Shown: one piece after another, positions 1-64,000 of the stretch
How positions within the stretch are numbered: position 1 is the stretch's first letter
How the letters are laid out: the number at the start of each line of letters is the position of its first letter
Assembly: GCA_963706735.1 (NCBI GenBank)
Contig: CAVPNQ010000071.1
Span: 3,563 to 67,562 of the forward strand
Source: an uncultured Planctomycetia bacterium
GTDB taxonomy: Bacteria > Planctomycetota > MHYJ01 > WSZJ01
DNA: 64,000 nucleotides
Direction: 5' to 3'
Notes under the pieces: generated by a model
Told to the model about the DNA's origin: nothing
Seen by the model: the letters and a program-made list of their open reading frames with translations, nothing else
Databases searched by the model: none
Made by a program: the position numbers and the translations under genes

Positions 1-511
1 CGAGGGCCAGGATGTCGCCCATGAAGTGCTTGAGGTAACCGACGATGCCGTTGACCTTGATGGCGATGCCCTGGACGCAGAGGAAGGTGGTAAGGCCGAG
101 GGCGAGGGTGGTGGAGACGGTCATGGTGGGGGACTTGAGGCCGGGGACGAGGCCGACGAGGTTGCTGAAGAAGATGTAGAGGAAGAGTGTGCCCATGAGG
201 GGGAGGTAGCGGGGTCCGTCGGGGCCGAGGAGGTCCACGGTGAGGCCGCGGAGGCTTTCGACGGCCCACTCGAGGACGTTCTGGAGTTTGCCGGGGATCT
301 TGTCGAGCCTGCTTCGGCCGAGGAAGACCAGGAGGCAGAGGGAAGAGAGGGCGATGGCGGAGCAGATGAGCGCGTCGAAGAAGATCTCGGACTCATGCGC
401 GTCGAAGAGGCCGTTGAACGAGAGCCAGCCCGGGACGTGCTGTCCGTGGTCGGTCAGGGACTCGTAGAGCCCGTGGAAGATGCTGGGAGGATGTTCGACG
501 CCGCCTGCCAT
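1..511 (-). CDS. atpB: F0F1 ATP synthase subunit a (3'-truncated by window)
   Basis: Minus-strand translation MAGGVEHPP...IPGKLQNVLEWAVE...LFLYIFFSNLVGLVPGLKSPT...TTLALGL matches subunit a motifs; follows atpI/atpZ-like genes. Confidence 0.95.
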   Translation of the reverse strand, partial: MAGGVEHPPSIFHGLYESLTDHGQHVPGWLSFNGLFDAHESEIFFDALICSAIALSSLCLLVFLGRSRLDKIPGKLQNVLEWAVESLRGLTVDLLGPDGPRYLPLMGTLFLYIFFSNLVGLVPGLKSPTMTVSTTLALGLTTFLCVQGIAIKVNGIVGYLKHFMGDILAL

Positions 512-871
512 TCAGTCCTTCCTTGTTGCGCTGCCGACTGCCCCGAGCACGGCGAGGGAAGTCGCGACCAGTCCCGCACCGAACCCGTACTCGTTGGCGA
601 GGTGGAAACTGAAAAGGACCCACATCGCCCCCGCGAGAATGCCGTACTTCGCCAGCACCAGCGCGACCACCAGGGATCTGCCGCGGCCGCTACGTTCCCC
701 CGCGTGGCCCACGATCAGGTGCCACGTGGCGAAAGGCACGACCCCGGCAACGGCTCCTGCCACGACCCCGGCTGTCACCTTCGGGTCACGCCATGCGAGG
801 GAGACCGCGGTGGCGGCGAGCGCGATCCCGGTTGCCGTGAGGTAGTACCTGCGGAGCTGTCTGTCCATCAT
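512..871 (-). CDS. atpI: ATP synthase protein I-like membrane protein
   Basis: 119 aa, 4 hydrophobic helices, immediately upstream of atpB. Confidence 0.75.
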   Translation of the reverse strand: MMDRQLRRYYLTATGIALAATAVSLAWRDPKVTAGVVAGAVAGVVPFATWHLIVGHAGERSGRGRSLVVALVLAKYGILAGAMWVLFSFHLANEYGFGAGLVATSLAVLGAVGSATRKD

Positions 872-1086
872 CGCTTCAGGAACCGGCGATAGATGTCCCA
901 GATCTGCAGGAACCCGACGGCGAGCCCGAGAAGGACGCCCGTCGCGGTGCCCCAGGGCTCAACGCCCCACCTGACGCCGACGTGGTGCCCGACCCAGTAC
1001 CCGAGGGCGGTCGTGACACCTAGCGCCACGGTCGCCCCCGACATCAACCCCATGACCTTGAGAGTATCGCGGGTCCACTCGTTCAT
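868..1086 (-). CDS. AtpZ/AtpI family small membrane protein
   Basis: 72 aa, 2 TM, LGYWVG...PWG...G motif; first gene of atp operon. Confidence 0.8.
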   Translation of the reverse strand: MNEWTRDTLKVMGLMSGATVALGVTTALGYWVGHHVGVRWGVEPWGTATGVLLGLAVGFLQIWDIYRRFLKR

Positions 1087-1113
1087 GCTCTCGCCGCCTT
1101 GAGGTCGCGAGGG

Positions 1114-1141
1114 AGGATAACCGGGGTCGAAAGCGTGTCAA
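1114..1141 (-). promoter_or_regulatory. sigma70-type promoter of atp operon
   Basis: TTGACA-N16-TATCCT on minus strand. Confidence 0.55.
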
Positions 1142-1243
1142 GAAATCGGGGAAGCGAGCGGGGTCCGGGACGCGGTCGCGGCGTCGTGAAATAAAAACAG
1201 CCGTGCGTTTGGAGCACGGCCGCCGGTGTCGAGGGCGTGATCG

Positions 1244-1924
1244 CTATTCCATCTCGAAGCCGAGGACGCGGACTACCTTGTCGCCGCTGAACTCGACCGC
1301 GACCTTGTTGCCCTGGTTTGCGACCCATCCCCATCCGCGGGTCCTCCAGCCCGGGCCCAGCTGCGGGTAGCGCCACTGGTCGGCGGACGTCGGGTCCGTG
1401 ATGGCCGGCGGGTACCCGCACGCCGCCAGCACCTGCGCCCGCGTCATCCCGACCACCGGCCGGGCGAACTTGATCCCGTCCGCGACGTCGCCGGAACCCG
1501 CGTCGAATCCCGCCTTCGGGTCCTGCACCGCCAGGAACTTCTGGATCTCCTGGTACTGGTCCTTGTACCCGGCGCCGTACCCGACATAGATCCAGAACGC
1601 CCGCCCGTCGTCCGTCTTCACCTGCCACCGCGTGTCGTCCTTCGCCGTCTCCGTCACCGTCACCGCCGTTCCCATCGCCAGGAATTCCCCGGAAAGCCAG
1701 GACTCGAAATCGATCTGCGCGCCCTTCACCACGCGCAGGTTGGTGCGCGTCCAGTACTTGCCTCCCACGCGGATCTGCCCGCCCGGCCCGCCGACAAGCT
1801 CCGCCGTCGGGTTCGGACCCACCGCGGGCCCGTTCGCGGCCGAGGCCCTGGGAGCCGAAGAGCCGCAACCGGCGGCGGCGAGGGAAGCTGCAAAGAGGGA
1901 AGCGAAGAGGAGAGACCTGATCAT
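1244..1924 (-). CDS. Lipoprotein with C-terminal SmpA/BamE-like motif
   Basis: Lipobox LAAAGC; VVGMTRAQVLAACGYP...WRY motif. Confidence 0.7.
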   Translation of the reverse strand: MIRSLLFASLFAASLAAAGCGSSAPRASAANGPAVGPNPTAELVGGPGGQIRVGGKYWTRTNLRVVKGAQIDFESWLSGEFLAMGTAVTVTETAKDDTRWQVKTDDGRAFWIYVGYGAGYKDQYQEIQKFLAVQDPKAGFDAGSGDVADGIKFARPVVGMTRAQVLAACGYPPAITDPTSADQWRYPQLGPGWRTRGWGWVANQGNKVAVEFSGDKVVRVLGFEME

Positions 1925-2175
1925 GGCGTGAGCTCCAAAGAGTCGTTTGAGGGGGACATGCGCACGATAGCGGTGGAGGAGCGTGCTGTGAAGTGCGTGC
2001 GCGGTGGAGAACCTGATCAGACGTCCCACAGATTCATCGCTTCACTTTTCCGATTCGAAATCATGACTAATATGATCGTGATTGTTCGATACAAGTGGTT
2101 GCGATGAAAGGTTTTGCGTTGATCCTCGTCCGCGCTTCCTTACAATCACTCCCGTTCACTCACGGAGAATCCGCC

Positions 2176-2724
2176 ATGCCCCAGCTCTCCTGGGAACAGT
2201 TCGTCTCGCGAGCCGCGTCCTTCCCCGGCGCCGCCATTTCCGTTCGCGACCTCACGCGGCTCGTCCACGATCTCAACATCACCGAGGATCTCATCACCTC
2301 GCACCAGGCGTGGTCCCCCGACGCCTACCAGCGCATCCCTCTTCTCCGCACTGACAATCTCGAGGCCCTCGTCCTTTGCTGGGAGGACGGGCAGGAAACC
2401 GTCATCCACGACCACGGACCGTCGTGCGCCGTCGCCAAGGTCTTCTCGGGCACGACCTTCATCGAGAATTTCCGCCGCGTCGACAGGGGCGAAAAGTCAG
2501 GCTTCGCGAAGCTCGACGTCATCGAGCGCCTCGAACTCAAGCCCGGCGACATCACCGCAAGCGACGTCGGCGGCATCCACTCCATGGGCAACCACATGGG
2601 CGGCCGCAAGCGCATGATCACCGTGAACTTCTACTCGCCGCCCCTGTCGAAAATCCAGACCTTCGACCGCGCGACCGGCGCCGTCGGCGAAAAGATGTAC
2701 CCCGCGCTGCTCGAAACGATCTAA
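2176..2724 (+). CDS. Cysteine dioxygenase family (cupin) protein
   Basis: LCWEDGQETVIHDHG, IHSMGN, VNFYSPP motifs; GGAG RBS before ATG 2176. Confidence 0.9.
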   Translation: MPQLSWEQFVSRAASFPGAAISVRDLTRLVHDLNITEDLITSHQAWSPDAYQRIPLLRTDNLEALVLCWEDGQETVIHDHGPSCAVAKVFSGTTFIENFRRVDRGEKSGFAKLDVIERLELKPGDITASDVGGIHSMGNHMGGRKRMITVNFYSPPLSKIQTFDRATGAVGEKMYPALLETI

Positions 2725-2726
2725 CT

Positions 2727-3080
2727 CTACTTTTTCAGCTCCTTCACGAACCGCGCCATCGCTTCGCGCTGCTCGCGCGTCGCTTCAAATTTCGGCATGT
2801 CCCCCTTGCCGTGCTCCAGCTGCCGCAGAATCTCCTCCTCCGTCTTCTCCGTGCCGGCGATCTTGGGGAAGCGCCCCTTGCCCTGGCCCGTGGGCCCGTG
2901 GCAGATCGCGCAGTTCCGCGAGAAGATGGCGGCCATGTCCATGTCCTCCGGCGCGACCTTCGGCTGCGAGGAAGGGAAGACGATGAGGAGGCCCATCAGC
3001 GCGGCCACGAAGAGGCCGACTCCCACCAGCGTGATCCTGCTGACGGGCGGTGCGGGCTCCGGGGTGATCGGCTCAGCCAT
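2727..3080 (-). CDS. Monoheme cytochrome c, membrane anchored
   Basis: CAICH heme motif, GKGDMPKF axial Met, N-terminal TM. Confidence 0.9.
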   Translation of the reverse strand: MAEPITPEPAPPVSRITLVGVGLFVAALMGLLIVFPSSQPKVAPEDMDMAAIFSRNCAICHGPTGQGKGRFPKIAGTEKTEEEILRQLEHGKGDMPKFEATREQREAMARFVKELKK

Positions 3081-3122
3081 GCGGCGCGGATGATATCCGT
3101 CGCTGCCCGAAGCGCAACCGTG

Positions 3123-3743
3123 CTACTTCGTGGGCGTGTACGGCTTCGGGCGCGGCTTCCACAGGTCTTCTTCTTCGGAGCCGTCCCGTTTTTCCTCTTC
3201 GCGGATCCAGGTTTCGGAATCCTCGACGACGACAGGGCGGCCGTCGTCCTTGAGGATGTCCACGCCGAAGAAGCCGGTGATGAAATCGACGAACTCGACC
3301 GGGCGGAATCCGGCCTCGATGCCGACGATCACGATGGCGAGCGAGAACCCGATTTCGTCGGCCGTCCGCGGCTGGTCGCGGTACTCCTCTTCGTACTCAG
3401 CCGTGTACGCCCGCTTGTAGAGGCGCGGGCCGATCGACTCGGGGCCGATGCCACCCTCGAAGCCGCGGCGCTTGTGGATCCCGGCCCAGCGGCCGTTCAC
3501 GGCGATGTGGCCGGTCTCGTACTCGGCGTCCTCGGGGCCCTCGCCGGTCTTGAACCCCTCGACCTGGATTCCCGCCTGCACGAGGTGCGTGAGCCGGATG
3601 CTCGCCCCGGCCTGCGGCCCGAGCGACAGGTCGAGGTGAAAGATGTCCCCCGCGTCCCGCACGCGGTTCTGGACATAGCCGCAGCCTCCGAGGACGGAGC
3701 TCGCGGCAAGGACGATGAACATCCGGGTGGCGGCTCGGGACAC
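3123..3743 (-). CDS. Hypothetical lipoprotein
   Basis: Lipobox LGGC; GC3-rich frame; GTG 3743 lies 6 nt after TAGACT. Confidence 0.7.
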   Translation of the reverse strand: MSRAATRMFIVLAASSVLGGCGYVQNRVRDAGDIFHLDLSLGPQAGASIRLTHLVQAGIQVEGFKTGEGPEDAEYETGHIAVNGRWAGIHKRRGFEGGIGPESIGPRLYKRAYTAEYEEEYRDQPRTADEIGFSLAIVIVGIEAGFRPVEFVDFITGFFGVDILKDDGRPVVVEDSETWIREEEKRDGSEEEDLWKPRPKPYTPTK

Positions 3744-3817
3744 GCGCAAAGTCTACTCCATCCGACGGCTCACCGCGCGTCTAAGCCGGGCCGGGAAAGA
3801 GACTTGACCCTCTTCGC

Positions 3818-4195
3818 TTATTCTTCGGCCGCGCCCGCCTTCGCGTGCCACCGCACCTTCTTCGCGTCCGCCCAGAAATTCTCGAGCTCGTAGTAGCGGC
3901 GCATCTCCTCATGGAACAGGTGGATCACCACGTCCCCGAAATCCACGAGCACCCACGCCCCCGCGTCGTACCCCTGCATCCCCACCCGCTTCCGCCCCTG
4001 ACCCTTCAGCATCTGCGAAATCTCGTCCGCAATCGCCTGGAGCTGCTTGCGGTTGTTGCCGCTGGCGATGACGAAATAGTCCGAGATGAAGGCGATCTTC
4101 CGGATGTCCAGCACGACGATGTCCGTCGCCTTCTTGCCTTCCGCGATCCGCGCGCACTCCACAGCAGTCTCGCGAGCTTCGTCCTTTCTCGGAAT
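3818..4195 (-). CDS. rsfS: Ribosome silencing factor RsfS (probable ATT start; GTG 4162 alternative)
   Basis: KKATDIVVLDI, DYFVIASG, WVLVDFGDVVIHLF, RRYYELENFW motifs. Confidence 0.93.
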   Translation of the reverse strand: MPRKDEARETAVECARIAEGKKATDIVVLDIRKIAFISDYFVIASGNNRKQLQAIADEISQMLKGQGRKRVGMQGYDAGAWVLVDFGDVVIHLFHEEMRRYYELENFWADAKKVRWHAKAGAAEE

Positions 4196-4207
4196 CTTGC
4201 CCTCCTT

Positions 4208-5470
4208 TCAGCGTCCCTTGAGCCAGCCCGCGTGCTCCCTGATCAGAAGCGACTGCGGCGAGTCACCCGGGAGGTTGTAGCGGAATTCCTCGAGGATGTC
4301 GTCATACTTCTTGAGCGCTTCCACGTTCTTCCCCGCTCCCTCCAGCCGCAGGCAGGCCTGGAGCTGCTGGACGAAGCGGACCATGTCGGGCCAGTGGATG
4401 TTCTCGGTGTTGTCGGCGCGGATGCAGAGATCGGAGTAGAGAGCGACGAGCGTGCGCCCCAGGTAGTCCGCCCCCTCGTCCGGCTTGCCCTCGCGCGCGA
4501 GCGTAAACGCCCTGGCCAGCGGGCCGTCCGTGAGGTCCACGATCCGGTCGTGCACCCCGTTGTGGTGCGGAAACGTCTTGTCCAGCACCACGTATTCCTG
4601 CAGAAGCTCCACCCGGACCGCGTCCGCGTCGCCCCCCTCGCGCTCGATCCGGGCCAGCTTCTCCTCCAGGGCGTAGGGGCGGTGAAGCGCGTCGCAGAGG
4701 TCGACGATCCGCGCGTTGATTCCCGTGGTCCCGCGGTCCAGCATCAGCCGCCGGTAGAGGTCGCGGCCTTCGTCGATGATCTGGTGCGCCTTCTCGAACT
4801 CCCCGCGCTTCATCAGCAGGTCCGCCCATCGCAGGTACGCGTCCTGCATCATCCCGTCGGCGGGCGGAGTCGTGTTGTTCATCCCCTTGGACTGCGCGAG
4901 CATCAGCGCGTCGCGGAGAGTGTGAGCGGCGTCTTCCCACGCGTCGCGCCCCTTCCAGGCCTTGTAGCGCTCGAGCAGCATCGGTTCCTGCGGAAGGCGG
5001 TGATAGAGCATGTACCCCTTGTGAAAGAGCAGCTTTTCGCTCGCGGGATTCCGCCGGACCGACTGGTCCGAGTCCTCCAGCGCGCTCTTCACCCACAGCC
5101 ACCGTTCTTCTTCCGACTCCTGCTGGGCCGCGATGTTGTAGGCCTTGGCCCAGGCGAGGTGCTGCCAGATGTCGGCCATGTTCGGCTGGAGACGCAGCAG
5201 GATCTCGAGGAGGGCGTTGACCTCGACGTAATTGCGCGCCTTCTCCGCCTTCGTGTACTGGATCCACAGGTAGTCGATCGCAACCGCGCGCATCCCGCCC
5301 AGCAGCATCGACGCCGTGTACTCCGCCATGTACTGCGCGGGCGGCATCTTCCCGAACGGGTTCGTCGCGGCGAGCTCCTGCTTCTCCGGCATCGCGTCGA
5401 TGCGCTGTTGCGAGAAGTGCACCGCGGCCAGCAGGGCGGCCGCCAGCAGGACCGCCAGGATGCGCTTCAT
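4208..5470 (-). CDS. Planctomycete-type TPR-like protein associated with ABC exporter
   Basis: MKRILAVLL signal/TM; LLGGMRAVAIDYLW...LQPN...W...AW..AYNI conserved block. Confidence 0.75.
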   Translation of the reverse strand: MKRILAVLLAAALLAAVHFSQQRIDAMPEKQELAATNPFGKMPPAQYMAEYTASMLLGGMRAVAIDYLWIQYTKAEKARNYVEVNALLEILLRLQPNMADIWQHLAWAKAYNIAAQQESEEERWLWVKSALEDSDQSVRRNPASEKLLFHKGYMLYHRLPQEPMLLERYKAWKGRDAWEDAAHTLRDALMLAQSKGMNNTTPPADGMMQDAYLRWADLLMKRGEFEKAHQIIDEGRDLYRRLMLDRGTTGINARIVDLCDALHRPYALEEKLARIEREGGDADAVRVELLQEYVVLDKTFPHHNGVHDRIVDLTDGPLARAFTLAREGKPDEGADYLGRTLVALYSDLCIRADNTENIHWPDMVRFVQQLQACLRLEGAGKNVEALKKYDDILEEFRYNLPGDSPQSLLIREHAGWLKGR

Positions 5471-6915
5471 CGGAATTCCCTCATCCGCAGGAAGGCGAGG
5501 CCGGCCAGGAGGGCGCCCACGACGTAGGCGAAGGCGAACTTGAACCCCTCGAAGATGCGGGCCGCGGGGATGTCGATGCCGCGGAGGATCGGGGTGGAGG
5601 CGTCGAACGTGTTGAGGTCGGGGATGGCGGCGAGGGAGACGCGGGAGACGGCCTGGGAGAAGCGGAGGACGGCGACGGGGAAGTCGTCGTTGGTGCCGTG
5701 GGAGTGCTCGTGTTCGTCCATTTCGCGTTCCTTCTCGGCGACCGCGATGCGCTCCTGCATGGTGGGAAGGCTCTCGCGGACGAAGCCGACCATGGACCCG
5801 GTGACGAAGACCGCGAGGCCGAACAGGAGGTTGACCGGCGCGGACAGGACGGTGGACCCGGCGATCGTGATCGAGAGGACGACCATCCAGAGCAGGTACG
5901 TGGAGGCGATCGCCTTGGCGAAGTTCCACTCGAAGCTGTGCGGCGCCGACATCACGACGATGCTCCGGGGCCGCACGCTCAGAGTGAGGTTGGGCTTCGC
6001 GCGCTTGACCGCGATGTCCAGCGCCCCGTCCGCGCCGAACCAGCCCCGGGGAATCTCCAGGTCGAACGGAATCATGTGCTTGGCGACGAGCTTGCGCGAA
6101 GCGATGCGCGGCGGAAGGGGAGCGTCCGGCGGGGCGTTGGGGTCCGGTTCCCTCAAGAAGGTGACCTTCCAGCCCATCGCGGCGGCCTCGGCGGCGGGGA
6201 CGTCGCGGGAAACGGGGCGCAGGAAAATTTCCATTTCGCCGAACGTCAGCATCGACGCGCCCTGGACCTCGAGCGTGCAGCGCGCCGTGACCTTCTCCGG
6301 CAGGTCCGTGACGTCGAGGTTGCGGAACGCCCAGAACGCCACCGTGTCGCCGGTGCCCGAGATCATCCCGATCAGCGGGTCCGCCGTGGACGAACGCGCT
6401 TCCACCTTCGACTGCCCGTCCACCTCCTCGACGCGCACTTCGCGCGCCTCGAATTCCGTCCGCGAGGCGAGGGTGCCGCCGCCGTGCGCGACGACGCGCA
6501 CGAAGACCGTGCAGATGAGGAACGCGGCAAACGCGAAGACGGCGAGGAGGGTGGCGAAGCCGGTGAAGCGGCCCGCGAGGAGCTGCCAGCGGGAGAGCGG
6601 CTTGGTGAGGAGGGTGAAGACGCGGCGTTCCTCGATGTCGTCCGGAAGGGAGACGCCCGCGAGGAAGACCGCGATGAGCACGCCGAAGAACATGATCGCG
6701 CGCTGGGCCCACGTTTCGACCAGGGGCACGCGGTCCTCGGGGCGGATGGCGGGGAGAAGGGCGGTCGCGCCGAGCATGACGACGGTGAAGACGACGAGCA
6801 CGACGAAGACTTTCTTCCGCACCGATTCCCGCAGCGTGAGCCCCGACAGCGCGCCGACGGCCCCCAGCGGCGAGCGCCGCAGGCCGAGCGCGAGGGCGGC
6901 GAGGCGGTTGCGCAT
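5467..6915 (-). CDS. ABC transporter permease
   Basis: LTLRESVRKK, SLPDDIEERRVFTLLTKPLSRWQLLAGRF; multiple TMs. Confidence 0.88.
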   Translation of the reverse strand: MRNRLAALALGLRRSPLGAVGALSGLTLRESVRKKVFVVLVVFTVVMLGATALLPAIRPEDRVPLVETWAQRAIMFFGVLIAVFLAGVSLPDDIEERRVFTLLTKPLSRWQLLAGRFTGFATLLAVFAFAAFLICTVFVRVVAHGGGTLASRTEFEAREVRVEEVDGQSKVEARSSTADPLIGMISGTGDTVAFWAFRNLDVTDLPEKVTARCTLEVQGASMLTFGEMEIFLRPVSRDVPAAEAAAMGWKVTFLREPDPNAPPDAPLPPRIASRKLVAKHMIPFDLEIPRGWFGADGALDIAVKRAKPNLTLSVRPRSIVVMSAPHSFEWNFAKAIASTYLLWMVVLSITIAGSTVLSAPVNLLFGLAVFVTGSMVGFVRESLPTMQERIAVAEKEREMDEHEHSHGTNDDFPVAVLRFSQAVSRVSLAAIPDLNTFDASTPILRGIDIPAARIFEGFKFAFAYVVGALLAGLAFLRMREFR

Positions 6916-7773
6916 CTAGTTTTCTTCCTTGCGCTTCCCGATGATCGACAGGAAGAGGTCCTCGAGCGAGCGGCGCGGCTCGGTGATGTCCTCGAGCAGG
7001 CCGCCGGCGGCCTCGATCGCCTGGGCGACCTCGAGGCGCTTCTCCGTCTCCAGCCCGTGCACGAGGAACTGTGTCTTGTCGGGGACGCGGATCATGTCCT
7101 TGAGGGAGCCCATCGCGCGCAGCTGTCCCTGGTACATGATCCCGACGCGGTCGCAGACGTCCTCGATGTCGGCGAGGAGGTGGGAGGACATGAAGACCGT
7201 TTTCCCCTGGGTCTTGAGCTCCAGGATCAGGTCCTTTACCTGGCGCGAGACGATCGGGTCGAGCCCGCTGGTCGGCTCGTCGAGGAAGATCACCTCGGGA
7301 TCGTTGATGAGCGCCTGCGCCAGCCCGACGCGCCGCGCCATGCCTTTCGAGTACTCGCGCACCGGCCGGTGCTTTGCGTCCTTCAGCCCGACCTGGTCGA
7401 GCAGCTTCTCCGCGCGTTCCTTGCGCACCGACCGCGGCATCCCGAACAGCTTCCCGTAGAAATCGAGCGTCTCCACGGCCGAGAGGAACCGGTACAGGTA
7501 GGACTCCTCGGGCAGGAAGCCGATCCGCTCCTTCGTCCCGATGTGCGTCGGGTCCTTCCCAAGCACCGTCGCGGACCCGCTCGTCGGGTAGAGCAGCCCG
7601 AGCAGCATCTTCATCGTCGTCGTCTTGCCGCTGCCGTTTGGCCCGAGGAACCCGAACACCTCGCCGCGCTCGACGCGCAGGTTCAGGTTGTCCACCGCCT
7701 TGTGCTTGCGGCGCCCCCAGAAGCCCGTGAAGACTTTCGTGAGGTTCTGTGTCTCGATGACCGCGTCAGGCAT
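6916..7773 (-). CDS. ABC transporter ATP-binding protein
   Basis: Walker A GPNGSGKT, signature YSKGM, Walker B IFLDEPT. Confidence 0.95.
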   Translation of the reverse strand: MPDAVIETQNLTKVFTGFWGRRKHKAVDNLNLRVERGEVFGFLGPNGSGKTTTMKMLLGLLYPTSGSATVLGKDPTHIGTKERIGFLPEESYLYRFLSAVETLDFYGKLFGMPRSVRKERAEKLLDQVGLKDAKHRPVREYSKGMARRVGLAQALINDPEVIFLDEPTSGLDPIVSRQVKDLILELKTQGKTVFMSSHLLADIEDVCDRVGIMYQGQLRAMGSLKDMIRVPDKTQFLVHGLETEKRLEVAQAIEAAGGLLEDITEPRRSLEDLFLSIIGKRKEEN

Positions 7774-7783
7774 GGCGCCCCGC

Positions 7784-8524
7784 CTAGCGGGAAGGGTCCC
7801 CGTAGCGCGCGACCTCGCGGTTCGTGACGGGGTCGATCACGACGAAGAAGTCCGGGCCCGTCCCGATCAGCGTGAGCCCGTCGATCTCCGTTTTCCGGAG
7901 GAGCCGGTCGCCGAGGAACGGCGTCGCGGCGATCATCATCGAGGTCATCGAACGCGGACGATCCGCCCGGGCCGGGCCGTTCCCGACGTAACACGCCACG
8001 TCCGGGACCAGCCGGAGGTCGTTCATCGAGGCCACTCCTCCGCGCCCGAGAGCTTCACCGGCCGCCTTCCGCGACGGAAGCGCCCCCGTGTACGAGCCCT
8101 TCTGCGGACCGAGCGCGCGCGACAGGACGCGGACGACGCGGTCGTTGATGCGCCACATGAAGCGGGAGGCGCCGTTGCGCGGCATGCGGCTTTCGATCGG
8201 GAGGCGGGTGCGGGCGTCGATGCTCCAGTTCGGGTCGAACGAGGGCCGCCCGCAGATGCCGACGCAGGTCTGGGGGTGAAGGATGGCCTGCCCGCGCTTG
8301 TAGTCGCGCACTGCGCCGGCGGCCACGCACATCGTGACGACGATGAACGGGGAGAAGAGGGTGCTGCGCGTCATCGCCCACGCGCTGCCACTGCGGACGC
8401 TGCGCAGCATGGAAAACAGCGCGAGCGGTGCGGAGACGACGGGGCAGAGGGGGAAAGTGAGCCAGGAGGCGAGCCAGGAGAGGAAACCGGCGGGGCGGCA
8501 GGCCGAGTTGGAGAGGCAGCACAT
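7784..8524 (-). CDS. Hypothetical membrane protein
   Basis: GC3-rich frame, two N-terminal TMs, ATG 7 nt after TACCAT, co-oriented with ABC genes. Confidence 0.65.
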   Translation of the reverse strand: MCCLSNSACRPAGFLSWLASWLTFPLCPVVSAPLALFSMLRSVRSGSAWAMTRSTLFSPFIVVTMCVAAGAVRDYKRGQAILHPQTCVGICGRPSFDPNWSIDARTRLPIESRMPRNGASRFMWRINDRVVRVLSRALGPQKGSYTGALPSRKAAGEALGRGGVASMNDLRLVPDVACYVGNGPARADRPRSMTSMMIAATPFLGDRLLRKTEIDGLTLIGTGPDFFVVIDPVTNREVARYGDPSR

Positions 8525-8573
8525 GGGAGGGATGGTAACTCGGGCGCGGGATGGGGAGCAAGAACGGTCGGAA

Positions 8574-8660
8574 TTTCGGGTTTTGGGTTCCGGAAGTTGA
8601 GTTCAGAGTTCTGGGTTCAGAGTTCGGGGTTCGGTTGGGGTTGGTGGTTGGGTGTGGGAG
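8574..8660. repeat. Degenerate G/T-rich heptamer tandem repeats
   Basis: GAGTTCA/GAGTTCT/GGGTTCA/GAGTTCG/GGGTTCG units in intergenic DNA. Confidence 0.6.
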
Positions 8661-8716
8661 GATGGCTTGCGGCGCGTCCCGGAGGCGTCATGCGAAGTCT
8701 GCATTGAGAAGTAGTC

Positions 8717-10087
8717 CTACGCCTCCGCTTCTCCCCTCAACCCGTGACGCTCCATCTTCTTTCTCAGCGTGGCGCGGTTGATGCCCAGGCGCCGGCTTGC
8801 GGCGCTCAGCGAGCCCTTGGCGTCCGACAGGGCCTTCTCGATCAGCAGCTTCTCCCACTTGTCGCTCACCGCGTCCCACGCCGCGCCGTCCGGCGCATCT
8901 CCGAGCCACCGCTCCACCAGCTGCTTCGCCTTCTCGTCGTCCGGCCCGCCCGCCTTCGAATGCAGCCGCGGGGGGAGGTGCTCGGGAAGGATCGGGCCGC
9001 CGCGCGACAGCACTACCGCCTGCTCGACCGCGTTGCGCAGCTCCCGCACGTTCCCGGGCCAGTCGTACGCCATCATCGTCCCCAGCGCTTCTTCGCTCAC
9101 CGCCTTGCCGCCGTCCTGGAGGAAGCGCGCGACGAGGCGCGGGATGTCGGACTTGCGTTCGCGGAGGGGAGGAAGGGTGATCGCGACGACGTTGAGGCGG
9201 TAGAACAGGTCCTCGCGGTACGCGCCGTCGGCGACGAGCTGGCGGAGGTCGCGGTTCGTGGCCGCGATGATGCGGACGTCGGCGGTCAGGAGTTCCGTGC
9301 CGCCGACGCGCGTGAACGAATGGTCCTCGAGGAAGCGCAGGAGCTTGGCCTGCGCGGGTTGCGGGAGGTCGCCGACCTCGTCGAGAAAAACGGTGCCGCC
9401 CTGGGCGACCTCGAACTTCCCGGGCTTGGTCCGCAGCGCGCCCGTGAAGGCGCCCTTCTCGTGCCCGAACAGCTCGCTCTCGACGAGGCCCTCGGGGAGG
9501 GAAGCGCAGTTGATCGGCTCGAAGTTTTTCTTTGCGCGCCGCGAATTGGCGTGGATCGCGCGCGCGACGAGCTCCTTGCCGGTGCCGCTCTCGCCCGTCA
9601 CCAGCACCGTCGCGTCGGTCACGCACACCGCACCGATCTTCTTGAACACGTCCTGCATCCCGGGCGTAGAGCCGACGAGCCCGCCCAGGTCTCCCTCCGC
9701 CTGGTGCTTCGCAACCTCCTTCGACACCGTCCGCCGCTCCAGCGCACGCGCGACCGCCGACTCCGCTTCCGCAAGGTCGATCGGCTTGGTGATGTACTCG
9801 AACGCCCCCGACTTGATCGCCTCCACCGCGGTCTGCATCGTCCCGTGTGCGGTGATCACGATGACCGGCAGGTCCGGCCGGCGCTCGCGGATGCGGCGAA
9901 GCGCCGTCAGGCCGTCCATGCCCGGGAGGCGCACGTCGAGGATGACGAGGTCCACCTCGGGCGAGAGCGCGGCGAGCCCTTCCTCCGCGGTGGGCGCCAC
10001 GACCGCGCGGTGTCCCTTGCCCTCGAGCATCTGCCGGAAGGCCCAGCAGATGGTGGGTTCGTCGTCGATGACCAGGGCGAGCGCCAT
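8717..10087 (-). CDS. Sigma-54-dependent response regulator (NtrC/AtoC family)
   Basis: Receiver domain, GESGTGKE, GAFTGA, C-terminal Fis HTH. Confidence 0.95.
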   Translation of the reverse strand: MALALVIDDEPTICWAFRQMLEGKGHRAVVAPTAEEGLAALSPEVDLVILDVRLPGMDGLTALRRIRERRPDLPVIVITAHGTMQTAVEAIKSGAFEYITKPIDLAEAESAVARALERRTVSKEVAKHQAEGDLGGLVGSTPGMQDVFKKIGAVCVTDATVLVTGESGTGKELVARAIHANSRRAKKNFEPINCASLPEGLVESELFGHEKGAFTGALRTKPGKFEVAQGGTVFLDEVGDLPQPAQAKLLRFLEDHSFTRVGGTELLTADVRIIAATNRDLRQLVADGAYREDLFYRLNVVAITLPPLRERKSDIPRLVARFLQDGGKAVSEEALGTMMAYDWPGNVRELRNAVEQAVVLSRGGPILPEHLPPRLHSKAGGPDDEKAKQLVERWLGDAPDGAAWDAVSDKWEKLLIEKALSDAKGSLSAASRRLGINRATLRKKMERHGLRGEAEA

Positions 10088-10150
10088 GCCGGGAGCCTAA
10101 CGGCTGGGGCAGGCGCGTGGAACGGTTTGCGTGTACCCTTCGCCCTCCGC

Positions 10151-11239
10151 ATGCCCCGCCCCCGCTTCCCCCGCTGGATCCTCCTCGCCGCCGTCGCGGT
10201 CGCCGCGACGACGATCGCCTACTTCGTCCCGCTCCTCGACTGGATCGCCGCCGCGCAGCTCAAGATCGAGACCTTCGGGGTCTGGGCCCCCATCCTTTAT
10301 GTCGTCCTCTACCTTCTGTTCACGCTCGCCCTCATCCCCGGGTCCGCCCTTACCTTCACCGCCGGCCTCCTCTACGGCGTCGGCACCGGCACCGCCATCT
10401 CCCTCTCCGCTTCCACCGTCGCCGCCGTCCTCGCCTTCCTCGTCGCCCGCTACCTGTTCCGCGGCGCCTTCGAGAAGAAATTCGCCGGCTCCCCGCGCTT
10501 CCTCGCCCTCGACCGCGCCGTGTCCAGGGACGCGTGGAAGATCGTCGTCCTCATGCGGCTCTCCCCGGCCTTTCCCTACGTCCTCCTGAACTACGCGTTC
10601 GGCCTCACCCGCGTGCGCCTCATCCCGTTCACGTTCTTCTCCCTCGTCGGCATGATCCCTGCCACCCTTCTCCTGACCTCCGCCGCCGCCGCGCTCGGCG
10701 AGGCTGCCGACGAGGCCAAGCGCGAAATCGCCGAGTCCGGGCCGCGCGTGCCGCAGGTGCTGCTGGATCCTGGTGAAGCGCCCCCGGAGGCGGTGCGAGC
10801 CGGGGTGACGTGGCTGCGGAACCGTCAGCTCATGCTGTGGCGGGAAGACGAGGCCGGGGAGAAGGAGTTTCAACAGCAGCTGGCCAACCTGACCGAGGTG
10901 CTGCTGCGCCGCGTCAGCATCGGGACGGCGGTGCCGCCGCCGCGTGAAGGGGAGTCCGCCGAGGAGTCGCGCGAGCGGATGGCCTCGGCGCTGAAGGACG
11001 CGGGGCACGAGGCGCGCGAAGCGGTCCGGTTTTTCGCCGAAGGCCGCCCGGGGACCGCGCGCGACCGGCAGAAACGGGCCGCGGAGCATTTTGCGACCGC
11101 CCGCGGGGACTCGCGGCACATCAACTGGGGACTATGGTCGGTGATCGGCGCGAGCCTTCTGGTGACGATGGCCGTGGGCCGCATGGCCCGGAAGGCGCTT
11201 GCGGAGGCCGCCCGGGAGCAGCCAGCGTCTCCCATTTAA
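10151..11239 (+). CDS. TVP38/TMEM64 (VTT/DedA) membrane protein with inserted helical domain
   Basis: PGSALTFTAGLLYG, MRLSPAFPYVLLNYAFG, GMIP motifs. Confidence 0.85.
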   Translation: MPRPRFPRWILLAAVAVAATTIAYFVPLLDWIAAAQLKIETFGVWAPILYVVLYLLFTLALIPGSALTFTAGLLYGVGTGTAISLSASTVAAVLAFLVARYLFRGAFEKKFAGSPRFLALDRAVSRDAWKIVVLMRLSPAFPYVLLNYAFGLTRVRLIPFTFFSLVGMIPATLLLTSAAAALGEAADEAKREIAESGPRVPQVLLDPGEAPPEAVRAGVTWLRNRQLMLWREDEAGEKEFQQQLANLTEVLLRRVSIGTAVPPPREGESAEESRERMASALKDAGHEAREAVRFFAEGRPGTARDRQKRAAEHFATARGDSRHINWGLWSVIGASLLVTMAVGRMARKALAEAAREQPASPI

Positions 11240-11262
11240 TGTAGGCCCTCCCGCCCTGGTCA

Positions 11263-11362
11263 TTCGCGCAGGTGATCGGGACGAAAAAAAACGCGGGAGG
11301 CGGAAGCGCGCCTGGTGCGCTTCCCCTCCCGCGTTTTTTCTCGTCCCGATCACCTGCGCGAA
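11263..11362. repeat. Long inverted repeat abutting tRNA-Cys 3' end
   Basis: TTCGCGCAGGTGATCGGGACGA...TCGTCCCGATCACCTGCGCGAA, ~45-bp near-perfect arms. Confidence 0.85.
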
Positions 11363-11433
11363 GGCGGGTCCCGGATTTGAACCGGGGAATGAAGGTTTTG
11401 CAAACCTTTGCCTTGCCACTTGGCTAACCCGCC
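11362..11433 (-). tRNA. tRNA-Cys(GCA), canonical
   Basis: GGCGGGTTAGCCAAGTGGCAAGGC AAAGG TTTGCAAA ACCTT...GGTTCAAATCC...CCCGCCT; U73; CCA not encoded. Confidence 0.96.
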
Positions 11434-11521
11434 GAGAAATCGAGGTGTGGGGTGTGGTTTGCGGCCGGCGCACGAAAGGCCGCGCGCCGGCCTCAAACCA
11501 CACCCCACACCTCGATTTCTC
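11434..11521. repeat. Long inverted repeat abutting tRNA-Cys 5' end
   Basis: GAGAAATCGAGGTGTGGGGTGTGGTTTG...CAAACCACACCCCACACCTCGATTTCTC, 28-bp perfect outer arms. Confidence 0.85.
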
Positions 11522-11670
11522 CCGAAAGGCGACAGCTACGGCTACGGCAACGGCGTTGGAGCAGGGAGAGTCTAGCGGCGGTTGGGGCGGTGTCAATTGC
11601 TCCCCCCGGGCCAACACCTGCCTCGTGGGGCCGTATCTCTTGGACTGCCACGCATTCTCCCGGGGGGTCC

Positions 11671-12414
11671 ATGAAGGTCGTCGCCCTGTTTGTCACGGCT
11701 GTCGCCGCAGCGCTGCTCGTCGCTTCGGTCGTGCAGGCCGCCGCGCTGAAGAAGCGGCTGGATGCGGTCCCGGCGCCGGCCGCGGGGGCTTCGGCAGCCC
11801 CGGTTTCGGCCGAACTGCCGCCGTCGCCCTACGAACTTGCGGAACTGGCGCGGCGCGTCGAGGCCTGCGCCGTGCGACTGGACGGAAAGGTCGATCGCGA
11901 GACGAAAGCCCTGAGGGAAGCGAAGGAGCGCTTCACCGGCATCAAGGGGCGGTCCGAGGAGTCGCTCACCGCAATCCAGAAGGAGTCGCTGGCGCTGAAG
12001 GAGGAGCTGGCGAAGAAGGCCGCGGACAAAGATAAGGTGGCGGAGCTGACCAAGCGCATCCGGACGGAGCAGCAGAAGATGATGCTCAAGCGCTTCATGG
12101 GCGACCGGATGAAGGGGGAGATGGAGAAGGTCAAGGTGGAGCTTGGGCTGAGCCCGGACCAGTCGGCGCAGTTCGACAAGGTGAGCGAAGAGATGTTCGA
12201 CAAGTTCGCGGAGATGGGGTCGAGCTTCATGGACGGCGATGCGAATCCCGCGAAGTTCCAGGAGCTGGTGACGGAGTCGAACGGGAAGATGCAGACGTTC
12301 ATGAGCGAGGACCAGTTCAAGAAGTACCAGGCGATCCAGCAGCGCCAGTTCGGCGGCGGCGGGGGCCGCCAGGGTGGCGACGGGCAGGGCGGCCAGGAAG
12401 GAGGCGGGCAATGA
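11671..12414 (+). CDS. Membrane-anchored coiled-coil protein with Spy/CpxP-like LxxxQ motifs
   Basis: N-terminal TM, coiled coil, LGLSPDQ...MSEDQFKKY. Confidence 0.75.
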   Translation: MKVVALFVTAVAAALLVASVVQAAALKKRLDAVPAPAAGASAAPVSAELPPSPYELAELARRVEACAVRLDGKVDRETKALREAKERFTGIKGRSEESLTAIQKESLALKEELAKKAADKDKVAELTKRIRTEQQKMMLKRFMGDRMKGEMEKVKVELGLSPDQSAQFDKVSEEMFDKFAEMGSSFMDGDANPAKFQELVTESNGKMQTFMSEDQFKKYQAIQQRQFGGGGGRQGGDGQGGQEGGGQ

Positions 12415-13142
12415 GCGACAAGCTCGCAGTGGCCAGTTGTGTCGTCTCGATCGCGCTTGCCGGGGTTGCAGGCTGGGCCCTCCAGGACATGCGGAAACTC
12501 GAGAAGAAGGTCGCGGCCCTGGAACACGTCACGGAGCCGGGGGCGCTTCCTGAAGCCGCGAAGCCGGACGTGAGCGACCCCCGCGGGGCGCTGGCGTCGA
12601 GGCTGGAGATGCTGGAGCGCCGGCTGGCGCAGGCGGACTCGGACTACGAGTTCAGCGTGAAGGCGTTCCAGGACGAGGCGGGGAAGGCGTCGGACGAGAT
12701 CGACGACCAGTCGAGGGAGATCATGGCAAAGCTGGCGGACATCAAGGCGAATCCGCCGAAGGAGCTGACCGACGCGATTCTCGAGGAGCAGGTGAGGGCA
12801 GGGCTGCTCAAGAAGCGGAAGAAGGACATGAAGAAGCTGCTGCGGAAGCAGGGGGACAAGCAGCTGAAGGCGGCGAAGGAGAAGATGAACCTGACCGCCG
12901 AGCAGATGGAGGAGCTCAAGAAGTTCTTCGAGGACCTGCAGGCGGAGTGGAGCGAGACGCTCGCGTTGATCTTCAGCGGCGAGGAGATTCCGCAGGACCA
13001 GCTGGAGGCGAAGGTGAACGACACGAAGACGCGGACGGACACCAAGATGAAGGAAGTGCTGAAGCCGGAGCAGTACGACACGTGGACGAAGGAAGTCGCG
13101 CCGTCGTTCTTCCAGGACCCGTTCCGCGGAGGTGGCCGATGA
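12411..13142 (+). CDS. Membrane-anchored coiled-coil protein with Spy/CpxP-like motifs
   Basis: ATGA overlap; MNLTAEQ...VLKPEQYDTW. Confidence 0.75.
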   Translation: MSDKLAVASCVVSIALAGVAGWALQDMRKLEKKVAALEHVTEPGALPEAAKPDVSDPRGALASRLEMLERRLAQADSDYEFSVKAFQDEAGKASDEIDDQSREIMAKLADIKANPPKELTDAILEEQVRAGLLKKRKKDMKKLLRKQGDKQLKAAKEKMNLTAEQMEELKKFFEDLQAEWSETLALIFSGEEIPQDQLEAKVNDTKTRTDTKMKEVLKPEQYDTWTKEVAPSFFQDPFRGGGR

Positions 13143-13864
13143 AAGCGCTTCTGCCGGTTTCGATGCTTCTGGCGGCTGCGGCGGGCGCGGCGGCGGCGTG
13201 GTTCGCGCCGGTGCGCGCGGAGATCGCGACGAGGCCCGCGGGGGTGGACGACGGGGGACAGCCGCTGACGGCGAAGCCGCTGTCGGCACTGACGGACGCG
13301 GACCGGACGGAGACGGAGAAGCTGGTGAAGCGGCTCGACGAGATCGAGGCGAAGCTGGACAAGCACCAGGAGACGTCCTCGACGGAGTGGAACGCGCTTC
13401 TGTCCGAGGTGGACCGGGAGAACGCGCGCCGCACGGTCGAAGGCGACCGGCTTGCGGGGGTCGTGAATGCCGCGAGTGGCAAGACGATCGACGCGCAGGT
13501 CGAGGACCTGATGGACGAGACCGGGAAGAAGCGCGTGCGCGGGTTCCTCAAGGGCTGGATCGACACCGAGGCGAACGCGCTGAAGACGCACCTGGGGCTC
13601 GTCGGCTCGCAGGCGGCGGCGGTGGACACGCTGATTTCGGACATCATGAAGGAAGAAGAAGAGAAGCTCGCGAAGGACGACGCGGGAGACAACATGATCG
13701 GCTGGCGCAGCGACATCATGCAGAGCGCGCGCGAAAAGCTGCGCGACCGGATCGACCCGCTGCTGACCGGCGAGCAGAAACCGAAGGCCCAGGACTGGTT
13801 CAAGTCGAACGACTGGGGCCGGGCCTGGAGGGAATCGCAGAAGAAGAAGGAAGAAGGGAAGTAG
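13139..13864 (+). CDS. Membrane-anchored coiled-coil protein with Spy/CpxP-like motifs
   Basis: ATGA overlap; LGLVGSQ...LLTGEQ. Confidence 0.72.
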   Translation: MKALLPVSMLLAAAAGAAAAWFAPVRAEIATRPAGVDDGGQPLTAKPLSALTDADRTETEKLVKRLDEIEAKLDKHQETSSTEWNALLSEVDRENARRTVEGDRLAGVVNAASGKTIDAQVEDLMDETGKKRVRGFLKGWIDTEANALKTHLGLVGSQAAAVDTLISDIMKEEEEKLAKDDAGDNMIGWRSDIMQSAREKLRDRIDPLLTGEQKPKAQDWFKSNDWGRAWRESQKKKEEGK

Positions 13865-13995
13865 CGCCGGAAGGCCCGGAAACGGGCTCAACTTCTTCAG
13901 AAAAAGCGGGCTCGAGGCATGCCTCGGGCCCGTTTTCGTCTCTAAGGCCTTGGCCCGCCTCGACCTCTGGCTCCGGCCAGAAGCCCTTCTCTTCC

Positions 13996-14025
13996 TTGAC
14001 TCACCTTCCCCCTCCTCCCTACAAT
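13996..14025 (+). promoter_or_regulatory. sigma70-type promoter
   Basis: TTGACT-N18-TACAAT upstream of the 14080 CDS. Confidence 0.55.
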
Positions 14026-14079
14026 CCCGCGCCTTACAGTGCTGGGGGTTTCCTGTTCTGCTCTTCAAAGGAGGGCTTG

Positions 14080-16353
14080 ATGAGCGCCCGAGTTCTGCAG
14101 TCGCTGACGCTGTCCGCGTTGCTCTTTGCCGGTACCGCTGCGTTCGCGCAGGGTCCGGATGAGGAGCAGTTCAAGACCCTCTATCGCGAGGGCCTCGACC
14201 TTTACTCCCGCGGCCAGAAGAAGGAGGCCTACGAGAAGCTCGAGCAGGCCCTCCGGATCAAGGTCGACGACAAGCTTGTCCTGTACATGCGGGACGAGAT
14301 GAGCTGGAAGACGCTCGAGATGATGCTGATGGACGGTGGCGAAATCCGCCAGACCGCCCTTCGGATCATGGAGCTGGCCAAGAGCAAGGCCGAGAACCTC
14401 AGGAAGAAGCCTGAGGAGATCGAGGCCTACGTGATGCTCCTCGACTCGAACAAGTTCGTGCAGGTCCAGGAGGCCGAGTACCACCTCCGCGCGATCGGCA
14501 CCTACGCGAACGGGCCGCTGATCGGGCACCTGGGCGACGCGAAGAGCGAGACGCTTCGCACGAACGTCATCGTCTGCCTGTCGCACATGCAGGACGAAGC
14601 GACGATGGCGGTGGCGGACGCGCTGAACTCGACGGACAAGCTGACGCAGCAGAACGCGTGCGTCGTGCTCGGGAACATCGGCGACATCCGCGGCCTTGCG
14701 GAACTGCGCCGGGTGGTCGAGAGCGGCACGACGGACGCCGAGGTGAAGACCTTCGCGCAGCGCGCGATCGACCGGATCGTCGCGGCGCACCCGGAGGAGA
14801 CGGGGCTGTCGGGGAAGAGCGCCAAGGAGACGTACGTGATCCTGGCGGAGCGGTGGTATCGCTCGCACCCGTCGGTCATGCACTACATGTTCGGCGACTA
14901 CGTCGTGTGGCGCTGGAGCACGGCCGAGAACAAGATCGTCGGCCGCGATGTCCCGCCGTTCGCGATGAACGAGGAGCTGGCCGAGGAGGCCCTTCACGAC
15001 GCGATCCAGATCGACAACGGTTACGCCGATGCGTGGAGCCTGCTGGCCTGCGTGTCGTTCCAGCAGTACGAGGAAGCCCAGGTCGCGCTTGAGGACGGCG
15101 AGAAGAAGTTCTCGCTGGGCGAGATCAAGCAGGAGGACCTGGACGGGCTGAAGAAGGAAATGGTCAACATCGAGCAGGCGCACTTCCTCGGCGTCATGGC
15201 GGGGCGCGATGCGCTCTACCGCGCGCTGTCGAAGTCGCTGGCGGACGACACGGCGCAGGTTTCCGTTGCGATCTGCTGGGCGCTCGGGATGACGGCTCTC
15301 GGCGGCGACCTGACGGCGTCGGGCGATGTCCTTGGCCCCCCGCTGTGCGAGGCGCTGAAGAATGCCGACAAGCGGGTGCAGTACGCGTCGGCGGAAGCGA
15401 TCGTGCGCCTGAACCCGACGCAGAACTTCGCGAACATGGAGCTCGTGGCGGGGAACCTGGGCAAGGCCATCCGCGAGCAGTCGGTGCGGGTCGCCCTTCT
15501 CGTCGAACCCGACGACACGACCCGCGCCCGCATGGCGGACACGCTGTCGGCGGCGGGGATCTACGTGGTGCAGGCTTCGAGCGCGAAGCACGCGCTGCTG
15601 AAGATCAAGGAATTCCCGGTTGAGGACGTGATCATCTGCGACGGCCAGACCCTGAACACGGTCGTCTTCAGCGTCGAGATCCGCGGCAAGAACCAGGCGG
15701 AGACGTCGGTGCTGGATTCGCTGCAGCAGGACCTGCGCACCAAGCAGGTGCCGATCGTGGTGACGGGCGCCGATGCGGCCGAGATCACGAAGTGGCAGGG
15801 GATCTTCAAGACCGAGGTCAAGGACTACGCCGAGAAGAGCCTGGACGGGGCGGCGTGGCAGAAGAAGCTGGATCCGCTGATCGAACCGACGATGGACCGG
15901 TCGAAGCAGCGCGCGGAGAAGGCGGCGATTTCTGCGGCCAACGCCCTCGCGACGATCCGGGTCCAGAACACGGTGTTCACGAATCTCCAGGAAGCGGTTG
16001 ACGGCGGAGTTGCGGCGCTGGACGGCCGCACCGACTCGATCCGCATCCCGGTGTGCAAGGCGCTCGGCGCGCTCGGCAACGCCTCGGCCCTGGACGCCCT
16101 GTCCAAGGTCCTTGCGGATGCGTCGAACGACAAGAACGTCCGGATCGCGGCGGCCGGCGACGGCCTCGCGCGGATCTACCAGCAGTCGGCGGCGAGCCCG
16201 AACGAGGACCAGGTCAAGGCCCTCGTCGCAGGGATCACCGACGCGGATGTCGATGTCCAGCGGGCGACCGCCAAGGCGATCGGCGCGGCGCGGCTCACCA
16301 ACGAGCAGCGCGCTTCGATCTTCGCGGCGAAGAGGTTGCACCAGCTGAAGTAG
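14080..16353 (+). CDS. Secreted HEAT-repeat protein with receiver-like domain
   Basis: AAGGAGG RBS, signal peptide (AFA-Q), HEAT repeats, VALLVEPD...DVIICD receiver-like segment. Confidence 0.85.
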   Translation: MSARVLQSLTLSALLFAGTAAFAQGPDEEQFKTLYREGLDLYSRGQKKEAYEKLEQALRIKVDDKLVLYMRDEMSWKTLEMMLMDGGEIRQTALRIMELAKSKAENLRKKPEEIEAYVMLLDSNKFVQVQEAEYHLRAIGTYANGPLIGHLGDAKSETLRTNVIVCLSHMQDEATMAVADALNSTDKLTQQNACVVLGNIGDIRGLAELRRVVESGTTDAEVKTFAQRAIDRIVAAHPEETGLSGKSAKETYVILAERWYRSHPSVMHYMFGDYVVWRWSTAENKIVGRDVPPFAMNEELAEEALHDAIQIDNGYADAWSLLACVSFQQYEEAQVALEDGEKKFSLGEIKQEDLDGLKKEMVNIEQAHFLGVMAGRDALYRALSKSLADDTAQVSVAICWALGMTALGGDLTASGDVLGPPLCEALKNADKRVQYASAEAIVRLNPTQNFANMELVAGNLGKAIREQSVRVALLVEPDDTTRARMADTLSAAGIYVVQASSAKHALLKIKEFPVEDVIICDGQTLNTVVFSVEIRGKNQAETSVLDSLQQDLRTKQVPIVVTGADAAEITKWQGIFKTEVKDYAEKSLDGAAWQKKLDPLIEPTMDRSKQRAEKAAISAANALATIRVQNTVFTNLQEAVDGGVAALDGRTDSIRIPVCKALGALGNASALDALSKVLADASNDKNVRIAAAGDGLARIYQQSAASPNEDQVKALVAGITDADVDVQRATAKAIGAARLTNEQRASIFAAKRLHQLK

Positions 16354-16377
16354 GTGAAGGCAGGATGTGAATCACAG

Positions 16378-16412
16378 GAAGGCCCCGGCTTTGCCGGGGC
16401 CTTCTTTTTTTT
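16378..16412 (+). terminator. Intrinsic terminator
   Basis: GAAGGCCCCGGC-TTT-GCCGGGGCCTTC followed by T8. Confidence 0.9.
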
Positions 16413-16507
16413 ACGGCGTCGAAGGCTTCGCGGCAACGCGACCCCGCTCGTGTAGAATGCGGGGCGTTGGGGGGATGTCCCGGGCTCGGCCCGCTGTCGG
16501 AGTTCCG

Positions 16508-17371
16508 ATGATGCGCTTCCTCGCTCTCGCCCTCGCGCTCTCACTTCCTTCCGCCGCGCATGCCGGTTTCGGCTTCTCGTATTCGCACTCGGGCGGGAAT
16601 TCCAGCTGGTCGGTCTCCATACGGGTGGGCGGGTACGGAAGCGCCTACGTGCCCGTGGCGTCGCGTGCCTACGGCCCCATCATCCACGCGCGCTGGCCCA
16701 CGCCGGGAAACCGCTTCCATGCCACCACCGACAACGTGTGGCTCTACAACCCGTACAACCCGCCGAGCTACCGCACGTTCGGGCTCGTGTACCTCGACGC
16801 GGACGGGAAGGTGACGGGCGTGTCGGAGTACCCGAAATCGGGGCGCGGTTTCGATTTCGACCTGACGATCCTGCAGGAAGAAGCGGCGCTTCGGGACAAG
16901 GGCCTGGGGCGGGCGGAGGCTGCGGCCAGGAAGGCGCGCGCGCGGGCGATCCAGGCGGGGCTGTCGTTCCTGCGGGAGCGGAACTACCGGGACGCGCAGA
17001 CGGCGCTGAAGGACGCGGTGTGGACGGATCCGGACGACGGGCCGGGGCAGATGCTGTACGGGATCGCTCTTCTGGCGGCGGGGGACGTCGTGCCGGCGGC
17101 GAAGGCCGTGCGCCGCGGGTTCGAGGCGATGCCGGAATTCCGGCGCGACTGGGCGCGGCTGGCGGACCTTATCCCCGACCGCGGCGAACGCGACCGCATC
17201 GCCGCGGACGTCGAGGGGCGCCTCAAGGCCGCCCCAGGCGACGCCGCCATGCGCTTCCTCGCCGGCTGGATCGTGTTTTCCTCCGGCGATGGCGCGAAAG
17301 CCGCGGAGCACTGGAAGCAGCTTCCCGAGGACGCCGTGCGGGAGAGGCTTCTCCTGCTCGCCGCCGAGTAG
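16508..17371 (+). CDS. Secreted TPR-repeat protein
   Basis: Signal peptide (AHA-G), C-terminal TPR-like helices. Confidence 0.75.
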   Translation: MMRFLALALALSLPSAAHAGFGFSYSHSGGNSSWSVSIRVGGYGSAYVPVASRAYGPIIHARWPTPGNRFHATTDNVWLYNPYNPPSYRTFGLVYLDADGKVTGVSEYPKSGRGFDFDLTILQEEAALRDKGLGRAEAAARKARARAIQAGLSFLRERNYRDAQTALKDAVWTDPDDGPGQMLYGIALLAAGDVVPAAKAVRRGFEAMPEFRRDWARLADLIPDRGERDRIAADVEGRLKAAPGDAAMRFLAGWIVFSSGDGAKAAEHWKQLPEDAVRERLLLLAAE

Positions 17372-17416
17372 TCCCCGTTCCTCGCCGTCCTCCCGGGCGC
17401 GGGCTATAATTTCGGC

Positions 17417-18787
17417 GTGCACGAAAACTCCTTCGGCGCCCTCGCCGTCCAGCGCGGGTTCCTGTCCCTCCGCCAGCTCAACGAGTGCCTCACCCTCCAG
17501 CACTCGCTTCGCCAGCGCGGCCGCCCCACGCCCAAGATCGCGACGATCCTGATCAAGAAGGGGCACATGACGGTGGAGCAGGCGCGCGAGGTGATCGACG
17601 CGCAGGCCCAGGCGGGGCAGGCGCCGGCGGAGGAAGGGATCGACGAGATCGCGCTGGCGGACCAGCAGGACCTGTCGTTCGGGGCGGTGGCGATCGACCT
17701 GGGGCTGGTGACGATCGAGCAGGTGGACGAGTGCCTGGCGGAGCAGCGGCGGCAGAGAGATTCCGGCCCGCACCCGCGGCGGATCGCGGCGCTGATGGTG
17801 GACAAGAAGTACGTGTCCAGCGAGCAGGCGAAGATGGTGCTGAAGGTGCAGCAGAAGAAGCGCGGGTACGAGCTGATCCCGGGGTACCGCGTGCTGGGGC
17901 TCGTGGGGCGCGGCGCCATGGGGACGGTGTACAGGGCGCTTCAGGTGCGCATGGAGCGCGAAGTCGCGATCAAGATCCTGTCGCCGAAGTACGCGCACCG
18001 GCCGGAGTTCGTGGAGAGGTTTTTCCGTGAAGCGCGCGCGGCGGCGAAGGTGTCGCACGCGAACATCATCCAGGGGATCGACGTCGGCGAGCACAGCGGG
18101 CTGTACTACTTCGTGATGGAGTACGTCGAGGGGAAGACCGTGGGCCAGATCGTGGGGCGCGGCGAGGTGTTCGAGCCGCGCGAGGCGTGCATGATCGTGA
18201 GGCAGGTGGCGGCGGCGATGGAAGCGGCGTGGGCTGCGGGGCTGCTGCACCGGGACATCAAGCCGGACAACATCCTGGTGACGGACGCGGGCGTCGCGAA
18301 GCTGTGCGACCTGGGGCTTGCGAAGGCGATGGCGGGGGACCCGGACGAGACGGACCCCGAATTCGCGGTGGGGACGCCGGACTACATTTCGCCGGAGCAA
18401 TCGATGGGGTCGGAGGACGTGGACATCCGGAGCGACATCTACTCGCTGGGCGCGACGTTCTACCACATGGTGACGGGGCAGCTACCGTTCACGGGGATGG
18501 ACGCCGTGTCGGTGATGCGCAAGCACGCGACCGAGCCGCTGGTTCCGCCGCGGGCCCGCCGGCCGTCCCTGCCGCTCGGCGTCAACCTCGTGATCATGCG
18601 GATGATGGAGAAGGTCACGGCGGCGCGCTACCAGCAGCCGGCCCAGCTGATCCGCGACCTGGACGCGATCCTTGCCGGACAGGCGCCCCCGACGTTCAGG
18701 GCGACGATGGAGAAAGGACCGGTCGGGCCGGGAGCAGGCGACGGGAAGGGGCCGAAATTCCCGATCCTTAAGCGGTACCGCCGGTAG
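17417..18787 (+). CDS. Ser/Thr protein kinase with N-terminal MshEN-like repeats
   Basis: GRGAMG, VAIK, HRDIKPDN, DLG, GTPDYISPE. Confidence 0.95.
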   Translation: MHENSFGALAVQRGFLSLRQLNECLTLQHSLRQRGRPTPKIATILIKKGHMTVEQAREVIDAQAQAGQAPAEEGIDEIALADQQDLSFGAVAIDLGLVTIEQVDECLAEQRRQRDSGPHPRRIAALMVDKKYVSSEQAKMVLKVQQKKRGYELIPGYRVLGLVGRGAMGTVYRALQVRMEREVAIKILSPKYAHRPEFVERFFREARAAAKVSHANIIQGIDVGEHSGLYYFVMEYVEGKTVGQIVGRGEVFEPREACMIVRQVAAAMEAAWAAGLLHRDIKPDNILVTDAGVAKLCDLGLAKAMAGDPDETDPEFAVGTPDYISPEQSMGSEDVDIRSDIYSLGATFYHMVTGQLPFTGMDAVSVMRKHATEPLVPPRARRPSLPLGVNLVIMRMMEKVTAARYQQPAQLIRDLDAILAGQAPPTFRATMEKGPVGPGAGDGKGPKFPILKRYRR

Positions 18788-18840
18788 AAGCGTCAGCGGT
18801 TTTTTCAGGTTTCCCGCAGGCCCTGTGCGAGACTGAAGCG

Positions 18841-19512
18841 ATGCGACAGTACGTGAGCGCCGAAACAGACGCCTCCGATCGCAAGGACTACGAGGGCTGG
18901 CGCAACAAATACGCCGACGAGAAGGAGCGCTGCCGCCAGTACGAGAAGCGCTTCGCGGGCGGCGCGGGGCGGGGGCTGTCGAGCTGGATGGACGGCCGGA
19001 TGGTGAGGCGCGCCCTCCAGGGCGTGGACCCGGGCGGCGTGGTCCTCGACTCCCCGTGCGGCGGCGGCCGGATCGCACGGGCGGTTCTCGCGGGAAAGCG
19101 GCGCGTCGTGGTAGCCGACTTTTCGCCCTGGATGGTGATCGAGTCGCTGCCCGGGACGCTCGGCGGCGCCCGCGCCGACGCGCTGCGGCTGCCGTTCAAG
19201 GACAAGGCCTTCGCGGCGTCGGTCTGCTTCCGCTTCCTTCATTCCGTCCCTGTGGCGCTGAAGCTGGCGGCGATCCGCGAGCTGGGAAGGGTCTCCGGGG
19301 TAGTCCTGCTCAATTACCTGAATGCCCTGTCTTCGAGGAACGTGAAGCGCTTCATCCTGGGCCAGAAGCAGCTGGCGAACCGGATGACGGAGTTGCAGGC
19401 TGTAGCGGAGGTGGAAGCGGCGGGGCTGAAGGTGGAGAAGTGCGTGTACAAGTCGAAGTTCTTCTTTGAGGACTTTGTCGTGGTCGCAAAGAGTCCGGCG
19501 GCGGCGAGTTAA
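18841..19512 (+). CDS. Class I SAM-dependent methyltransferase
   Basis: VLDSPCGGGR motif I, ADALRLPFKD. Confidence 0.88.
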   Translation: MRQYVSAETDASDRKDYEGWRNKYADEKERCRQYEKRFAGGAGRGLSSWMDGRMVRRALQGVDPGGVVLDSPCGGGRIARAVLAGKRRVVVADFSPWMVIESLPGTLGGARADALRLPFKDKAFAASVCFRFLHSVPVALKLAAIRELGRVSGVVLLNYLNALSSRNVKRFILGQKQLANRMTELQAVAEVEAAGLKVEKCVYKSKFFFEDFVVVAKSPAAAS

Positions 19513-19650
19513 TCGAGTTTTAATTCAACAGTCAGATTGCGATCATCGAGCGGCCGGTACAGTCGGCAGCAGTTCCGTCGATCCGTCGTTGCGTCCCAGC
19601 GCCCGCGGTCCACACCCTGCGTGGACTTCGCGCCCTCCGAGGGTTGACCC

Positions 19651-20325
19651 ATGCGAATCCTTCTCGTCGAAGACGAACCCAAGGTCGCCTCCTTCATCTC
19701 CCGTGGCCTGAAATCCGAGACCTACACCGTGGACACCGCTTCCGATGGAATCGAAGCGGAGCACCTGGCCACGACGGAGGCGTACGACATCATCATCCTG
19801 GACATCGTTCTTCCCGGGAAAGACGGGCTCGAGGTGCTTCGATCGGTGCGCGAGAAAAATTTGAGGACGCCGGTCCTCCTGCTGAGCGCCCGGGGCCGGG
19901 TGCAGGACCGCGTGAACGGCCTCGATGCCGGGGCGGACGACTACCTGACGAAGCCGTTCTCGTTCGAGGAGTTGCTGGCCCGGGTCCGCGCGCTCCTGCG
20001 CCGGGGACGCGGCGACGGGGCCGTCGTGCTGACGATCGGAGACATGACCCTCGACCCTGCCAAGCACCGGGTCACTCGCGCCGGCGCGGCCGTTGACCTG
20101 ACTCCCAAGGAGTTCGCGCTGCTGGAGTACTTCATGCGCAATCCGGACCGCGTCCTCACGCGCACCATGATCGCCGAGCACGTGTGGGACCATCATTTCG
20201 ACACCGGGACGAACGTCATCGACGTCTACGTCAAGCACCTGCGCGACAAGGTGGACCAGAACGGCAAGGGAGAAGTCATCCAGACCGTCCGCGGCGTCGG
20301 GTACCGGATGACCCTTCCCGAGTGA
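19651..20325 (+). CDS. OmpR-family response regulator (CusR/CzcR-like)
   Basis: MRILLVEDE, GADDYLTKPF, TVRGVGY. Confidence 0.95.
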   Translation: MRILLVEDEPKVASFISRGLKSETYTVDTASDGIEAEHLATTEAYDIIILDIVLPGKDGLEVLRSVREKNLRTPVLLLSARGRVQDRVNGLDAGADDYLTKPFSFEELLARVRALLRRGRGDGAVVLTIGDMTLDPAKHRVTRAGAAVDLTPKEFALLEYFMRNPDRVLTRTMIAEHVWDHHFDTGTNVIDVYVKHLRDKVDQNGKGEVIQTVRGVGYRMTLPE

Positions 20326-21704
20326 AGCAGCTCCGCACCATCCGCTGGCGGATCGCCGCCTGGGCCGCCGGGTTTACCCTCACGGCGCTCTCGCTCCTTG
20401 CCGGTTACTTCTTCTACCGCCTCATCAGGAACGTCGATCGCCAGGTGGACCGATTCATCGAGGAGGAGACGCACGAAGCGGAACGGGTTCTCGGGGAAGG
20501 CGACGAGGCGATCCTGACGGAGTTGCGCGAAGACGAGAAAGTTCACGACCGTGCCGGCGTCTGGTTCCAGCTGGAGGACGCGAAGGGACAGACGATTTTC
20601 AGGAGCGCGAAGCTCGTCCCGGGGGAGCTGGAACTGACTCCGGCCATACGCAATCAGCTCGATTCGAGTACGAGGGTCTGGACGCGAGAGACGATCCAGG
20701 GCGAACCCGCGAGGGTGCGGAGCACGAAGAGCACTTTCCCCGACGGACGAGTTCGTTACCTCCGGATCGCTCTTTCCGAGCACGACGTGATCGCCTCCCG
20801 CTCGAGTTTCCTGGCCCAGCTGTCCTTCGCCGTCGTTCCCTGCGTCCTCCTCGCCCTCGTCGGCGGCTTCATCGTCGCCCGCCGGGCCACGGCCCCCATC
20901 GACGACATCGCCGCCGCCGCCGCGCGCATCCAGTCCACCGGGCTCGGCGAGCGCATTCCGCTTCGCGGCACCGGCGACGAACTCGACCAGCTCGCGGTCG
21001 TCCTCAACGCCACCTTCGCCGCGCTCGAGGAGTCCTTCCGCCGCGTCCGCAACTTCTCGGCCAGCGCTTCGCACCAGCTCAAGACCCCCCTGACGGTGAT
21101 CCGGGGGGAAGCGGAGCTGCTGCTCCGGGAGCGGCCGGACGACCCGGACATTGCGCGGTTCGCGACGATTGCGGAGGAAGCGGCGCACCTGGCCAGGATC
21201 GTGGACCAGTTGCTGTTCCTGGCGAGGGCCGACGCGGAGAGGGTGGAGGTCGGGATGGCCCCGGTGGGGCTGAGGTCGCTCGTGGAGCGCGGGTTTCGCC
21301 GGATTGAGCCGTATGTGACGGTGAAGCAGCTGAAGCTGGAGGCGAAGCTGGAGGGGATTCCGGACGTGATGGGGAGCGAGTCCCTGCTGGCGACGGCGGT
21401 GCAGAACCTGCTCGACAATGCGGCGAAGTATGCGCCGGAAGGCGGGAGGCTGAGGGTCGGGTGGGAAGCGGCGGGGAGCGCGGTCGCGCTGGAGATCGAG
21501 AACGACGGGGCGGCGATTCCGAAGGAGGACCGCGAGAACATCATGCGTCGGTTCTCGGCCGAGGGATCGCGCCCGGGGCAGGGCGCCGGGCTGGGGCTGG
21601 CGGTGGCGCGCGAGATCGCCGCGCTCCACAAGGGGAGTCTCGAGCCGCTGGACCCGCGGGACGGCATGGGAGTGCGCTTCCGGATGGAGGTGCCGCGCGC
21701 ATGA
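20322..21704 (+). CDS. HAMP sensor histidine kinase
   Basis: GTGA overlap; 2 TMs, HAMP, ASHQLKTPL, NLLDNAAKY, GLGL. Confidence 0.92.
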   Translation: MKQLRTIRWRIAAWAAGFTLTALSLLAGYFFYRLIRNVDRQVDRFIEEETHEAERVLGEGDEAILTELREDEKVHDRAGVWFQLEDAKGQTIFRSAKLVPGELELTPAIRNQLDSSTRVWTRETIQGEPARVRSTKSTFPDGRVRYLRIALSEHDVIASRSSFLAQLSFAVVPCVLLALVGGFIVARRATAPIDDIAAAAARIQSTGLGERIPLRGTGDELDQLAVVLNATFAALEESFRRVRNFSASASHQLKTPLTVIRGEAELLLRERPDDPDIARFATIAEEAAHLARIVDQLLFLARADAERVEVGMAPVGLRSLVERGFRRIEPYVTVKQLKLEAKLEGIPDVMGSESLLATAVQNLLDNAAKYAPEGGRLRVGWEAAGSAVALEIENDGAAIPKEDRENIMRRFSAEGSRPGQGAGLGLAVAREIAALHKGSLEPLDPRDGMGVRFRMEVPRA

Positions 21705-23416
21705 CGCCGGCGAACGCTTCGGAGACGCCTTCCCGCGATGCCGATACAATGCCGCGGCCCATGGAATCCGCGGAGCGCGCGAAAGTGGAGGGCGCGTCGG
21801 CCCCTGCCGGGGGCGGGCGGTTGCCGTGGTTCGTGCTCGCGGCGGCGGCGATCCTGTTCTTCTGGCAGCTCGGGGCGCGTCCCCTGTGGGCCCCCGACGA
21901 AGGCCGCTACGCCCTGGTAGGGCGCGAAATGCTCGAGAGCGGGGACTGGCTTCTGCCGACGCTGACCGGCGTTCCTTACCTGGACAAGCCGCCGATGATG
22001 TACTGGCTGGAAGCGGCGGGGATGGCGGTGTTCGGGCAGGGTGAATTCGGCGCGCGGTTCTTCTTCGCCTGCACCGCGCTCCTGGGGGTCTGGCTGGTCT
22101 TCCTGCTCGCGGTCGAAATCGGCGGCCGGGACGTGGGCGTGGCCTCCGCCGCTGTCCTGGCGAGCACGGGGCTCTACATCGTCCTCTCGCGGGTCCTCCT
22201 GACGGACCTGCTGCTTTCCGTCGGCGTCCTGGGCGCGTACACCGGATTCTGGCGGGCGTGGAAGGGAAAGAGCGGGGCGATCGGCATGTGGGTGGCGCTC
22301 GCGCTCGCATTCCTGTCGAAAGGGCCCGTTGGGCCCGCGCTGTTCGTATTCGGCGCCGCGCCGTGCTGGTGGCTCGCCCGGGAGAGGCCGCCGCTGAAGG
22401 TTTTCCGCCCGGTGCTCGGGCCGATCGTGTGGGCACTCATCGCCCTCCCGTGGACCATTTACCTCTGCGTGCGGATTCCGAGCTACTTCGAATTCTTCTT
22501 CTGGCGCGAGAACATCCAGGGGCTCGCATCGAAGTCGGTTCACCACCCGAAGCCCTGGTACTACGCGCTCATCGGCGCTTTCGGCGGATTCGTCCCCTGG
22601 ACCCTTCTTCTTCCGGCGGCCCTCGCAGGGGCGTGGAAGGAAGTCCGCCGGTCGGGCCGCGCGGCGGACCCCGCGCTGCTCCTCTGCCTGCTCTGGGCCG
22701 GAACGACACTGGGTGTCTTCACCATCTCCGCTTCCAAGCTCCCGACGTACTTCCTGCCGATGATGCCGCCGATGGCGATCCTGGTCGCGCGCGGCCTGTG
22801 CGCCCCGGACGGCCCCCGCCGCGCCGCCGCGTGGACGCTCGGCGCGATCGCCGCCGCCGCCCCGGTCGCGGGATTGATCGCATTCGCCATCGACCACAAG
22901 GACGCGATGACGCTCCTGGTCCCGCTCGCCGCCGTCATCGGGGGCGCCGGATTCGCCGTCGCCGCCCGGCTCATGGCGCGACAGCGCGTTCCCGCCGCTC
23001 TCCAGGCCGCCCTTGCCGGCCTCGCCCTCGCCGCCCTCCCCGGCGCGTTCGCCATCGCGCCGTTCAACGACGACCGGAGTCCCGAAGCGCTCCTCACCCG
23101 GTACTCGACGACCTTTCGCGAGGCCGACGCCATCCTCAATTACGGCGACCGCGTCGGCTACGTCGAGTGGGTCCTCCGCCTCCCCGTCACCTACGTCGGC
23201 CGGCCCCACGACTTCATCTCAGGCCGCGAAGTCGCACCCGACAAGGGCCGCTTCCTCGACCTCGACAACCTGCCGGAATTCCGCAAGGCTCACCCGCGCA
23301 TCGCCATCCTTGCAGACGAGCGCAAACGCGACAAACTGACCCGCGACTTTCCCGGGTTCCGGGAAGTAGGCTCGGACCTCGGCCACGTCCTCTTCGTTTC
23401 CCCGGAGACACCATGA
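21701..23416 (+). CDS. ArnT/GT39-83 family lipid-carrier glycosyltransferase
   Basis: LWAPDEGRYA, YLDKPP, LSKGP, HHPKPWYY, SKLPTY. Confidence 0.9.
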   Translation: MTPANASETPSRDADTMPRPMESAERAKVEGASAPAGGGRLPWFVLAAAAILFFWQLGARPLWAPDEGRYALVGREMLESGDWLLPTLTGVPYLDKPPMMYWLEAAGMAVFGQGEFGARFFFACTALLGVWLVFLLAVEIGGRDVGVASAAVLASTGLYIVLSRVLLTDLLLSVGVLGAYTGFWRAWKGKSGAIGMWVALALAFLSKGPVGPALFVFGAAPCWWLARERPPLKVFRPVLGPIVWALIALPWTIYLCVRIPSYFEFFFWRENIQGLASKSVHHPKPWYYALIGAFGGFVPWTLLLPAALAGAWKEVRRSGRAADPALLLCLLWAGTTLGVFTISASKLPTYFLPMMPPMAILVARGLCAPDGPRRAAAWTLGAIAAAAPVAGLIAFAIDHKDAMTLLVPLAAVIGGAGFAVAARLMARQRVPAALQAALAGLALAALPGAFAIAPFNDDRSPEALLTRYSTTFREADAILNYGDRVGYVEWVLRLPVTYVGRPHDFISGREVAPDKGRFLDLDNLPEFRKAHPRIAILADERKRDKLTRDFPGFREVGSDLGHVLFVSPETP

Positions 23417-24459
23417 TCCGATTCGGCGTGATCGGCTGCGGCCATTGGGGCCGGAACTACGTCCGCGTCCTGAGCGAACTCGGCGACTCCGCCCGCCTCG
23501 TCGAGATCTGCGACGAAAACAGGAACGGCCTGGAGGCGCTGCGGAAGCGCTTCCCGCTCGTCAACGCGACGACGAGCGCGGACCAGGTGTGTACGAATCC
23601 CGGGGTGGACGCGGTGGTGATTGCGACTCCGGCGGCGACGCATGCGGCGGTGGCGGAGAAGGCGCTGGCGGCGGGGAAGCACGTGCTCCTGGAGAAGCCG
23701 CTGGCGGCGACGCTGAAGGACTCGGTGAGGATCTTCCGGATGGGGCAGGAGAAGGGGCGGGTGCTGATGGTGGGGCACACGTTCCGGTACAACGACGGTG
23801 TGCGGAAGGTGAAGGAGCTGATCGGGAAGCCGGATTTCGGGCGGACGTACTACCTGTCGGCGCGGCGGAACCACCTGGGGCTGATCCGGGCGGACGTGAG
23901 CGCGGTGTGGGACCTGGCGCCGCACGACATCGAGATCTTCTCGTTCCTGGCGGGGGCGCAGCCGGTGACCGTGAGCGCGGTCGGGGCGTGCTTCCTGAAG
24001 CCGGGGCGGCAGGACGTCGCGTTCGCGACGCTGACGTACCCCAACGGCGTCATCGGCAGCATCCAGGTCTCCTGGATCGACTCGAACAAGGTGCGCGAGG
24101 TGGTCGTCATCGGGGACCGGCAGCGGATCGTGTTCGACGACATCAACGGGCTCGAGCCGGTGAGGATCTTCGAGAAGGGCGCCGAGATCCAGGGGGACGT
24201 GAACTCCTTCGGCGAGTTCAAGCTCCAGCTGCGCGACGGCGACATCCGCTCTCCCAAGGTCGAGATGCGCGAGCCGCTCCGCACGCAGGTCGAACATTTC
24301 TGCGAGTGCATCCGCGAGAACAAGGCGCCTCTCACGGGCGGCGCCGAGGGCGCGGACGTCGTCGCCGTCCTCGAGGCGATCGACCGCTCGATGGCGGCCG
24401 GCGGCGCGCCTGCGACCGTCGAAACCTGGCGGAAACCCGGCGAGGGAGCGAAGAAGTAA
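23413..24459 (+). CDS. Gfo/Idh/MocA NAD-dependent oxidoreductase (WbpB-like)
   Basis: GVIGCGHWG, HVLLEKP, WDLAPHD. Confidence 0.92.
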   Translation: MIRFGVIGCGHWGRNYVRVLSELGDSARLVEICDENRNGLEALRKRFPLVNATTSADQVCTNPGVDAVVIATPAATHAAVAEKALAAGKHVLLEKPLAATLKDSVRIFRMGQEKGRVLMVGHTFRYNDGVRKVKELIGKPDFGRTYYLSARRNHLGLIRADVSAVWDLAPHDIEIFSFLAGAQPVTVSAVGACFLKPGRQDVAFATLTYPNGVIGSIQVSWIDSNKVREVVVIGDRQRIVFDDINGLEPVRIFEKGAEIQGDVNSFGEFKLQLRDGDIRSPKVEMREPLRTQVEHFCECIRENKAPLTGGAEGADVVAVLEAIDRSMAAGGAPATVETWRKPGEGAKK

Positions 24460-24464
24460 CCGCG

Positions 24465-25340
24465 ATGTCCACGGAACCCACCAAGGGGGAGGGAAGCGCC
24501 CCGGTGCCGCCGGCGGCGCCGGCGGACCACCCGTCGCGCCCTCCGTCCCTGGACTACGCGGCCCACCGGCAACCCCATCCCGGGCAGCCCCCGCTTCCCG
24601 TGCCTGCCGACGAAGCGGCCGCGCACGGGAAACTTCCCGGGTTGAGCGTCATCGTCACCGCGTACAACGAGGAAGGCGCGCTGGAGGACGTCGTCGAAGC
24701 GGTGCGCCGCGTCGCGCCGCAGATCGCCGAGAAGCACGAGATCCTCATCATCAACGACGGTTCGCGCGACCGGACCGCCGAAATCGCCAACCGGCTCGGC
24801 GAGAAATACCCGGCCGAGGTGCGCCCCATCCACCACCCTTTCAACCTCGGCTTCGGCGGCGCCCAGAAGACCGGCTTCATCAATTCGCGGTACGAATGGT
24901 GCTCCCTCGTTCCGGGCGACCACCAGTTCTACCCCGAAGACCTCTCCCATTTCCTCCCGTTCACCAAGACCGCCGACATCGTCGTCGGCTATCGCGTCGG
25001 CCGAAAAGACTCCCGGATGCGCCGCCTCAACACCAAGGCCTTCCGCTTCGTCATGCGCCTCCTCTTCGGCGTCACCCTTCGCGACATCAACTGGGTCAAG
25101 CTGTTCCGCAAGAGCCTGGTCGCCGGACTCGACCTGGAATTCCGCGGCATCGGCGTCGACGCCGAGGTCGTCGTCAAGGCCGCCCGCAACGGATGCCGCT
25201 TCGCCGAAACGCAGGTCGGATACCATCCGAGGACGACGGGCGTCTCGACGGGCGACAAATTTATCAACGTGGTGATCACGATTCTCGAGCTCATCTATCT
25301 CTCGTTCACCGTGGGACGGGCGAGGCGGCCGAAGAAATGA
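24465..25340 (+). CDS. Glycosyltransferase family 2 (polyprenol-phosphate GT-like)
   Basis: SVIVTAYNE, INDGSRD, NLGFGGA. Confidence 0.9.
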   Translation: MSTEPTKGEGSAPVPPAAPADHPSRPPSLDYAAHRQPHPGQPPLPVPADEAAAHGKLPGLSVIVTAYNEEGALEDVVEAVRRVAPQIAEKHEILIINDGSRDRTAEIANRLGEKYPAEVRPIHHPFNLGFGGAQKTGFINSRYEWCSLVPGDHQFYPEDLSHFLPFTKTADIVVGYRVGRKDSRMRRLNTKAFRFVMRLLFGVTLRDINWVKLFRKSLVAGLDLEFRGIGVDAEVVVKAARNGCRFAETQVGYHPRTTGVSTGDKFINVVITILELIYLSFTVGRARRPKK

Positions 25341-26473
25341 AGAGTTTCGCGCTGCGATTTGCGGAGGGAAGCGGTCCCGGGTGGATGGCGGGGCGCAGCG
25401 CGACCGTGTTCGCGGAGGCCGGGGCGGCGCCGGAGGGGAAGCCAGTGGCGTTCGCGGGGGCGAAGGTGGCCGTCGCGGAGCAGGGCGGGGCGCTCCGGTG
25501 CTCGTTCGACGCGAGGGCGGCGCTGGACGTTCTGCGCACCGAGACCTACCGCGAGCCGGCGAAGCCGGTGACGCGCTTCCTCCCGTTCCACTACCACAAG
25601 ATCCCGGGCGGGTTGCGGATCAAAATCGGGCAGGCGCTCGCGGCGATGGAGAACCCGGGATTCCCGAAGTGGCCGATCGATCCGTCCGGCGACGCCCTGC
25701 GCTGGCTGCTCGGCGAACGCGGCGGAGCGTGGCCGGGCGGAAAGAAATTCGCGCTGGTGCTGAGCCACGACGTGGACACGGCCGACGGGATGGAATTCGC
25801 GCCGCGGCTTCTCGACATCGAGAAGCGCCACGGCGTTCCCGCCGTGTACTCGTTCGTGACCTCCACGTACGCGATCGAGAAGCCGTTCCTCCGCGACGTC
25901 GTCGCCGCCGGCGGCGAAATCGCGTGGCACAGCGACCTGCACGACAACCGCATCGCGTTCGAGGACGAGGCCGGCATCCGGCGGCGGTTTGAAGGCGCCC
26001 GCGGCTTCTTCGACGAATTCGACGTCCGCGGCTTCCGCTCGCCGTCCCTCTGCCGTACGCCGACTCTCCTCCGCATCGCCGCGGAGCGCTTCACCTGGGA
26101 TTCCTCCATCCCCGACACAGGACCCGGCGGCGGATGCGCCTCGGTGCAGCCCTTCCGGATTGGACGCACCGCCCTGAGCGAGCGAAGCGAGTCGAAGGGG
26201 ATGCTGGAAGTGCCGCTGACGCTGCCGATGGACGCGGACCTGGTGTTCCGGCGGCGCGCCCCGAAGTCGTGGCCCGACGCGTGGATGGAGAAGGCGCGCT
26301 ATGTCCGCGACGTCGGCGGGTGCGCGGTGCTGTGCACGCACCCGGAGACGCACTTCTCCGGTCACCGCGCCGCGTGGGAGGCCTACGACGAGTTCCTGAA
26401 GCGCATCAAGGAGCTGGATCCGTGGATCTGCGTCCCGCGGGGGATCGCCGATCGCCTCAAGGAAGCCGCCTGA
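25337..26473 (+). CDS. Polysaccharide deacetylase family protein
   Basis: LSHDVD, EIAWHSDLHD, GFRSP, LCTHP. Confidence 0.85.
   Translation: MKSFALRFAEGSGPGWMAGRSATVFAEAGAAPEGKPVAFAGAKVAVAEQGGALRCSFDARAALDVLRTETYREPAKPVTRFLPFHYHKIPGGLRIKIGQALAAMENPGFPKWPIDPSGDALRWLLGERGGAWPGGKKFALVLSHDVDTADGMEFAPRLLDIEKRHGVPAVYSFVTSTYAIEKPFLRDVVAAGGEIAWHSDLHDNRIAFEDEAGIRRRFEGARGFFDEFDVRGFRSPSLCRTPTLLRIAAERFTWDSSIPDTGPGGGCASVQPFRIGRTALSERSESKGMLEVPLTLPMDADLVFRRRAPKSWPDAWMEKARYVRDVGGCAVLCTHPETHFSGHRAAWEAYDEFLKRIKELDPWICVPRGIADRLKEAA
26172..26199 (+). repeat. REP-like element CCCTGAGC...GTCGAAGGG inside a CDS
   Basis: CCCTGAGCGAGCGAAGCGAGTCGAAGGG; variant copy at 49538-49590. Confidence 0.7.
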
Positions 26474-26507
26474 CCCCATCACCGACCGCCACTTCACAGG
26501 AGCTGCC

Positions 26508-27107
26508 GTGACACAGGACATCAAGAAAGAACCCGGCGTGATCATCGGGTACCCCACCGGCCGCAAGATCGCCGACCGTTCCGTCACGATCGGCCCCGGC
26601 GCGACGCTTCGCCCCAACACGGTCGTCTACGAGGGGGTGAAGATCGGGAAGGGGCTGCAGACGGGGCACAACGTGGTGATCCGCGAGGAGAACGAGATCG
26701 GCGACGAGACGTGCATCTGGAGCAACACGGTGATCGACTACGGGTGCCGGATCGGGAGCCACGTGCGGATCCACACGAACGTCTACATCTGCCAGTACTC
26801 GACGATCGAGGACGACGCGTTCATCGCGCCCGGGGTCAGCTTCGCCAACGACCCGTATCCGGTGCAGAACAAGGTGCTGACGGGGCCGACGGTGAAGAAG
26901 GGTGCGCGGATCGGCCTGAACGTGACGCTGTTGCCCGGCGTGGTTATCGGCGAGAATTCGATGATCGGGGCGGGAAGCGTTGTGACGAAGAACGTGCCGC
27001 CCGGGCGCGTGTGGTTCGGGAATCCCGCGAAGGATCGCGGGCCGATCCAGGCGTTGAATGACGAGAAGGGAAACCCCGTATACGACGCAGAGGGAAGGAG
27101 ACTTTAG
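26508..27107 (+). CDS. Hexapeptide-repeat N-acetyltransferase (WbpD-like)
   Basis: Left-handed beta-helix repeats, FANDPYP, IGAGSVVTK, GNPA. Confidence 0.9.
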   Translation: MTQDIKKEPGVIIGYPTGRKIADRSVTIGPGATLRPNTVVYEGVKIGKGLQTGHNVVIREENEIGDETCIWSNTVIDYGCRIGSHVRIHTNVYICQYSTIEDDAFIAPGVSFANDPYPVQNKVLTGPTVKKGARIGLNVTLLPGVVIGENSMIGAGSVVTKNVPPGRVWFGNPAKDRGPIQALNDEKGNPVYDAEGRRL

Positions 27108-27109
27108 AG

Positions 27110-28231
27110 ATGAGCGGACCGGTGAACATGATCCCGCTGGTGGACCTGAAGGCGCAGTTCGCCTCGATCGGCAGCGAGTTGAAGGAGGCGACGGTCAAGG
27201 CGCTGGAGCGGACGGACTACATCCTGGGCGGGGAGGTGGGGGAGTTCGAGAAGGAATTCGCCGCGTGGTCGAACTCGAAGCACTGCGTGGCGTGCGCGAG
27301 CGGCACGGACGCGCTGATGCTGGCGTTCCGGGCGCTGTGGATCGGCGCCGGCGACGAGGTCGTGATGCAGGCGAACACGTTCATCGCGACGCCGCTGGGG
27401 GCGCAGCTCGCCGGCGCGCGGCCGGTGTTCGTGGACGCGGACGCGGCGACGATGCAGGTGGACATCGCGGCGATGGAGAAGGCGATCACGCCGAGGACGA
27501 AGGCGCTGGTGCCGGTGCACCTGTACGGGCAGGCGGTGGACATGGACAAGGTGCTCGCGCTGGCGAAGAAGCACAACCTCGCGGTCGTCGAGGACGCCGC
27601 GCAGGGGCACGGGGCGAAATGGAAGGGTAAGTCGGTCGGCTCGTTCGGCGACGTGTCCGCGTGGTCGTTCTACCCGGGCAAGAACCTCGGCGCGGCCGGC
27701 GACGGCGGCGCCCTGACGACGAACCGGGACGACATCGCGGCGAAACTGAAGCTGCTGCGCAATTACGGCTCGGTCGTGAAGTACGTCCACGACAGCTTCG
27801 GCACGAATTCGCGCCTCGACACGCTTCAGGCCGCGGTTCTGCGCGTGAAACTGCGCCATCTCGACAAGTGGGTCGCCGGTCGCCAGGCGGCGGCGGGCCG
27901 TTACCGGGAACTGCTGTCGGGGATGAAGGGCGTTACGCTCCCTGCGCCGTGCCCGGAGGAGCAGCACTGCTGGCATCTGTACGTCGTGCGGGTCGAGGAG
28001 CGCGACCGGGTCCTCAAGCAGCTTCAGGACAACGGCGTCGGCGCGGGGATTCACTACCCGATCCCGTGCCACGTGCAGGGCGCCATGAAGGAGTACGGGT
28101 ACAAGAAGGGCGACTTCCCGAACTCGGAAGCGATGGCGCCGAAGCTGCTGAGCCTGCCGATTTACTCGGAGATCACGGCGGAGCAGCAGAAGAAGGTCGC
28201 TGAGGAGCTGGCGAAGGCGGTGAAGAAATAA
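27110..28231 (+). CDS. DegT/DnrJ/EryC1/StrS sugar aminotransferase (WbpE-like)
   Basis: SGTDAL, EDAAQGHG, SFYPGKNLG, NSRLD. Confidence 0.95.
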   Translation: MSGPVNMIPLVDLKAQFASIGSELKEATVKALERTDYILGGEVGEFEKEFAAWSNSKHCVACASGTDALMLAFRALWIGAGDEVVMQANTFIATPLGAQLAGARPVFVDADAATMQVDIAAMEKAITPRTKALVPVHLYGQAVDMDKVLALAKKHNLAVVEDAAQGHGAKWKGKSVGSFGDVSAWSFYPGKNLGAAGDGGALTTNRDDIAAKLKLLRNYGSVVKYVHDSFGTNSRLDTLQAAVLRVKLRHLDKWVAGRQAAAGRYRELLSGMKGVTLPAPCPEEQHCWHLYVVRVEERDRVLKQLQDNGVGAGIHYPIPCHVQGAMKEYGYKKGDFPNSEAMAPKLLSLPIYSEITAEQQKKVAEELAKAVKK

Positions 28232-28242
28232 ACAACGGCCAG

Positions 28243-29928
28243 TTGCGGGTTGCGGGTTGCGAGTTGCGAGGAAGGGCCGGGCGCTGGGCTTGGGGCGGCG
28301 TCCTGGCGCTGTACGCGGCGCTTGTGGTCCCGGCCCTGTTCTCGCGAGATCTCTGGGACCCCGACGAACCCCGGTTCGCCCAGATCGGTCGCGAAATGCT
28401 GCGCACCGGCGACTGGGTCCTGCCGCGCATGAACGGCGAGCCGCTCGCCCTGCTGCCACCGCTTCATGACTGGGTCAGCGCCGCGTTCGGGGCGCTTGCG
28501 GGCGACGTCACCCCGGCGGCGTCGCGGGCCGGATCGGCGCTCGGCGGCCTGCTCGCCGTCGCCGCGGTGTTCTGGCTCGCGCGCCGATGGTGGGGCAACG
28601 GCCCCGCCTTCTGGTCCGCCGTCGTCCTCATGACCTCGGCCCGCTTCTGGCTCGAGGCCAGCTACGCCCAGGTGGACATGCTGCTCACCGGCCTCATCGC
28701 GGCCGCATTCGTCTCGTTCCGCGTCGCATGGGAAGAAGAAGACCGCGGACTGCGCTGGTTCCTGGCCGGCTGCGTCTTCTGCGCGCTCGGGACGCTCACC
28801 AAGGGCCCCCTGGCGCTCGTCGCCCCCGGACTCGTCTTCCTCGCGCTCGCCGCCGTCGAGCGCCGCCGCGGATTCCTGCGCGTCCCGTGGCTCGCCGCGG
28901 GCCTCGTCCTCTACCTCGCCATCGCCGTCCCCTGGTACGTGCTCGCCTGCCGCCGCGGCGGCGATGCCTTCGCCCGCGAACTCCTCCTCACCCATAACTT
29001 CGGCATGTTCTTCGAAACGTGGTCCCACAAGCAGCCGCCCTGGTACTACGTCGTCCAGCTTCCCTGGATGCTCGCCCCCTGGATCGTCTTCCTCCCCGCC
29101 GCCGCCCTCGCCAGCCGCAACTCCGTCCGCCCCTCCGCTTCCACCCTCGCCCGCGCCTTCCTCCGCCCCGAATCCCGCGACCCCGAGGCCGACCGCCACC
29201 GCTTCCTCTGGATCTGGTTCCTCGTCCTCCTCGCGTTCTTCTCGATCTCACAGGCCAAACAGACCAAGTACCTCCTCCCCGCGTTCCCCGCCCTCGCCCT
29301 GGTCCTCGGGCGCTGGATCGCGGGGGAGGGGAAGCGCCCGCGCGTGGAACTGGCCGTGCTGGCTTCCGTCGCAGGGCTGGCGCTCGTCGCGGCGCTCTGG
29401 GGCCTGTTCGGCGGCGGAGGCTGGCCCGTCCCGGCGAAGTACCGTGAAGAGGTCGCCATGCTCACCGGCCCCGCCCTTCTGGCCGCGGCGGGCCTCCTGG
29501 CCTGGATTGCGGCCCCCTGGGTCGCTTCCCGGTCCCGGGCTTTCACCCTGGTGGCGACCGGGATTTCCCTGGCCCTCTTCATCGCGTCCGTTTCCGTTTT
29601 TCCCGCGGTGGACACGCTTAAGTCGGCCCGCCCGTTGTGCGACCGCGTCCGCGGCCGGATGGGGGCCGCGGCGGAAGTCGGCATCTACGGCATCCAGGAG
29701 CGCAAGATCGGCGCCTTCCGCTACTACCTCGACCACCCGCTCTCGACTTTCGAGGACAGCTCCGAGCACCCCGATCCCGAGGCCCTCTCCGCCTGGTGGT
29801 CCCGCCCCGGCCCGCGGTGGCTGCTGGTCGACGCGGCCGACCCGCTCCCCCCCGCCGTCCGCTCCACCGCCCGGCTGGTGGACCACGAAGAAGTAGGCCA
29901 CCGCCGCATCGAGATCCTCACGAAGTAG
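28243..29928 (+). CDS. Second ArnT/GT39-83 family glycosyltransferase (start uncertain)
   Basis: LWDPDEPRFA, LTKGP, HKQPPWYY, KQTKYLLP. Confidence 0.88.
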   Translation: MRVAGCELRGRAGRWAWGGVLALYAALVVPALFSRDLWDPDEPRFAQIGREMLRTGDWVLPRMNGEPLALLPPLHDWVSAAFGALAGDVTPAASRAGSALGGLLAVAAVFWLARRWWGNGPAFWSAVVLMTSARFWLEASYAQVDMLLTGLIAAAFVSFRVAWEEEDRGLRWFLAGCVFCALGTLTKGPLALVAPGLVFLALAAVERRRGFLRVPWLAAGLVLYLAIAVPWYVLACRRGGDAFARELLLTHNFGMFFETWSHKQPPWYYVVQLPWMLAPWIVFLPAAALASRNSVRPSASTLARAFLRPESRDPEADRHRFLWIWFLVLLAFFSISQAKQTKYLLPAFPALALVLGRWIAGEGKRPRVELAVLASVAGLALVAALWGLFGGGGWPVPAKYREEVAMLTGPALLAAAGLLAWIAAPWVASRSRAFTLVATGISLALFIASVSVFPAVDTLKSARPLCDRVRGRMGAAAEVGIYGIQERKIGAFRYYLDHPLSTFEDSSEHPDPEALSAWWSRPGPRWLLVDAADPLPPAVRSTARLVDHEEVGHRRIEILTK

Positions 29929-30601
29929 CGCCGCCCGGACCTCTCCGCTCCGCCGTGCGCCGCTTCGACTGCTCTTCGCGCCACTTGCGGATTTCCGCGT
30001 GATTTCCGCCCACGAGAACGTCGGGCACCGGCATGCCGCGGAACTCGCGCGGACGGGTGTACTGCGGGTACTCCAGCCGCCCGTCCGAGAATGACTCGTC
30101 CTTCGGCGAATCCGGGTCGCCCAGCGCCCCCGGAAGCAGCCGCACCACCGCGTCCACGATCGCCATCGCCGCCGCTTCGCCCCCGGACAGCACGTAGTCC
30201 CCGATGCTCACTTCTTCCCACTTCATGCCTTCGACAATCCGGTGGTCCATTCCCTCGTAGTGCCCGCAGAGCAGCAGCAGGCTCTGTTCTCCGGCGAGTT
30301 CGCCCGCGAAGGCCTGGTTGAACGTCCTCCCCGCCGGGGTGAGCAGGAGCTTCCGCCCCGCGAAGCCGTTCGACTCCAGCCACTCCACCGCGCGGAACAC
30401 GGGCTCCGGGCAGATCAGCATCCCGGGTCCGCCGCCATACGGGCGGTCGTCCACCTTGTGGTGCCTGTCAAGGGAGAAGTCCCGCAGGTTGTGCAGCCGG
30501 ACGTCCACGATGCCGCGCTGGCGCGCGAGCCCGAGGATGCTGGCGGACAGGAATCCGCCGAACATCTCGGGGAAGAGCGTGAGGATGTGGATGGTGGGCA
30601 T
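29918..30601 (-). CDS. trmD: tRNA (guanosine(37)-N1)-methyltransferase
   Basis: VDDRPYGGGPGM, CGHYEG, SIGDYVLSGGE, YTRP. Confidence 0.97.
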   Translation of the reverse strand: MPTIHILTLFPEMFGGFLSASILGLARQRGIVDVRLHNLRDFSLDRHHKVDDRPYGGGPGMLICPEPVFRAVEWLESNGFAGRKLLLTPAGRTFNQAFAGELAGEQSLLLLCGHYEGMDHRIVEGMKWEEVSIGDYVLSGGEAAAMAIVDAVVRLLPGALGDPDSPKDESFSDGRLEYPQYTRPREFRGMPVPDVLVGGNHAEIRKWREEQSKRRTAERRGPGGATS

Positions 30602-30643
30602 GATCGGGGGGCGAAGGCGACGACTTTGCCTTTCTCCGTCACT

Positions 30644-30672
30644 TTGACGCCATCGCCGGCAAAGTTTAGCAT
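30644..30672 (+). promoter_or_regulatory. sigma70 promoter giving a leaderless riboflavin synthase mRNA
   Basis: TTGACG-N17-TAGCAT, ATG 6 nt downstream. Confidence 0.6.
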
Positions 30673-30678
30673 CCCGGT

Positions 30679-31296
30679 ATGTTCACAGGCCTCATCCAGT
30701 GCATCGGCATGGTCACCTCGACCGACATGCAGGCGGGGCGGCTGCGCCTCGGCATCGCCCTTCCGCCGGAAAACATGCAGGGCATCACGATCGGCGAGAG
30801 CATCGCGATCGACGGCGTCTGCCTCACCGTCGCCTCCGTGAACGAGGGCGTCTGCGAGTTCGACGTCGTCGGCGAGACGCTCAAGAAGACGAGCCTCCGG
30901 ACCGCCAAGGTCGAGTATCCCGTCAATGCCGAGCGGGCTCTCAGGGCCGGCGACCCGATGGGGGGGCACTTCGTCACCGGCCACATCGACGGCCTGGGCC
31001 GCGTCGAGAAGGTCGAGCGCGAGGGCGGCGACCTGCTGTACACGTTCCACTCGCCCCCGGAACTCATGCCGGAGATCGCGGCGAAGGGCTCCATCGCGAT
31101 CAACGGGATCAGCCTCACCGTGCTGCAGGTGCTCGAAAGCGGGTTCACCTGCACGATCATTCCGCACACGCTGAACGCGACGACCCTCGGCGACAAGACG
31201 CCGGGCGACCTCGTCAACCTCGAGACCGACGTCCTGGCGAAGTACGCGCGGCGCGCGATGGATGCGGCTGTGGCGAAGGGCGGTAAGGGGAAGTGA
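30679..31296 (+). CDS. ribE: Riboflavin synthase alpha chain
   Basis: MFTGLI N-terminus, GVCLTV, GGHFVTGHID, VNLETD. Confidence 0.96.
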   Translation: MFTGLIQCIGMVTSTDMQAGRLRLGIALPPENMQGITIGESIAIDGVCLTVASVNEGVCEFDVVGETLKKTSLRTAKVEYPVNAERALRAGDPMGGHFVTGHIDGLGRVEKVEREGGDLLYTFHSPPELMPEIAAKGSIAINGISLTVLQVLESGFTCTIIPHTLNATTLGDKTPGDLVNLETDVLAKYARRAMDAAVAKGGKGK

Positions 31297-31315
31297 CGGA
31301 CCGCGGGAACCGCCG

Positions 31316-32760
31316 TTGAGCGCGCCTCCGTCCCCCGTCGGCGCCCGGGCCATCGCCCTTCGGGTCCTCCGGGACTCCGACACGGCGCGCGAGTACGCTT
31401 CCGACCTTCTCGAGAAGGAACTCGAGGACGACCGCGTTTCGGCGCTCGACCGGTCGCTGGCGACGGCGCTCGTCTACGCGACGGTCCGGCACCGCGGCAC
31501 GATCGACGGGATCCTCGACGCCTTCTCGAAAATCCCGGCGGTGCAGATGGACGCCGAGATGCGCTGGGTGCTGCGCCTGGCCGCCTGCCAGCTGCTCTTC
31601 ATGGAAAAAATCCCCCCCTACGCGGCGCTGGACGAGGCGGCGGAGCAGGCGAAGCGCTACCGCGGGGACAAGGGGGCGGCGTTTGCGACGGGGGTGCTGC
31701 GCGCGGTGCAGCGGGCGATCATGAAGGTGGAACCGGACGGGGCGATGCGCGGGGCCGAGCCGGGGCCTGAGGACGAAGGGAAGTGGCGGCGGACGGTGGG
31801 GGAAGCGCTGGAGGCGAGGTGGCCGGACCTGCCGCACCGCCGGCTGGTGCCGATCCCCGGGGGGCGCCGGGCGTTCCTGGACCGGGATCTCTGGGCGGAC
31901 CCGGAGCACGACCCGGCGGCGTGCCTGGGGGGGATGTTGTCGCACCCGGTCTGGCTGGTCCGGAAATGGCTGACGAAGTTCGGGGCGGCGGCGACGGTGG
32001 CGGCGATGGAAGCGGGGAATGTGCATCCGCCGATGGCGATCCGGGTGAACGCGCTGAAGACGACGAAGGAGCGGCTGATCGAGCGGCTCCGGGCGGAAAA
32101 GGTGGAGGTGGACGAGCAGCGGATGCACGTCGCGCACACGGGGGCGCTGTGGCGGCTGGAGGCGTTCAAGGCCGGCTGGTTCGCGGTCCAGGACGACGCG
32201 GCGCAGCGCGTGGTGCCCCTGCTTCAGGCCCGGGCCGGGGAACTCATCGGCGACCTGTGCGCGGCGCCGGGGGGAAAGCCGCGCAGGTCGCGGAGACGGA
32301 AGCGCGGGTGGTGGCGGCCGACAGCGAGGCCGGGAAGGTGAAAGGCATGGCGCGGTCGTTCGAGAGGCTCGGCGCCCGCGCGACGGTTCTCCAGGCCGAT
32401 GCCAAGCACCCTCCCTTCAAGCGCGTGTTCGACGCGGTGCTGATCGACGTGCCCTGCTCGAACTCCGGCGTGCTCGCCCGGCGCGTCGAGGCCAGGTGGA
32501 GGCTTCGCGAGCGCGACATCCGGGTGCTCTCGCGGATCCAGCGGCTCATTCTCGACGCCGCGATCGCCGTCACGAAACCGGGGGGCCGAGTCGTCTATTC
32601 GACCTGCAGCCTCGAGGAAGAGGAAAACGGCGCGCTGGTGCGCGAGGCGATCCGCGAGGGGAACGGGCTCAGGCTGGAGGAAGAAATGCGGATTCTCCCC
32701 GGGCCCGAGCGGGCGTGCGGCGGGTATGCGGCGCGAATTCGGCTCATGGGCTCCCGATAG
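31316..32760 (+). pseudogene. rsmB: 16S rRNA m5C967 methyltransferase RsmB with -1 frameshift at ~32272
   Basis: NusB-like N-terminus and QD...DLCAAPGGK in one frame; IDVPCS and YSTCS in the -1 frame. Confidence 0.85.
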
Positions 32761-32825
32761 TCCGTGACGGGCCGCTTCCCCGCAGCATCTCAAACCTGAC
32801 AGAACCCGGCCCCCGGAGAAGGGCC

Positions 32826-33461
32826 ATGCCCCCCCCGTTCCGCTATTTCCGCGGCTACCCCGCCAGCTACCGTCGGTTCGTCCTCGCGCGCATCGGGTGC
32901 ACGCTGGGCTGCCTTCCGCTCACGCTGCTTCCCCTCCTCGCCGCTGCCGTGTACTGGAATGCCCTTCACGGTCACTGGCGCTTCGGCCCCACGGTCGGGC
33001 TAGTCCTGTCCGGCCTGATGTTCCTGTGGTTCGCGTGGATGCTCTTCAACCTGGGATCGAACCCGCGGATCCTGCCCTTTTTCGAGAAGCAGGTCGGCCA
33101 GACGGACACGTGGCTGAGCGGGGAAGCGCTGGCGAGGAACTGCCGGGCGTTGGATGAAGCGGCGGCGGCGCACGGCATTGTTCCGCTCTCCGCGTACGGC
33201 TACGCGGAAGCGCCGCCTGGGGAGGAAAGCGAGTGGCGGGACGCGTTCCGGGGGGTTGAAACGGCGAGGGGGCTCGCGCAACTGGTCGGCCGGCTGCCGC
33301 AGCTGGTGGACGATCCGGCGCAGGTCCAGGTGGAGCTGGAGCTGCTGGAAGACGCGCTGGCGAAGGCGAGCTATGGGGGAATCCGGTTCTGTCTCCACAT
33401 GAGGTGCTCGGATTTTGTATGTCCCGCAGAGATCACGGCGAGGAAGGGGAGTTATTTCTAG
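32826..33461 (+). CDS. Hypothetical membrane protein
   Basis: Two N-terminal TMs, GC3-rich frame, GGAG RBS. Confidence 0.65.
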   Translation: MPPPFRYFRGYPASYRRFVLARIGCTLGCLPLTLLPLLAAAVYWNALHGHWRFGPTVGLVLSGLMFLWFAWMLFNLGSNPRILPFFEKQVGQTDTWLSGEALARNCRALDEAAAAHGIVPLSAYGYAEAPPGEESEWRDAFRGVETARGLAQLVGRLPQLVDDPAQVQVELELLEDALAKASYGGIRFCLHMRCSDFVCPAEITARKGSYF

Positions 33462-33590
33462 CCTGGACCATTGTCGTTGTCCGTTGGAGATTGCCGCTTC
33501 CTTGTAGTTGTCACCTTGTAGTTGCCTTTTCGCTCCTCATGCGCCCCCATCGCATAGAATGCCCTTCCCCTCGCCTTTCCGGAGCGCGCC

Positions 33591-35636
33591 ATGCGCCGGT
33601 TCTTCCTCCTTGCGACGCTGTTCGCCGCTTCCCTCGCCGCCCTCGCTGACACCGTCGTTCCCCGCCAGGGGCAGGCGACCGAGGGAAGGGTCGTTTCCGA
33701 CGACGGCAGCGAGGTCGTGATCAACCCGTACTTCTCGAAGTTCAAGGAGTGCGTCTGGAAGGTCGTGAAGCTGCCGAAGGCGTCGGTCGCGCGGGTGGAC
33801 ATCACGCCGGAGAGCCCGTACCGCGAGTACTGGCGCCGGTCGGCGGCGCTGAAGGCGAAGGACGCGGCGGGCTGGGTGGAACTCGGCAAGTGGGCGAAGG
33901 AGAAGAAGCTCGACCCTGAGGCGAAGGAGTGCGCCGCGAACGCGCTGGCGGCCGACGCGGCGAACGCGGATGCGAAGTCGATGCTGGGAGCGGAAGCGGA
34001 CAAGCTTGCGAAATCGAGCCCGCGTCACAACAAGGACTTCGCGGCGCGGATCGCAGACTACGGGGCGCTCGATGCGGGGGACCGCAAGGCCGCCTTCGAC
34101 GCGATGAAGAAGGACTTCGCGACGACCCTCCCGCGCGAGTGGTTCGACCGCGTGGGGAGGTCGATGGCGCAGCCGAAGGGGTTTCGCAAGGAAGTGAAGC
34201 TGACGCTGAATTCCGAGAAGACCTCGGGCGTGTACTGCATCTACGTGCCCGAGGACTACGACCCGCTGCGCCCGTGGCCGCTGGTGATCGGGTTGCACGG
34301 CGGCGGACCGGCGGGGAAGGACGGCAAGGGCGTCGTCGGCAGCGGCCCGGACTTCTACCCGTTCCTCGACACCGACGTGCAGCAGCGCGGCTACATCACG
34401 GCCTGCCCGTCCGCGATCGCGGCTCCCTGGGCGTCTTCGGAAAACGACCCGCTCTTCACCTCCCTCCTCGCCGAACTCCAGATCCTCTTCAACGTGGACC
34501 TCAACCGCGTCTACCTCATCGGCCACTCCATGGGCGGCTACGGCACGTGGCACTTCGGCCCGAAGTACGCCGAGAAGTGGGCGGCGATCGCGCCGGCGTC
34601 CGGCGGCGGGCACAGCGGTGAAGGGAAGTTCGCGGACCTGGGGACGGGGGTGTACGTGTATCACTCGGACAACGACCCGCGGTGCGCGGTGTCGCCGGAC
34701 CGGGAGGCGGCGGAACTGCTGAAGAAGTCGCGGGCCGACTTCATCTACACGGAGCTGCCGAGCCGCGACCACGACTTCCCGCGGGAAGTCATCACGGACA
34801 TGTTCGATTTCTTCGACGCGCGGAGGCTCTGGGGGCACGCGGGCAAGCAGCTGGTGCCGCCGCACGGGCCGCGGTCGAGCTTCCTCGAGCGGCTGACGCC
34901 GGAGGAAGTGAAATACTTCCCGATCCAGTCGGCGGGGGGCGGGAAGAACGAGGTGAAGCTGTGGCTGGCAGACGTGCAGAAGGGCGGCGGAAACGCGGAG
35001 AAGGCGGCAAAGAAGATCGCGGACTCGGGGGACAAGTCGGCGACGCCGACCCTCGGCGCCTGGCTTTCGGACAAGCGGACGGCCGAGGATGTCCGCATCC
35101 TCTGCGCGACCGCAATCGGCGGGCTGAAGGACGCGAAGGGGATCAACGCGCTGGCGGCCGGGCTGCTCGACGACTCGCTCAAGGTCCGGAGGGCGTCCGC
35201 CGAGGCGCTCGGGAAGATCGGCGACCCCAAGGGCGCCGCGCCGCTGGCCGCGGCCGTCGAGGCGCTCGGGAAAACGTTCGACTCGAAGATGCAGGGAAGC
35301 CAGATGGATCTCGTGGACTGGGTGGCGCTCCAGGACCTGAACGCGACGTATGTCGTCGCGCTCGGCGCGATGGGTGATCCCAAGACTTCGCAACCTGTCG
35401 TGTCCGTCGCGATCCGCAAGATCCTCCTCTCGAAGATCACCGTCGATTTCGACCGCCAGGTCCAGGACGGCCCCGAGCCGTCGCGCCGCGAAGCCGCCGC
35501 CCGCATCGTCCCGGCGCTTCCCGGATTCAAGGAGCCGAAGCTCAGGGACGAGCTCAAGGCGATCCGCGAGGCGTTCGCGGGGCAGGGCGACATCCTGAAG
35601 GCTTGCGATGATGCGGAAGCGGCGATGGCAAAGTAG
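33591..35636 (+). CDS. Secreted alpha/beta hydrolase with HEAT repeats
   Basis: Signal peptide, LHGGG, GHSMGG nucleophile elbow, C-terminal HEAT repeats. Confidence 0.88.
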   Translation: MRRFFLLATLFAASLAALADTVVPRQGQATEGRVVSDDGSEVVINPYFSKFKECVWKVVKLPKASVARVDITPESPYREYWRRSAALKAKDAAGWVELGKWAKEKKLDPEAKECAANALAADAANADAKSMLGAEADKLAKSSPRHNKDFAARIADYGALDAGDRKAAFDAMKKDFATTLPREWFDRVGRSMAQPKGFRKEVKLTLNSEKTSGVYCIYVPEDYDPLRPWPLVIGLHGGGPAGKDGKGVVGSGPDFYPFLDTDVQQRGYITACPSAIAAPWASSENDPLFTSLLAELQILFNVDLNRVYLIGHSMGGYGTWHFGPKYAEKWAAIAPASGGGHSGEGKFADLGTGVYVYHSDNDPRCAVSPDREAAELLKKSRADFIYTELPSRDHDFPREVITDMFDFFDARRLWGHAGKQLVPPHGPRSSFLERLTPEEVKYFPIQSAGGGKNEVKLWLADVQKGGGNAEKAAKKIADSGDKSATPTLGAWLSDKRTAEDVRILCATAIGGLKDAKGINALAAGLLDDSLKVRRASAEALGKIGDPKGAAPLAAAVEALGKTFDSKMQGSQMDLVDWVALQDLNATYVVALGAMGDPKTSQPVVSVAIRKILLSKITVDFDRQVQDGPEPSRREAAARIVPALPGFKEPKLRDELKAIREAFAGQGDILKACDDAEAAMAK

Positions 35637-35685
35637 CCTGCATGAAAATCGGTGCCGCCTGTCCTGACCCTAAGGGGCAATCCTC

Positions 35686-36438
35686 GTGAACTCGTCCCGC
35701 AAGTACATCGTTGCCGCAAGCGCGATCCTGGTTGCGACTTGGGTGTCTTCGGCATCAGGGGAGGACGAGATCCGCGGCGGGAAGGAGGATCATGCGTGGG
35801 CGCGGTTTCACCCGGGGTCCTGGATTCGAATTGAGCGTTCCACCAAGTCTGGAAAGAACGAGTGGAAGGAAACAAGAACCGAGACCCTAATCAGCATCGT
35901 CGAGAAGGAATTGACCGTCAGGATCGAAACGAAAGAGAAAGGGCGTCCGGCCGAAACGAGGGAGGAGAAGGGAGCAATAGGAAACCCAGAGAAAGTCACC
36001 TGGAAGGAAATCGGGATGGAGTCGCTGAAGCTGCAAGGCAAGGAGGTCGAGTGCCGAGTACTCGAGCGGGACACTTCCAAACCAAAGGGCACCGTGCGCT
36101 CATGGCGGGGGATCGTCGACGGAAAAGATGTCCAATTGAAGAAGGTTTCTCATCAGAAGCGAGATGGCGGTGGCGTGAACGACTCCTCCTGGACGCTGGT
36201 AACGCTTCATGAATCAGTGAAAATCGGGGCCGATTCCATCGACTGCAGAGTTGAGGAAGTGCTGGAGGAGACCAAGGATGCCGAATCCAAGGTCGAGTCG
36301 AAAGTGAGCGGGCGATTCTGGCTCAGTGATCGAGTTCCCGGAGGGTTCGTTAAGTGGGAATCGACCTTCTCGCACGGGGATGAAGAGTCCCGGTCGACCG
36401 AGAGCGTGGTCGAATTCCACGTGGTGAAATCCGAGTAG
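35686..36438 (+). CDS. Secreted hypothetical beta-rich protein (lower GC)
   Basis: Signal peptide, HAWARFHPGSW, WLSDRVPGG; internal duplication. Confidence 0.75.
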   Translation: MNSSRKYIVAASAILVATWVSSASGEDEIRGGKEDHAWARFHPGSWIRIERSTKSGKNEWKETRTETLISIVEKELTVRIETKEKGRPAETREEKGAIGNPEKVTWKEIGMESLKLQGKEVECRVLERDTSKPKGTVRSWRGIVDGKDVQLKKVSHQKRDGGGVNDSSWTLVTLHESVKIGADSIDCRVEEVLEETKDAESKVESKVSGRFWLSDRVPGGFVKWESTFSHGDEESRSTESVVEFHVVKSE

Positions 36439-36494
36439 CGTCGTGTAGCGAAGGTGCGGCCAGCGGCGGGATCACCGAATAGAATGCCGCACTC

Positions 36495-37985
36495 ATGACG
36501 TCAACAGCCAAGCCAGCAGCTGACCTCGGATTGACCTCAGGTCCACCCGCGACGCCATCGTCCTGTTCGGGCTCCGCACGTTCCGCCCTCGCGCTCTCCG
36601 GCCTGTTCTTCCTCGTCTACGCCGCCTACGCGCTGACCCATCGCGGTTCCGCCCACCAGGACGCCGCGAACCATTTCGGCTACGCGCACGACGGCCTGAG
36701 GTCGCTGTCGCTGCTTCTCGACCCGTGGGGACGGCCGCTCTGGTCGGCCGCGCTCTGCCTCCCGGCGCAGGGCGGGCTGCTCGTGTCCCGCGTCTTCTGC
36801 GCGTTCTTCGCCGCGTGGGGACTGTTCGAGACGTGGCGGCTCGCCCGCCTCGTCATCCCCCACGCCGCGCTCCTCGCCATCCCCGCCATGGGCCTCCAGT
36901 TCCATTTCTTCGCGCTCGCCGGCGACAACATGACCGAGCCGTTGTTCGCGCTCGTGTTCGCGGCCGCGTTCCGCAAATGGATCGAAGGAAAGCTCGTCGC
37001 GTCGCTCCTGCTCTGCTCCCTCCTCCCGCTCGCTCGCCCCGAAGGCTTCTTCCTGGGCGTCCTCTGGGGCTTCTTCGTCCTCGCGTCGGCGCTCCCCGCG
37101 AAAAAAAAACTTACCTACCCGCTCCTCCTCCTCGCCGGCACCGCCCTCTGGTCCCTCGGCGGCCTCGCCGCAGACGGCGACATCCTCTTCATCAAGCACC
37201 ACTGGCCCGGCAACTGGGTCCCCGGCGACGTCTACGGCCGCGGCCGCCTCCTCCACTACGTCCAGCAGTGGCCCCTCTGGACCGGCGCCGCCTTCCTCCC
37301 CCCGTTCCTCGCCGGCCTCTGGGCCTTCGCCGCCGGCCGCCCGCGCATCCACGTCGTCACGTTCGCGTACTTCTTCCTGCTCCACACCATCCTCTGGTGG
37401 AAGGGCCTCTTCGGCTCGATCGGCTACCTCCGCTACTTCGTGTGCATCGCCCCGCTCATCGCGCTCTTCACCGCCGAGGGGATGCGATTCTGCGCCGCCG
37501 CGCTCGCCGCGTGGCGCGTCCCGCCGCGCTTCACGTATGGCGCGATCCTCGCCGGCGCGGCCCTCTGGAGCGCTTCCGCCTACGAAGCGCAGAGCGACGT
37601 CTACGTCTTCAAGGTCTACGAGGACGCGCGCGACCTCTGGCAACCCGGCCCCGCGCCCCGCATCGTCGCCGACGCCCACGCCCGCCACGCCCACTTTCCG
37701 GCGCCCTTCGCGCCTCTCCAACCCCCCACGCAGGACCTCGCCGTGCAGCAGAAGCTCTACGCGTCGTTCCCGCCCGGGAGCCGGATCCTCTGGGACGACC
37801 GCATGGGCGGCGGCTACTACGCGATGGGCGACCGCGAGTTCGAGGCGGCGGGTTACCGAGTCGCCGCGCGCCGCACCGTGGACATGGCCGAATTCCGCCC
37901 CGCGTGGTTCCGCTGGGGGCGGGCGGTTTGGATGGGGAAGGGCTGGCAGGAGCGGATCACGGTGACGGTGTACGAGCGGCGCTAA
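36495..37985 (+). CDS. Multi-TM GT-C-like glycosyltransferase
   Basis: ~11 TMs, MTEPLF, LARPEG, LRYF motifs. Confidence 0.7.
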   Translation: MTSTAKPAADLGLTSGPPATPSSCSGSARSALALSGLFFLVYAAYALTHRGSAHQDAANHFGYAHDGLRSLSLLLDPWGRPLWSAALCLPAQGGLLVSRVFCAFFAAWGLFETWRLARLVIPHAALLAIPAMGLQFHFFALAGDNMTEPLFALVFAAAFRKWIEGKLVASLLLCSLLPLARPEGFFLGVLWGFFVLASALPAKKKLTYPLLLLAGTALWSLGGLAADGDILFIKHHWPGNWVPGDVYGRGRLLHYVQQWPLWTGAAFLPPFLAGLWAFAAGRPRIHVVTFAYFFLLHTILWWKGLFGSIGYLRYFVCIAPLIALFTAEGMRFCAAALAAWRVPPRFTYGAILAGAALWSASAYEAQSDVYVFKVYEDARDLWQPGPAPRIVADAHARHAHFPAPFAPLQPPTQDLAVQQKLYASFPPGSRILWDDRMGGGYYAMGDREFEAAGYRVAARRTVDMAEFRPAWFRWGRAVWMGKGWQERITVTVYERR

Positions 37986-39640
37986 ACGCCCACCGCGGTG
38001 GCGTTTCCGCGGCGCGGCGACACGCCCGCGCTGAGCACGCCGGTCTTCGGGTCCCAGCAGACCGCCGTCACGCGCCCGAATTCCCACCGCCCGCCGATCG
38101 AGGCCAGGTGGCCGCGGCCGAGAAGCGACTCGAGCGTGGCCTTTTCGAATCGCCCTTCGAGCACCGCGCCCCCCGGCGTCGCCCCGTGCGGCGCGAACGA
38201 CGAGGGGAATGCGATCGAAGTCAGCAGCGGCGCTTCCGCCGCCTCCTGCAGCGTCATCCCCCGCGCCGCGATGTTGAGGAAGAACTGCAGCGTCCATTGG
38301 TCCTGCCCGTCGCCTCCCGGGGTCCCGAAGGCCAGGCAGCGTCCGTCGGGAAGCGTGGCGAGGGACGGCGTGAGCGTCGTGCGCGGGCGTTTTTTCGGAG
38401 CGAGGCGGTTCGGGTGGTCCACGAAGAAATTGAACATCTGGAGGCGCGTGCCGGGGGCGAACCCCAGCTCGGGGATCTGCGGGTTCGAGTCGAACCAGCC
38501 GCCGGACGGCGTTGCGGCGACCATGAGCCCGTCGCGGTCGGCCGCGTCCACGTGCGTCGTGTCGCCGGTGTGGGCCGTCAGCGGCTCGAAGCCGCGGTCC
38601 GCCGTACCCTTCATCCATGGAAGCGCCGTTGCGCCTTCGCCCGGCTGCAGGGTCTTCGACGCCTCCGGGCCGACCAGCCGGCGCCGCTGCGCCGCGTACT
38701 CGCGCGACAGCAGCCGCTCCATCGGCACTTCCACGAATTTCGGGTCGCCGTAGAACGCTTCCCGGTCCGCGAACGCGAGCTTCGCGATTTCGAGGTAGAG
38801 GTGCGCCCAGGCGCCCTCCGGCAGCGCCGCGATGTCGTCCAGTTCCAGCAGGCGCAGCATCTGCAGGAAGACCGGCCCCTGCGACCACGCCCCGCACTTG
38901 GATACCACGCAACCGCGCCAGTCGATCTCCACCGGCTCTTCCCAGCCCCCCGCGTACTCCGCGATGTCTGCGGCGGTGATCAGCCCCTGCACGGGCTCGC
39001 CCTTCCGGTCCGGCTGGGTTTCGCGGAAGAACGCGGCCATCGATTTGGCGACGCGGCCCATGTAGAAGCCTGCGCGGCCTTTGGCGGCCACGGATTCGAG
39101 GGTGCGGGCGAGGTCGGGCTGGCGGAGCACGGGGCCCGGCGCGCCGAAGATGGCGGCCGTGGCGGGCCAGGTGGCGAAGACGAGGCGGTTGGCGTCCATC
39201 GCCGCGCGGAGGCGGGCATCGACGGGGAAGCCGTCGGCCGCGAGCTCGATGGCGGGCTTGAGGATGTCGCGAAGGGGGAGCTTTCCGAACTTCTCGACGA
39301 GGAGGATCCACGCGTCCACGGTGGCGGGAAGTGCGGCGGAGGCGATTCCGTCGCCCGGGATGCCGGAGGGCGGGAATAGGTCTGCGTTCGCGGCGGAGGG
39401 CGCCCATCCCTGGCCGCTGATGGCGTGGGTGGATCCGTCGGGGGCGCGGACGAGGATGGGGCATTCGCCGCCGAGGCCGTTGAGGTGCGGCTCCAGGACG
39501 GCCAGCGCGAATCCCGCGGCGGCGGCGGCGTCGGCCGCGTTGCCGCCGCGCCCGAACATGCGCGCGCCGGCCGAAGCCGCCAGGTGATGCCCGGCAGCCA
39601 CGATGCCGCGGGAGGAGACGATGTCCGGGCGATGAAGCAT
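37982..39640 (-). CDS. ggt: Gamma-glutamyltransferase family protein
   Basis: GGNAADAA, GLGGE, GDTTH, RPRTTLTP, GTPGG. Confidence 0.93.
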   Translation of the reverse strand: MLHRPDIVSSRGIVAAGHHLAASAGARMFGRGGNAADAAAAAGFALAVLEPHLNGLGGECPILVRAPDGSTHAISGQGWAPSAANADLFPPSGIPGDGIASAALPATVDAWILLVEKFGKLPLRDILKPAIELAADGFPVDARLRAAMDANRLVFATWPATAAIFGAPGPVLRQPDLARTLESVAAKGRAGFYMGRVAKSMAAFFRETQPDRKGEPVQGLITAADIAEYAGGWEEPVEIDWRGCVVSKCGAWSQGPVFLQMLRLLELDDIAALPEGAWAHLYLEIAKLAFADREAFYGDPKFVEVPMERLLSREYAAQRRRLVGPEASKTLQPGEGATALPWMKGTADRGFEPLTAHTGDTTHVDAADRDGLMVAATPSGGWFDSNPQIPELGFAPGTRLQMFNFFVDHPNRLAPKKRPRTTLTPSLATLPDGRCLAFGTPGGDGQDQWTLQFFLNIAARGMTLQEAAEAPLLTSIAFPSSFAPHGATPGGAVLEGRFEKATLESLLGRGHLASIGGRWEFGRVTAVCWDPKTGVLSAGVSPRRGNATAVGV

Positions 39641-39672
39641 CCCTCCAGCTTACAGGACAATCGCCCCGTACC

Positions 39673-39711
39673 AAAAAGAACGGGCCGCCCTGCGCGAGCA
39701 GGGCGGCCCGT
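39673..39711 (-). terminator. Intrinsic terminator after porin
   Basis: 14-bp stem ACGGGCCGCCCTGC, followed by TCTTTTT on minus strand. Confidence 0.85.
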
Positions 39712-39728
39712 GGAAACGGCAGACTGTG

Positions 39729-41045
39729 CTAGAAGTCGATCTGGGCCCGGAACACGAACACGCTCTCGTTGTCGATCACCTGGCCGCTCGAGGTGAAGAA
39801 CTCGCGCGAATCCTTGTGGTCGTAACGGTAGTACACGTACATCACGGAAACGCGGACGTAATTGTTCGGGTAGTAGTTCAGCCCGAGCGCGACTTCCTGC
39901 GCGTTGCGGCTGCCACCCCAACCCGCGTACTCCTCGAACGTGTCGTCCATGTCGATCGACGAGTACCGGCCGACGATCTGGACGTCGCCGAAGCCGCCGT
40001 CGTGGAACAGCGCCTTCTTGACCTGAGGCCTCTTGTTGTTCGTCCTCGTGCTGCCGAGGAGCCAGAAGCCGACCTCACCCATGTAGGCCGAAACGCGGAA
40101 GGGCGTGTGGCTGCCGCCGAAGTTGTGCTTCGACTTCAGGTAAGAGAACTCGCCCTTCACGGACAGCGGACCGAAGACCCAGACCAGGTCGCAGCCGAAG
40201 CGCGTCCGGTCGTAGTCGGACTGGAACGTGTTCGGACCGTCGTGGAACCGCGTGCCACTGGCCGGGGCGATCATCTCGAACGGAGCGCCGCTGTCACGGC
40301 CCGCGACGCCGCGCGTGTAGCTGACCGCGAACGTCAGGTTCTTGATGACGTCCCCTTCCATCGTGGCGCCCGGCGTGACGGCGAGACGGATGGCGAGGTC
40401 CTTGTCGCTGTTGTTGTCAGATCCGGCGGTGCCGTTGCCGTTGTAAAGCCCGATCCAGTACTGGAAGATTCCCTTGCCGATGTTCCCGAACACCATTCCG
40501 CCCAGGTCGCGCGGCGGAGCGGTGAGGCTGACAAGGGAGTTCTCCGGCATGTCCATCCAGCGCACGTCTTCGAGCTGCTCCTGGGAGTACGGCACCTTCA
40601 TGAGACCGACGCGGATCTTGATTTCCTGCCACTTGTTGAACTCCACCCAGCCCATGAACAGGCTGGAGGCGCCGCCGAAGAACTGCGGGCGCACGTAGCC
40701 GGAGAACGCTTCCCACAGCCGGGCCTCGGCTTCGATGGCGACCTGCTTGATGCTGAAGCTATCGAAGCGATCATCCCCGTCGTTGAACGTCGCATTGTTC
40801 GTGTAGTGGAAGATCGCAAGCGCGCCGATACGGCCAGAGAAGGTGTTGTCGTTGGTCTTGAAGCGCAGGCCGTCATCGAAGTAAGCGCTGACGCCCGCCG
40901 CAGTTGTGGACGGGGCGCCCTCTTTCTTGACCTCCATCTTCCCTTCGAGGGCCTTGACGCGGTCCTCCAGGGTTGGAGATTGGGCCAGCGCGACCGACGA
41001 CGTAAAGAACACACCCAACACGGCGAGCGACACGAAACGTTTCAT
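39729..41045 (-). CDS. OprO/OprP-like phosphate-selective porin
   Basis: Signal peptide, short coiled coil, GLMKVPYSQE, PRDLG, LGLNYY, terminal F. Confidence 0.85.
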   Translation of the reverse strand: MKRFVSLAVLGVFFTSSVALAQSPTLEDRVKALEGKMEVKKEGAPSTTAAGVSAYFDDGLRFKTNDNTFSGRIGALAIFHYTNNATFNDGDDRFDSFSIKQVAIEAEARLWEAFSGYVRPQFFGGASSLFMGWVEFNKWQEIKIRVGLMKVPYSQEQLEDVRWMDMPENSLVSLTAPPRDLGGMVFGNIGKGIFQYWIGLYNGNGTAGSDNNSDKDLAIRLAVTPGATMEGDVIKNLTFAVSYTRGVAGRDSGAPFEMIAPASGTRFHDGPNTFQSDYDRTRFGCDLVWVFGPLSVKGEFSYLKSKHNFGGSHTPFRVSAYMGEVGFWLLGSTRTNNKRPQVKKALFHDGGFGDVQIVGRYSSIDMDDTFEEYAGWGGSRNAQEVALGLNYYPNNYVRVSVMYVYYRYDHKDSREFFTSSGQVIDNESVFVFRAQIDF

Positions 41046-41330
41046 GAGCCTTCCCCTAATGTTGACGATGGAAACATCGTCAAAGCCGATGGTGCCCTGT
41101 GGCATCCCCTAACCTCAGGCTAATAAGTTCTTAACACTCGTCAAGGATTCCGATTATCCGAAAGCAACCGGCCTCCCTGGACGCGGGGAACCCACGCAGT
41201 TCTCCGTTCCTTACCCTTCGGCGGAGGCCCTTGCCCAACTTAAGCCTAAATTGAGCGTAGCAGCGCACGAACTCCGGCTCGATGCGCCCTCCTGCAGGGC
41301 CTACCCGTCCGCCATCGTCTGCCCAAATGG

Positions 41331-41357
41331 AAAACGGCCGCCACGATGGGCGGCCGT
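41331..41357 (-). terminator. Intrinsic terminator
   Basis: ACGGCCGCC/GGCGGCCGT stem with T-run on minus strand. Confidence 0.6.
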
Positions 41358-41383
41358 GATGGACGTATCCCGTTATGCTGCGC

Positions 41384-42433
41384 CTACTTCGCGCTCTTCC
41401 ATGTCAGTTCGCGCGTCCACGCCGTGTGCTCCTTCCCATCCAGCTCGACGTGGCACTTGATGAACCAGTTCAGCTTCGGCCCGTCCTGCTTTGGCGCCAG
41501 GTCTATGTTGCGGCCAAGACTGAACGCCACCCGGTTCGAGTCGACGTGGTCGAAGTAGTAGTCCTTCTTCTCGGGCGACACATCCGCGTAGCTGATGTCG
41601 CTCCAGACCCAGCCGCGCCCAGGAAAGTACGTCCTGATCCAGCAGTGATAGCTGGGCTCCTTTTTCGGGTCGTCGAACTTCTCGACGCCGTCCAGGTCCG
41701 CCTTGAGCGCCGTCCCCATCACGAATTGCGTCGGAAGATCCACCACCCGCGCCATCGCCTGGAACAGCGCGTGGAAGTCCGTGCAGTTCCCGGTCTTCGA
41801 GTCCATGCAGTACGTCGCCGATCCCTTTCCCGAGGCCGCCCACTTCGACGGATCCTTCTTCCAGTACTCCGCGTTGTCGATGATGAAGTCGTAGAACTTC
41901 CGGGCCTGGACCTCCGGCGCCTCGACTCCCTTCGCCAGCTCCTTCGCCTTGTCGCGGATGCTGTCGGTCGTCTCACCATTCGGGAACTCCGCCAGCTTCG
42001 CGGCCAGCTGCGCCTTCTCCTCCGCGCTCAGCGCGCGTGCCTTCTCGGCCGGAGGCGCACTCTCCCAGCGCTCCACCGTGAACGTCACCGTCACTTCAAA
42101 GGTCGCAGCCTTCGGCTCCACGATCTCCACGTACAGGAACCGGTTCCCCTCCACCTTCTCGTTCTCGATCCGGTACCCGTCCGGCGCCGTGATCTTCAGG
42201 TCGGAGACCTTCTGAAGCGCTTCCTCCATCGGCAGCTCGAACCATGCCCGAACTTTCCTGGTGCCGGCCGGGATGTCCTTCACGACAAACGAGTCGCGCA
42301 CGACGGCCTTGAGAGGTGCGGCGGAAGGGCGGGCCTCGGCGAGGACGACTGGCGTTCCCTCGCCCGCGGGGGCGCGAAGGGTAAGCGCCAGGGCCAGGCT
42401 TGCAGGGAGGGCGATCAGGGCGAAACGGCGCAT
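41384..42433 (-). CDS. Secreted transglutaminase-like domain protein
   Basis: GNCTDFH, YHCW, WVWSD Cys-His-Asp triad. Confidence 0.9.
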   Translation of the reverse strand: MRRFALIALPASLALALTLRAPAGEGTPVVLAEARPSAAPLKAVVRDSFVVKDIPAGTRKVRAWFELPMEEALQKVSDLKITAPDGYRIENEKVEGNRFLYVEIVEPKAATFEVTVTFTVERWESAPPAEKARALSAEEKAQLAAKLAEFPNGETTDSIRDKAKELAKGVEAPEVQARKFYDFIIDNAEYWKKDPSKWAASGKGSATYCMDSKTGNCTDFHALFQAMARVVDLPTQFVMGTALKADLDGVEKFDDPKKEPSYHCWIRTYFPGRGWVWSDISYADVSPEKKDYYFDHVDSNRVAFSLGRNIDLAPKQDGPKLNWFIKCHVELDGKEHTAWTRELTWKSAK

Positions 42434-42537
42434 GTCAAAAACCTCCAAGGGTGTCAGGGGCGGCGTGAAACCCTAACAGCCGCCGGGTCTCCCCGGGGCA
42501 TCGGAAAAGTCGAATTCAACGTGCCATGCGGATAGGT

Positions 42538-42999
42538 CTACCGCCCCGGCTTTCCCCGCGCGGGAACTTCCGGCGCCACGTTCACATCCAGCCAGAACGT
42601 CGCGGTCGCCCTCAGATTCCGCGCGAATTCGTCGAAGTCGATCTCCTTCCGTACGTAGGCGTTCGCCCCGGCCTCGTAGCTCGCCACGACGTCCTTCTCC
42701 TCCACCGACGATGTCAGCACCACCGCGGGCACGTGGCGCGTCGCGGGGTCCTTCCGCAATGCCCTGATCACGTCGTTCCCGTGGCTCCGCGCCAGCTTCA
42801 GGTCCACCAGCACCAGCCCGGGAGTCAGCTTCCGGTCCCGCTCCTCCCACGCCCCCCTCGTATGCAGGAAGTCCATGGCCTCTTCCACGTCCTTGACGGC
42901 CACGCACAGGTGCGAGACGCCTTCCTTGCGAAGGGCCCGCTGGACGAGGTCCTGGTGGTCCGTGTTGTCCTCAACGAGCAGGATGATCTTGCCGAGCAC
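42538..42999 (-). CDS. Single-domain response regulator (Rcp1/CheY-like)
   Basis: ILLVEDN, LVLVDLKL, GANAYVRK; GGAGG RBS before GTG. Confidence 0.9.
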   Translation of the reverse strand: MLGKIILLVEDNTDHQDLVQRALRKEGVSHLCVAVKDVEEAMDFLHTRGAWEERDRKLTPGLVLVDLKLARSHGNDVIRALRKDPATRHVPAVVLTSSVEEKDVVASYEAGANAYVRKEIDFDEFARNLRATATFWLDVNVAPEVPARGKPGR

Positions 43000-44626
43000 T
43001 CGGTGCCTCCTCTGACAGGGTGAACCAGATGGTCGCGCCGTCTCCGGGCGAGCCTTCGGCCCGGATCCGGCCTCCGTGACGTTCCACGATTCTCCGGGCA
43101 GTGGCAAGTCCGATGCCATGGCCCGGGAAGCGCGGGTCGTCGTGAAGTCTGTGGAACGGGCGGAAGAGGCGGTCGCGGGCGGCTGCGGGATCGAATCCGG
43201 CGCCATTGTCGCGCACGAAGAACTCCCGGGCGGCACCGGTGCAGGTCGCGCCAACCTCGACGAGCGGGGAAGCGGTGGCGGAAGTAAATTTCCAGGCGTT
43301 TTCGAGAAGGTTGCGCAGGAGGACTCGCAGGAGCCTGGCGTCGCCGTGCGCAATCACACCGGGCTGGACGCGGAATTCGACCGCCGGGCCCGGCCGTGCG
43401 CGGCGGATCTGCTCGACGATTTCCAGTGCCATGTCACCGAGATCGACGGGAACAGGCTGCAGCTCGGCGCGCGAAAGCCGGGAGAGCTCCAGCAGGCTCT
43501 CGAGGATCTCTCCCATCTGTTTCGCCGACGACCGCACCCGCGCCAGGTGCGCCTTCGCAGCGTCGCCCCCTTCCTGCAGTGCCGCGGCCGCGAAGCCGTC
43601 GATGGTCTGAAGCGGCCCGCGGAGGTCATGCGAGATCGAGTAGCAGAACGCTTCGAGCTCCGCGTTCGCGGCGGACAGCTGGGCGGTTCGTTCGCGGACG
43701 CCGGACTCGAGCGTGCGGTTCAGCCGCGCGCGCGCATTCTCCGCGCGGCGCCGCTGGGCATCGAGCGCGGCAAGCCGGGTGGAGAGAAGCCAGGTGGCCA
43801 GCGACATTGCGGCAATGACCGCGACGACGACGAGCGCGAGCGCGAACTGCGCGCCGTACCAGCCGAGCCGCTGGCCGACCAGGATCGCCAATCCGCCCGC
43901 GGCCGGCACGCCGAGCGCGCCGGGAAGCATGCGCCGGGCGGCGAATCCGGCGACCCCCGAGTCCGCGAGGATTCGAAGCACACCGTGCCGGGCGTTGGCG
44001 AGGGTGGCTCCCGCAGCGAGCGCGAGGAATCCCGCCGCCGTGTGGACAGCCTGCTGAGTTGTGTGAAACGTGACCGGCGAATCCGCCGGGACGCGAAACA
44101 GGTTGCCGGTCAACGACAGCAGCGCGACAAGCCCGGCGGGAATCGCCATAACATCCGCCGCCCGTCTTGCCAGCCACGACTCCCGTCCGGCCAGCGGAAT
44201 CGCAATCCCGAGCAGGACAAAGTTCAGCGCCGTCGTCGGCGCCATCCGTCCAGGGTAATACGGCAGCCCCGCCGGCCCGCGGTCCCGCGCAAGCGCTTCA
44301 TCGATTCCCATGCTCCTGCCGGTCGCGAATTCCGCCAGCGTCACCAGCCCGATCAGCGCCGCCGTCCCCCCGAGAAGCGGCGAAAGTCTCCGCCCCCACG
44401 CCCCGCCGGTCGCCGCGACGACCATCGCCAGCCCCACCAGCAGCATCGCCGCCGCCGTGTTCGCCTTCATCGTCGCGGATCCCGGAAGCACGCTCTTCAG
44501 CGAATCAACACCCAGGATCCACCCCAGGAGCCCGATGCAGCCGATCAGCGTCGCAAATACTCCCATGGCCAGCGCCCATCGCCGGATCCGGGACTCCACC
44601 GCTCCATCCGTCAAGTCCGGCGCCAC
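42971..44626 (-). CDS. Membrane sensor histidine kinase (start approximate)
   Basis: 7 TMs, YSISHDLRGPL, NLLENAWKF, RDNGAGF, GIGL. Confidence 0.9.
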   Translation of the reverse strand: MAPDLTDGAVESRIRRWALAMGVFATLIGCIGLLGWILGVDSLKSVLPGSATMKANTAAAMLLVGLAMVVAATGGAWGRRLSPLLGGTAALIGLVTLAEFATGRSMGIDEALARDRGPAGLPYYPGRMAPTTALNFVLLGIAIPLAGRESWLARRAADVMAIPAGLVALLSLTGNLFRVPADSPVTFHTTQQAVHTAAGFLALAAGATLANARHGVLRILADSGVAGFAARRMLPGALGVPAAGGLAILVGQRLGWYGAQFALALVVVAVIAAMSLATWLLSTRLAALDAQRRRAENARARLNRTLESGVRERTAQLSAANAELEAFCYSISHDLRGPLQTIDGFAAAALQEGGDAAKAHLARVRSSAKQMGEILESLLELSRLSRAELQPVPVDLGDMALEIVEQIRRARPGPAVEFRVQPGVIAHGDARLLRVLLRNLLENAWKFTSATASPLVEVGATCTGAAREFFVRDNGAGFDPAAARDRLFRPFHRLHDDPRFPGHGIGLATARRIVERHGGRIRAEGSPGDGATIWFTLSEEAPSARQDHPAR

Positions 44627-44821
44627 ACGGCCCCCATTCCCCACCGCCGTCCCCGTCAACAAGTGCGCCCCCGCCGGCGGTGCCTGCGGGGGCGCTGAAG
44701 TGTAACGTCGTGTATCATCCGGGCGTACAACCCGCCTGCCCGGGGGATCCAACGTGGGGCCGTCAAATCCTGGGCAGGCGGGTGTACTCACCCCCCCCTC
44801 GGGGAAGAAGGGGGGTTCAAT

Positions 44822-46453
44822 TTACTTCGGTTCCGGCGCGGTCCCTTCCCAGTACGCCTTGTAACGGTCCCAGACGAACACGGCGAGCTTGCGACCGAGC
44901 TTGAGGCCGTCCTCGTTGTCCACGCGGATGTGGTAGCCGCCCAGCATGCGCGACTCCGCGGCCATCTCCGCGGTGCTCGAGAACGTGGGAAGCGGCAGAT
45001 CGACATCTCGCGTTGCGGCGATGTCCTTCGCAGGGACGCCCTCGACCGCCTGCATCTCGTACGTCGTGCAGTCGGCCTCGGTCAACTCGCCGGCCATGCG
45101 CTTCGCGACGAACTCGAAGCGATCGCTGCCGCTGAACAGCTCGAGGATCTTGGCGGAGGCGCCGCTGACGGTCGCGTGCCCGGAAGGGTAGCCCGGGAAC
45201 GGCGGCGTCACGAACGTGTCCGGCGAATACGGGTGCCACTCCTCGGCCGGAATGGTCTTGAACCCCTTGCACGGCCCGGCGTAGCCCTTCACCGTCTTGC
45301 CCTTGTAGAAGTAGCGCACGTACCAGTACGGGCGGGACGAATCGAAGCGGTACTTTTCTTCCCAGCACGCCACGAAGGCGTCGAAAGCGACGGCGGCGAT
45401 GGAGAAGAAGAGCTTCACGTCCTGGTCGAGGTTGTGCTTGTCACGGCGGGAGAGGTCCTGGGCGAAGCGGAGCCAGTGGCCCGACTGCCCGGTCGAGCGC
45501 GGGCCGTCACGCATGAATTCGACGATGGCTTTCTGGCGGAGGGAGAGGTTGGCGTTCGCCTCGATGCACTCGTCGACTTCCTTCTTCATCTGGTCGGAAT
45601 TCGCCTTCGGGGGGCCGGGCAGCCGGAACTGGTCCGAGCTGTCGAGGCCGATGGTCTTGACCTTGAACCAGTGCGGCGTGAGGCCCGGGGGGGTGATGCG
45701 CGGAGCCTTGGGGTCCTTCGGGTCGGCGAAGGAGATCTGCATCCAGTGATCGGGGTCCTGCTCCTCGCCCGGGGCCTTGACGGGCTTGTAACCCGTGTAG
45801 TCCGAGTAGGGCTTGCCGTTGGAGCCCTTCTCGTCGCCGAGCTGGTTGGCGCCGTCGCGGTGGCGGTACTCGATGATGGCGGCCGCGACCGTGTTGCCGA
45901 CGCCTTCCGGGGTGGAGACGTCCGTGGACTTGTTGGCCGGATCGATGCCCATCTTGGTCTTGGCGGTTTCCTGGATCCAGGCGACGTCCTCGGAGTAGAC
46001 GTCCTCGAGGCAGCGGAGAACGGCGTAGCCGATCGCCTTCTCCTTGTTCGCCTGCGTGCGCTCAGCGGCGGGCCTGCGGAGCTTGCCGCCGAGGCGCGTG
46101 CCGACGGCCTTTTCGTCGTAGCAGGCCCAGGCGTCGAACATGCCGGTGCAGGAAATCACCATTTCGCGCGAGATGATCGTGGGCTTGGCGCCGACCTTGT
46201 CCACCCGGCGCGCCGCGACCTCGAGGATGATCTCGAGCCAGCGGTAGGCGGCGGAAGGGTTCTCGGCCTTGGCCGCGTGCCAGGGCCACTTGGAAGTGTC
46301 AGCGTTGGTGTCCCAGCTGTACTTCACGCCGGAGGACGAGTCGCCGTTTCCGGAGTTCTTCTCGCCGCTGTCGGAGCAGCCTGCGAGGAAGGCGGTCCCG
46401 GCGGCCAGGACGGTGAGGAGACGCAGGGATGAGCGAAGGGTCATACTGAGCAC
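44822..46453 (-). CDS. Vanadium-dependent haloperoxidase/PAP2-family lipoprotein
   Basis: Lipobox LAGC; KY...SRP, PPFPGYPSGH, SRMLGGYH. Confidence 0.88.
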   Translation of the reverse strand: MLSMTLRSSLRLLTVLAAGTAFLAGCSDSGEKNSGNGDSSSGVKYSWDTNADTSKWPWHAAKAENPSAAYRWLEIILEVAARRVDKVGAKPTIISREMVISCTGMFDAWACYDEKAVGTRLGGKLRRPAAERTQANKEKAIGYAVLRCLEDVYSEDVAWIQETAKTKMGIDPANKSTDVSTPEGVGNTVAAAIIEYRHRDGANQLGDEKGSNGKPYSDYTGYKPVKAPGEEQDPDHWMQISFADPKDPKAPRITPPGLTPHWFKVKTIGLDSSDQFRLPGPPKANSDQMKKEVDECIEANANLSLRQKAIVEFMRDGPRSTGQSGHWLRFAQDLSRRDKHNLDQDVKLFFSIAAVAFDAFVACWEEKYRFDSSRPYWYVRYFYKGKTVKGYAGPCKGFKTIPAEEWHPYSPDTFVTPPFPGYPSGHATVSGASAKILELFSGSDRFEFVAKRMAGELTEADCTTYEMQAVEGVPAKDIAATRDVDLPLPTFSSTAEMAAESRMLGGYHIRVDNEDGLKLGRKLAVFVWDRYKAYWEGTAPEPK

Positions 46454-46716
46454 GGAGCCTCCTTGGTAAAAGACTATGGAGTTGATCGTTAAATCTATAG
46501 CTGCGCTTCAGGGAAAGGTAGCAAGCTCAAGTTTCGGGCACAAGCCATTCTTGCGCATCACTTTTTACCAAGATTTCAATAGGATTTGCCCGATCTTCGT
46601 TTCGAATTGGCTGTTCTGTCCGCGGGATTCCCCGAATGGGCGCAGAATCGCTCATCCGCTGCACCCCCCCCCCGGCCTCCCGTCCAGGATTCTTCACCAA
46701 TTCGGTCACTTTTCCA

Positions 46717-46744
46717 TTGACTTCCCGCGCCTCGCTACTAGCAT
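46717..46744 (+). promoter_or_regulatory. sigma70-type promoter upstream of SAM riboswitch
   Basis: TTGACT-N16-TAGCAT. Confidence 0.55.
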
Positions 46745-46763
46745 GGCGGCCTGACAACTCGGT

Positions 46764-46812
46764 CACGTGGGATTTGCGGCGTATTGCAGCCACGTTAAAA
46801 ACTGCTAAAAAG
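46764..46812 (+). ncRNA. SAM-II (SAM-alpha) type riboswitch
   Basis: CACGTGG GATTTG...TATTGCAG CCACGT TAAAAA CTGCTAAAAAG: P1 ACGUGG/CCACGU, GAUUUG loop, GCAG/CUGC pseudoknot, CUAAA tail match the SAM-II consensus. Confidence 0.8.
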
Positions 46813-46831
46813 CTCCCCGGGCTATCCCGGG

Positions 46832-46871
46832 AAAAACCGCTTCGCCGCGCATCGCGAAGCGGTTTTTTTTT
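46832..46871 (+). terminator. Intrinsic terminator (riboswitch expression platform)
   Basis: AAAAACCGCTTCGC/GCGAAGCGGTTTTT stem plus T9, 50 nt before ATG 46921. Confidence 0.8.
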
Positions 46872-46920
46872 CGATCCGTTCCCGCCGCACGGGACGGAGC
46901 CAGAGACAGGAGGACCCAGA

Positions 46921-47442
46921 ATGAGCAACGAATCCACCCTCGATCGCATCCGCCGGCGCTGGACCGCCTGGGTCGCCGCAGGCCGCTCGCGCGACGGCTT
47001 CTCCCGCGTCGTCGCCCGCGGCTTCGATGACGTCCTCGGCTTCTGCGGCGCCAAGTGCTGGGAACGTGTCAACGTCAAGGCGGGCGACGTGCTCTTCATC
47101 GATCGCGATCTCACCGTCCAGTGGTACCGCGACTCGATCCCCAACTTCGAAAGCCTCGTCGAATCCGTCGGCGCGCTCGGCATTCTCGCGGCCGACGGGC
47201 CGCTCCAGGCCACCGACGGTGACGAGACCTGGTCCTACACGCTCGCGCTGATCGCCGAGCGTTCTCTCGCATGGCTCGCGCAGGGCCAGCCCGCCCGCGC
47301 CGAACTGCTCGTCGCCCTCGCCCGCGTCAAGTCCGTCCTCCACAAGCACGACGAAGCCGCCGATCTCCACGCCGAGGCCCGCAAGGCCTGGGACAAGGGG
47401 GCGAAGGCGAAGCGCAAGGGAGCGAAACGCGCCGCGATCTAG
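46921..47442 (+). CDS. Hypothetical protein downstream of SAM-II riboswitch
   Basis: AGGAGG RBS, GC3-rich frame, 173 aa. Confidence 0.8.
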   Translation: MSNESTLDRIRRRWTAWVAAGRSRDGFSRVVARGFDDVLGFCGAKCWERVNVKAGDVLFIDRDLTVQWYRDSIPNFESLVESVGALGILAADGPLQATDGDETWSYTLALIAERSLAWLAQGQPARAELLVALARVKSVLHKHDEAADLHAEARKAWDKGAKAKRKGAKRAAI

Positions 47443-47581
47443 TGGTTCGACACGCTTGATTCCGACGGTTGCGTCCTTCGGACGCAATCCGCGGAATCAA
47501 AGCTGACTCACCACTCGCCGTCGCGGCCGTTCCCGTCTCCCGCTCGCGTTTCCCCATTTCGCTTCCCCAAGGAGGTCACCC

Positions 47582-47857
47582 ATGCCCGTCCTCGAAGTCA
47601 CCAACGAAACGTCCTGTTCCGCCTGCGGCGGTTCCCGCTGCGCGCACGACTCCGTTCTCGCCCGCCTCCTCGGTTGCGAAGAGGCCGGACTGTGCTTCGG
47701 CTGCCTGGCGTTCAGCTTCGGTCTCGAAGAAGAGCGTTTTGCAAATGGGGCTGTCGCGCACCTTCGCAAGAAGTCATGCCTGTGGTTATCCTTCGAGCGC
47801 GCGGCCGGCTGCGGCTGCAGGCTCGACCAGGCCCGGCATGGCGGAGTGAGCGCTTGA
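47582..47857 (+). CDS. Small Cys-rich protein (CxxC...C...CxxC), probable metal-binding
   Basis: AAGGAGG RBS; 9 Cys in 91 aa. Confidence 0.72.
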   Translation: MPVLEVTNETSCSACGGSRCAHDSVLARLLGCEEAGLCFGCLAFSFGLEEERFANGAVAHLRKKSCLWLSFERAAGCGCRLDQARHGGVSA

Positions 47858-47880
47858 AGCGACGCGACCGGAAGAGGGAG

Positions 47881-48039
47881 ATGCCGGATCTGCCCGAACC
47901 CGTCCCGGTGGAAAGCGGGGGGCCGCCCGGCTTCATTGCGCCGATGAACTGGACAGAGGATGAGATCTTCGAGGCGATGAAGGCGTTCGAGGACAGGGTC
48001 CGCCAGGAGCGAGGCTTACCGCCCGGCGATCCGGCGTAG
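47881..48039 (+). CDS. Small hypothetical protein
   Basis: GAGGGAG before ATG; 52 aa. Confidence 0.35.
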   Translation: MPDLPEPVPVESGGPPGFIAPMNWTEDEIFEAMKAFEDRVRQERGLPPGDPA

Positions 48040-48186
48040 TGGTCGTTTCCGGAGAATCGGCCCAGGGAAGGCTCGCGATAAATCGCGGCGAGATTCATAG
48101 GAAAAACCTATCGGACGCATTGCGCAATCTCCCCTAACATCCTCCCGTCCGGGGAAGGACTTTCACACTCACTTTCGGAGGGGAAG

Positions 48187-49485
48187 ATGAAGCAGCTTCG
48201 TACGCTCGCCGTTCTCGCAGCGCTCGCCATCAGCGCAGCCGCCCAGACGCCGACTGACCGTGACAAGGAAATCGACGACCTGAAGAAGCGGCTCGAAGCG
48301 CTCGAGAAGGAGAAGCCCGGCGCTTCCTCCGCGAGCAGCACTCCCACCTGGAAGGACCTCGTCTCCCTCGGCGGGCACCTCAAGTGGTACGGCTTCCTCA
48401 GGCTCGACAGCCACTACACGGATTCCGCCTTCGACAATGCGCGCTTCCCCACCTTCGTCCGCGCGGAGGAGACCATCCCGTTCCTCGCCGGGGTTTCCGC
48501 GCCGGAGCGCAACGACGACAACTTCGTCATGAGCGCGCGCCTGACGCGCCTCGGCTTCGACATCGACTCGGGCAAGATCGCCATGCTCGGCGACGCTTCC
48601 GCGTCCGGTAAGCTCGAAATCGACTTCTTCGCGCTTCCCAGCTCCGAGAGCCGCGCCGTGCCGCGGATGCGGCATGCGTACGGCAAGGTGGGTTGGGACT
48701 GGCTGTACCTTCTGTTCGGGCAGACGTCGGACATGGCGTCGCCGCTGAACCCGAGCCTGAACCCTGACAACGTGCTGTGGAACTGGGGCAACACGGGCGA
48801 CCGCCGCCCGCAGGTCCGGGTGGTCGCCGAACCCAAGGTCGGCGAGAAGCTCAAGTTCTACATCGGCGTGATGGCCGGGCAGGAAGGCGCCATCCGGAAC
48901 GTCGATGTTGACGGGCTTGGCGTGGTCGATGGCGACGACGCCGGCTGGCCGAAACTCGAGGGCCGCCTGGCGATCAGCGTCCAGCACTGGGTCGAAAAGA
49001 AGTGGATCACGCTGGGGCTGTCAGGCATGACGGGCGAGGAGCAGGTTGACGGTGGCGGCGTTGGCGGCCGGCACTTCTTCCGCACCGACATGTGGGCGGT
49101 GGACTTCGAGTTCCCCATCCTCGAGCAGCTTTCGTTCAGGATGGAGTACTGGCGCGGCCGGAACCTCGCGGACATCCGCGGCGGTATCGGGCAGGGCCTT
49201 CTGGCGAGCGGCAGCGATCTCCGCGCGAGCGGAGGCTGGGCGGAGCTGAAGGTGGCGCCGGTGAAGTGGTACGCGGCGACGCTGGGGTACTCGCGCGACA
49301 ACCCGCACGAGAAGAACCTGCCGTTCGGGGCCCGTTCGGAAAACACGGTGTACTACCTCATGAACACGTTCACGTTCGACCCGTTCCTGGTGTCGGTGGA
49401 CATCTCCCACTGGCGCACGGAGTTCGTCGGGCTCAACGCCGGGCGCGCGTGGCGGTACACGCTCACCCTGCAGCTGTCGTTTTAG
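48187..49485 (+). CDS. Outer-membrane porin (DcaP-like)
   Basis: Signal peptide, coiled coil, YGFLRLD, TRLG, PRMRHAY, GQT, RRPQVR, terminal F. Confidence 0.85.
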   Translation: MKQLRTLAVLAALAISAAAQTPTDRDKEIDDLKKRLEALEKEKPGASSASSTPTWKDLVSLGGHLKWYGFLRLDSHYTDSAFDNARFPTFVRAEETIPFLAGVSAPERNDDNFVMSARLTRLGFDIDSGKIAMLGDASASGKLEIDFFALPSSESRAVPRMRHAYGKVGWDWLYLLFGQTSDMASPLNPSLNPDNVLWNWGNTGDRRPQVRVVAEPKVGEKLKFYIGVMAGQEGAIRNVDVDGLGVVDGDDAGWPKLEGRLAISVQHWVEKKWITLGLSGMTGEEQVDGGGVGGRHFFRTDMWAVDFEFPILEQLSFRMEYWRGRNLADIRGGIGQGLLASGSDLRASGGWAELKVAPVKWYAATLGYSRDNPHEKNLPFGARSENTVYYLMNTFTFDPFLVSVDISHWRTEFVGLNAGRAWRYTLTLQLSF

Positions 49486-49537
49486 GCCGGACCGCCTCAT
49501 GTTTCGCCCGGGTCGAGTCCCCTCTCGGTCCGGCCTA

Positions 49538-49590
49538 CCCTGAGCGAGCCCGCCGAAGCCCGCAGGGCGAAGGCGGGGCGAGTCGAAGGG
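49538..49590 (+). repeat. REP-like element, extended variant
   Basis: CCCTGAGCGAG-CCCGCCGAAGCCCGCAGGGCGAAGGCGGG-GCGAGTCGAAGGG. Confidence 0.7.
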
Positions 49591-49706
49591 TGCCGGAGTT
49601 CGGCGTACTGCAGCAGAAGTACGCTCGTGCTGACGTGACCTTCCCTGATGGCCGCGCGTTTCCGCTTCGGCGGGGCGCGCGGCCCCTCGCTCTCCCGGAG
49701 CCCCGG

Positions 49707-50429
49707 ATGGATCCCACGCCCGTCCCCGACGCCGTCTGCGAAGGCGGCGACCTCGATTGCGGAAGCGGTCTCCTGCTGCTGATCCGGGAGGCGATGCAAC
49801 CGCTGCGGGCGGGCGGTGTGCTGGAAGTGCGGAGCCGTGAGATCAGCGTGAAGGAGGATCTGCCGGCGTGGTGCCGGATGGTGGGGCACGAGATGCCCGC
49901 GTCCAGGTCGGGGGACGCAGGGTCCACGAGCTACTTCATCCGCAAGAAGTCGGCGGACGACGGGCTCAAGGCGGACCTCGACAAGGCGCGGTCGTTCGAG
50001 TGGCCGGTGCGGGTGCGTTGGACCGGCGGGATGCAGGCGAAGGCGTTCGCGCGCAACCACTCGTTCGTCGTCGGCCAGCCCGCCAGCTTTGAAACGGCCG
50101 ACCCCGCTCCCGCGGCCGTCGAATACCTGCTCGCATCCCTCGGCGGTTGCCTTGCCGTCGGGTTCCAGTGGCGGGCTTCGCGCAAGGGGCTCGCGGTCCG
50201 GAATCTGGAAGTCGCCCTTCGCGCGAAGGCCGACAACATCCTGGTGTTCCTGGGCGTCGAGGACTCCGGCCACCCCGGCCTCTCGTCGCTCGAGGCCACG
50301 ATCTACGTCGACGCGGACGGGGAGGACGACGAACTCCGCGCGATCTGGGAAGACACGGTGAAGCGTTCGCCCGTCGCGCAAACGCTTCTCCGGGGCGTCC
50401 CGGTCCGGACGACCCTGAGGCGCGCATGA
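49707..50429 (+). CDS. TusA-like sulfur carrier fused to OsmC/Ohr-like domain
   Basis: GDLDCGSG...EDLPAWCRMVGHE (TusA); PAAVEYLLASLGGC...RSPV (OsmC, second Cys replaced by Ser). Confidence 0.87.
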   Translation: MDPTPVPDAVCEGGDLDCGSGLLLLIREAMQPLRAGGVLEVRSREISVKEDLPAWCRMVGHEMPASRSGDAGSTSYFIRKKSADDGLKADLDKARSFEWPVRVRWTGGMQAKAFARNHSFVVGQPASFETADPAPAAVEYLLASLGGCLAVGFQWRASRKGLAVRNLEVALRAKADNILVFLGVEDSGHPGLSSLEATIYVDADGEDDELRAIWEDTVKRSPVAQTLLRGVPVRTTLRRA

Positions 50430-50494
50430 ACCCCCGCCCCCACACCTGAACCCTCTTCCGTTGCGTCGGCCGTGTTGCCGCCGCGTGCGAAGTT

Positions 50495-50587
50495 GGGCCG
50501 GTGGAGGGGACCGGGTCCCCCGCGGTCTGCAAAACCGTCCGGGTGCCGCCTCGCGGCGCTGCTGGGTTCGACTCCTAGGCCGGCCTT
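50495..50587 (+). tRNA. Non-canonical tRNA with tRNA-Sec-like body and GCA (Cys) anticodon
   Basis: Acceptor GGCCGGU/GCCGGCC (+G-U), D stem GGGGAC/GUCCCC, anticodon arm GCGGU-CUGCAAA-ACCGU, 7-8 bp variable arm, T arm CUGGG-UUCGACU-CCUAG, U discriminator. Confidence 0.85.
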
Positions 50588-50599
50588 GAGAGGAATCCC

Positions 50600-51739
50600 A
50601 TGACCAGTCTTCCGGATTTCGCCGTGACGGTCGTCGGCAGCTGGCCGCGCCCCGCGTGGCTGCTGGAGGCGATGAAAAAGAAGCGCGCGGACCTGGCGCG
50701 CTTCCAGGACGACGCGTGCCTCCTGGCGATCAAGTGGCAGGAGGACGCGGGGGTGGACATCGTGACGGACGGGGAGCAGCGGAGGGACAACTTCTATTCG
50801 TTCCTGTGCGACCGGCTGGAAGGGCTGTCGCTGATGACGATGGCGGACCTGCTCGAGTATGTGGAGGACAAGGCGGGGTTCGAGAAACTGCTGTCGGCGC
50901 TGGACGTGCCGGCGTACGCGATCCGGAACCCGACGGTGACGGCGAAATTGAAGGTGAAGAAGCCTCTGGCGATGGAGGACTTCCGCTTCCTGCGGGAACA
51001 CACGAAACGAGCCGTGAAGGTGACCTTGCCCGGGCCGTACCTGCTCTCGCGGTCGATGTGGGTGAAGAAGCTGTCGGAGGGGGCGTACCCGACGAGGGAG
51101 TCGCTGTGCGCGGACATCGTGGCGATCCTGAGGGAGGAGCTGAAGGCGCTGGCGGCGGCGGGCGTGGAGGTGGTGCAGTTCGACGAGCCGGTTCTGACGG
51201 AGCTGGTGTTCGCGGGGAAGTCGGCGACGCGAACGTTCATGTGCGCGGCGCTCGCGGCCAGCGCTTCCCCCGAGAAGGAGCTGGAACTGGCGGTGGACCT
51301 GATCAACCGGGTCGTAGACGGCGTGACCGGGCCGGTGGTCGCGATGCATGTCTGCCGCGGGAACTGGAGCCGGGACGAGGGGGTGCTGCTGCAGGGGGCG
51401 TACGACCCGCTGGTGCCGTGGTTCGCGAAGATGAAGGTGAAGCAGTTCGTGCTGGAGTACGCGACGCCGCGCGCGGGGTCGCTGTCGGCGCTGAAGGGGC
51501 TGGCGCCGGGGTCGATGGTCGGGCTGGGGATCGTGAATCCGCGGACGGACGAGATCGAGGCGGTGGACGGGATCGTGAAGAAGGCGCGGGAGCTGGCGGA
51601 GTTCGTGCCTCCCGGGCGGATTCACCTGAATCCCGACTGCGGGTTCGGGACGTTCGCCGAGCGGCCGATGGCGACCGCGGAAGTCGCCTACAGAAAATTG
51701 TGCGCCCTGGCGCAGGCCGCCCGGGTGCTTCGATCGTAA
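50600..51739 (+). CDS. Cobalamin-independent methionine synthase II family (single-barrel MetE-like) protein
   Basis: VGSWPRP, TDGEQRR, QFDEP, MHVCRGN, LEY, NPDCGF Zn-ligand motifs. Confidence 0.92.
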   Translation: MTSLPDFAVTVVGSWPRPAWLLEAMKKKRADLARFQDDACLLAIKWQEDAGVDIVTDGEQRRDNFYSFLCDRLEGLSLMTMADLLEYVEDKAGFEKLLSALDVPAYAIRNPTVTAKLKVKKPLAMEDFRFLREHTKRAVKVTLPGPYLLSRSMWVKKLSEGAYPTRESLCADIVAILREELKALAAAGVEVVQFDEPVLTELVFAGKSATRTFMCAALAASASPEKELELAVDLINRVVDGVTGPVVAMHVCRGNWSRDEGVLLQGAYDPLVPWFAKMKVKQFVLEYATPRAGSLSALKGLAPGSMVGLGIVNPRTDEIEAVDGIVKKARELAEFVPPGRIHLNPDCGFGTFAERPMATAEVAYRKLCALAQAARVLRS

Positions 51740-51791
51740 GAACCGGCGCGCGGCGTGGGGACGCCGCGATGCCCCTTTACGGGAGGTCGGG

Positions 51792-51940
51792 ATGAAGCGG
51801 TTGTCCTTGCTGGTTGCGGCGGCGTTCGCCGTCGGGTGTGCCGGCGGCGGGGAGACGAAGGAGTCCTCGGACTTCGTCGTGTCGAAGGCCGGGAAGTCGA
51901 AGACGTTCGAGGCGAAGCACGAGCTGAAAGTGACGGTGTC
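51792..51940 (+). pseudogene. Truncated lipoprotein gene interrupted by IS remnant
   Basis: GGAGG RBS, lipobox FAVGC; coding character is lost where the antisense transposase fragment begins. Confidence 0.5.
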
Positions 51941-52080
51941 GTGGCGCAAAAGCGCCGCGAGGACCTGGGTCATCATGTCGTCCAGGGCTTCCTTGTGGTC
52001 GAAGCGGAAATCGGACAGCGTGTGCGGGCAGACCGCAACCCCGCCGCAGATCCAGCTTCCCGACAAGCTCCCACATCTCC
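51938..52080 (-). mobile_element. IS1182-family transposase remnant
   Basis: WICGGVAVCPHTLSDFR...DDMMTQVLAAL and WELVGKLDL fragments. Confidence 0.7.
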
Positions 52081-52094
52081 CGGATTCAGGGCGC

Positions 52095-52210
52095 CAGAGC
52101 CCGTGAAAAAACCTGTGCGTCGGGCGGAGTCGGCCCGCAACAGAAAAACCTCTCAAACCTCCGTCACTGGGCCGACGCAGCCTGACGCGCGGGTTTTTTC
52201 TCGGGCTCTG
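52095..52210. mobile_element. MITE-like 116-bp inverted-repeat element
   Basis: CAGAGCCCG(T/A)GAAAAAACC terminal IRs extending ~31 bp. Confidence 0.6.
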
Positions 52211-52219
52211 AGATCTCCC

Positions 52220-52849
52220 TTACTTCTTCGGCTCGTCCTTCGGCGCTTCCGCAGTGTGACGCTTCTTGATCAGCTCGATCGCCTTCTCCCGGATGTCCTT
52301 GTACGCCATCCCCACTTCCAGCATCCCGAGGTTCTTGTGCGACCGCCCCTCCGTGATCCCGAGCCCTGCCGTGTCCGGCTTGCCTTCGATCACCCCGAGT
52401 TCGAAGTCGATGACTTCCACCAGCTCGTCTTTCGAATCTTTGACCGCCTTGTCCGCCTTCTTCCAGACCTGGAACGACAGCGGCCGCACGATGCCCATCT
52501 CGGGGAACTTGCGCTCCCTCGGGCCCATGTTGTAGCGGACGTCCACGCGGAAGGCGCCGAGGTCGAGGCTCTCCAGCAGAAGCCACGCCAGGTCGTCCTG
52601 CTTCTTGATGAAACACTCCATCGCCTTCTGCGCCGCGGCGTAGCCGTCGTCGAAGCGCTCGAGCTTCATCAGGGTTTGCGCGCGCCGATAGTGCGGCAGG
52701 GGGTCGTCCGGCGTCTTCTTGAGCTGCGCGTCAATCTTGGCAAGCTCGGTTTCGTGCTTCTTCTTGTCCTTCGCCGGGTCTTCGGCGTACGAGCAGGAAG
52801 CGGCGGCCACGGAAAGAAGGGCGGCGAAGGCCAGTCTGTGGAAGATCAT
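52220..52849 (-). CDS. Secreted hypothetical protein with TPR-like helix pair
   Basis: Signal peptide, PDDPLPHYRRAQTL. Confidence 0.75.
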   Translation of the reverse strand: MIFHRLAFAALLSVAAASCSYAEDPAKDKKKHETELAKIDAQLKKTPDDPLPHYRRAQTLMKLERFDDGYAAAQKAMECFIKKQDDLAWLLLESLDLGAFRVDVRYNMGPRERKFPEMGIVRPLSFQVWKKADKAVKDSKDELVEVIDFELGVIEGKPDTAGLGITEGRSHKNLGMLEVGMAYKDIREKAIELIKKRHTAEAPKDEPKK

Positions 52850-52958
52850 CAGAGTCTCCGTTAATGAGGTGGCGAAGCGGCGGTCCGGCCGACCAGAGTG
52901 CGCCAGAGTGCCAGAGCCTACCGCGCGGGTCAGGCAGGTTCAAGCGGGTCCCGCCCGC

Positions 52959-53483
52959 CTATTGCCCCACCGGCTCGTCCTCGACATCCTCCGTCCGGAA
53001 CCGGTCATCGGGCGGCAGCTTGGCCAGCTCAGCCTTCACCATGTCCTGGTGCTCGACCTCTTCCTGGCGCAGCTCGGTGAACAATCCACGCACGCCGGGG
53101 TCGGTGATCGCGCGAAGCGCCGCGTCGAAAAACGCCCACGCCTTCTCCTCGCACCGAAGCGCCGTATTGAGTGCCTGCTGCGGCGTCATGTGCGTCCGCG
53201 CCTCGTCGTAGTCGGGCGCTTCCACGTCGAACAGCATCTCGCGGCGGACGGTGACCGGGTCGAGGGGGAAGAGCTTGCGCCGGCGGTCGGCGAGCTCGGC
53301 GCGGTGCTTTTCCTCGTTGGCGGCCATGAAGCGGTAGAAGCGCCCCGCGTCGGGGGTGTGGTGGGTTTCCATCTGGGAAGTGAACTCCTCGTAGCGCTCT
53401 TTGGCTTCTTCCTCGATGAAGATGGCCAGGTCGAGCGCATCGCGGAGAGAGATGGTTGCGAAGTCGATTCCGGTGACGGGCAT
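52959..53483 (-). CDS. Ferritin-like/rubrerythrin family protein
   Basis: LAIFIEEEA..Y, EEKH, EEVEH diiron motifs. Confidence 0.9.
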   Translation of the reverse strand: MPVTGIDFATISLRDALDLAIFIEEEAKERYEEFTSQMETHHTPDAGRFYRFMAANEEKHRAELADRRRKLFPLDPVTVRREMLFDVEAPDYDEARTHMTPQQALNTALRCEEKAWAFFDAALRAITDPGVRGLFTELRQEEVEHQDMVKAELAKLPPDDRFRTEDVEDEPVGQ

Positions 53484-53493
53484 CGGGCCCCCT

Positions 53494-54384
53494 TTATTTC
53501 TGGAGGAACATGTCGAGGATGCGGTCGCGGTCGCGCGCTCCCGGCGAGAGTTCGGCCTGGCGCTCGCGGACGAGCTGGTCGAACGTCGGCGGCGGGTTCG
53601 GGTCGCGGAAGAAGACGCCGGTGTAGAGCTCGCGGCCGTAGTCCTGCGCCAGCCCAAGCGCCCGGATGCGGTCCTTCGGGTCGTGCTTCAGGCTCTCGAG
53701 CGTCTTCATCCGTTCCTTCTGCGCCTTGATCTGCCCGTACTCCTCGCCGTACGTCACGCACGGCGACTGGATGTTGACGAAGGAGAAGCCCGGAAAGCGG
53801 ATCGCTTCTTCGATCAGAGCGGTGAGCCCCGGAAGGTCCGCCGGCGTCCCCTGCGCCACAAACGGCGCGCCGTAGGACAGCACGTACATGAGCGGGTTGA
53901 GCGGCTCTTCGAGGCTCCCGTACATCGACGTTACGGTCTTCAGCCCGCGCGGCGACGTCGGCGACAGCTGGCCCTTCGTCAGCCCGTAGATCTGGTTGTC
54001 CATCACGATGTACGTCAGGTCGAGGTTCCGCCGCACCGCGTGCGCCACGTGCCCGCCGCCGATCGAGAACCCGTCGCCGTCGCCGCCCGCCACCAGCACC
54101 AGCAGCTCGGGATTCGCAATCTTGATCCCCTGCGCGATCGGCAACGCCCGCCCGTGCACCGAGTTGAACCCGTACGCCGTCGTGTACCCCGGGATCCGGC
54201 TCGAACACCCGATCCCCGACACGAACGCAATCTCGTGCGCCGGCCGCCCGATCGCCGCCAGCGCCCGGTACACCGCCGACACCACCCCGTAGTCCCCGCA
54301 CCCCGGACACCAGATCGGCTTCAGGTCGCTCCGGAAATCCTTCGCCTGAAGCGCAGGAACCGGCATCGGCATCGCAAGTGTCAT
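53494..54384 (-). CDS. korB: 2-oxoacid:ferredoxin oxidoreductase beta subunit
   Basis: WCPGCG, SGIGCS, HGR, GGDGD, YGLTKGQ, SPCVTY. Confidence 0.93.
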   Translation of the reverse strand: MTLAMPMPVPALQAKDFRSDLKPIWCPGCGDYGVVSAVYRALAAIGRPAHEIAFVSGIGCSSRIPGYTTAYGFNSVHGRALPIAQGIKIANPELLVLVAGGDGDGFSIGGGHVAHAVRRNLDLTYIVMDNQIYGLTKGQLSPTSPRGLKTVTSMYGSLEEPLNPLMYVLSYGAPFVAQGTPADLPGLTALIEEAIRFPGFSFVNIQSPCVTYGEEYGQIKAQKERMKTLESLKHDPKDRIRALGLAQDYGRELYTGVFFRDPNPPPTFDQLVRERQAELSPGARDRDRILDMFLQK

Positions 54385-54386
54385 GG

Positions 54387-56174
54387 TTATTCCTCCTGGG
54401 GCTGGGAATCGTCGGACTGCTGAAGCGCCATCGCCTGCTCGCGCAGGCGGTTCACGATCTCCGCCGGCTGGAACGGATTGGCGCCGTCCCTCGCGAACGA
54501 CTTCAGGCCCGCCGGCACGTCGATGTACATCCGCAGGACCCGGTACAGCTGACCCTGGTGGCTCTGCTCCACCACGAGCCCCGCCTTCATTCCCGCAAAG
54601 AAATCCCGGAACGCTTCCTCCGCCACCGGGTACAGGAGCCGTGGCACCAGCAGCTTCACCTGAAGCCCCTTCCGCGCCGCCAGCTTCAGTGCCTCCCGCG
54701 CCACCCCCGCGATACTTCCCCAGGCGATCAGCCCCAGCGGCGCCTTCGCGTCCCCGTACGTCTGGAACAGGTCCTTGCGCATCCGGATCGGGTCGAGCTT
54801 GCGGAAGCGCTTCTCGTTCATCTTCGCGTGCATCACGCCGCCGGAGACCGGCGCGCCCTTCTCGTTGTGTTCGATCCCCGCGGCGAGGTAGGTGCCGCCG
54901 AGCATGCCGGGGTGACTGATGGGGGAGACGCCGGAGTCTGTGAAGCGGTACCGGGCGTAGCCGTTCTGGAGTTCGGCGGGGGAGGGGCGAAGGCGATCGA
55001 TGCGGCGGAACTTCGAAGTGTCGATCGGGTCGCAGGTTTCCTTGCGCTGGGAGATTTCCTGGTCGGAGAGGATGACGACGGGGGTCTGGTACTGCTCGGC
55101 CATGTTGAAGGCTTCGACGGTGATCTCGAAGGAGTCGGCGACGCAGGTCGGGGCGAGGACGGGGCGGAGGACGTCGCCGTGGGCGGAGAAGGCGGCCTGG
55201 AAGAGGTCGGACTGTTCGGTTTTCGTCGGCAGTCCGGTCGAGGGGCCGCCGCGCTGGACGTTCACGAGCACGAGCGGAAGTTCGGCGATCGTCGCGAGGC
55301 CGAGCATTTCCGTCTTGAGCGACATGCCGGGGCCGGAGGTGGCGGTCATGGCTTTCTTGCCGGCGAACGACGCCCCGACGGCCGCGCCGATCCCCGCGAT
55401 TTCGTCCTCGGCCTGCAGCACCGCGCCGCCGTACTTCCAGATCTCGCGCGTCAGGAACTGCATGATCTCCGTGGACGGCGTGATCGGGTAGCCGCCGAAG
55501 AACTGGCACCCCGACCAGATCGCCGCCGCGCCGCACATGTCGTTCCCGTCGGTCAGCATCTTCGTCGTCGCCGCCGGCGGCCGCGCCATCGTCCGCGGCG
55601 TCTTCAGCGGATGCTCCGCCGCGTACTTCTTCCCGGCCGCCAGCGCGCGCTCGTTCGCCTCCAGCAGCTCCGGCCCCTTCTTCGCCAGCCGCTTGCGCAG
55701 CCCCTTCATCACCCCCTCGCCGCCGATCCCGAACCACCCGGCGATCAGCCCGAGGATGACCGTGTTCTTCGCCTTGTCCGTCTTCGCCGACTCCTTCGCC
55801 ATGTCCGTGATCGGCACCGCGAACACTTCCGCGGGCGTCACGCCCGTGAGCGGCAGTTTGTCGGGCGCCACCCCCGTCTTGCTTTCATAAATGACGATCG
55901 TGTTCCCGCCGACCGGCAGCTCGCCCCCGAACTTGAGAAAGTCCTCCCAGTTCAGCGCAATCGCCACGTCCAGCGTCCCGCCGGGATTCAGCACCGGCTC
56001 CGTCGAGAGCCTCACCCGGCAACTCGACTCCCCGCCCCGGATCTGCGACCCGAAGCTCTTCGTCATCATCGCGTGGTAGCCCTCCATCGCCACCGCCGCC
56101 GTCAGCGACTCGCCCGCCGACACGATCCCGTCCCCGCCCGATCCCGCCATCCCGATGACAAGATCCGTCGTCAT
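54387..56174 (-). CDS. korA: 2-oxoacid:ferredoxin oxidoreductase alpha subunit
   Basis: GSGGDG, IRGG, GYPITP, QAEDE, TSGPG, QRGGPSTG. Confidence 0.94.
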   Translation of the reverse strand: MTTDLVIGMAGSGGDGIVSAGESLTAAVAMEGYHAMMTKSFGSQIRGGESSCRVRLSTEPVLNPGGTLDVAIALNWEDFLKFGGELPVGGNTIVIYESKTGVAPDKLPLTGVTPAEVFAVPITDMAKESAKTDKAKNTVILGLIAGWFGIGGEGVMKGLRKRLAKKGPELLEANERALAAGKKYAAEHPLKTPRTMARPPAATTKMLTDGNDMCGAAAIWSGCQFFGGYPITPSTEIMQFLTREIWKYGGAVLQAEDEIAGIGAAVGASFAGKKAMTATSGPGMSLKTEMLGLATIAELPLVLVNVQRGGPSTGLPTKTEQSDLFQAAFSAHGDVLRPVLAPTCVADSFEITVEAFNMAEQYQTPVVILSDQEISQRKETCDPIDTSKFRRIDRLRPSPAELQNGYARYRFTDSGVSPISHPGMLGGTYLAAGIEHNEKGAPVSGGVMHAKMNEKRFRKLDPIRMRKDLFQTYGDAKAPLGLIAWGSIAGVAREALKLAARKGLQVKLLVPRLLYPVAEEAFRDFFAGMKAGLVVEQSHQGQLYRVLRMYIDVPAGLKSFARDGANPFQPAEIVNRLREQAMALQQSDDSQPQEE

Positions 56175-56380
56175 GGTGTCCCCTGGGTCCGGGTCCCCGC
56201 GCGCCCGCAAATTCCACTCATGCACAGGACCCGGTTCGGAGGGCGGTGGCGGCTCGATGAAGTCGATCTCTTCGCCCTTCCAGCCCGCAAGTTTCAGGGA
56301 AGCGGCCCGGGGCGGCAATCGAAACTTGGAAGCGCGATCCGGAGTGGACTCCGGCGCGGAGGGCGGGTAGAAAGCGGCCC

Positions 56381-57160
56381 GTGACCTCCAACCCCGCGCT
56401 TCGGAATCTCCGGTCCGCGCGCGGCGCCGCAGCGCTGCTGCGGCAGATCCCCGGCCTGTCGCCCGGCGTCGCACGTGAAATCTGGAGCGCCCTTCGCGCC
56501 ATCACCGCCGGAACCCGCGCGTTCACCCTCCGCGTCTGCCGCAAGGCCGGCCGGCGCCTCGGCCACGCCGTCCCGCCTCTCCCCGTCCGCGTCCCGCGCA
56601 CCACCGACCGCACCGACCCGGCCTGGTACCGAACCCGGGCACGAGGCGGAAGCGTCCGCCTCGAGCTCCTGCGCGCCCTCAAGCGGCTGGCCGTCGCCGA
56701 ACTGCCGCTTCTGGAAGCGCACCTCGGCCGCCGCGAGAGCGCGCTTTTCCGGCTGCGGCCGCGACCCGCCCGATTCCCCCGAGGCGTCCCCGCCGTCGAG
56801 TTCCGCCGCGCCGCCCGCCGCTGGCTCCACCTCATGACCGGCAAGGCGACCTGGCTCAGCCTGCGCCTCGCCGAAGTCGCCGCGACCGCCACCGGCAGCC
56901 CCGCCAGCGCCGTCGAAACCCTGCGCGTCTGCGCCGACGTCGCTTCCAGGCCCCAGCTCTACGACCCATTCAACACGTTCGCGGCATTCCTGGAGGCGTT
57001 CCACCGCCTCGCGGCGAAGCGCGGGGCGCTCGCGGGGCTGCTCGATGATTCTGCCGGCCCGTCCGTTTTCCGGCGGATCGCGCTCGCCGGGCCGGGAAAG
57101 GGCCGGTGGCATTCGAAGCGCGCACGACGGCTCGTGCGGGCCTGCCGGCCGGCCCGCTGA
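56381..57160 (+). CDS. Arg-rich hypothetical protein
   Basis: Strongly GC3-biased frame filling the gap; no recognised motif. Confidence 0.55.
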   Translation: MTSNPALRNLRSARGAAALLRQIPGLSPGVAREIWSALRAITAGTRAFTLRVCRKAGRRLGHAVPPLPVRVPRTTDRTDPAWYRTRARGGSVRLELLRALKRLAVAELPLLEAHLGRRESALFRLRPRPARFPRGVPAVEFRRAARRWLHLMTGKATWLSLRLAEVAATATGSPASAVETLRVCADVASRPQLYDPFNTFAAFLEAFHRLAAKRGALAGLLDDSAGPSVFRRIALAGPGKGRWHSKRARRLVRACRPAR

Positions 57161-57266
57161 CTTCGTACCGGGAGGAGCCTCGCGCACCCGCCAGAAACAA
57201 CACAAGCCGCGATGTTATCGCGGCTTGGAAGACTCGTTCGCCGAAGCGCGAAGCGCGAAGGCGAAA

Positions 57267-57315
57267 CGAGGGCGACGGGGGTCGAACCCGCAACCTTCGG
57301 ATCGACAATCCGATG
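57267..57315 (-). mobile_element. att site: duplicated 3' half of tRNA-Asp(GTC)
   Basis: CATCGGA-TTGTCGA-TCCGA AGGTT GCGGG-TTCGACC-CCCGT CGCCCTCG; anticodon and T arms present, no D arm or 5' strand. Confidence 0.85.
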
Positions 57316-57321
57316 AAGCGA

Positions 57322-57443
57322 GATGGGGCAGGAGAGGGCAGGACAGGGCGGGAGAGGGCATGGCGGGTCGCGCGGAAAGCCTCCCGAAAAACCCGTCGAG
57401 TGGGCAGGACAGGGCAAGAGAGGGCAGGATGGGGCAGGAGAGG
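57322..57443. repeat. Two arrays of 10-bp GGGCAGGA(G/C)A repeats, candidate integrase arm sites
   Basis: Tandem repeats just inside the att site. Confidence 0.6.
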
Positions 57444-57584
57444 TCACCCGGGCTGGCACACAGTTGGCGAGGTATTGCGGTAGAGATTGGTTCACGGCCG
57501 CGCCTCACGCGGCCCGCGAGCCGATTGACGGGCGTACCCGCCACCGTCGTATAATCGCGGTCGTCCCCCTTGAGCGCGTCCCCT

Positions 57585-57839
57585 ATGCTTCGTCCCCACC
57601 CGGCTCCGACCCAGGCCCAGGTCATGGCGGACGCACTTCGTCTCCCGCCCGCCGCCGCCGTAAAGCTCGCCTCCCGTCTCCTCGCCCGCGTCGAGCAGGA
57701 GGGTGACCGTGACGCCAAGTCGGCGTTCCGCGCCACGCTCCTGCGGCGCAGGCAGGAGATGCGTTCCGGCAAGGTCAAGGGGATGACCGTGGAGCAGTGC
57801 AGGCGTGCGCTCGAACGCCAGGCGGCGAAGCGCCGTTGA
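57585..57839 (+). CDS. Addiction module antitoxin component
   Basis: ALRLPP..LA..LL, RRRQEMRSGKVK motif; upstream of ParE toxin. Confidence 0.8.
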   Translation: MLRPHPAPTQAQVMADALRLPPAAAVKLASRLLARVEQEGDRDAKSAFRATLLRRRQEMRSGKVKGMTVEQCRRALERQAAKRR

Positions 57840-58129
57840 TCCGGGTCCACCCGGAGGCCCACGCGGAGTCCGCGGAGGCCCACCTCCACTACCTGGCGGA
57901 GAGCGCCGAGACCGCGGAGCGATTCATGAACGCGGTCCTCGATGGCTACGCGAAGGCGGCCGCGACTCCGCTCCAGTGGCCCCAGGACGAGGACGGATTC
58001 CGGCGCTACAAGCTCCTGGACTTTCCGTATCTCATCTTCTACGAGGTGCTCGAGGACGGCATCCACATCTACGCGGTTGCGCACGGTGCGCGGAAGCCGG
58101 GGTACTGGCACGACCGCGCAGGTCTGTAG
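57836..58129 (+). CDS. RelE/ParE family toxin
   Basis: HPEAHAE, FPYLIFY, YAVAHGARKPGYW; TTGA overlap. Confidence 0.9.
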   Translation: MIRVHPEAHAESAEAHLHYLAESAETAERFMNAVLDGYAKAAATPLQWPQDEDGFRRYKLLDFPYLIFYEVLEDGIHIYAVAHGARKPGYWHDRAGL

Positions 58130-59583
58130 CGCCGCGCAAGGTTCATTGAAACGCGCCCCGGATTCGTTGACCAGGCTGCTCCCCGGCGGCGCAATGCACG
58201 GATGCCCACCCGCCGACGCCGCCGGATCCTGCCCGCCCTGCTCTCCTTCGCCCGCGTCCTCCTGGATGCGACCGTCATTGCCGCCGTTCGAGGAAAGGGC
58301 CTCCGCGGCCAGGTCGTCGCTCTCGAGGCCGAGGTCGGCCGCCTCCGGGCTGAACTGGAGCTCCTGCGCGCGCGGTTCTCCCGCCTCGAACCGATCCACC
58401 GGCCGCGCTACAAGCCGTTCGAGCGGTTTCGCATCCTGTGGCATCGCGCGCTCCATCGACTGTCGCTGAAGCGCGCCGCCGCCTCGTTCCTGCTGTCCCC
58501 GACCACGCTCTCGACCTGGCTCCAGGCCGCCCACGCCGGCCTCACGCGGCTGTTCCTGAAGGCCGGGCCGAAGCGCCGCCGCGACCTGGTCGGCGAAACC
58601 GCCGCCCTCCTGCGCTGGCAAAACCCGTCGTGGGGCTCGCGCCGGATCGCCGACGTCCTCGTGCGCCTCGGCCTCAAGACTTCGCGCCCCTCCGTCCAGC
58701 GCAAACTCCGCCGCCTGCCGCCACGCAGGCCCCTGCGCCTCGTGAAGCCAGTCCGCAACCCGCCGAAAGGCATCCGCGCCCGTCACCCGCACCACGTCTG
58801 GTTCGCCGATTTCACCCAGCTCTCGTGGCTCTTCGGCACCGTCACCTTCCACGTCGGCGCCGTCATCGACGCTTTCTCTCGAAAGATCGTGGCCATCGGC
58901 GTCTCGGAAGGCGAGCCGACCGCGCAGTGGACCGTCCGACTCCTGAGCCGGGCCATTTCCTGGCACGGCACGCCGCGTCACTTCATCACCGGCCAGGGCG
59001 CGCAGTTCACTTCGAAGCGAATGAAGCAGTACCTGAAGCGCAACGGTATCCGCTGGCGCCACGGGGCGGTCGGTGCCTCGCAGAGCATCGCGCTCATGGA
59101 GCGATTCTGGCGAACGCTTAAGTCCGAGTGGGCCACCGTCTGGCTCTGCTGGGCGGCGCGCCCGGTCATCGAACGACGGCTTCGCGAATGGGTGACCTGG
59201 TACAACGAGCACCGGGTCCATCGAGGAGTCGCCGGCCGAACGCCAGCCGAAGTCGAGCAGGGAAGGCGACGACGAAAACCACTCGTCGTGAAATCCCAGG
59301 ACCGCTGGCTGCTTGTCCGCGAAGAATTCCGCGGACAGAAGCACATGCCGGTCTACCGACTCCGCAAGTCGGCGTAGGTCCGGCGCTCGATTCGACGATG
59401 CGTCGCGCTGCCCGTGTATCCGCAGCACGCCATCGACGTCGAATTCGCGCTTCCCGACGCAAGTGAGGCGAGTCCACACGCCCTCGGAAGTCGCAATGCG
59501 ACTCCGATGTCGTCGAGCGCAGCCCTTACGAGTGCCGAACTTCGTACTCACGTCGCGCTCCGTCTTGGTTTTGAGCCCCTACA
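58125..59583 (+). mobile_element. IS element with rve/DDE transposase
   Basis: Ends TGTAG...CTACA bracket the transposase; no TSD seen. Confidence 0.6.
58202..59377 (+). CDS. Integrase-core (rve) DDE transposase, second Asp replaced by Gly
   Basis: NPSWGSRRI HTH, VWFADF, ITGQGAQF, ERFWRTLKSE, YNEHRVH. Confidence 0.88.
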   Translation: MPTRRRRRILPALLSFARVLLDATVIAAVRGKGLRGQVVALEAEVGRLRAELELLRARFSRLEPIHRPRYKPFERFRILWHRALHRLSLKRAAASFLLSPTTLSTWLQAAHAGLTRLFLKAGPKRRRDLVGETAALLRWQNPSWGSRRIADVLVRLGLKTSRPSVQRKLRRLPPRRPLRLVKPVRNPPKGIRARHPHHVWFADFTQLSWLFGTVTFHVGAVIDAFSRKIVAIGVSEGEPTAQWTVRLLSRAISWHGTPRHFITGQGAQFTSKRMKQYLKRNGIRWRHGAVGASQSIALMERFWRTLKSEWATVWLCWAARPVIERRLREWVTWYNEHRVHRGVAGRTPAEVEQGRRRRKPLVVKSQDRWLLVREEFRGQKHMPVYRLRKSA

Positions 59584-59593
59584 TGTGCTAGAC

Positions 59594-60142
59594 TCAGTAG
59601 TCTGTCCCCTCATTGTTCTCTTCATTGTACTTTTGCACTTCATCTCGAAGTTCCGTGACCGTCCTGCCTCGGTTTTTTGCAAGCCACTCGCGCCAGGACC
59701 CGTCATAACAACGCTCGAGAAACGTCCTCGCCCCCCTTCGCCGAGGAAACGCAAGTAGCGACTCAATCAAGTCGGTACAAACATCACTAACATTGATTGT
59801 CGTGCGAGATGACTTGCGAGGTGGGCCAACGTCTGGGGCGCAACTCCACATCGCTGAGGAGCAGACAGGTCGAATATCACCAGTGCCTTCGACCAGGCCG
59901 TCCAATCCATCCAAACGAGGGTGATCGTACAGTTCGCGTCCAAGCCATTCCCAGAGGGCTAGTCGCCGATTCAACGGGACGGACCTATCCGCGATTATCT
60001 CGACAAGATTCCAGAGGTCGCTCGTCGATTTCATCGACTGAGTCCCTTGTTCCCTCTTCACAACACGATCTTCCTCGCACTTCGAGGTCGCGCAGCCGCC
60101 AACCAACACCAATAGAGCAAATGAGCATCGCGCTTTGAGCAT
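59594..60142 (-). CDS. Hypothetical lipoprotein (island)
   Basis: GAGGAG RBS, lipobox VGGC, lower GC. Confidence 0.55.
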   Translation of the reverse strand: MLKARCSFALLVLVGGCATSKCEEDRVVKREQGTQSMKSTSDLWNLVEIIADRSVPLNRRLALWEWLGRELYDHPRLDGLDGLVEGTGDIRPVCSSAMWSCAPDVGPPRKSSRTTINVSDVCTDLIESLLAFPRRRGARTFLERCYDGSWREWLAKNRGRTVTELRDEVQKYNEENNEGTDY

Positions 60143-61019
60143 GGACTCTTCTCCTCGGAAATGAAGTTCGCAGTTGATGTCAAACCTGGACAACTCTGGG
60201 ATGGCCCCATCGACGACTCGACGGTCTCGGCGTCGTCCCTGCTGGCGGCCCGACTGATGCGGGATAAAGCTCTTGAGAGGGACCCGCCTCCTGAGTTTGA
60301 GATACCTGAGGTTCTGCAACGTTCAGCCGATGGCAATGCGGTTGTGGACACTCTCTGAGATCTGCTTCCCTTGGCGCTTGCCGTCAGGCCTCCCGGCGTC
60401 TAGGCTCCGCTCTATTTGCGACCCCAAATTTGTGTCTGAAGTCGTCCCTGTGCTTCCGGCTAGTCGACTAACGCCATTTCCAGAAGGTGGCTGGTCTCGG
60501 CGCCGGCTTCCCAACCGGACTGCTCACTTCGTTATTCCTGAACGTGGCACCCTCGACGTCGTCGCTGCTCGGCGCCTCCGGTCGACCGTGTTTTGCGGCG
60601 AAGTCGTGGGTCCAAGACTTGATGGGTCATCCGCCGGACTCAATCGCGCCATTCTACTCGGGGGTGGCAGGCGGGCGAAGAAGGAAATTACGTCGTGAGA
60701 AACGAAGAACTCCCGGGCGTCCTCGATGAAGGCGTTATCCTGGTCACCCTTGTGGAGGTGCGATGCTGCTTCCGCGGATAGGAACATCCAGTGGGTGGCG
60801 ATGACGGGGAGTTCAGTCTGGTCCTCGGGCGGGACGAATAGGGCCTCGGCGCTCCTAGCACGCCTCCCGGCATCCCCTCGTCGCTTCTCCACCACAGTCC
60901 GTCGTCAGGTCGTCCTACATGCTTCCTTCTTTTGCGGCGCGGCTCTGCCGCTTGTGCGGGGAGGGAATTCCCCAAGCGATTTCCCCAATCCACGTAACAT
61001 CCACTAGTTGTTCAAGATC

Positions 61020-62243
61020 TCACCTGAGAAGCCGCTTTGCATTCAATCGACGCCGCCCGGGAAGCACCTCTGAGCCTGCACCTCCGGGCCAGCTGCGGAC
61101 ATGATCAATGAGATTCTGTAGTGGCACCACACCGCCCGGGTTGTTGTAGAATTTGCCCTCCTTTTCAAAGCTGTCACCGATGACAAAACTACCACCCACG
61201 TATACGAAATTCTCACCCAATTGTGGTTCCGGAGTCGACTCGGTCGCACCGATGTTTAGAATAGCCCCTGAGTCTCCAGGGATCCAATCCCATCGCTTGT
61301 CGGAGTCCGAAACGCTCTCGATAGGGAAGTACCAGCTGAGGAAGTCCTCTCGAAGCCGGACGACGTTCTCGTGGTCATCGAGACCTATTTCTCTCGTCTT
61401 GCCTTTGAATTTCAGAAGAGCATTTCGGATAATGTCCGGGCGGGCGATTTCGAGACCTCGTATCATGACAAACATCGTAGCGAGATTGCACCCGACTACG
61501 GCACCGGGGGAACCATTAAACACGGCACCCATTAGACTTTCTCCACTCAATAGGTCATCTGTAATATCAACCAGAACCTCCGGGAACACACCTTCGCCGT
61601 CAGCTGCGAGAATTGCCGTCCAGCCACTAGGCAGCGTGGCCGGCCTACCCGCACCTGGGAATCGGATTGCGCGCTGCGCCGCAGGCAGGGAGCCTTCCGC
61701 CTTGCCTTCGGCCGCTATCCATGTGCGAATGCTAATGTAGTCCCGGAATTGATCGATGTTCTCAAAATCGAAGAGCTCATTGCAACTCATCAAACGATAT
61801 ATGGTTTGCGCCGTAATTCCCTTCAATCCCGTCTCACCCGAACCAGTGAACCGGCGCAAATTCAGGGTGTCATCCTTCGCTGTGGAGGTCTCCGAGAAAT
61901 TGGCTTTCGTGAAACCATATTTCTCGAAGAACCCGATGAAGTCCCAACGAACTTTGTCCCGATTTGGAATCCGGATTCCATGCCAGTCCGTGAGCTCTGT
62001 TCCTACCGGCACTTGCGCCCCCGGCCAACCACCAGCGGCTCCTGCAAGGCCTCCAGAACCAATCTCGCTTGCTCCGGGGACCCCACCGCCGGCTCCAAGA
62101 AGAACCCTGCCACCGATTGAAGAGCCGCCTGCCGCCGACACACGCGGGCTTCCCAAGGCCGGCGAATTGCAGATTCGGCATTCAGTACGACACGCGGCGT
62201 GACCCAAGGCTGACTTCAAGTCCGTGGCGATCTTTACCGACAT
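61020..62243 (-). CDS. Protein with C-terminal Tgl-like transglutaminase domain (possibly 3' part of interrupted gene)
   Basis: GCNLATMFV, WIPGD...N...TPEPQLGENFVYVG resemble Tgl ECATA and PGD...NP...GENA motifs. Confidence 0.55.
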   Translation of the reverse strand: MSVKIATDLKSALGHAACRTECRICNSPALGSPRVSAAGGSSIGGRVLLGAGGGVPGASEIGSGGLAGAAGGWPGAQVPVGTELTDWHGIRIPNRDKVRWDFIGFFEKYGFTKANFSETSTAKDDTLNLRRFTGSGETGLKGITAQTIYRLMSCNELFDFENIDQFRDYISIRTWIAAEGKAEGSLPAAQRAIRFPGAGRPATLPSGWTAILAADGEGVFPEVLVDITDDLLSGESLMGAVFNGSPGAVVGCNLATMFVMIRGLEIARPDIIRNALLKFKGKTREIGLDDHENVVRLREDFLSWYFPIESVSDSDKRWDWIPGDSGAILNIGATESTPEPQLGENFVYVGGSFVIGDSFEKEGKFYNNPGGVVPLQNLIDHVRSWPGGAGSEVLPGRRRLNAKRLLR

Positions 62244-62276
62244 CGGCTGCCCCCTAATAGGATCCTGAGCTAAGAC

Positions 62277-62699
62277 TTACAGGATTGACCACCCGGATGT
62301 GGATGCGTTCGTCGGTTTGATATTTGCGAGACAACAGCAGCAGTGACACAAGTCAACTTGAGCGCTCGCGCCGCGGCCAGTGATTGCTCCGGAGGCTGCA
62401 TGGCTAGAGATTGCGCTCACCTTGTAGGTGCCCTCTTGTGATACCGTGACGAACGCCACTGCTGACGTATCCGAAATCACCGCTTCCGGAGAGACTGCTG
62501 ACTGCGCTGAAACGACGCGACTCGCACCTGCAATTGCCAGTGTGGAATTCATGTCTATTCCAATTCGCATTCGTCGCAATTCCACTGACGCGCCCGCGGC
62601 CTCAAAGCGATTCATGGCCGCCAGGATTGTGCCTTCTCTGGTGCGGCCGAAGGTTCCAATTGACGGGGGGACTGTTGCTACGGCAGGGAGTTCCGACAT
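62277..62699 (-). pseudogene. In-frame upstream fragment of the 61020 ORF
   Basis: Same frame; separated only by TAA at 62277-62279 and 11 sense codons. Confidence 0.4.
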
Positions 62700-62989
62700 G
62701 TGTGCCTCCGTTGAGAGCGTGCTGTCACCAGTCGAGTTGCCGCGATGGCACGGCTGACACCCTTTGTGTTTACTTTCCGCTCGTGTGTGGGACTCGCGTT
62801 CGGGCTTGCGAGGCTAGTATGCAACGCCAGGCTAACGTACAGATGATCGCCGTTTTCGATGGACTCCCGATGAAACCTGAGTTGGGACGAAGTGAACACC
62901 GTGCGATTCCTGCGACACCACCTCCATGTTCAGGAACGTGTCCATGGTCGTCCTTTTGTCTTGATGGAGTCTCAGGTATTCCTGCGAAA

Positions 62990-63214
62990 CTACGCTCGAG
63001 CCTGACGCTCATGCCCGTGAATGCTCACCTGAAGCAGGTTCTCGATCTTGGGCGAGGGGTTCATCGGTTCGGGTTCGATCACGCGATCACGGCTGACCAG
63101 CTTGGGCAGCCCTTCGACCCCGGTGCTCTTGTGGAGCAGGTCGTCGAGGGATCCGCGAGCCGGCGGGGTGGACTGGACGAGCTGCCAGTACTCAGGTTCG
63201 CTGATTTCGGGCAT
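62990..63214 (-). CDS. Small hypothetical protein or start of a decayed gene
   Basis: GGAG RBS before ATG 63214. Confidence 0.35.
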   Translation of the reverse strand: MPEISEPEYWQLVQSTPPARGSLDDLLHKSTGVEGLPKLVSRDRVIEPEPMNPSPKIENLLQVSIHGHERQARA

Positions 63215-63267
63215 GGCTTTCTCCAGGTTGGGGAAACGGCACTTCCGAGAGTTCTGCGGGGCGAGGG

Positions 63268-63603
63268 CTAGAGGTCCGCGGTGTTGAGTCCGCCCGCCAG
63301 AATCGTATAGCCGGCGCCAGTCGTGGTTTGGTACTTGAGACGGACGAATTGAAACGCGACTGCGGTCCTCGCGGAAGGTGCGGAGTAGCCCACGGCGTTT
63401 ACCGTGTAGGCGCTGCCGAACGTGGTCCAGTTCTGGAGGTCGTTTGAGCCCTGCGTGTCGATCGTGACTTCGCTCGCGGACCCGGTGAAGGCGTACACAG
63501 TCAGCTCAACCTGGAAGGCGTTGGAGCCCGCCATGCCGACGGCGGGAGAGTATTCCGGGGTCGAGTTGGAAACGGCGAGCTTACTGGCTAACTGGGTGTA
63601 CAT
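63268..63603 (-). CDS. Small beta-sandwich protein, paralog 1
   Basis: AGGAG RBS; MYTQLASKL...GSNDLQNW...FQFVRLKY. Confidence 0.8.
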   Translation of the reverse strand: MYTQLASKLAVSNSTPEYSPAVGMAGSNAFQVELTVYAFTGSASEVTIDTQGSNDLQNWTTFGSAYTVNAVGYSAPSARTAVAFQFVRLKYQTTTGAGYTILAGGLNTADL

Positions 63604-63668
63604 CGTTCTCTCCTGTTTGATGGGATCCTGAGTTTTCGGGAACCGGACACGCACTTGATCCAATGAAC

Positions 63669-64000
63669 CTACTGTTTCGAGCTGTTCAATCCGGCAGCCA
63701 CGATGGCGATTCCGTTCGTGCCCACGCAGGTGTACTTGAGCCTCAGGAACTGATACGCGATCGAGGTGGAGTTGCTCTGGGCGCTGTATCCAACAGCGAT
63801 GCTTGTGTACTGCACGATTTGCGCCCAGTTTTGCATGTCGTTTGATCCCTCGATGTCCAGGGTGAGGCTTGTCGCACCTGAGGCCAGGGCGTAGACCGTG
63901 ATTTCCACCTTGGCGGCGTTCGCGCCGTCCATGCTGACTGCCTGCGAGTATTCTGCGCCTGCGGCCTGCGAGACGGAAAGACGACTGGCGAGCTGCGTGT
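63669..64000 (-). CDS. Small beta-sandwich protein, paralog 2 (start just beyond window)
   Basis: (Y)TQLASRL...GSNDMQNW...YQFLRLKY, colinear with paralog 1. Confidence 0.8.
   Translation of the reverse strand, partial: TQLASRLSVSQAAGAEYSQAVSMDGANAAKVEITVYALASGATSLTLDIEGSNDMQNWAQIVQYTSIAVGYSAQSNSTSIAYQFLRLKYTCVGTNGIAIVAAGLNSSKQ

What the first reader, a model, noticed from the sequence alone, without database searches (positions are those of the whole stretch)
46717..51739. Candidate new tRNA-linked sulfur-relay/methionine system: SAM-II, unknown protein, Cys-rich protein, porin, TusA-OsmC, odd tRNA, MetE-like
Seen: all elements are co-oriented over 5 kb, starting from a SAM-type riboswitch. 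Known: TusA proteins carry persulfide on Cys, OsmC domains perform thiol chemistry, and single-barrel MetE homologs (HxC, E, C Zn ligands all present) activate thiols for alkyl transfer but lack the folate-binding half. Inference: a SAM-repressed route to homocysteine/methionine or to organosulfur scavenging in which Cys-tRNA supplies or receives sulfur or a methyl group. Co-transcription of the whole stretch is not shown; the core three elements at 49707-51739 are the tightest unit.
Basis: partly seen in the sequence, partly recalled or inferred. Interest (0 to 1): 0.85.

Follow-up and report, generated by a model that had tools for sequence, protein, structure and literature searches.

The report
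Sec-like cysteine tRNA inside sulfur-relay operon
A Planctomycete carries an unusual selenocysteine-tRNA-shaped cysteine tRNA wedged into a widespread, uncharacterised sulfur-carrier/methionine-synthase-like operon that sits behind a SAM riboswitch; the operon usually exists without the tRNA, but this tRNA type keeps turning up next to sulfur/selenium-handling genes in several phyla.

Summary
They are: a promoter-like site; a SAM-II-class aptamer with a terminator (30.1 bits against a cut-off of 36, but conserved in the genus and 36.3 bits in one relative); a 173-aa protein of no family; a Cys-rich protein; a porin-like protein; a TusA-like::OsmC fusion; a 91-nt tRNA(GCA); and a single-barrel MetE-like enzyme with its Zn ligands conserved.

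The tRNA belongs to the selC*-type tRNACys family of Mukai 2017. It has a Sec-type 6-bp D stem, a long variable arm and U73, but here a 7/5 acceptor/T branch. The genome also has a true selC, SelA and SelB, and one CysRS. I found no SelB* or CysRS*.

The protein module (Cys-rich, TusA, DsrE, TusA::OsmC, MetE-like, often with a porin) is a conserved operon, and it normally lacks the tRNA:
- 0 of 22 close metagenome loci carry it.
- 2 of the 4 operons in the genus lack it.

Even so, 14 of 57 independent loci of this tRNA type, in three phyla, have YedE, TusA, DsrE, rhodanese or Se/S-carrier genes within 3.5 kb. That is a new and unexplained linkage.

Verdict: partly supported. It is a new variant of known kinds, of moderately high interest.

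The parts
46717..46744 (+). sigma-70-like promoter match (TTGACT-16-TAGCAT)
   Evidence: 9 of 12 matches; 1 site found against 0.4 expected in shuffles. A consensus match only.
46757..46829 (+). SAM-II-class (SAM_alpha-like) riboswitch aptamer
   Evidence: RF00521 30.1 bits (gathering 36), E 5e-4. Orthologous sites score 36.3, 30.1 and 28.9 bits in G006, G003 and G001. The core is invariant in the 4-genome alignment.
46832..46871 (+). intrinsic terminator (14-bp stem plus U9), likely the expression platform of the riboswitch
   Evidence: fold -46.7 kcal/mol, z -3.6. Conserved in the genus.
46921..47442 (+). 173-aa protein of no known family, the first gene behind the riboswitch
   Evidence: no family; no convincing look-alike. 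Conserved at 52-94% in G006, G001 and G003.
47582..47857 (+). 91-aa Cys-rich protein (CxxC...CxxC...C), Zn-ribbon-like; paralogues head the TusA-DsrE module elsewhere
   Evidence: 5 Cys invariant in 7 of 7. Atlas score 0.95 to clusters of hypothetical proteins, with a rubredoxin-like zinc-ribbon lead; position in operons.
48187..49485 (+). porin-like outer-membrane protein
   Evidence: weak DcaP match, 18.7 bits, below gathering. 31-36% homologues lie upstream of the operon in L122, L126 and L128; 58-91% in the genus.
49483..49537 (+). 12-bp hairpin after the porin stop codon, without a U run
   Evidence: -26.7 kcal/mol, z -2.1. Role unknown; it may divide the stretch into two transcription units.
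49707..50429 (+). TusA-like::OsmC fusion protein (240 aa)
   Evidence: OsmC 4.5e-14; TusA 2.6e-5, below gathering. Cys18 (DxDCGSG) and Cys56 invariant in 13 of 13. The OsmC-domain Cys is present in only 8 of 16.
50496..50586 (+). selC*-type tRNACys(GCA): 7-bp acceptor stem, Sec-type 6-bp D stem, long variable arm, 5-bp T stem, U73; no encoded CCA
   Evidence: Identical in G003.
50600..51739 (+). single-barrel MetE-like Zn enzyme (379 aa); SD-like GAGAGGA lies directly after the tRNA
   Evidence: Meth_synt_2, 86.6 bits; below every NCBIfam cut-off; HxC and C ligands conserved; 68-76% identical relatives among the best 119 listed, sources naming four phyla or classes; sequence.
51792..52106 (+). 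104-aa small protein with a lipoprotein-like N-terminus (read by eye), conserved downstream in the genus
   Evidence: 55-65% identity over 62 aa in G003 and G001. No family.
52179..52195 (+). first terminator-like site on the + strand after the riboswitch terminator

Best explanation
The stretch holds two things that happen to be joined in this lineage.

(1) A conserved, uncharacterised sulfur-relay operon. Its parts are a Cys-rich Zn-ribbon-like protein, a porin, a TusA-like::OsmC fusion and a single-barrel MetE-like Zn enzyme. In relatives it also has a second TusA, a DsrE-like protein and sometimes the YedE transporter. In this genus it lies downstream of a SAM-II-class riboswitch with a terminator. 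It is therefore probably switched on when SAM or methionine is low. Inferred mechanism: sulfane sulfur is taken up, carried as persulfide on TusA and DsrE cysteines, and handed to the MetE-like enzyme. That enzyme's Zn site activates a sulfur nucleophile for alkyl transfer, giving homocysteine or methionine, or scavenging organosulfur.

(2) A selC*-type tRNACys. It has a GCA anticodon and U73, so it should be charged by CysRS, together with a selenocysteine-tRNA-type D arm and a long variable arm. It sits 66 nt after the OsmC stop codon and 13 nt before the MetE-like start codon. It is therefore almost certainly co-transcribed and cut out by RNase P and 3' processing.

The tRNA is not needed by the operon. 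It is a lineage-specific insertion whose expression is thereby coupled to a sulfur/selenium-trafficking operon, as it is in other phyla.

Shown: the anatomy, the conservation, and the absence of the tRNA from most operons. Inferred: the chemistry, the co-transcription and the charging.
For: tRNA identity:
- ARAGORN calls tRNA-Cys(GCA). The best Rfam model is tRNA-Sec at 41 bits.
- In the alignment of 53 distinct family members, the cloverleaf is paired in 86.1% of cells against 80.4% when shuffled (0 of 500 shuffles reach it). The D stem is 98.7% paired with 2 compensatory pairs, and the T stem is 97% paired with 4 compensatory pairs.
- U73 is invariant, 53 of 53. 12 of 55 loci encode CCA.
- The family as I retrieved it covers Desulfobacterota/Thermodesulfobacteriota and Clostridia. 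These overlap the groups named for selC* in Mukai 2017 (PMC5389517, passages read). It also covers Planctomycetota, Acidobacteriota and Spirochaetes.
- The genome has a separate true selC (74.5 bits), SelB, SelA and one CysRS.

Operon:
- In 10 of 22 close MetE-like metagenome loci, OsmC abuts the MetE-like gene. In 9 of them TusA-like, and in 8 a TusA2-DsrE pair, precede it.
- G015 has a TusA-like::MetE-like fusion.
- The Zn ligands and the TusA Cys are invariant.

tRNA dispensable:
- 0 of 22 close loci carry it.
- In the genus, the operon occurs without the tRNA in G001 and G007, and the tRNA pattern was not found anywhere in these 87-89% complete genomes.

SAM switch.

No + strand terminator-like site lies between 46870 and 52179.
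Against: - The aptamer is below the Rfam gathering score in the window. It is absent from the operon in the 5 loci searched outside the genus: 4 metagenome loci and G015.
- A hairpin after the porin gene and a 222-nt gap may separate the riboswitch unit from the TusA-OsmC/tRNA/MetE-like unit.
- Co-transcription is not shown. The reads laid were contigs only.
- The genome has MetH and three Cys/Met-type PLP enzymes, so there is no pathway gap that demands this operon.
- The OsmC-domain Cys is conserved in only 8 of 16. This weakens a thiol-redox role for that domain.
- The window's genome lacks the TusA2, DsrE-like and YedE genes by tblastn (82.6% complete).
- The tRNA stays inside or beside this module in three rearranged forms (G000/G003, G006, G015). 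It neighbours S/Se genes in 14 of 57 loci elsewhere. That is hard to reconcile with a mere passenger.
Confidence: 0.55

Rival explanations
1. The tRNA is a working part of sulfur/selenium chemistry. The aminoacyl group on this Sec-shaped tRNA would be the substrate or scaffold of a relay-fed reaction. That reaction could be tRNA-dependent formation of Cys, Sec or a persulfide, by analogy with SelA or SepCysS, or a transfer to or from the MetE-like enzyme.
For: - Linkage recurs in 7 distinct arrangements across Planctomycetota, Desulfobacterota/Thermodesulfobacteriota and a Clostridia-labelled MAG.
- Those arrangements include: tRNA followed by YedE, TusA/DsrE and Se_S_carrier (L072, L091, L105); YedE, tRNA and TusA (L112, L081); tRNA followed by a four-rhodanese protein 240-670 nt downstream (L079, L080, L089, L110, L113); and TusA2, DsrE, tRNA and TusA::MetE-like (G015).
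- A second tRNA subtype in G165 precedes TusA, YedE and a porin.
- The same tblastn queries hit only this locus and one rhodanese gene in the 5.3-Mb genome.
- The Sec-type D arm, the feature SelA reads (my recollection, from no call), is kept with compensatory changes.
Against: - 43 of 57 tRNA loci have no such neighbour within 3.5 kb.
- The MetE-like operon works without the tRNA in most organisms.
- No tRNA-binding enzyme such as a SelA, SepCysS or aaRS paralogue lies in the cluster.
- The queries came from tRNA-adjacent genes, so the enrichment estimate is biased.
- Related genomes are not independent observations.
Confidence: 0.2
2. The module handles selenium rather than sulfur. The tRNA would be a tRNASec mimic tied to selenium supply, for example a Cys back-up or a regulator read by SelA or SelB.
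For: - YedE (Sulf_transp), a YedF-like TusA and Se_S_carrier (PF11823) lie beside the tRNA in Desulfobacterota loci.
- The OsmC domain has a weak match to NCBIfam 'OsmC-related (seleno)protein' (36.8 bits against a cut-off of 95).
- All 8 tRNA-bearing Planctomycete genomes tested, and G000 itself, have SelA.
- Mukai 2017 states that selC*-bearing genomes have the full Sec machinery.
Against: - SelA is found in 45 of 61 sampled genomes of the phylum, and also in G001 and G007, which lack the tRNA. So 8 of 8 is not informative.
- The GCA anticodon cannot read UGA.
- The acceptor/T branch is 12 bp, not the 13 bp of bacterial tRNASec.
- No selB* or cysS* is present.
- A SAM riboswitch points to methionine rather than selenium.
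Confidence: 0.12
3. The linkage has no functional meaning. The tRNA gene landed in the intergenic gap by rearrangement, or as a recombination or integration hotspot. The MetE-like protein is simply a B12-independent core methionine synthase.
For: - The tRNA is absent from most operons and from 5 of 8 genomes of the genus.
- Gene order around it is shuffled within the genus.
- Most loci of the tRNA family have unrelated neighbours.
Against: - The tRNA is retained with the module in G015, a different family of the same class where the MetE-like protein is only 45% identical.
- Its placement is tight and co-oriented, 13 nt before a start codon.
- It recurs beside S/Se genes in other phyla.
- No integrase or repeat signs were seen, but I did not search for them specifically.
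Confidence: 0.13

Closest known systems
selC* tRNACys (Mukai et al. 2017, Nucleic Acids Res 45:2776, PMC5389517)
   Same: [quoted passage not shown] It carries cysteine identity (U73, GCA). It sits in a genome that also has selC, SelA and SelB. The family I retrieved includes the same bacterial groups.
   Different: Here the acceptor/T branch is 7/5, with a 3-nt linker and a 5-bp anticodon stem, not 8/4 with a bulge. No selB* or cysS* lies next to it. The host is a Planctomycete, a phylum not named in the paper's main text. Linkage to TusA, DsrE, YedE, rhodanese or MetE-like genes is not mentioned in the main text. I could not see the supplement.
Bacterial tRNASec (selC, Rfam RF01852)
   Same: The D-arm architecture and long variable arm; 41 bits to the model.
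   Different: The anticodon is GCA, not UCA. The discriminator is U73, not the G73 I recall for tRNASec (G73 is recalled, from no call). The acceptor/T helix is 12 bp, not 13 bp. The genome's real selC lies elsewhere (G000:C41, 74.5 bits).
Core (single-barrel) MetE-type methionine synthases MesA-MesD (Price et al. 2021, PMC7857596) and the solved single-barrel homologues 3rpd and 1ypx
   Same: A Meth_synt_2 barrel alone, about 380 aa, with the His-x-Cys and Cys Zn ligands conserved and no folate-binding half.
   Different: It scores below every NCBIfam methionine-synthase cut-off (best 174 bits against 406) and has only distant PDB matches (1e-24). Its partners are TusA, DsrE and OsmC, not corrinoid proteins or MesX. 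The paper's main text does not mention such partners.
TusA/DsrE (TusBCD-type) persulfide relays and YeeE/YedE-YeeD/YedF uptake pairs
   Same: TusA-fold carriers with an invariant Cys, a DsrE-family partner, and a Sulf_transp membrane protein in G015 and in other tRNA loci.
   Different: The carrier next to the MetE-like gene has the motif DCGSG. I recall the usual motif as CPxP, but no call checked that. It is fused to OsmC or directly to the MetE-like enzyme. The end-acceptor is a MetE-like enzyme rather than a tRNA thiolase or Dsr/Hdr complex.
SAM-II / SAM_alpha riboswitch (RF00521, RF01726)
   Same: The conserved core and hairpin match the model end to end. It lies 5' of an operon with a methionine-synthase-like gene.
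   Different: It scores below gathering in the window, occurs in Planctomycetota, and is followed by an intrinsic terminator. My recollection, not a tool result, is that SAM-II usually acts on translation.

Membership tests
selC* tRNACys (Mukai 2017) | Cysteine identity: U73 discriminator and a GCA (or UCA) anticodon | tested here: met
   GCA anticodon. U at 50586, invariant in 53 of 53 family members and followed by CCA in 12 of 55 loci.
selC* tRNACys (Mukai 2017) | tRNASec-like body: long variable arm and a long D stem with a tetraloop | tested here: met
   6-bp D stem, 98.7% paired with compensatory changes. The loop is 3 nt in the window and 4 nt in most members. The variable arm is about 20 nt. 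The best Rfam model is tRNA-Sec, at 41 bits, below gathering 47.
selC* tRNACys (Mukai 2017) | Acceptor and anticodon stems longer than canonical (8/4 with a bulge in delta-proteobacteria) | tested here: not met
   7-bp acceptor stem (pair 7 formed in 34 of 53), 5-bp T stem, 5-bp anticodon stem. The paper says each phylum has its own arrangement. The details are in a supplement I could not see.
selC* tRNACys (Mukai 2017) | The genome also holds the selenocysteine machinery | tested here: met
   selC 74.5 bits, SelB 310.9 bits, SelA 552 bits. SelD was not searched.
selC* tRNACys (Mukai 2017) | Charged with cysteine and active in translation | not testable with these tools
   Needs aminoacylation and reporter assays.
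SAM-II / SAM_alpha riboswitch | Match to the covariance model at the gathering score | tested here: inconclusive
   Window 30.1 bits against gathering 36. The orthologous site in G006 scores 36.3. The core is invariant in 4 genomes, so there is no covariation to count.
SAM-II / SAM_alpha riboswitch | Binds SAM and controls the downstream genes | not testable with these tools
   A terminator follows directly. Binding was not tested.
Cobalamin-independent methionine synthase catalytic barrel (Pfam PF01717) | Domain match above gathering, with the Zn ligands | tested here: met
   86.6 bits against gathering 21. H250, C252 and C347 conserved in 16, 16 and 15 of 16, and invariant in 23 of 23 in alignment A4.
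Known methionine synthases (MetE; NCBIfam equivalogs for core enzymes) | Score above the curated cut-off of any equivalog; a folate-binding N-terminal barrel for MetE | tested here: not met
   The best is PRK04326 at 174.3 bits against 406; all 9 models are below their cut-offs. The protein is 379 aa and has only one barrel.
TusA sulfur carrier (PF01206) | Domain match and the conserved active-site cysteine | tested here: inconclusive
   24.4 bits against gathering 28.6. Cys18 is invariant in 13 of 13. The partner TusA2 of relatives passes at 42.9 bits.
OsmC/Ohr peroxiredoxin-like family (PF02566) | Domain match; a pair of catalytic cysteines | tested here: inconclusive
   The domain scores 53.1 bits against gathering 27.5. 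It has only one Cys, conserved in 8 of 16 homologues. It has the fold, but is probably not a classical peroxidase.

The most novel reading that the evidence does not exclude
selC*-type tRNACys is a dedicated partner of sulfur/selenium-trafficking systems. In the boldest version, the amino acid on this Sec-shaped tRNA is made or altered with relay-delivered sulfur or selenium, which would be a bacterial tRNA-dependent route to Cys, Sec or a persulfide. Alternatively, the tRNA reports S/Se status to the operons it heads. In this reading the Planctomycete TusA-DsrE-OsmC-MetE-like operon is one output of that system.
Probability: 0.17. Interest if true: 0.9.

Novelty: new variant of a known kind. 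Interest (0 to 1): 0.6.

Why it matters
The work leaves three useful results.

(1) The biological role of selC*-type tRNACys is unknown. A repeated, co-oriented linkage to YedE, TusA, DsrE, rhodanese and Se/S-carrier genes gives the first context-based lead, and it extends the family to Planctomycetota and Acidobacteriota.

(2) The TusA-DsrE-TusA::OsmC-MetE-like operon is widespread in the metagenome and genome records searched. It joins a persulfide relay to a Zn alkyl-transfer enzyme and has no described function. It could be a new way to make homocysteine or methionine, or to salvage organic sulfur.

(3) It shows a SAM-II-class riboswitch in Planctomycetes working through a terminator.

None of this is proven. 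The strong claim, that the enzyme needs the tRNA, is unlikely.

Tried and rejected
- RNA evidence: the sequencing-run search found mostly DNA metagenomes. The four RNA or possibly-RNA runs laid are kept only as contigs.
  - A 446-nt contig of X15 (RNA only by guess) spans 50464-50892, and a 151-nt contig of X20 (probably DNA) spans 50518-50668.
  - The two true RNA runs cover only parts of the OsmC and MetE-like genes, at 88-95% likeness.
  - This shows neither transcription nor co-transcription.
- Complex prediction: MetE-like with the TusA-like domain gave no verdict (score 0.00). It is no evidence either way.
- ESM Atlas: unnamed clusters and one zinc-ribbon lead for the Cys-rich protein, and nothing usable for the 173-aa protein.
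- 8/5 Sec-type fold: ARAGORN's extra G1·U pair is not supported. Relatives start one base later, and L106 encodes CCA right after the U.
- G001: an apparent TusA-OsmC-MetE-like triple fusion (660-aa open frame) is not real. The genes abut with a stop codon between them.
- SelA co-occurrence: not informative. 10 of 10 tested genomes have it, against 45 of 61 in the phylum sample.
- SelB near the tRNA: 0 of 57 loci. The CysRS query in that script was probably read in a wrong frame, so that half of the test is void.
- Loose pattern scan of 401 phylum genomes: 15 genomes matched, against 1 match to the reversed control pattern.
  - After inspection, six carry this tRNA type: G000, G003, G006, G015, G251 and G269.
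  - G044 has a doubtful copy. G097 and G165 carry a second subtype.
  - The matches in G279, G144, G043, G052, G094 and G048 are other things.
- Rows dropped: L079 and L114 (3' half missing) and three duplicate sequences were left out of alignment A1.
- Bias from my search pattern: the invariance of the columns GGCCGG, AGGG and C.C.CGG.CTGCAAA in A1 comes from the pattern itself.
- Variable arm: its alignment is poor (53.9% paired).
- Enrichment: the figure rests on tblastn with queries taken from tRNA-adjacent genes, and on one genome as background. It is an estimate, not a test.
- Literature: no paper linking selC* tRNACys with YedE or TusA, or linking TusA, DsrE, OsmC and a methionine synthase in one operon, appeared in searches.
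  - I saw matching passages of PMC5389517, PMC7609411 and PMC7857596.
  - I did not see their supplements, which may show locus maps.

Full report
**What is there**

The window is contig C71 of an 82.6% complete, 5.3-Mb genome. On the + strand from 46717 to 52195 lie, in order:
- a promoter-like TTGACT-16-TAGCAT site;
- a SAM_alpha/SAM-II-like aptamer at 46757-46829, scoring 30.1 bits for RF00521 (gathering 36, E 5e-4) and 27.3 bits for RF01726, and not reported at gathering threshold;
- a 14-bp terminator hairpin with nine U;
- a 173-aa ORF of no family;
- a 91-aa Cys-rich ORF;
- a porin-like ORF;
- a TusA-like::OsmC fusion;
- a long tRNA with a GCA anticodon;
- a 379-aa MetE-like ORF;
- a 104-aa ORF.

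The next terminator-like site on this strand is at 52179. I make two refinements. A 12-bp hairpin and a 222-nt gap follow the porin gene, so one transcript from the riboswitch to the MetE-like gene is possible but not shown. And the tRNA runs from 50496 to 50586, not 50495-50587.

**The riboswitch**

The same aptamer, a small hairpin and the terminator stand before the orthologue of the 173-aa gene in three other genomes of the genus. They score 36.3 bits in G006 (at or above gathering), 30.1 in G003 and 28.9 in G001. The aptamer core is identical in all four, so covariation cannot be counted. The small hairpin shows compensatory changes in G006. No such element was found within 5 kb upstream of the homologous operon in four metagenome loci or in G015. 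I take it as a real SAM-II-class switch that is specific to this genus at this operon.

**The tRNA**

ARAGORN calls tRNA-Cys(GCA). The best Rfam model is tRNA-Sec, at 41 bits against a gathering score of 47. The genome has a normal 72-nt tRNACys in the window (11362-11433) and a true selC elsewhere at 74.5 bits.

An exact pattern taken from the window and one relative found 57 loci in the genome collection. They come from Planctomycetota, Acidobacteriota, Desulfobacterota/Thermodesulfobacteriota, Clostridia-labelled MAGs and Spirochaetes. On 53 distinct sequences the cloverleaf I wrote is paired in 86.1% of cells, against 80.4% in shuffles (0 of 500 reach it) and 64% or less when slid. Its parts are:
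- a 7-bp acceptor stem;
- a 3-nt linker;
- a 6-bp D stem, 98.7% paired, with two pairs showing compensatory change;
- a 5-bp anticodon stem;
- a long variable arm;
- a 5-bp T stem, 97% paired, with four compensatory pairs.

The discriminator is U in 53 of 53, and CCA follows in 12 of 55 loci. Columns fixed by my pattern are invariant by construction.

This matches the description of selC* tRNACys in Mukai et al. 2017: a tRNASec look-alike with U73 and GCA, in genomes that have the Sec machinery (passages read). It does not match the 8/4-with-bulge branch described there for delta-proteobacteria. That paper's main text names Firmicutes, Thermodesulfobacteria, Nitrospirae and Proteobacteria, not Planctomycetes. 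It does not mention sulfur genes, YedE, rhodanese or operons.

The window's genome has one SelB, one SelA and one CysRS, with no SelB* or CysRS*.

**The protein module**

The MetE-like protein has very many relatives: 7712 at E ≤ 0.001 among the 8000 candidates scored. The best 119 listed are 68-76% identical, and their sources name Planctomycetes, Methylomirabilis, Brocadiae and Alphaproteobacteria. It has only the catalytic barrel (Meth_synt_2, 86.6 bits) and stays below every NCBIfam methionine-synthase cut-off. Its nearest solved structures are the single-barrel proteins 3rpd and 1ypx, at E 1e-24 and 3e-21. His250, Cys252 and Cys347 are conserved.

Among the 22 close relatives found in metagenomes (53-74% identity):
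- 10 have an OsmC domain gene ending 3-47 nt before the MetE-like start;
- 9 of these have the TusA-like domain in front of it;
- 8 have a further TusA plus DsrE-like pair;
- some also have the Cys-rich protein and a porin further upstream (Pfam).

In G015 (same class, different family) the TusA-like domain is fused directly to the MetE-like enzyme, and YedE, the Cys-rich protein, TusA and DsrE lie upstream. Cys18 of the TusA-like domain (DxDCGSG) is invariant, 13 of 13. The single Cys of the OsmC domain is present in only 8 of 16.

This is a conserved operon that couples persulfide carriers to a Zn alkyl-transfer enzyme. I found no paper describing it. The genome also has MetH and three Cys/Met-type PLP enzymes, so the operon is an accessory route.

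**Does the operon need the tRNA?**

It does not, on present evidence. None of the 22 close metagenome loci has the tRNA. In the ten loci where OsmC abuts the MetE-like gene there is no room for it.

The eight genomes of the genus divide as follows:
- MetE-like gene found: G000, G001, G003, G007.
- tRNA found: G000, G003, G006.
- G001 and G007 have the operon with the two genes abutting and no tRNA. The pattern was not found anywhere in these 87-89% complete genomes.
- G006 has Cys-rich, TusA, DsrE and the tRNA, but no MetE-like gene.

**Why the tRNA is still interesting**

Within Planctomycetes it stays with the module through three different arrangements: between OsmC and MetE-like; after DsrE; and between DsrE and the TusA::MetE-like fusion.

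Of the 57 pattern loci, 14 have a sulfur/selenium-trafficking gene within 3.5 kb, mostly downstream on the same strand:
- tRNA, then YedE, TusA/DsrE, Se_S_carrier and a carbohydrate-kinase-like gene in L072, L091 and L105;
- YedE and TusA around the tRNA in L112 and L081;
- a porin before the tRNA, and YedE-TusA on the other strand after it, in L103;
- a four-rhodanese protein 240-670 nt downstream in L079, L080, L089, L110 and L113;
- the Planctomycete module in L086, L094 and L096.

A second tRNA subtype in G165 is followed by TusA, YedE and a porin-like gene.

With the same queries and threshold, the 5.3-Mb genome of the window has only this locus and one rhodanese gene. A random 7-kb window would therefore hold such a gene well under 1% of the time. 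This estimate is biased, because the queries came from tRNA-adjacent genes and relatives are not independent. Seven distinct arrangements in three phyla are nonetheless hard to put down to chance. The other 43 loci show unrelated neighbours, such as outer-membrane barrel and DUF1573 genes in Acidobacteria.

**Mechanism**

My best reading has confidence 0.55. The operon assimilates or salvages sulfur for methionine when SAM is low. Sulfane sulfur is carried on TusA and DsrE cysteines and delivered to the MetE-like Zn site, where a sulfur nucleophile is alkylated. The tRNA is co-transcribed, because only 13 nt (including the SD-like GAGAGGA) separate U73 from the ATG. It is then processed out, charged by CysRS, and is not required by the enzymes.

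Shown: anatomy, conservation, fusion, dispensability.

Inferred: chemistry, transcription, charging.

Rivals:
- the tRNA takes part in S/Se chemistry (0.2);
- the system is about selenium and the tRNA mimics tRNASec for SelA or SelB (0.12);
- the linkage has no meaning (0.13).

SelA co-occurrence does not discriminate: 10 of 10 tested genomes have it, including two without the tRNA, against 45 of 61 in the phylum.

**Verdict**

The finding is a new variant of known kinds: a selC*-type tRNACys in a new phylum and a new genomic context, embedded in a widespread, undescribed sulfur-relay/MetE-like operon behind a SAM-II-class switch. Interest is 0.6. The strong claim of a tRNA-dependent enzyme system is unlikely. 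The cross-phylum linkage of this enigmatic tRNA to sulfur/selenium-trafficking genes, and the uncharacterised operon itself, are worth testing.

Noticed in passing
G000 contigs outside the window: C96:40838-40925 and 40934-41030; C7:6919-7009; C57:8241-8328; C153:10964-11057; C129:2686-2781: ARAGORN calls further over-long tRNAs. One is an 88-nt tRNA with a UUA (ochre-reading) anticodon that scores 48.3 bits on the tRNA-Sec model, above gathering. Next to it is a 97-nt tRNA-Pro(UGG). There are also three tRNA-Ala of 88-94 nt and a 96-nt tRNA-Pro(GGG). They may be allo-tRNA-like species.
   Followed up: no
G000:C121:40049-42984: A cluster of at least six tRNA genes (Cys, Ser x3, Tyr, Asn) within 3 kb, including a third tRNA-Cys(GCA) of 74 nt. 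It could be a tRNA array or a mobile element.
   Followed up: no
window 44822-46453 (-): A 543-aa protein with DUF6851 and a vanadium-chloroperoxidase-type helical bundle/PAP2 domains. It is divergently placed, directly upstream of the riboswitch region.
   Followed up: no
window 52959-53657 (-): A rubrerythrin/ferritin-like protein. Long ORFs on the same strand follow at 53494-56474. By eye they resemble 2-oxoacid:ferredoxin oxidoreductase subunits, but I did not check this with a tool.
   Followed up: no
L041/L051/L052 (G144:C15:47459-47869): Three tandem copies of about 170-195 nt, each ending in the 3' half of a nearby tRNA-Pro(CGG) gene. This looks like repeated attachment-site duplication.
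   Followed up: no
L050 (G048:C1:3007400-3008100): An array of alternating tRNA-Leu and tRNA-Tyr genes, in which one tRNA-Tyr-like copy carries a GCA (Cys) anticodon.
   Followed up: no
L089 and L113 (two contigs of one MAG): Two copies of the tRNA, each followed by a multi-rhodanese gene. In L089 the gene is split over several frames, so it may be decaying or mis-assembled.
   Followed up: partly
L129, L130, L132, L134: In a more distant branch of the MetE-like family (53-57% identity), the OsmC-domain gene lies about 2.2 kb upstream, with unexamined genes in between.
   Followed up: no

What the first reader, a model, noticed from the sequence alone, without database searches (positions are those of the whole stretch)
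50495..50587. Second, non-canonical tRNA-Cys with a tRNA-Sec-like body, embedded in a sulfur/methionine operon
Seen: a complete cloverleaf with a 7-bp (8 with terminal G-U) acceptor stem, a 6-bp D stem with a tiny loop, GCA anticodon, a 7-8 bp variable arm, a canonical T arm and a U discriminator. It lies 65 nt after the TusA-OsmC stop and 12 nt before the MetE-like ATG. A normal tRNA-Cys already exists at 11362. Known: long D stem plus long V arm are tRNA-Sec hallmarks, while GCA plus U73 are CysRS identity elements; selC*-type tRNA-Cys species are described in some anaerobes. Inference: a specialised tRNA that EF-Tu may handle poorly, used as a Cys/sulfur carrier, as a scaffold for on-tRNA amino-acid conversion, or as a regulatory leader.
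Basis: partly seen in the sequence, partly recalled or inferred. Interest (0 to 1): 0.92.

Follow-up and report, generated by a model that had tools for sequence, protein, structure and literature searches.

The report
Selenocysteine-like cysteine tRNA in selenium operon
This is a real, conserved second cysteine tRNA built like a selenocysteine tRNA, of a kind already described in other bacteria, and in this planctomycete lineage it sits inside selenium-handling gene clusters, which fits a role in putting cysteine where selenocysteine is normally inserted.

Summary
ARAGORN calls a 93-nt tRNA-Cys(GCA) at 50495-50587. Its best Rfam match is tRNA-Sec, at 41 bits against a cut-off of 47. Comparison of 54 distinct relatives supports the cloverleaf: 97.8% of cells pair, 21 of 30 pairs show compensatory changes, and 0 of 500 shuffles match. 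The alignment moves the ends to 50496-50586. The acceptor stem is 7 bp and U73 is base 50586.

The tRNA belongs to the published selC*/tRNAReC kind, a Sec-like tRNA-Cys. The host is a Planctomycetia MAG with selA, selB, selC and selD. Three things may be new:
- It has a 7/5 acceptor/T helix with a 3-nt connector.
- One relative carries a UCA anticodon.
- It recurs inside yedE / TusA / DsrE / LysR_Se selenium clusters, once 14 nt upstream of a methyltransferase gene with an in-frame UGA.

The neighbourhood is therefore selenium rather than sulfur/methionine. Charging, carrier and expression are untested. Most metagenomic copies lie in unrelated contexts.

Verdict: a new variant of a known kind, of moderate interest.

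The parts
50496..50586 (+). tRNA-Cys* (GCA anticodon, U73): 7-bp acceptor, 3-nt connector GGA, 6-bp D stem with 3-nt loop, 5-bp anticodon stem, 8-bp V arm, 5-bp T stem
   Evidence: ARAGORN. Rfam tRNA-Sec 41 bits. Own covariance model R1 94.5 bits. Covariation. Ends set by alignments A1/A2/A3.
50495..50495 (+).
   Evidence: In alignment A1 this column is G only in G000 and C or U in 6 of the 7 other sequences. G003 is 100% identical to G000.
50430..50495 (+). Leader that travels with the tRNA; contains CACCTGAAC at 50443-50451
   Evidence: CACCTGA lies 30-57 nt upstream in 8 of 60 distinct flank rows (shuffle mean 0.29, max 3). A near-identical leader occurs in G005 in a different gene context. 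Ordinary tRNA genes of G000 instead show TTGAC-N17-TATAAT-like sites.
50430..50603 (+). 174-nt segment (leader + tRNA + Shine-Dalgarno-like GAGAGGA + ATGA) present here and in G003 but absent from a syntenic relative; bounded by ATGA at 50426-50429 and 50600-50603
   Evidence: BLASTN and junction sequences against L040. In L040 the TusA-OsmC stop overlaps the MetE-like start (ATGA).
49707..50429 (+). TusA-like + OsmC-like fusion protein (240 aa)
   Evidence: Pfam OsmC 51.4 bits; TusA 23-26.9 bits, below its cut-off of 28.6. Best NCBIfam match is 'OsmC-related (seleno)protein' NF041052 at 36.8 bits, below its cut-off of 95. GC3 frame profile.
50600..51739 (+). MetE-like (cobalamin-independent methionine synthase catalytic domain) protein, 379 aa
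   Evidence: Pfam Meth_synt_2 86.6 bits. NCBIfam methionine-synthase models all below their cut-offs. Fused to a TusA domain in G015.
48187..49485 (+). 432-aa protein of unknown family that recurs upstream of the tRNA cluster (G003, G006, G053)
   Evidence: tblastn. No family above threshold.
51759..51977 (+). Fragment (residues 7-79) of the transglutaminase-like gene that follows MetE-like in G003; the cluster is broken here in G000
   Evidence: tblastn 63% identity over 73 aa. Pfam Transglut_core on the G003 protein.

Best explanation
Window 50496-50586 encodes a selC*/tRNAReC-type tRNA: a cysteine tRNA (GCA anticodon, U73) carried on a selenocysteine-tRNA-like body.

Shown here: it is a conserved, structurally constrained gene in a selenocysteine-using Planctomycetia lineage, and it is repeatedly embedded in selenium-handling gene clusters.

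Inferred:
1. The single CysRS charges it with cysteine.
2. The Sec-like body keeps it out of general elongation and hands it to SelB.
3. It reads SECIS-programmed UGA codons as Cys, which would back up selenoprotein synthesis when selenium is short.
4. It is made from the same transcripts as selenium uptake and trafficking genes (YedE, TusA, DsrE), so that backup and uptake rise together.

Steps 1-3 are taken from work on relatives in other phyla. Step 4 is my inference from gene order.
For: Structure:
- Best Rfam family is tRNA-Sec for this copy (41 bits). All 7 relatives scanned also match it (37.4-60.5 bits), and 4 of the 7 pass the 47-bit cut-off.
- GCA is present in 65 of 66 aligned rows and U73 in 65 of 66. 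A published passage names U73 and GCA as the main CysRS identity elements (PMC5389517).
- It meets the operational tRNAReC definition of PMC13582414: at least 80 nt, GCA or UCA anticodon, discriminator U.

Selection on the fold.

Sec machinery in G000: selC 74.5 bits, selB 310.9, selA 552.1, selD 365.9 with one in-frame TGA. There is one CysRS.

UGA link: G085 carries the same body with a UCA anticodon and U73.

Context:
- G085: LysR_Se-like regulator, then YedE > tRNA > TusA.
- G180: tRNA > TusA > YedE.
- G015: YedE > TusA > DsrE > tRNA > TusA-MetE-like fusion.
- G006: TusA > DsrE > tRNA.
- G003 and G000: TusA-OsmC > tRNA > MetE-like.
- Metagenome locus L204: tRNA > YedE.

- YedE, the TusA+DsrE protein YedF, and LysR_Se are the candidate selenium genes of PMC5322559 (passages).
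- In G053 the tRNA lies 14 nt upstream of an ArsM-like gene. Its in-frame TGA aligns with a Cys of solved arsenite methyltransferases, and homology continues past the TGA.

Precedent: passages say the D. nigrificans Sec-like tRNA-Cys decodes UGA as Cys, is not used by EF-Tu and is delivered by SelB (PMC11415595; PMC13582414).
Against: - The conserved acceptor/T helix has 12 layers (7/5), as in ordinary EF-Tu substrates, not the 13 of this genome's tRNA-Sec. That SelB needs the longer helix is recalled knowledge, not tested here.
- No second SelB or CysRS was found.
- Only 1 of 54 metagenomic loci has YedE nearby. The others sit beside unrelated genes (PAS kinases, GNAT, DUF3179, porins and more), though many of those contigs are short.
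- In Armatimonadota, 4 of 6 related long tRNA-Cys genes lie in an ordinary Pro-Gly-Arg-His-Cys-Arg-Lys tRNA operon with no YedE or TusA nearby.
- Co-occurrence with tRNA-Sec is not enriched: 6 of 9 carrier genomes against 30 of 47 others in the class.
- Transcription is not shown. One contig from a library only guessed to be RNA spans the tRNA and the MetE-like 5' end.
- This copy scores below Rfam's tRNA-Sec cut-off.
- Charging and carrier were not tested.
Confidence: 0.6

Rival explanations
1. It is an extra elongator tRNA-Cys. CysRS charges it, EF-Tu carries it, and it reads ordinary UGC/UGU codons. The Sec-like D arm and long V arm are inherited baggage.
For: - 12-layer 7/5 acceptor/T helix, canonical T loop, and GG in the D loop.
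- Related Armatimonadota genes sit inside a housekeeping tRNA operon.
- A BLAST look found a canonical tRNA-Cys in only 1 of the 4 Armatimonadota genomes whose long tRNA-Cys lies in that operon (G242), and none in G224. This look has weak sensitivity.
Against: - G000 already has a canonical tRNA-Cys at 11362-11433 and a third in the C121 array.
- The UCA-anticodon relative with the same body would be a general opal suppressor if EF-Tu carried it.
- The Sec-like arms are kept by compensatory change: 5 of 6 D-stem pairs and 7 of 7 V-arm pairs.
- Repeated linkage to YedE/TusA/DsrE.
- Published relatives are reported not to use EF-Tu (passage).
Confidence: 0.17
2. It is a selenocysteine tRNA with a cysteine anticodon. 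SerRS would charge it through the long V arm, SelA would convert Ser to Sec, and it would insert Sec at chosen UGC/UGU codons, as reported for Aeromonas tRNA-Sec(GCA).
For: - Sec-like D arm and long V arm.
- A passage in PMC5389517 says a long V arm with G73 or U73 suggests serine identity in allo-tRNAs.
- The Aeromonas precedent is quoted in PMC11415595.
- Selenium gene context.
Against: - U73 is near-invariant here (65 of 66 rows), whereas 43 of the 46 UCA tRNA-Sec genes printed from the same phylum carry G73. The other three show A, C and this family's U.
- The helix has one layer fewer than the resident tRNA-Sec.
- GCA plus U73 are the CysRS elements.
Confidence: 0.1
3. It has a non-translational role. 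One form is a processing or regulatory element in the operon transcript: RNase P/Z cuts would uncouple upstream and downstream genes. The other is a tRNA scaffold on which the neighbouring TusA/DsrE/MetE-like proteins act.
For: - It lies 6-38 nt upstream of the next start codon in six loci (window, G015, G053, L204, G085, G180).
- A TusA-MetE-like fusion sits beside it in G015.
- Presence/absence polymorphism exactly at a translationally coupled junction.
Against: - The anticodon and discriminator are conserved as an aminoacylation identity set across 54 distinct sequences. A mere processing signal would not need that.
- MetE-like orthologues lack the tRNA in 24 of 25 close loci.
- Most copies lie outside such operons.
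Confidence: 0.08
4. It is a decaying pseudo-tRNA or a remnant of a mobile element's attachment site.
For: - Indel polymorphism against L040.
- A 5'-truncated copy in G059.
- Two inverted copies on metagenome contig L217.
Against: Full-length copies keep 97.8% pairing with many compensatory changes. No integrase was seen among the neighbours annotated.
Confidence: 0.03

Closest known systems
selC* tRNA-Cys / tRNAReC (Mukai et al. NAR 2017, PMC5389517, passages read; Vargas-Rodriguez et al. RNA Biol 2018, not held, known only through passages in PMC13582414 and PMC11415595)
   Same: - tRNA-Sec-like body found through the tRNA-Sec covariance model.
- GCA (or UCA) anticodon, U73 and a long V arm.
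- The host has the full Sec machinery.
   Different: - The conserved acceptor stem is 7 bp, not 8, and the anticodon stem is 5 bp.
- 7/5 helix with a 3-nt connector, rather than the described 8/4 with a bulged A51a.
- No selB* or cysS* downstream.
- The host phylum, Planctomycetota, is not among the phyla named in the passages read.
- Embedded in yedE/TusA/DsrE clusters.
- The closed supplements of PMC5389517 may show other architectures and hosts.
Bacterial tRNA-Sec (selC, Rfam RF01852)
   Same: 6-bp D stem with a tiny loop, long V arm, and a purine at position 8 followed by two linker bases. It is the best-scoring Rfam family.
   Different: GCA instead of UCA, and U73 instead of G73. It has one nucleotide fewer in the 3' acceptor strand: 12 layers against 13 in G000's own tRNA-Sec.
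Aeromonas tRNA-Sec with GCA anticodon (Mukai et al. 2016; only quoted)
   Same: Sec-like body with a cysteine anticodon.
   Different: That tRNA inserts Sec at Cys codons. Here the discriminator is the cysteine-type U73.
allo-tRNAs (PMC5389517)
   Same: 12-bp acceptor/T helix, Sec-like D arm, long V arm.
   Different: allo-tRNAs are 8/4 or 9/3 with a predicted serine identity and varied anticodons. This family is 7/5 with a fixed GCA and U73.
YedE / YedF / LysR_Se candidate selenium genes (Lin et al. GBE 2015, PMC5322559, passages read)
   Same: The neighbours are YedE (above the NCBIfam cut-off), TusA-like and DsrE-like proteins (the two YedF domains as separate genes), a LysR_Se-like regulator, and a transglutaminase-like protein listed there as a STRING partner of YedF.
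   Different: No tRNA gene is mentioned in the passages read. Here YedF is split, and in places fused to OsmC-like or MetE-like domains.

Membership tests
selC* tRNA-Cys / tRNAReC | Cysteine (GCA) or opal (UCA) anticodon | tested here: met
   GCA in the window copy. GCA in 65 and UCA in 1 of 66 aligned rows.
selC* tRNA-Cys / tRNAReC | U73 discriminator | tested here: met
   U at 50586. U in 65 of 66 rows and C in one, G180.
selC* tRNA-Cys / tRNAReC | tRNA-Sec-like body, at least 80 nt with a long V arm, picked up by the tRNA-Sec covariance model | tested here: met
   91 nt. RF01852 is the best family at 41 bits, below the 47-bit cut-off. 4 of 7 relatives pass the cut-off.
selC* tRNA-Cys / tRNAReC | Acceptor stem longer than 7 bp (8/4 or similar), as described in PMC5389517 | tested here: not met
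   7 conserved pairs. The 8th G-U pair occurs only in G000 and G003. Position 8 is an unpaired purine.
selC* tRNA-Cys / tRNAReC | Anticodon stem longer than 5 bp | tested here: not met
   5 pairs are supported. The flanking C26 has no partner.
selC* tRNA-Cys / tRNAReC | Host encodes selA, selB, selC and selD | tested here: met
selC* tRNA-Cys / tRNAReC | selB* and/or cysS* downstream (delta-proteobacterial subgroups only) | tested here: not met
   One SelB and one CysRS in G000. The second SelB-like hit is CysN. No second SelB above the cut-off in 5 other carrier genomes.
selC* tRNA-Cys / tRNAReC | Charged by CysRS; delivered by SelB; UGA read as Cys | not testable with these tools
   Needs biochemistry. 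Only indirect support from the UCA variant and the selenium context.
tRNA-Sec (RF01852) | UCA anticodon, G73, 13-layer acceptor/T helix, score above the gathering cut-off | tested here: not met
   GCA, U73, 12 layers, 41 bits against 47. The true selC is at G000:C41:31585-31677.
Ordinary class I tRNA-Cys (RF00005) | Matches the general tRNA model at its gathering score; short V region | tested here: not met
   No RF00005 match at gathering. The V arm is 6-9 bp.
allo-tRNA | 8/4 or 9/3 acceptor/T composition | tested here: not met
   7/5.
YedE/YedF selenium gene cluster (context) | YedE family transporter beside TusA-like and DsrE-like proteins | tested here: inconclusive
   - Met in relatives: YedE TIGR04112 at 390-469 bits in G015, G085 and G180; TusA and DsrE above Pfam cut-offs.
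- Not met in the window itself: only a sub-threshold TusA domain, an OsmC domain and a MetE-like gene, and no YedE was found in G000, which is 82.6% complete.

The most novel reading that the evidence does not exclude
In Planctomycetota the Sec-like tRNA-Cys is a built-in part of selenium-acquisition operons (yedE-tusA-dsrE, with its own travelling leader motif). The cell would then raise its Cys-for-Sec fallback together with selenium uptake when selenium runs short. A bolder form is that the TusA/DsrE/MetE-like neighbours act on the charged tRNA itself.
Probability: 0.3. Interest if true: 0.7.

Novelty: new variant of a known kind. Interest (0 to 1): 0.55.

Why it matters
Sec-like cysteine tRNAs are one of the few natural cases of programmed codon-anticodon mismatch and of a second elongation-factor client, and their biological purpose is still unclear. 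A lineage in which the tRNA gene sits inside selenium uptake and trafficking operons, and once directly upstream of a UGA-containing gene, gives a concrete and testable hypothesis for when the tRNA is used: selenium limitation. It also offers a natural 7/5 variant for asking what SelB and EF-Tu actually read in the tRNA body. For annotation, it warns that UGA codons in such genomes may be read as Cys as well as Sec.

Tried and rejected
- Single-sequence folding gave a non-cloverleaf MFE with z -0.75 and was not used.
- Listing ORFs with TGA read through was uninformative in this GC-rich DNA.
- The 432-aa upstream protein shows no similarity to the alginate-export porins found upstream in other loci (E 1.1), so the outer-membrane-uptake idea was dropped.
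- MetE-like as an obligate partner is rejected: only 1 of 25 close orthologue loci has the tRNA within 6 kb.
- SelB* is rejected. The second SelB-like hit in G000 is CysN. The 400-436-aa hits in other carriers (150-200 bits) look like EF-Tu by length, which I did not verify.
- Sequencing runs: 20 of 22 listed rows hold part of the stretch. After laying 4 runs, one 446-nt contig from a library only guessed to be RNA spans 50464-50892, and a DNA contig spans 50494-50946. Neither shows transcription, ends or processing.
- Co-occurrence with tRNA-Sec is uninformative because Sec use is common in the class.
- The promoter scan found no sigma-70-like site in 47400-52400.
- The search for a canonical tRNA-Cys in Armatimonadota genomes was by BLAST only and is inconclusive.
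- Literature: the 2018 tRNAReC paper is not held, and supplements are closed. Figures S1 and S8-S13 and Table S1 of PMC5389517 may already show 7/5 forms or planctomycete hosts. The claim that the yedE linkage and planctomycete hosts are not in print rests only on searches and on the passages read.

Full report
**1. The observation.** ARAGORN finds two tRNA-Cys(GCA) genes in the window. One is an ordinary 72-nt gene at 11362-11433 (-). The other is a 93-nt gene at 50495-50587 (+). At Rfam gathering thresholds only the ordinary one is reported. With E-value thresholds, the finding aligns end to end with the tRNA-Sec model RF01852 at 41.0 bits (cut-off 47, E 4.6e-7). Thermodynamic folding of the single sequence is uninformative: the MFE fold is not the cloverleaf and the z-score is -0.75. 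The case therefore rests on comparison with relatives.

**2. Relatives and structure.** BLAST over 101 related genomes found full-length copies in 9, counting G000. ARAGORN calls all of those scanned tRNA-Cys(GCA). Aligning them shows three things:
- The following U (50586) is invariant.
- The conserved gene is therefore 50496-50586.

Its parts, in order:
- a 7-bp acceptor stem, GGCCGGU/GCCGGCC
- a 3-nt connector (purine, any base, A)
- a 6-bp D stem with a 3-4-nt loop that keeps GG
- one unpaired base
- a 5-bp anticodon stem with loop CUGCAAA
- a 6-9-bp variable arm
- a 5-bp T stem with loop UUCGAYU
- discriminator U73

On 8 sequences, 97.5% of cells pair, 9 pairs show changes on both sides, and 0 of 500 shuffles reach this. 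I built covariance model R1 from this alignment and made one pattern scan of metagenome contigs, which gave 54 loci. Together these produced 66 aligned rows, 54 of them distinct. In that set 97.8% of cells pair, 21 of 30 pairs carry double changes, 0 of 500 shuffles match, and slid controls pair at only 40-57%. The gene is real and its fold is under selection.

The genome's own tRNA-Sec (G000:C41:31585-31677, 74.5 bits) also has ten bases before its D stem. It differs in having one more base in the 3' acceptor strand, which gives a G8·G mismatch and 13 stacked layers. The Cys form has 12 layers.

**3. Host and distribution.**
- Close MetE-like loci carry titles of Planctomycetia MAGs.
- G000 is a 5.3-Mb, 82.6%-complete MAG. 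It has selC, selB, selA, and a selD with an in-frame TGA, and one CysRS. Its second SelB-like hit is CysN.
- In the class, 9 of 56 genomes score 91-104 bits with R1, and every other match scores 66 bits or less. All 21 of those lower matches that I fetched are UCA tRNA-Sec genes.
- A sample of 151 genomes of the phylum added four cases. G112 has GCA and U73. G180 has GCA and C73. G085 has the same body with a UCA anticodon and U73. G059 has a 5'-truncated remnant.
- Of the 46 UCA tRNA-Sec genes printed, 43 have G73; the other three show A, C and this family's U (G085).
- A sample of 121 Armatimonadota genomes also holds long GCA/U73 tRNA-Cys genes.

**4. What it is.** Published passages define the kind.
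- selC* tRNA-Cys genes were false positives of tRNA-Sec searches. They carry U73 and GCA or UCA, the main CysRS identity elements, and occur in genomes with complete Sec machinery (PMC5389517).
- They were later named tRNAReC. PMC13582414 recognises them operationally as tRNAs of at least 80 nt with GCA or UCA and a U discriminator.
- A review states that the D. nigrificans member decodes UGA as Cys, is not used by EF-Tu and is delivered by SelB (PMC11415595).

The window's tRNA meets the operational definition. It departs from the 2017 structural description, which gives longer acceptor and anticodon stems and an 8/4 form with selB*/cysS* neighbours in delta-proteobacteria.

**5. Neighbourhood.** In the window the order is:
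- a 432-aa protein of unknown family
- a TusA-OsmC fusion (49707-50429)
- the tRNA
- a MetE-like gene (50600-51739)
- a truncated transglutaminase-like gene

. No + strand terminator-like site lies between the first and last of these.

Other carriers hold a permuted version of the same gene set:

| Genome / locus | Gene order |
|---|---|
| G003 | TusA-OsmC > tRNA > MetE-like > transglutaminase-like > TusA > DsrE > HEAT-repeat protein |
| G006 | TusA > DsrE > tRNA > HEAT-repeat protein |
| G015 | transglutaminase-like > YedE > TusA > DsrE > tRNA > a TusA-MetE-like fusion starting 6 nt after the tRNA |
| G053 | 432-aa protein > tRNA > ArsM-like methyltransferase, with YedE and a transglutaminase-like gene nearby |
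| G085 (UCA form) | a LysR_Se-like regulator divergent from YedE > tRNA > TusA |
| G180 | tRNA > TusA > YedE |
| L204 (metagenome) | tRNA > YedE > peroxiredoxin |

YedE scores 390-469 bits against TIGR04112, whose cut-off is 200. According to PMC5322559 (passages), YedE is a putative selenium transporter. The same paper describes YedF as a TusA/SirA-like plus DsrE-like protein linked to SelD, names LysR_Se as a selenium regulator, and lists a transglutaminase-like enzyme among YedF's STRING partners.

In G053 the methyltransferase gene has an in-frame TGA. It aligns with a Cys of solved arsenite methyltransferases, and homology continues for more than 20 residues past it. A hairpin lies 18 nt downstream. 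Reading that hairpin as a SECIS rests on recalled features. The best NCBIfam models for this gene are selenoprotein forms of ArsM, all below their cut-offs.

**6. Evidence against over-reading the context.**
- Of the 54 metagenome loci only L204 shows YedE. The recurrent neighbours elsewhere are unrelated, although many of those contigs are short.
- Four of six Armatimonadota loci place the long tRNA-Cys in a plain tRNA operon.
- MetE-like orthologues have the tRNA in only 1 of 25 close loci.
- L040 is about 85% identical across the region and lacks exactly 174 nt: the leader, the tRNA, a Shine-Dalgarno-like GAGAGGA and ATGA. In L040 the TusA-OsmC stop overlaps the MetE-like start.

The leader moves with the tRNA. 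G005 has a near-identical leader in a different gene context. The motif CACCTGA lies 30-57 nt upstream in 8 of 60 distinct flank rows, against a shuffle mean of 0.29. Ordinary tRNA genes of G000 instead show TTGAC-N17-TATAAT-like sites.

**7. Mechanism.**
- Shown: a conserved Sec-like tRNA with cysteine identity marks, in a Sec-using host, with a UCA sister form, repeatedly inside selenium gene clusters.
- Inferred from relatives: charging by CysRS, delivery by SelB, and reading of SECIS-linked UGA as Cys.
- Inferred from gene order: co-expression with selenium uptake genes, so that the fallback rises when selenium is scarce.

The main doubt is the 12-layer helix, which resembles an EF-Tu substrate. 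Whether SelB or EF-Tu carries this tRNA is open. The rivals are a plain elongator, a Sec-inserting tRNA with a Cys anticodon, a non-translational element, and a remnant. They are weighed in their own sections.

**8. Novelty and verdict.** The kind is known. I found three aspects not described in the text I could read:
- the 7/5 architecture with an unpaired purine at position 8
- the planctomycete hosts
- the embedding in yedE/TusA/DsrE operons next to a UGA-containing gene

That statement rests on searches. The 2018 paper and all supplements were unavailable. I rate it a new variant of a known kind with interest 0.55.

Noticed in passing
G000:C121:39116-44217 (outside the window): An array of about 36 tRNA genes in 5.1 kb, covering most amino acids and including a third tRNA-Cys. 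It may be a mobile or phage-derived tRNA island.
   Followed up: no
G000:C96:40838-41030 (L002 1501-1691): A class II tRNA with anticodon UUA, which would read the ochre stop codon. It scores 56.4 bits on the general tRNA model and 48.3 on the tRNA-Sec model. An adjacent 95-97-nt tRNA-like gene is called Pro(tgg).
   Followed up: partly
L109 745-1476 (G053): An ArsM-like methyltransferase gene 14 nt downstream of the tRNA. Its in-frame TGA (1339-1341) aligns with a Cys of solved arsenite methyltransferases, and a hairpin lies 18 nt downstream. It is a likely selenoprotein gene.
   Followed up: yes
L107 4423-5994 (-) (G015): A TusA-like domain fused to the MetE-like enzyme in one reading frame, starting 6 nt after the tRNA. 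The fusion links the two proteins that are separate in the window.
   Followed up: partly
L160 1501-1580 (G059:C57:32113-32192): A 5'-truncated copy of the tRNA. The anticodon arm, V arm, T arm and 3' acceptor strand are intact, but the 5' acceptor and D arm are replaced.
   Followed up: no
L217 2215-2305 (+) and 3690-3779 (-): Two inverted copies of the tRNA on one metagenome contig, flanking fragments of a 390-aa protein family that also follows the tRNA in G036, G055 and L206.
   Followed up: no
L262-L265 (Armatimonadota G212, G228, G242, G255): A long GCA/U73 tRNA-Cys inside a Pro-Gly-Arg-His-Cys-Arg-Lys tRNA operon. Three of the four have C instead of U at position 33 of the anticodon loop.
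   Followed up: partly
G000:C41:31585-31677 (L001 1501-1593): The genome's true tRNA-Sec has a G·G mismatch at the 8th acceptor position. Many tRNA-Sec genes of the class show the same bases there.
   Followed up: partly
window 41387-42273 (-): A second, diverged transglutaminase-like gene, 36% identical to the one in the G003 cluster, about 8 kb upstream of the tRNA.
   Followed up: no
G000:C3:680-1462 and C60:31978-32760: Identical Thr-Tyr-Gly tRNA clusters with identical upstream sequence on two contigs. This is either an assembly duplicate or a true repeat.
   Followed up: no
L141 440-1678 (G112): Downstream of the G112 copy lies a double-cubane-cluster anaerobic reductase (NF040772, 408 bits). 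It is related to the 2-hydroxyacyl-CoA dehydratase-type genes that PMC5322559 lists beside selenium genes.
   Followed up: no
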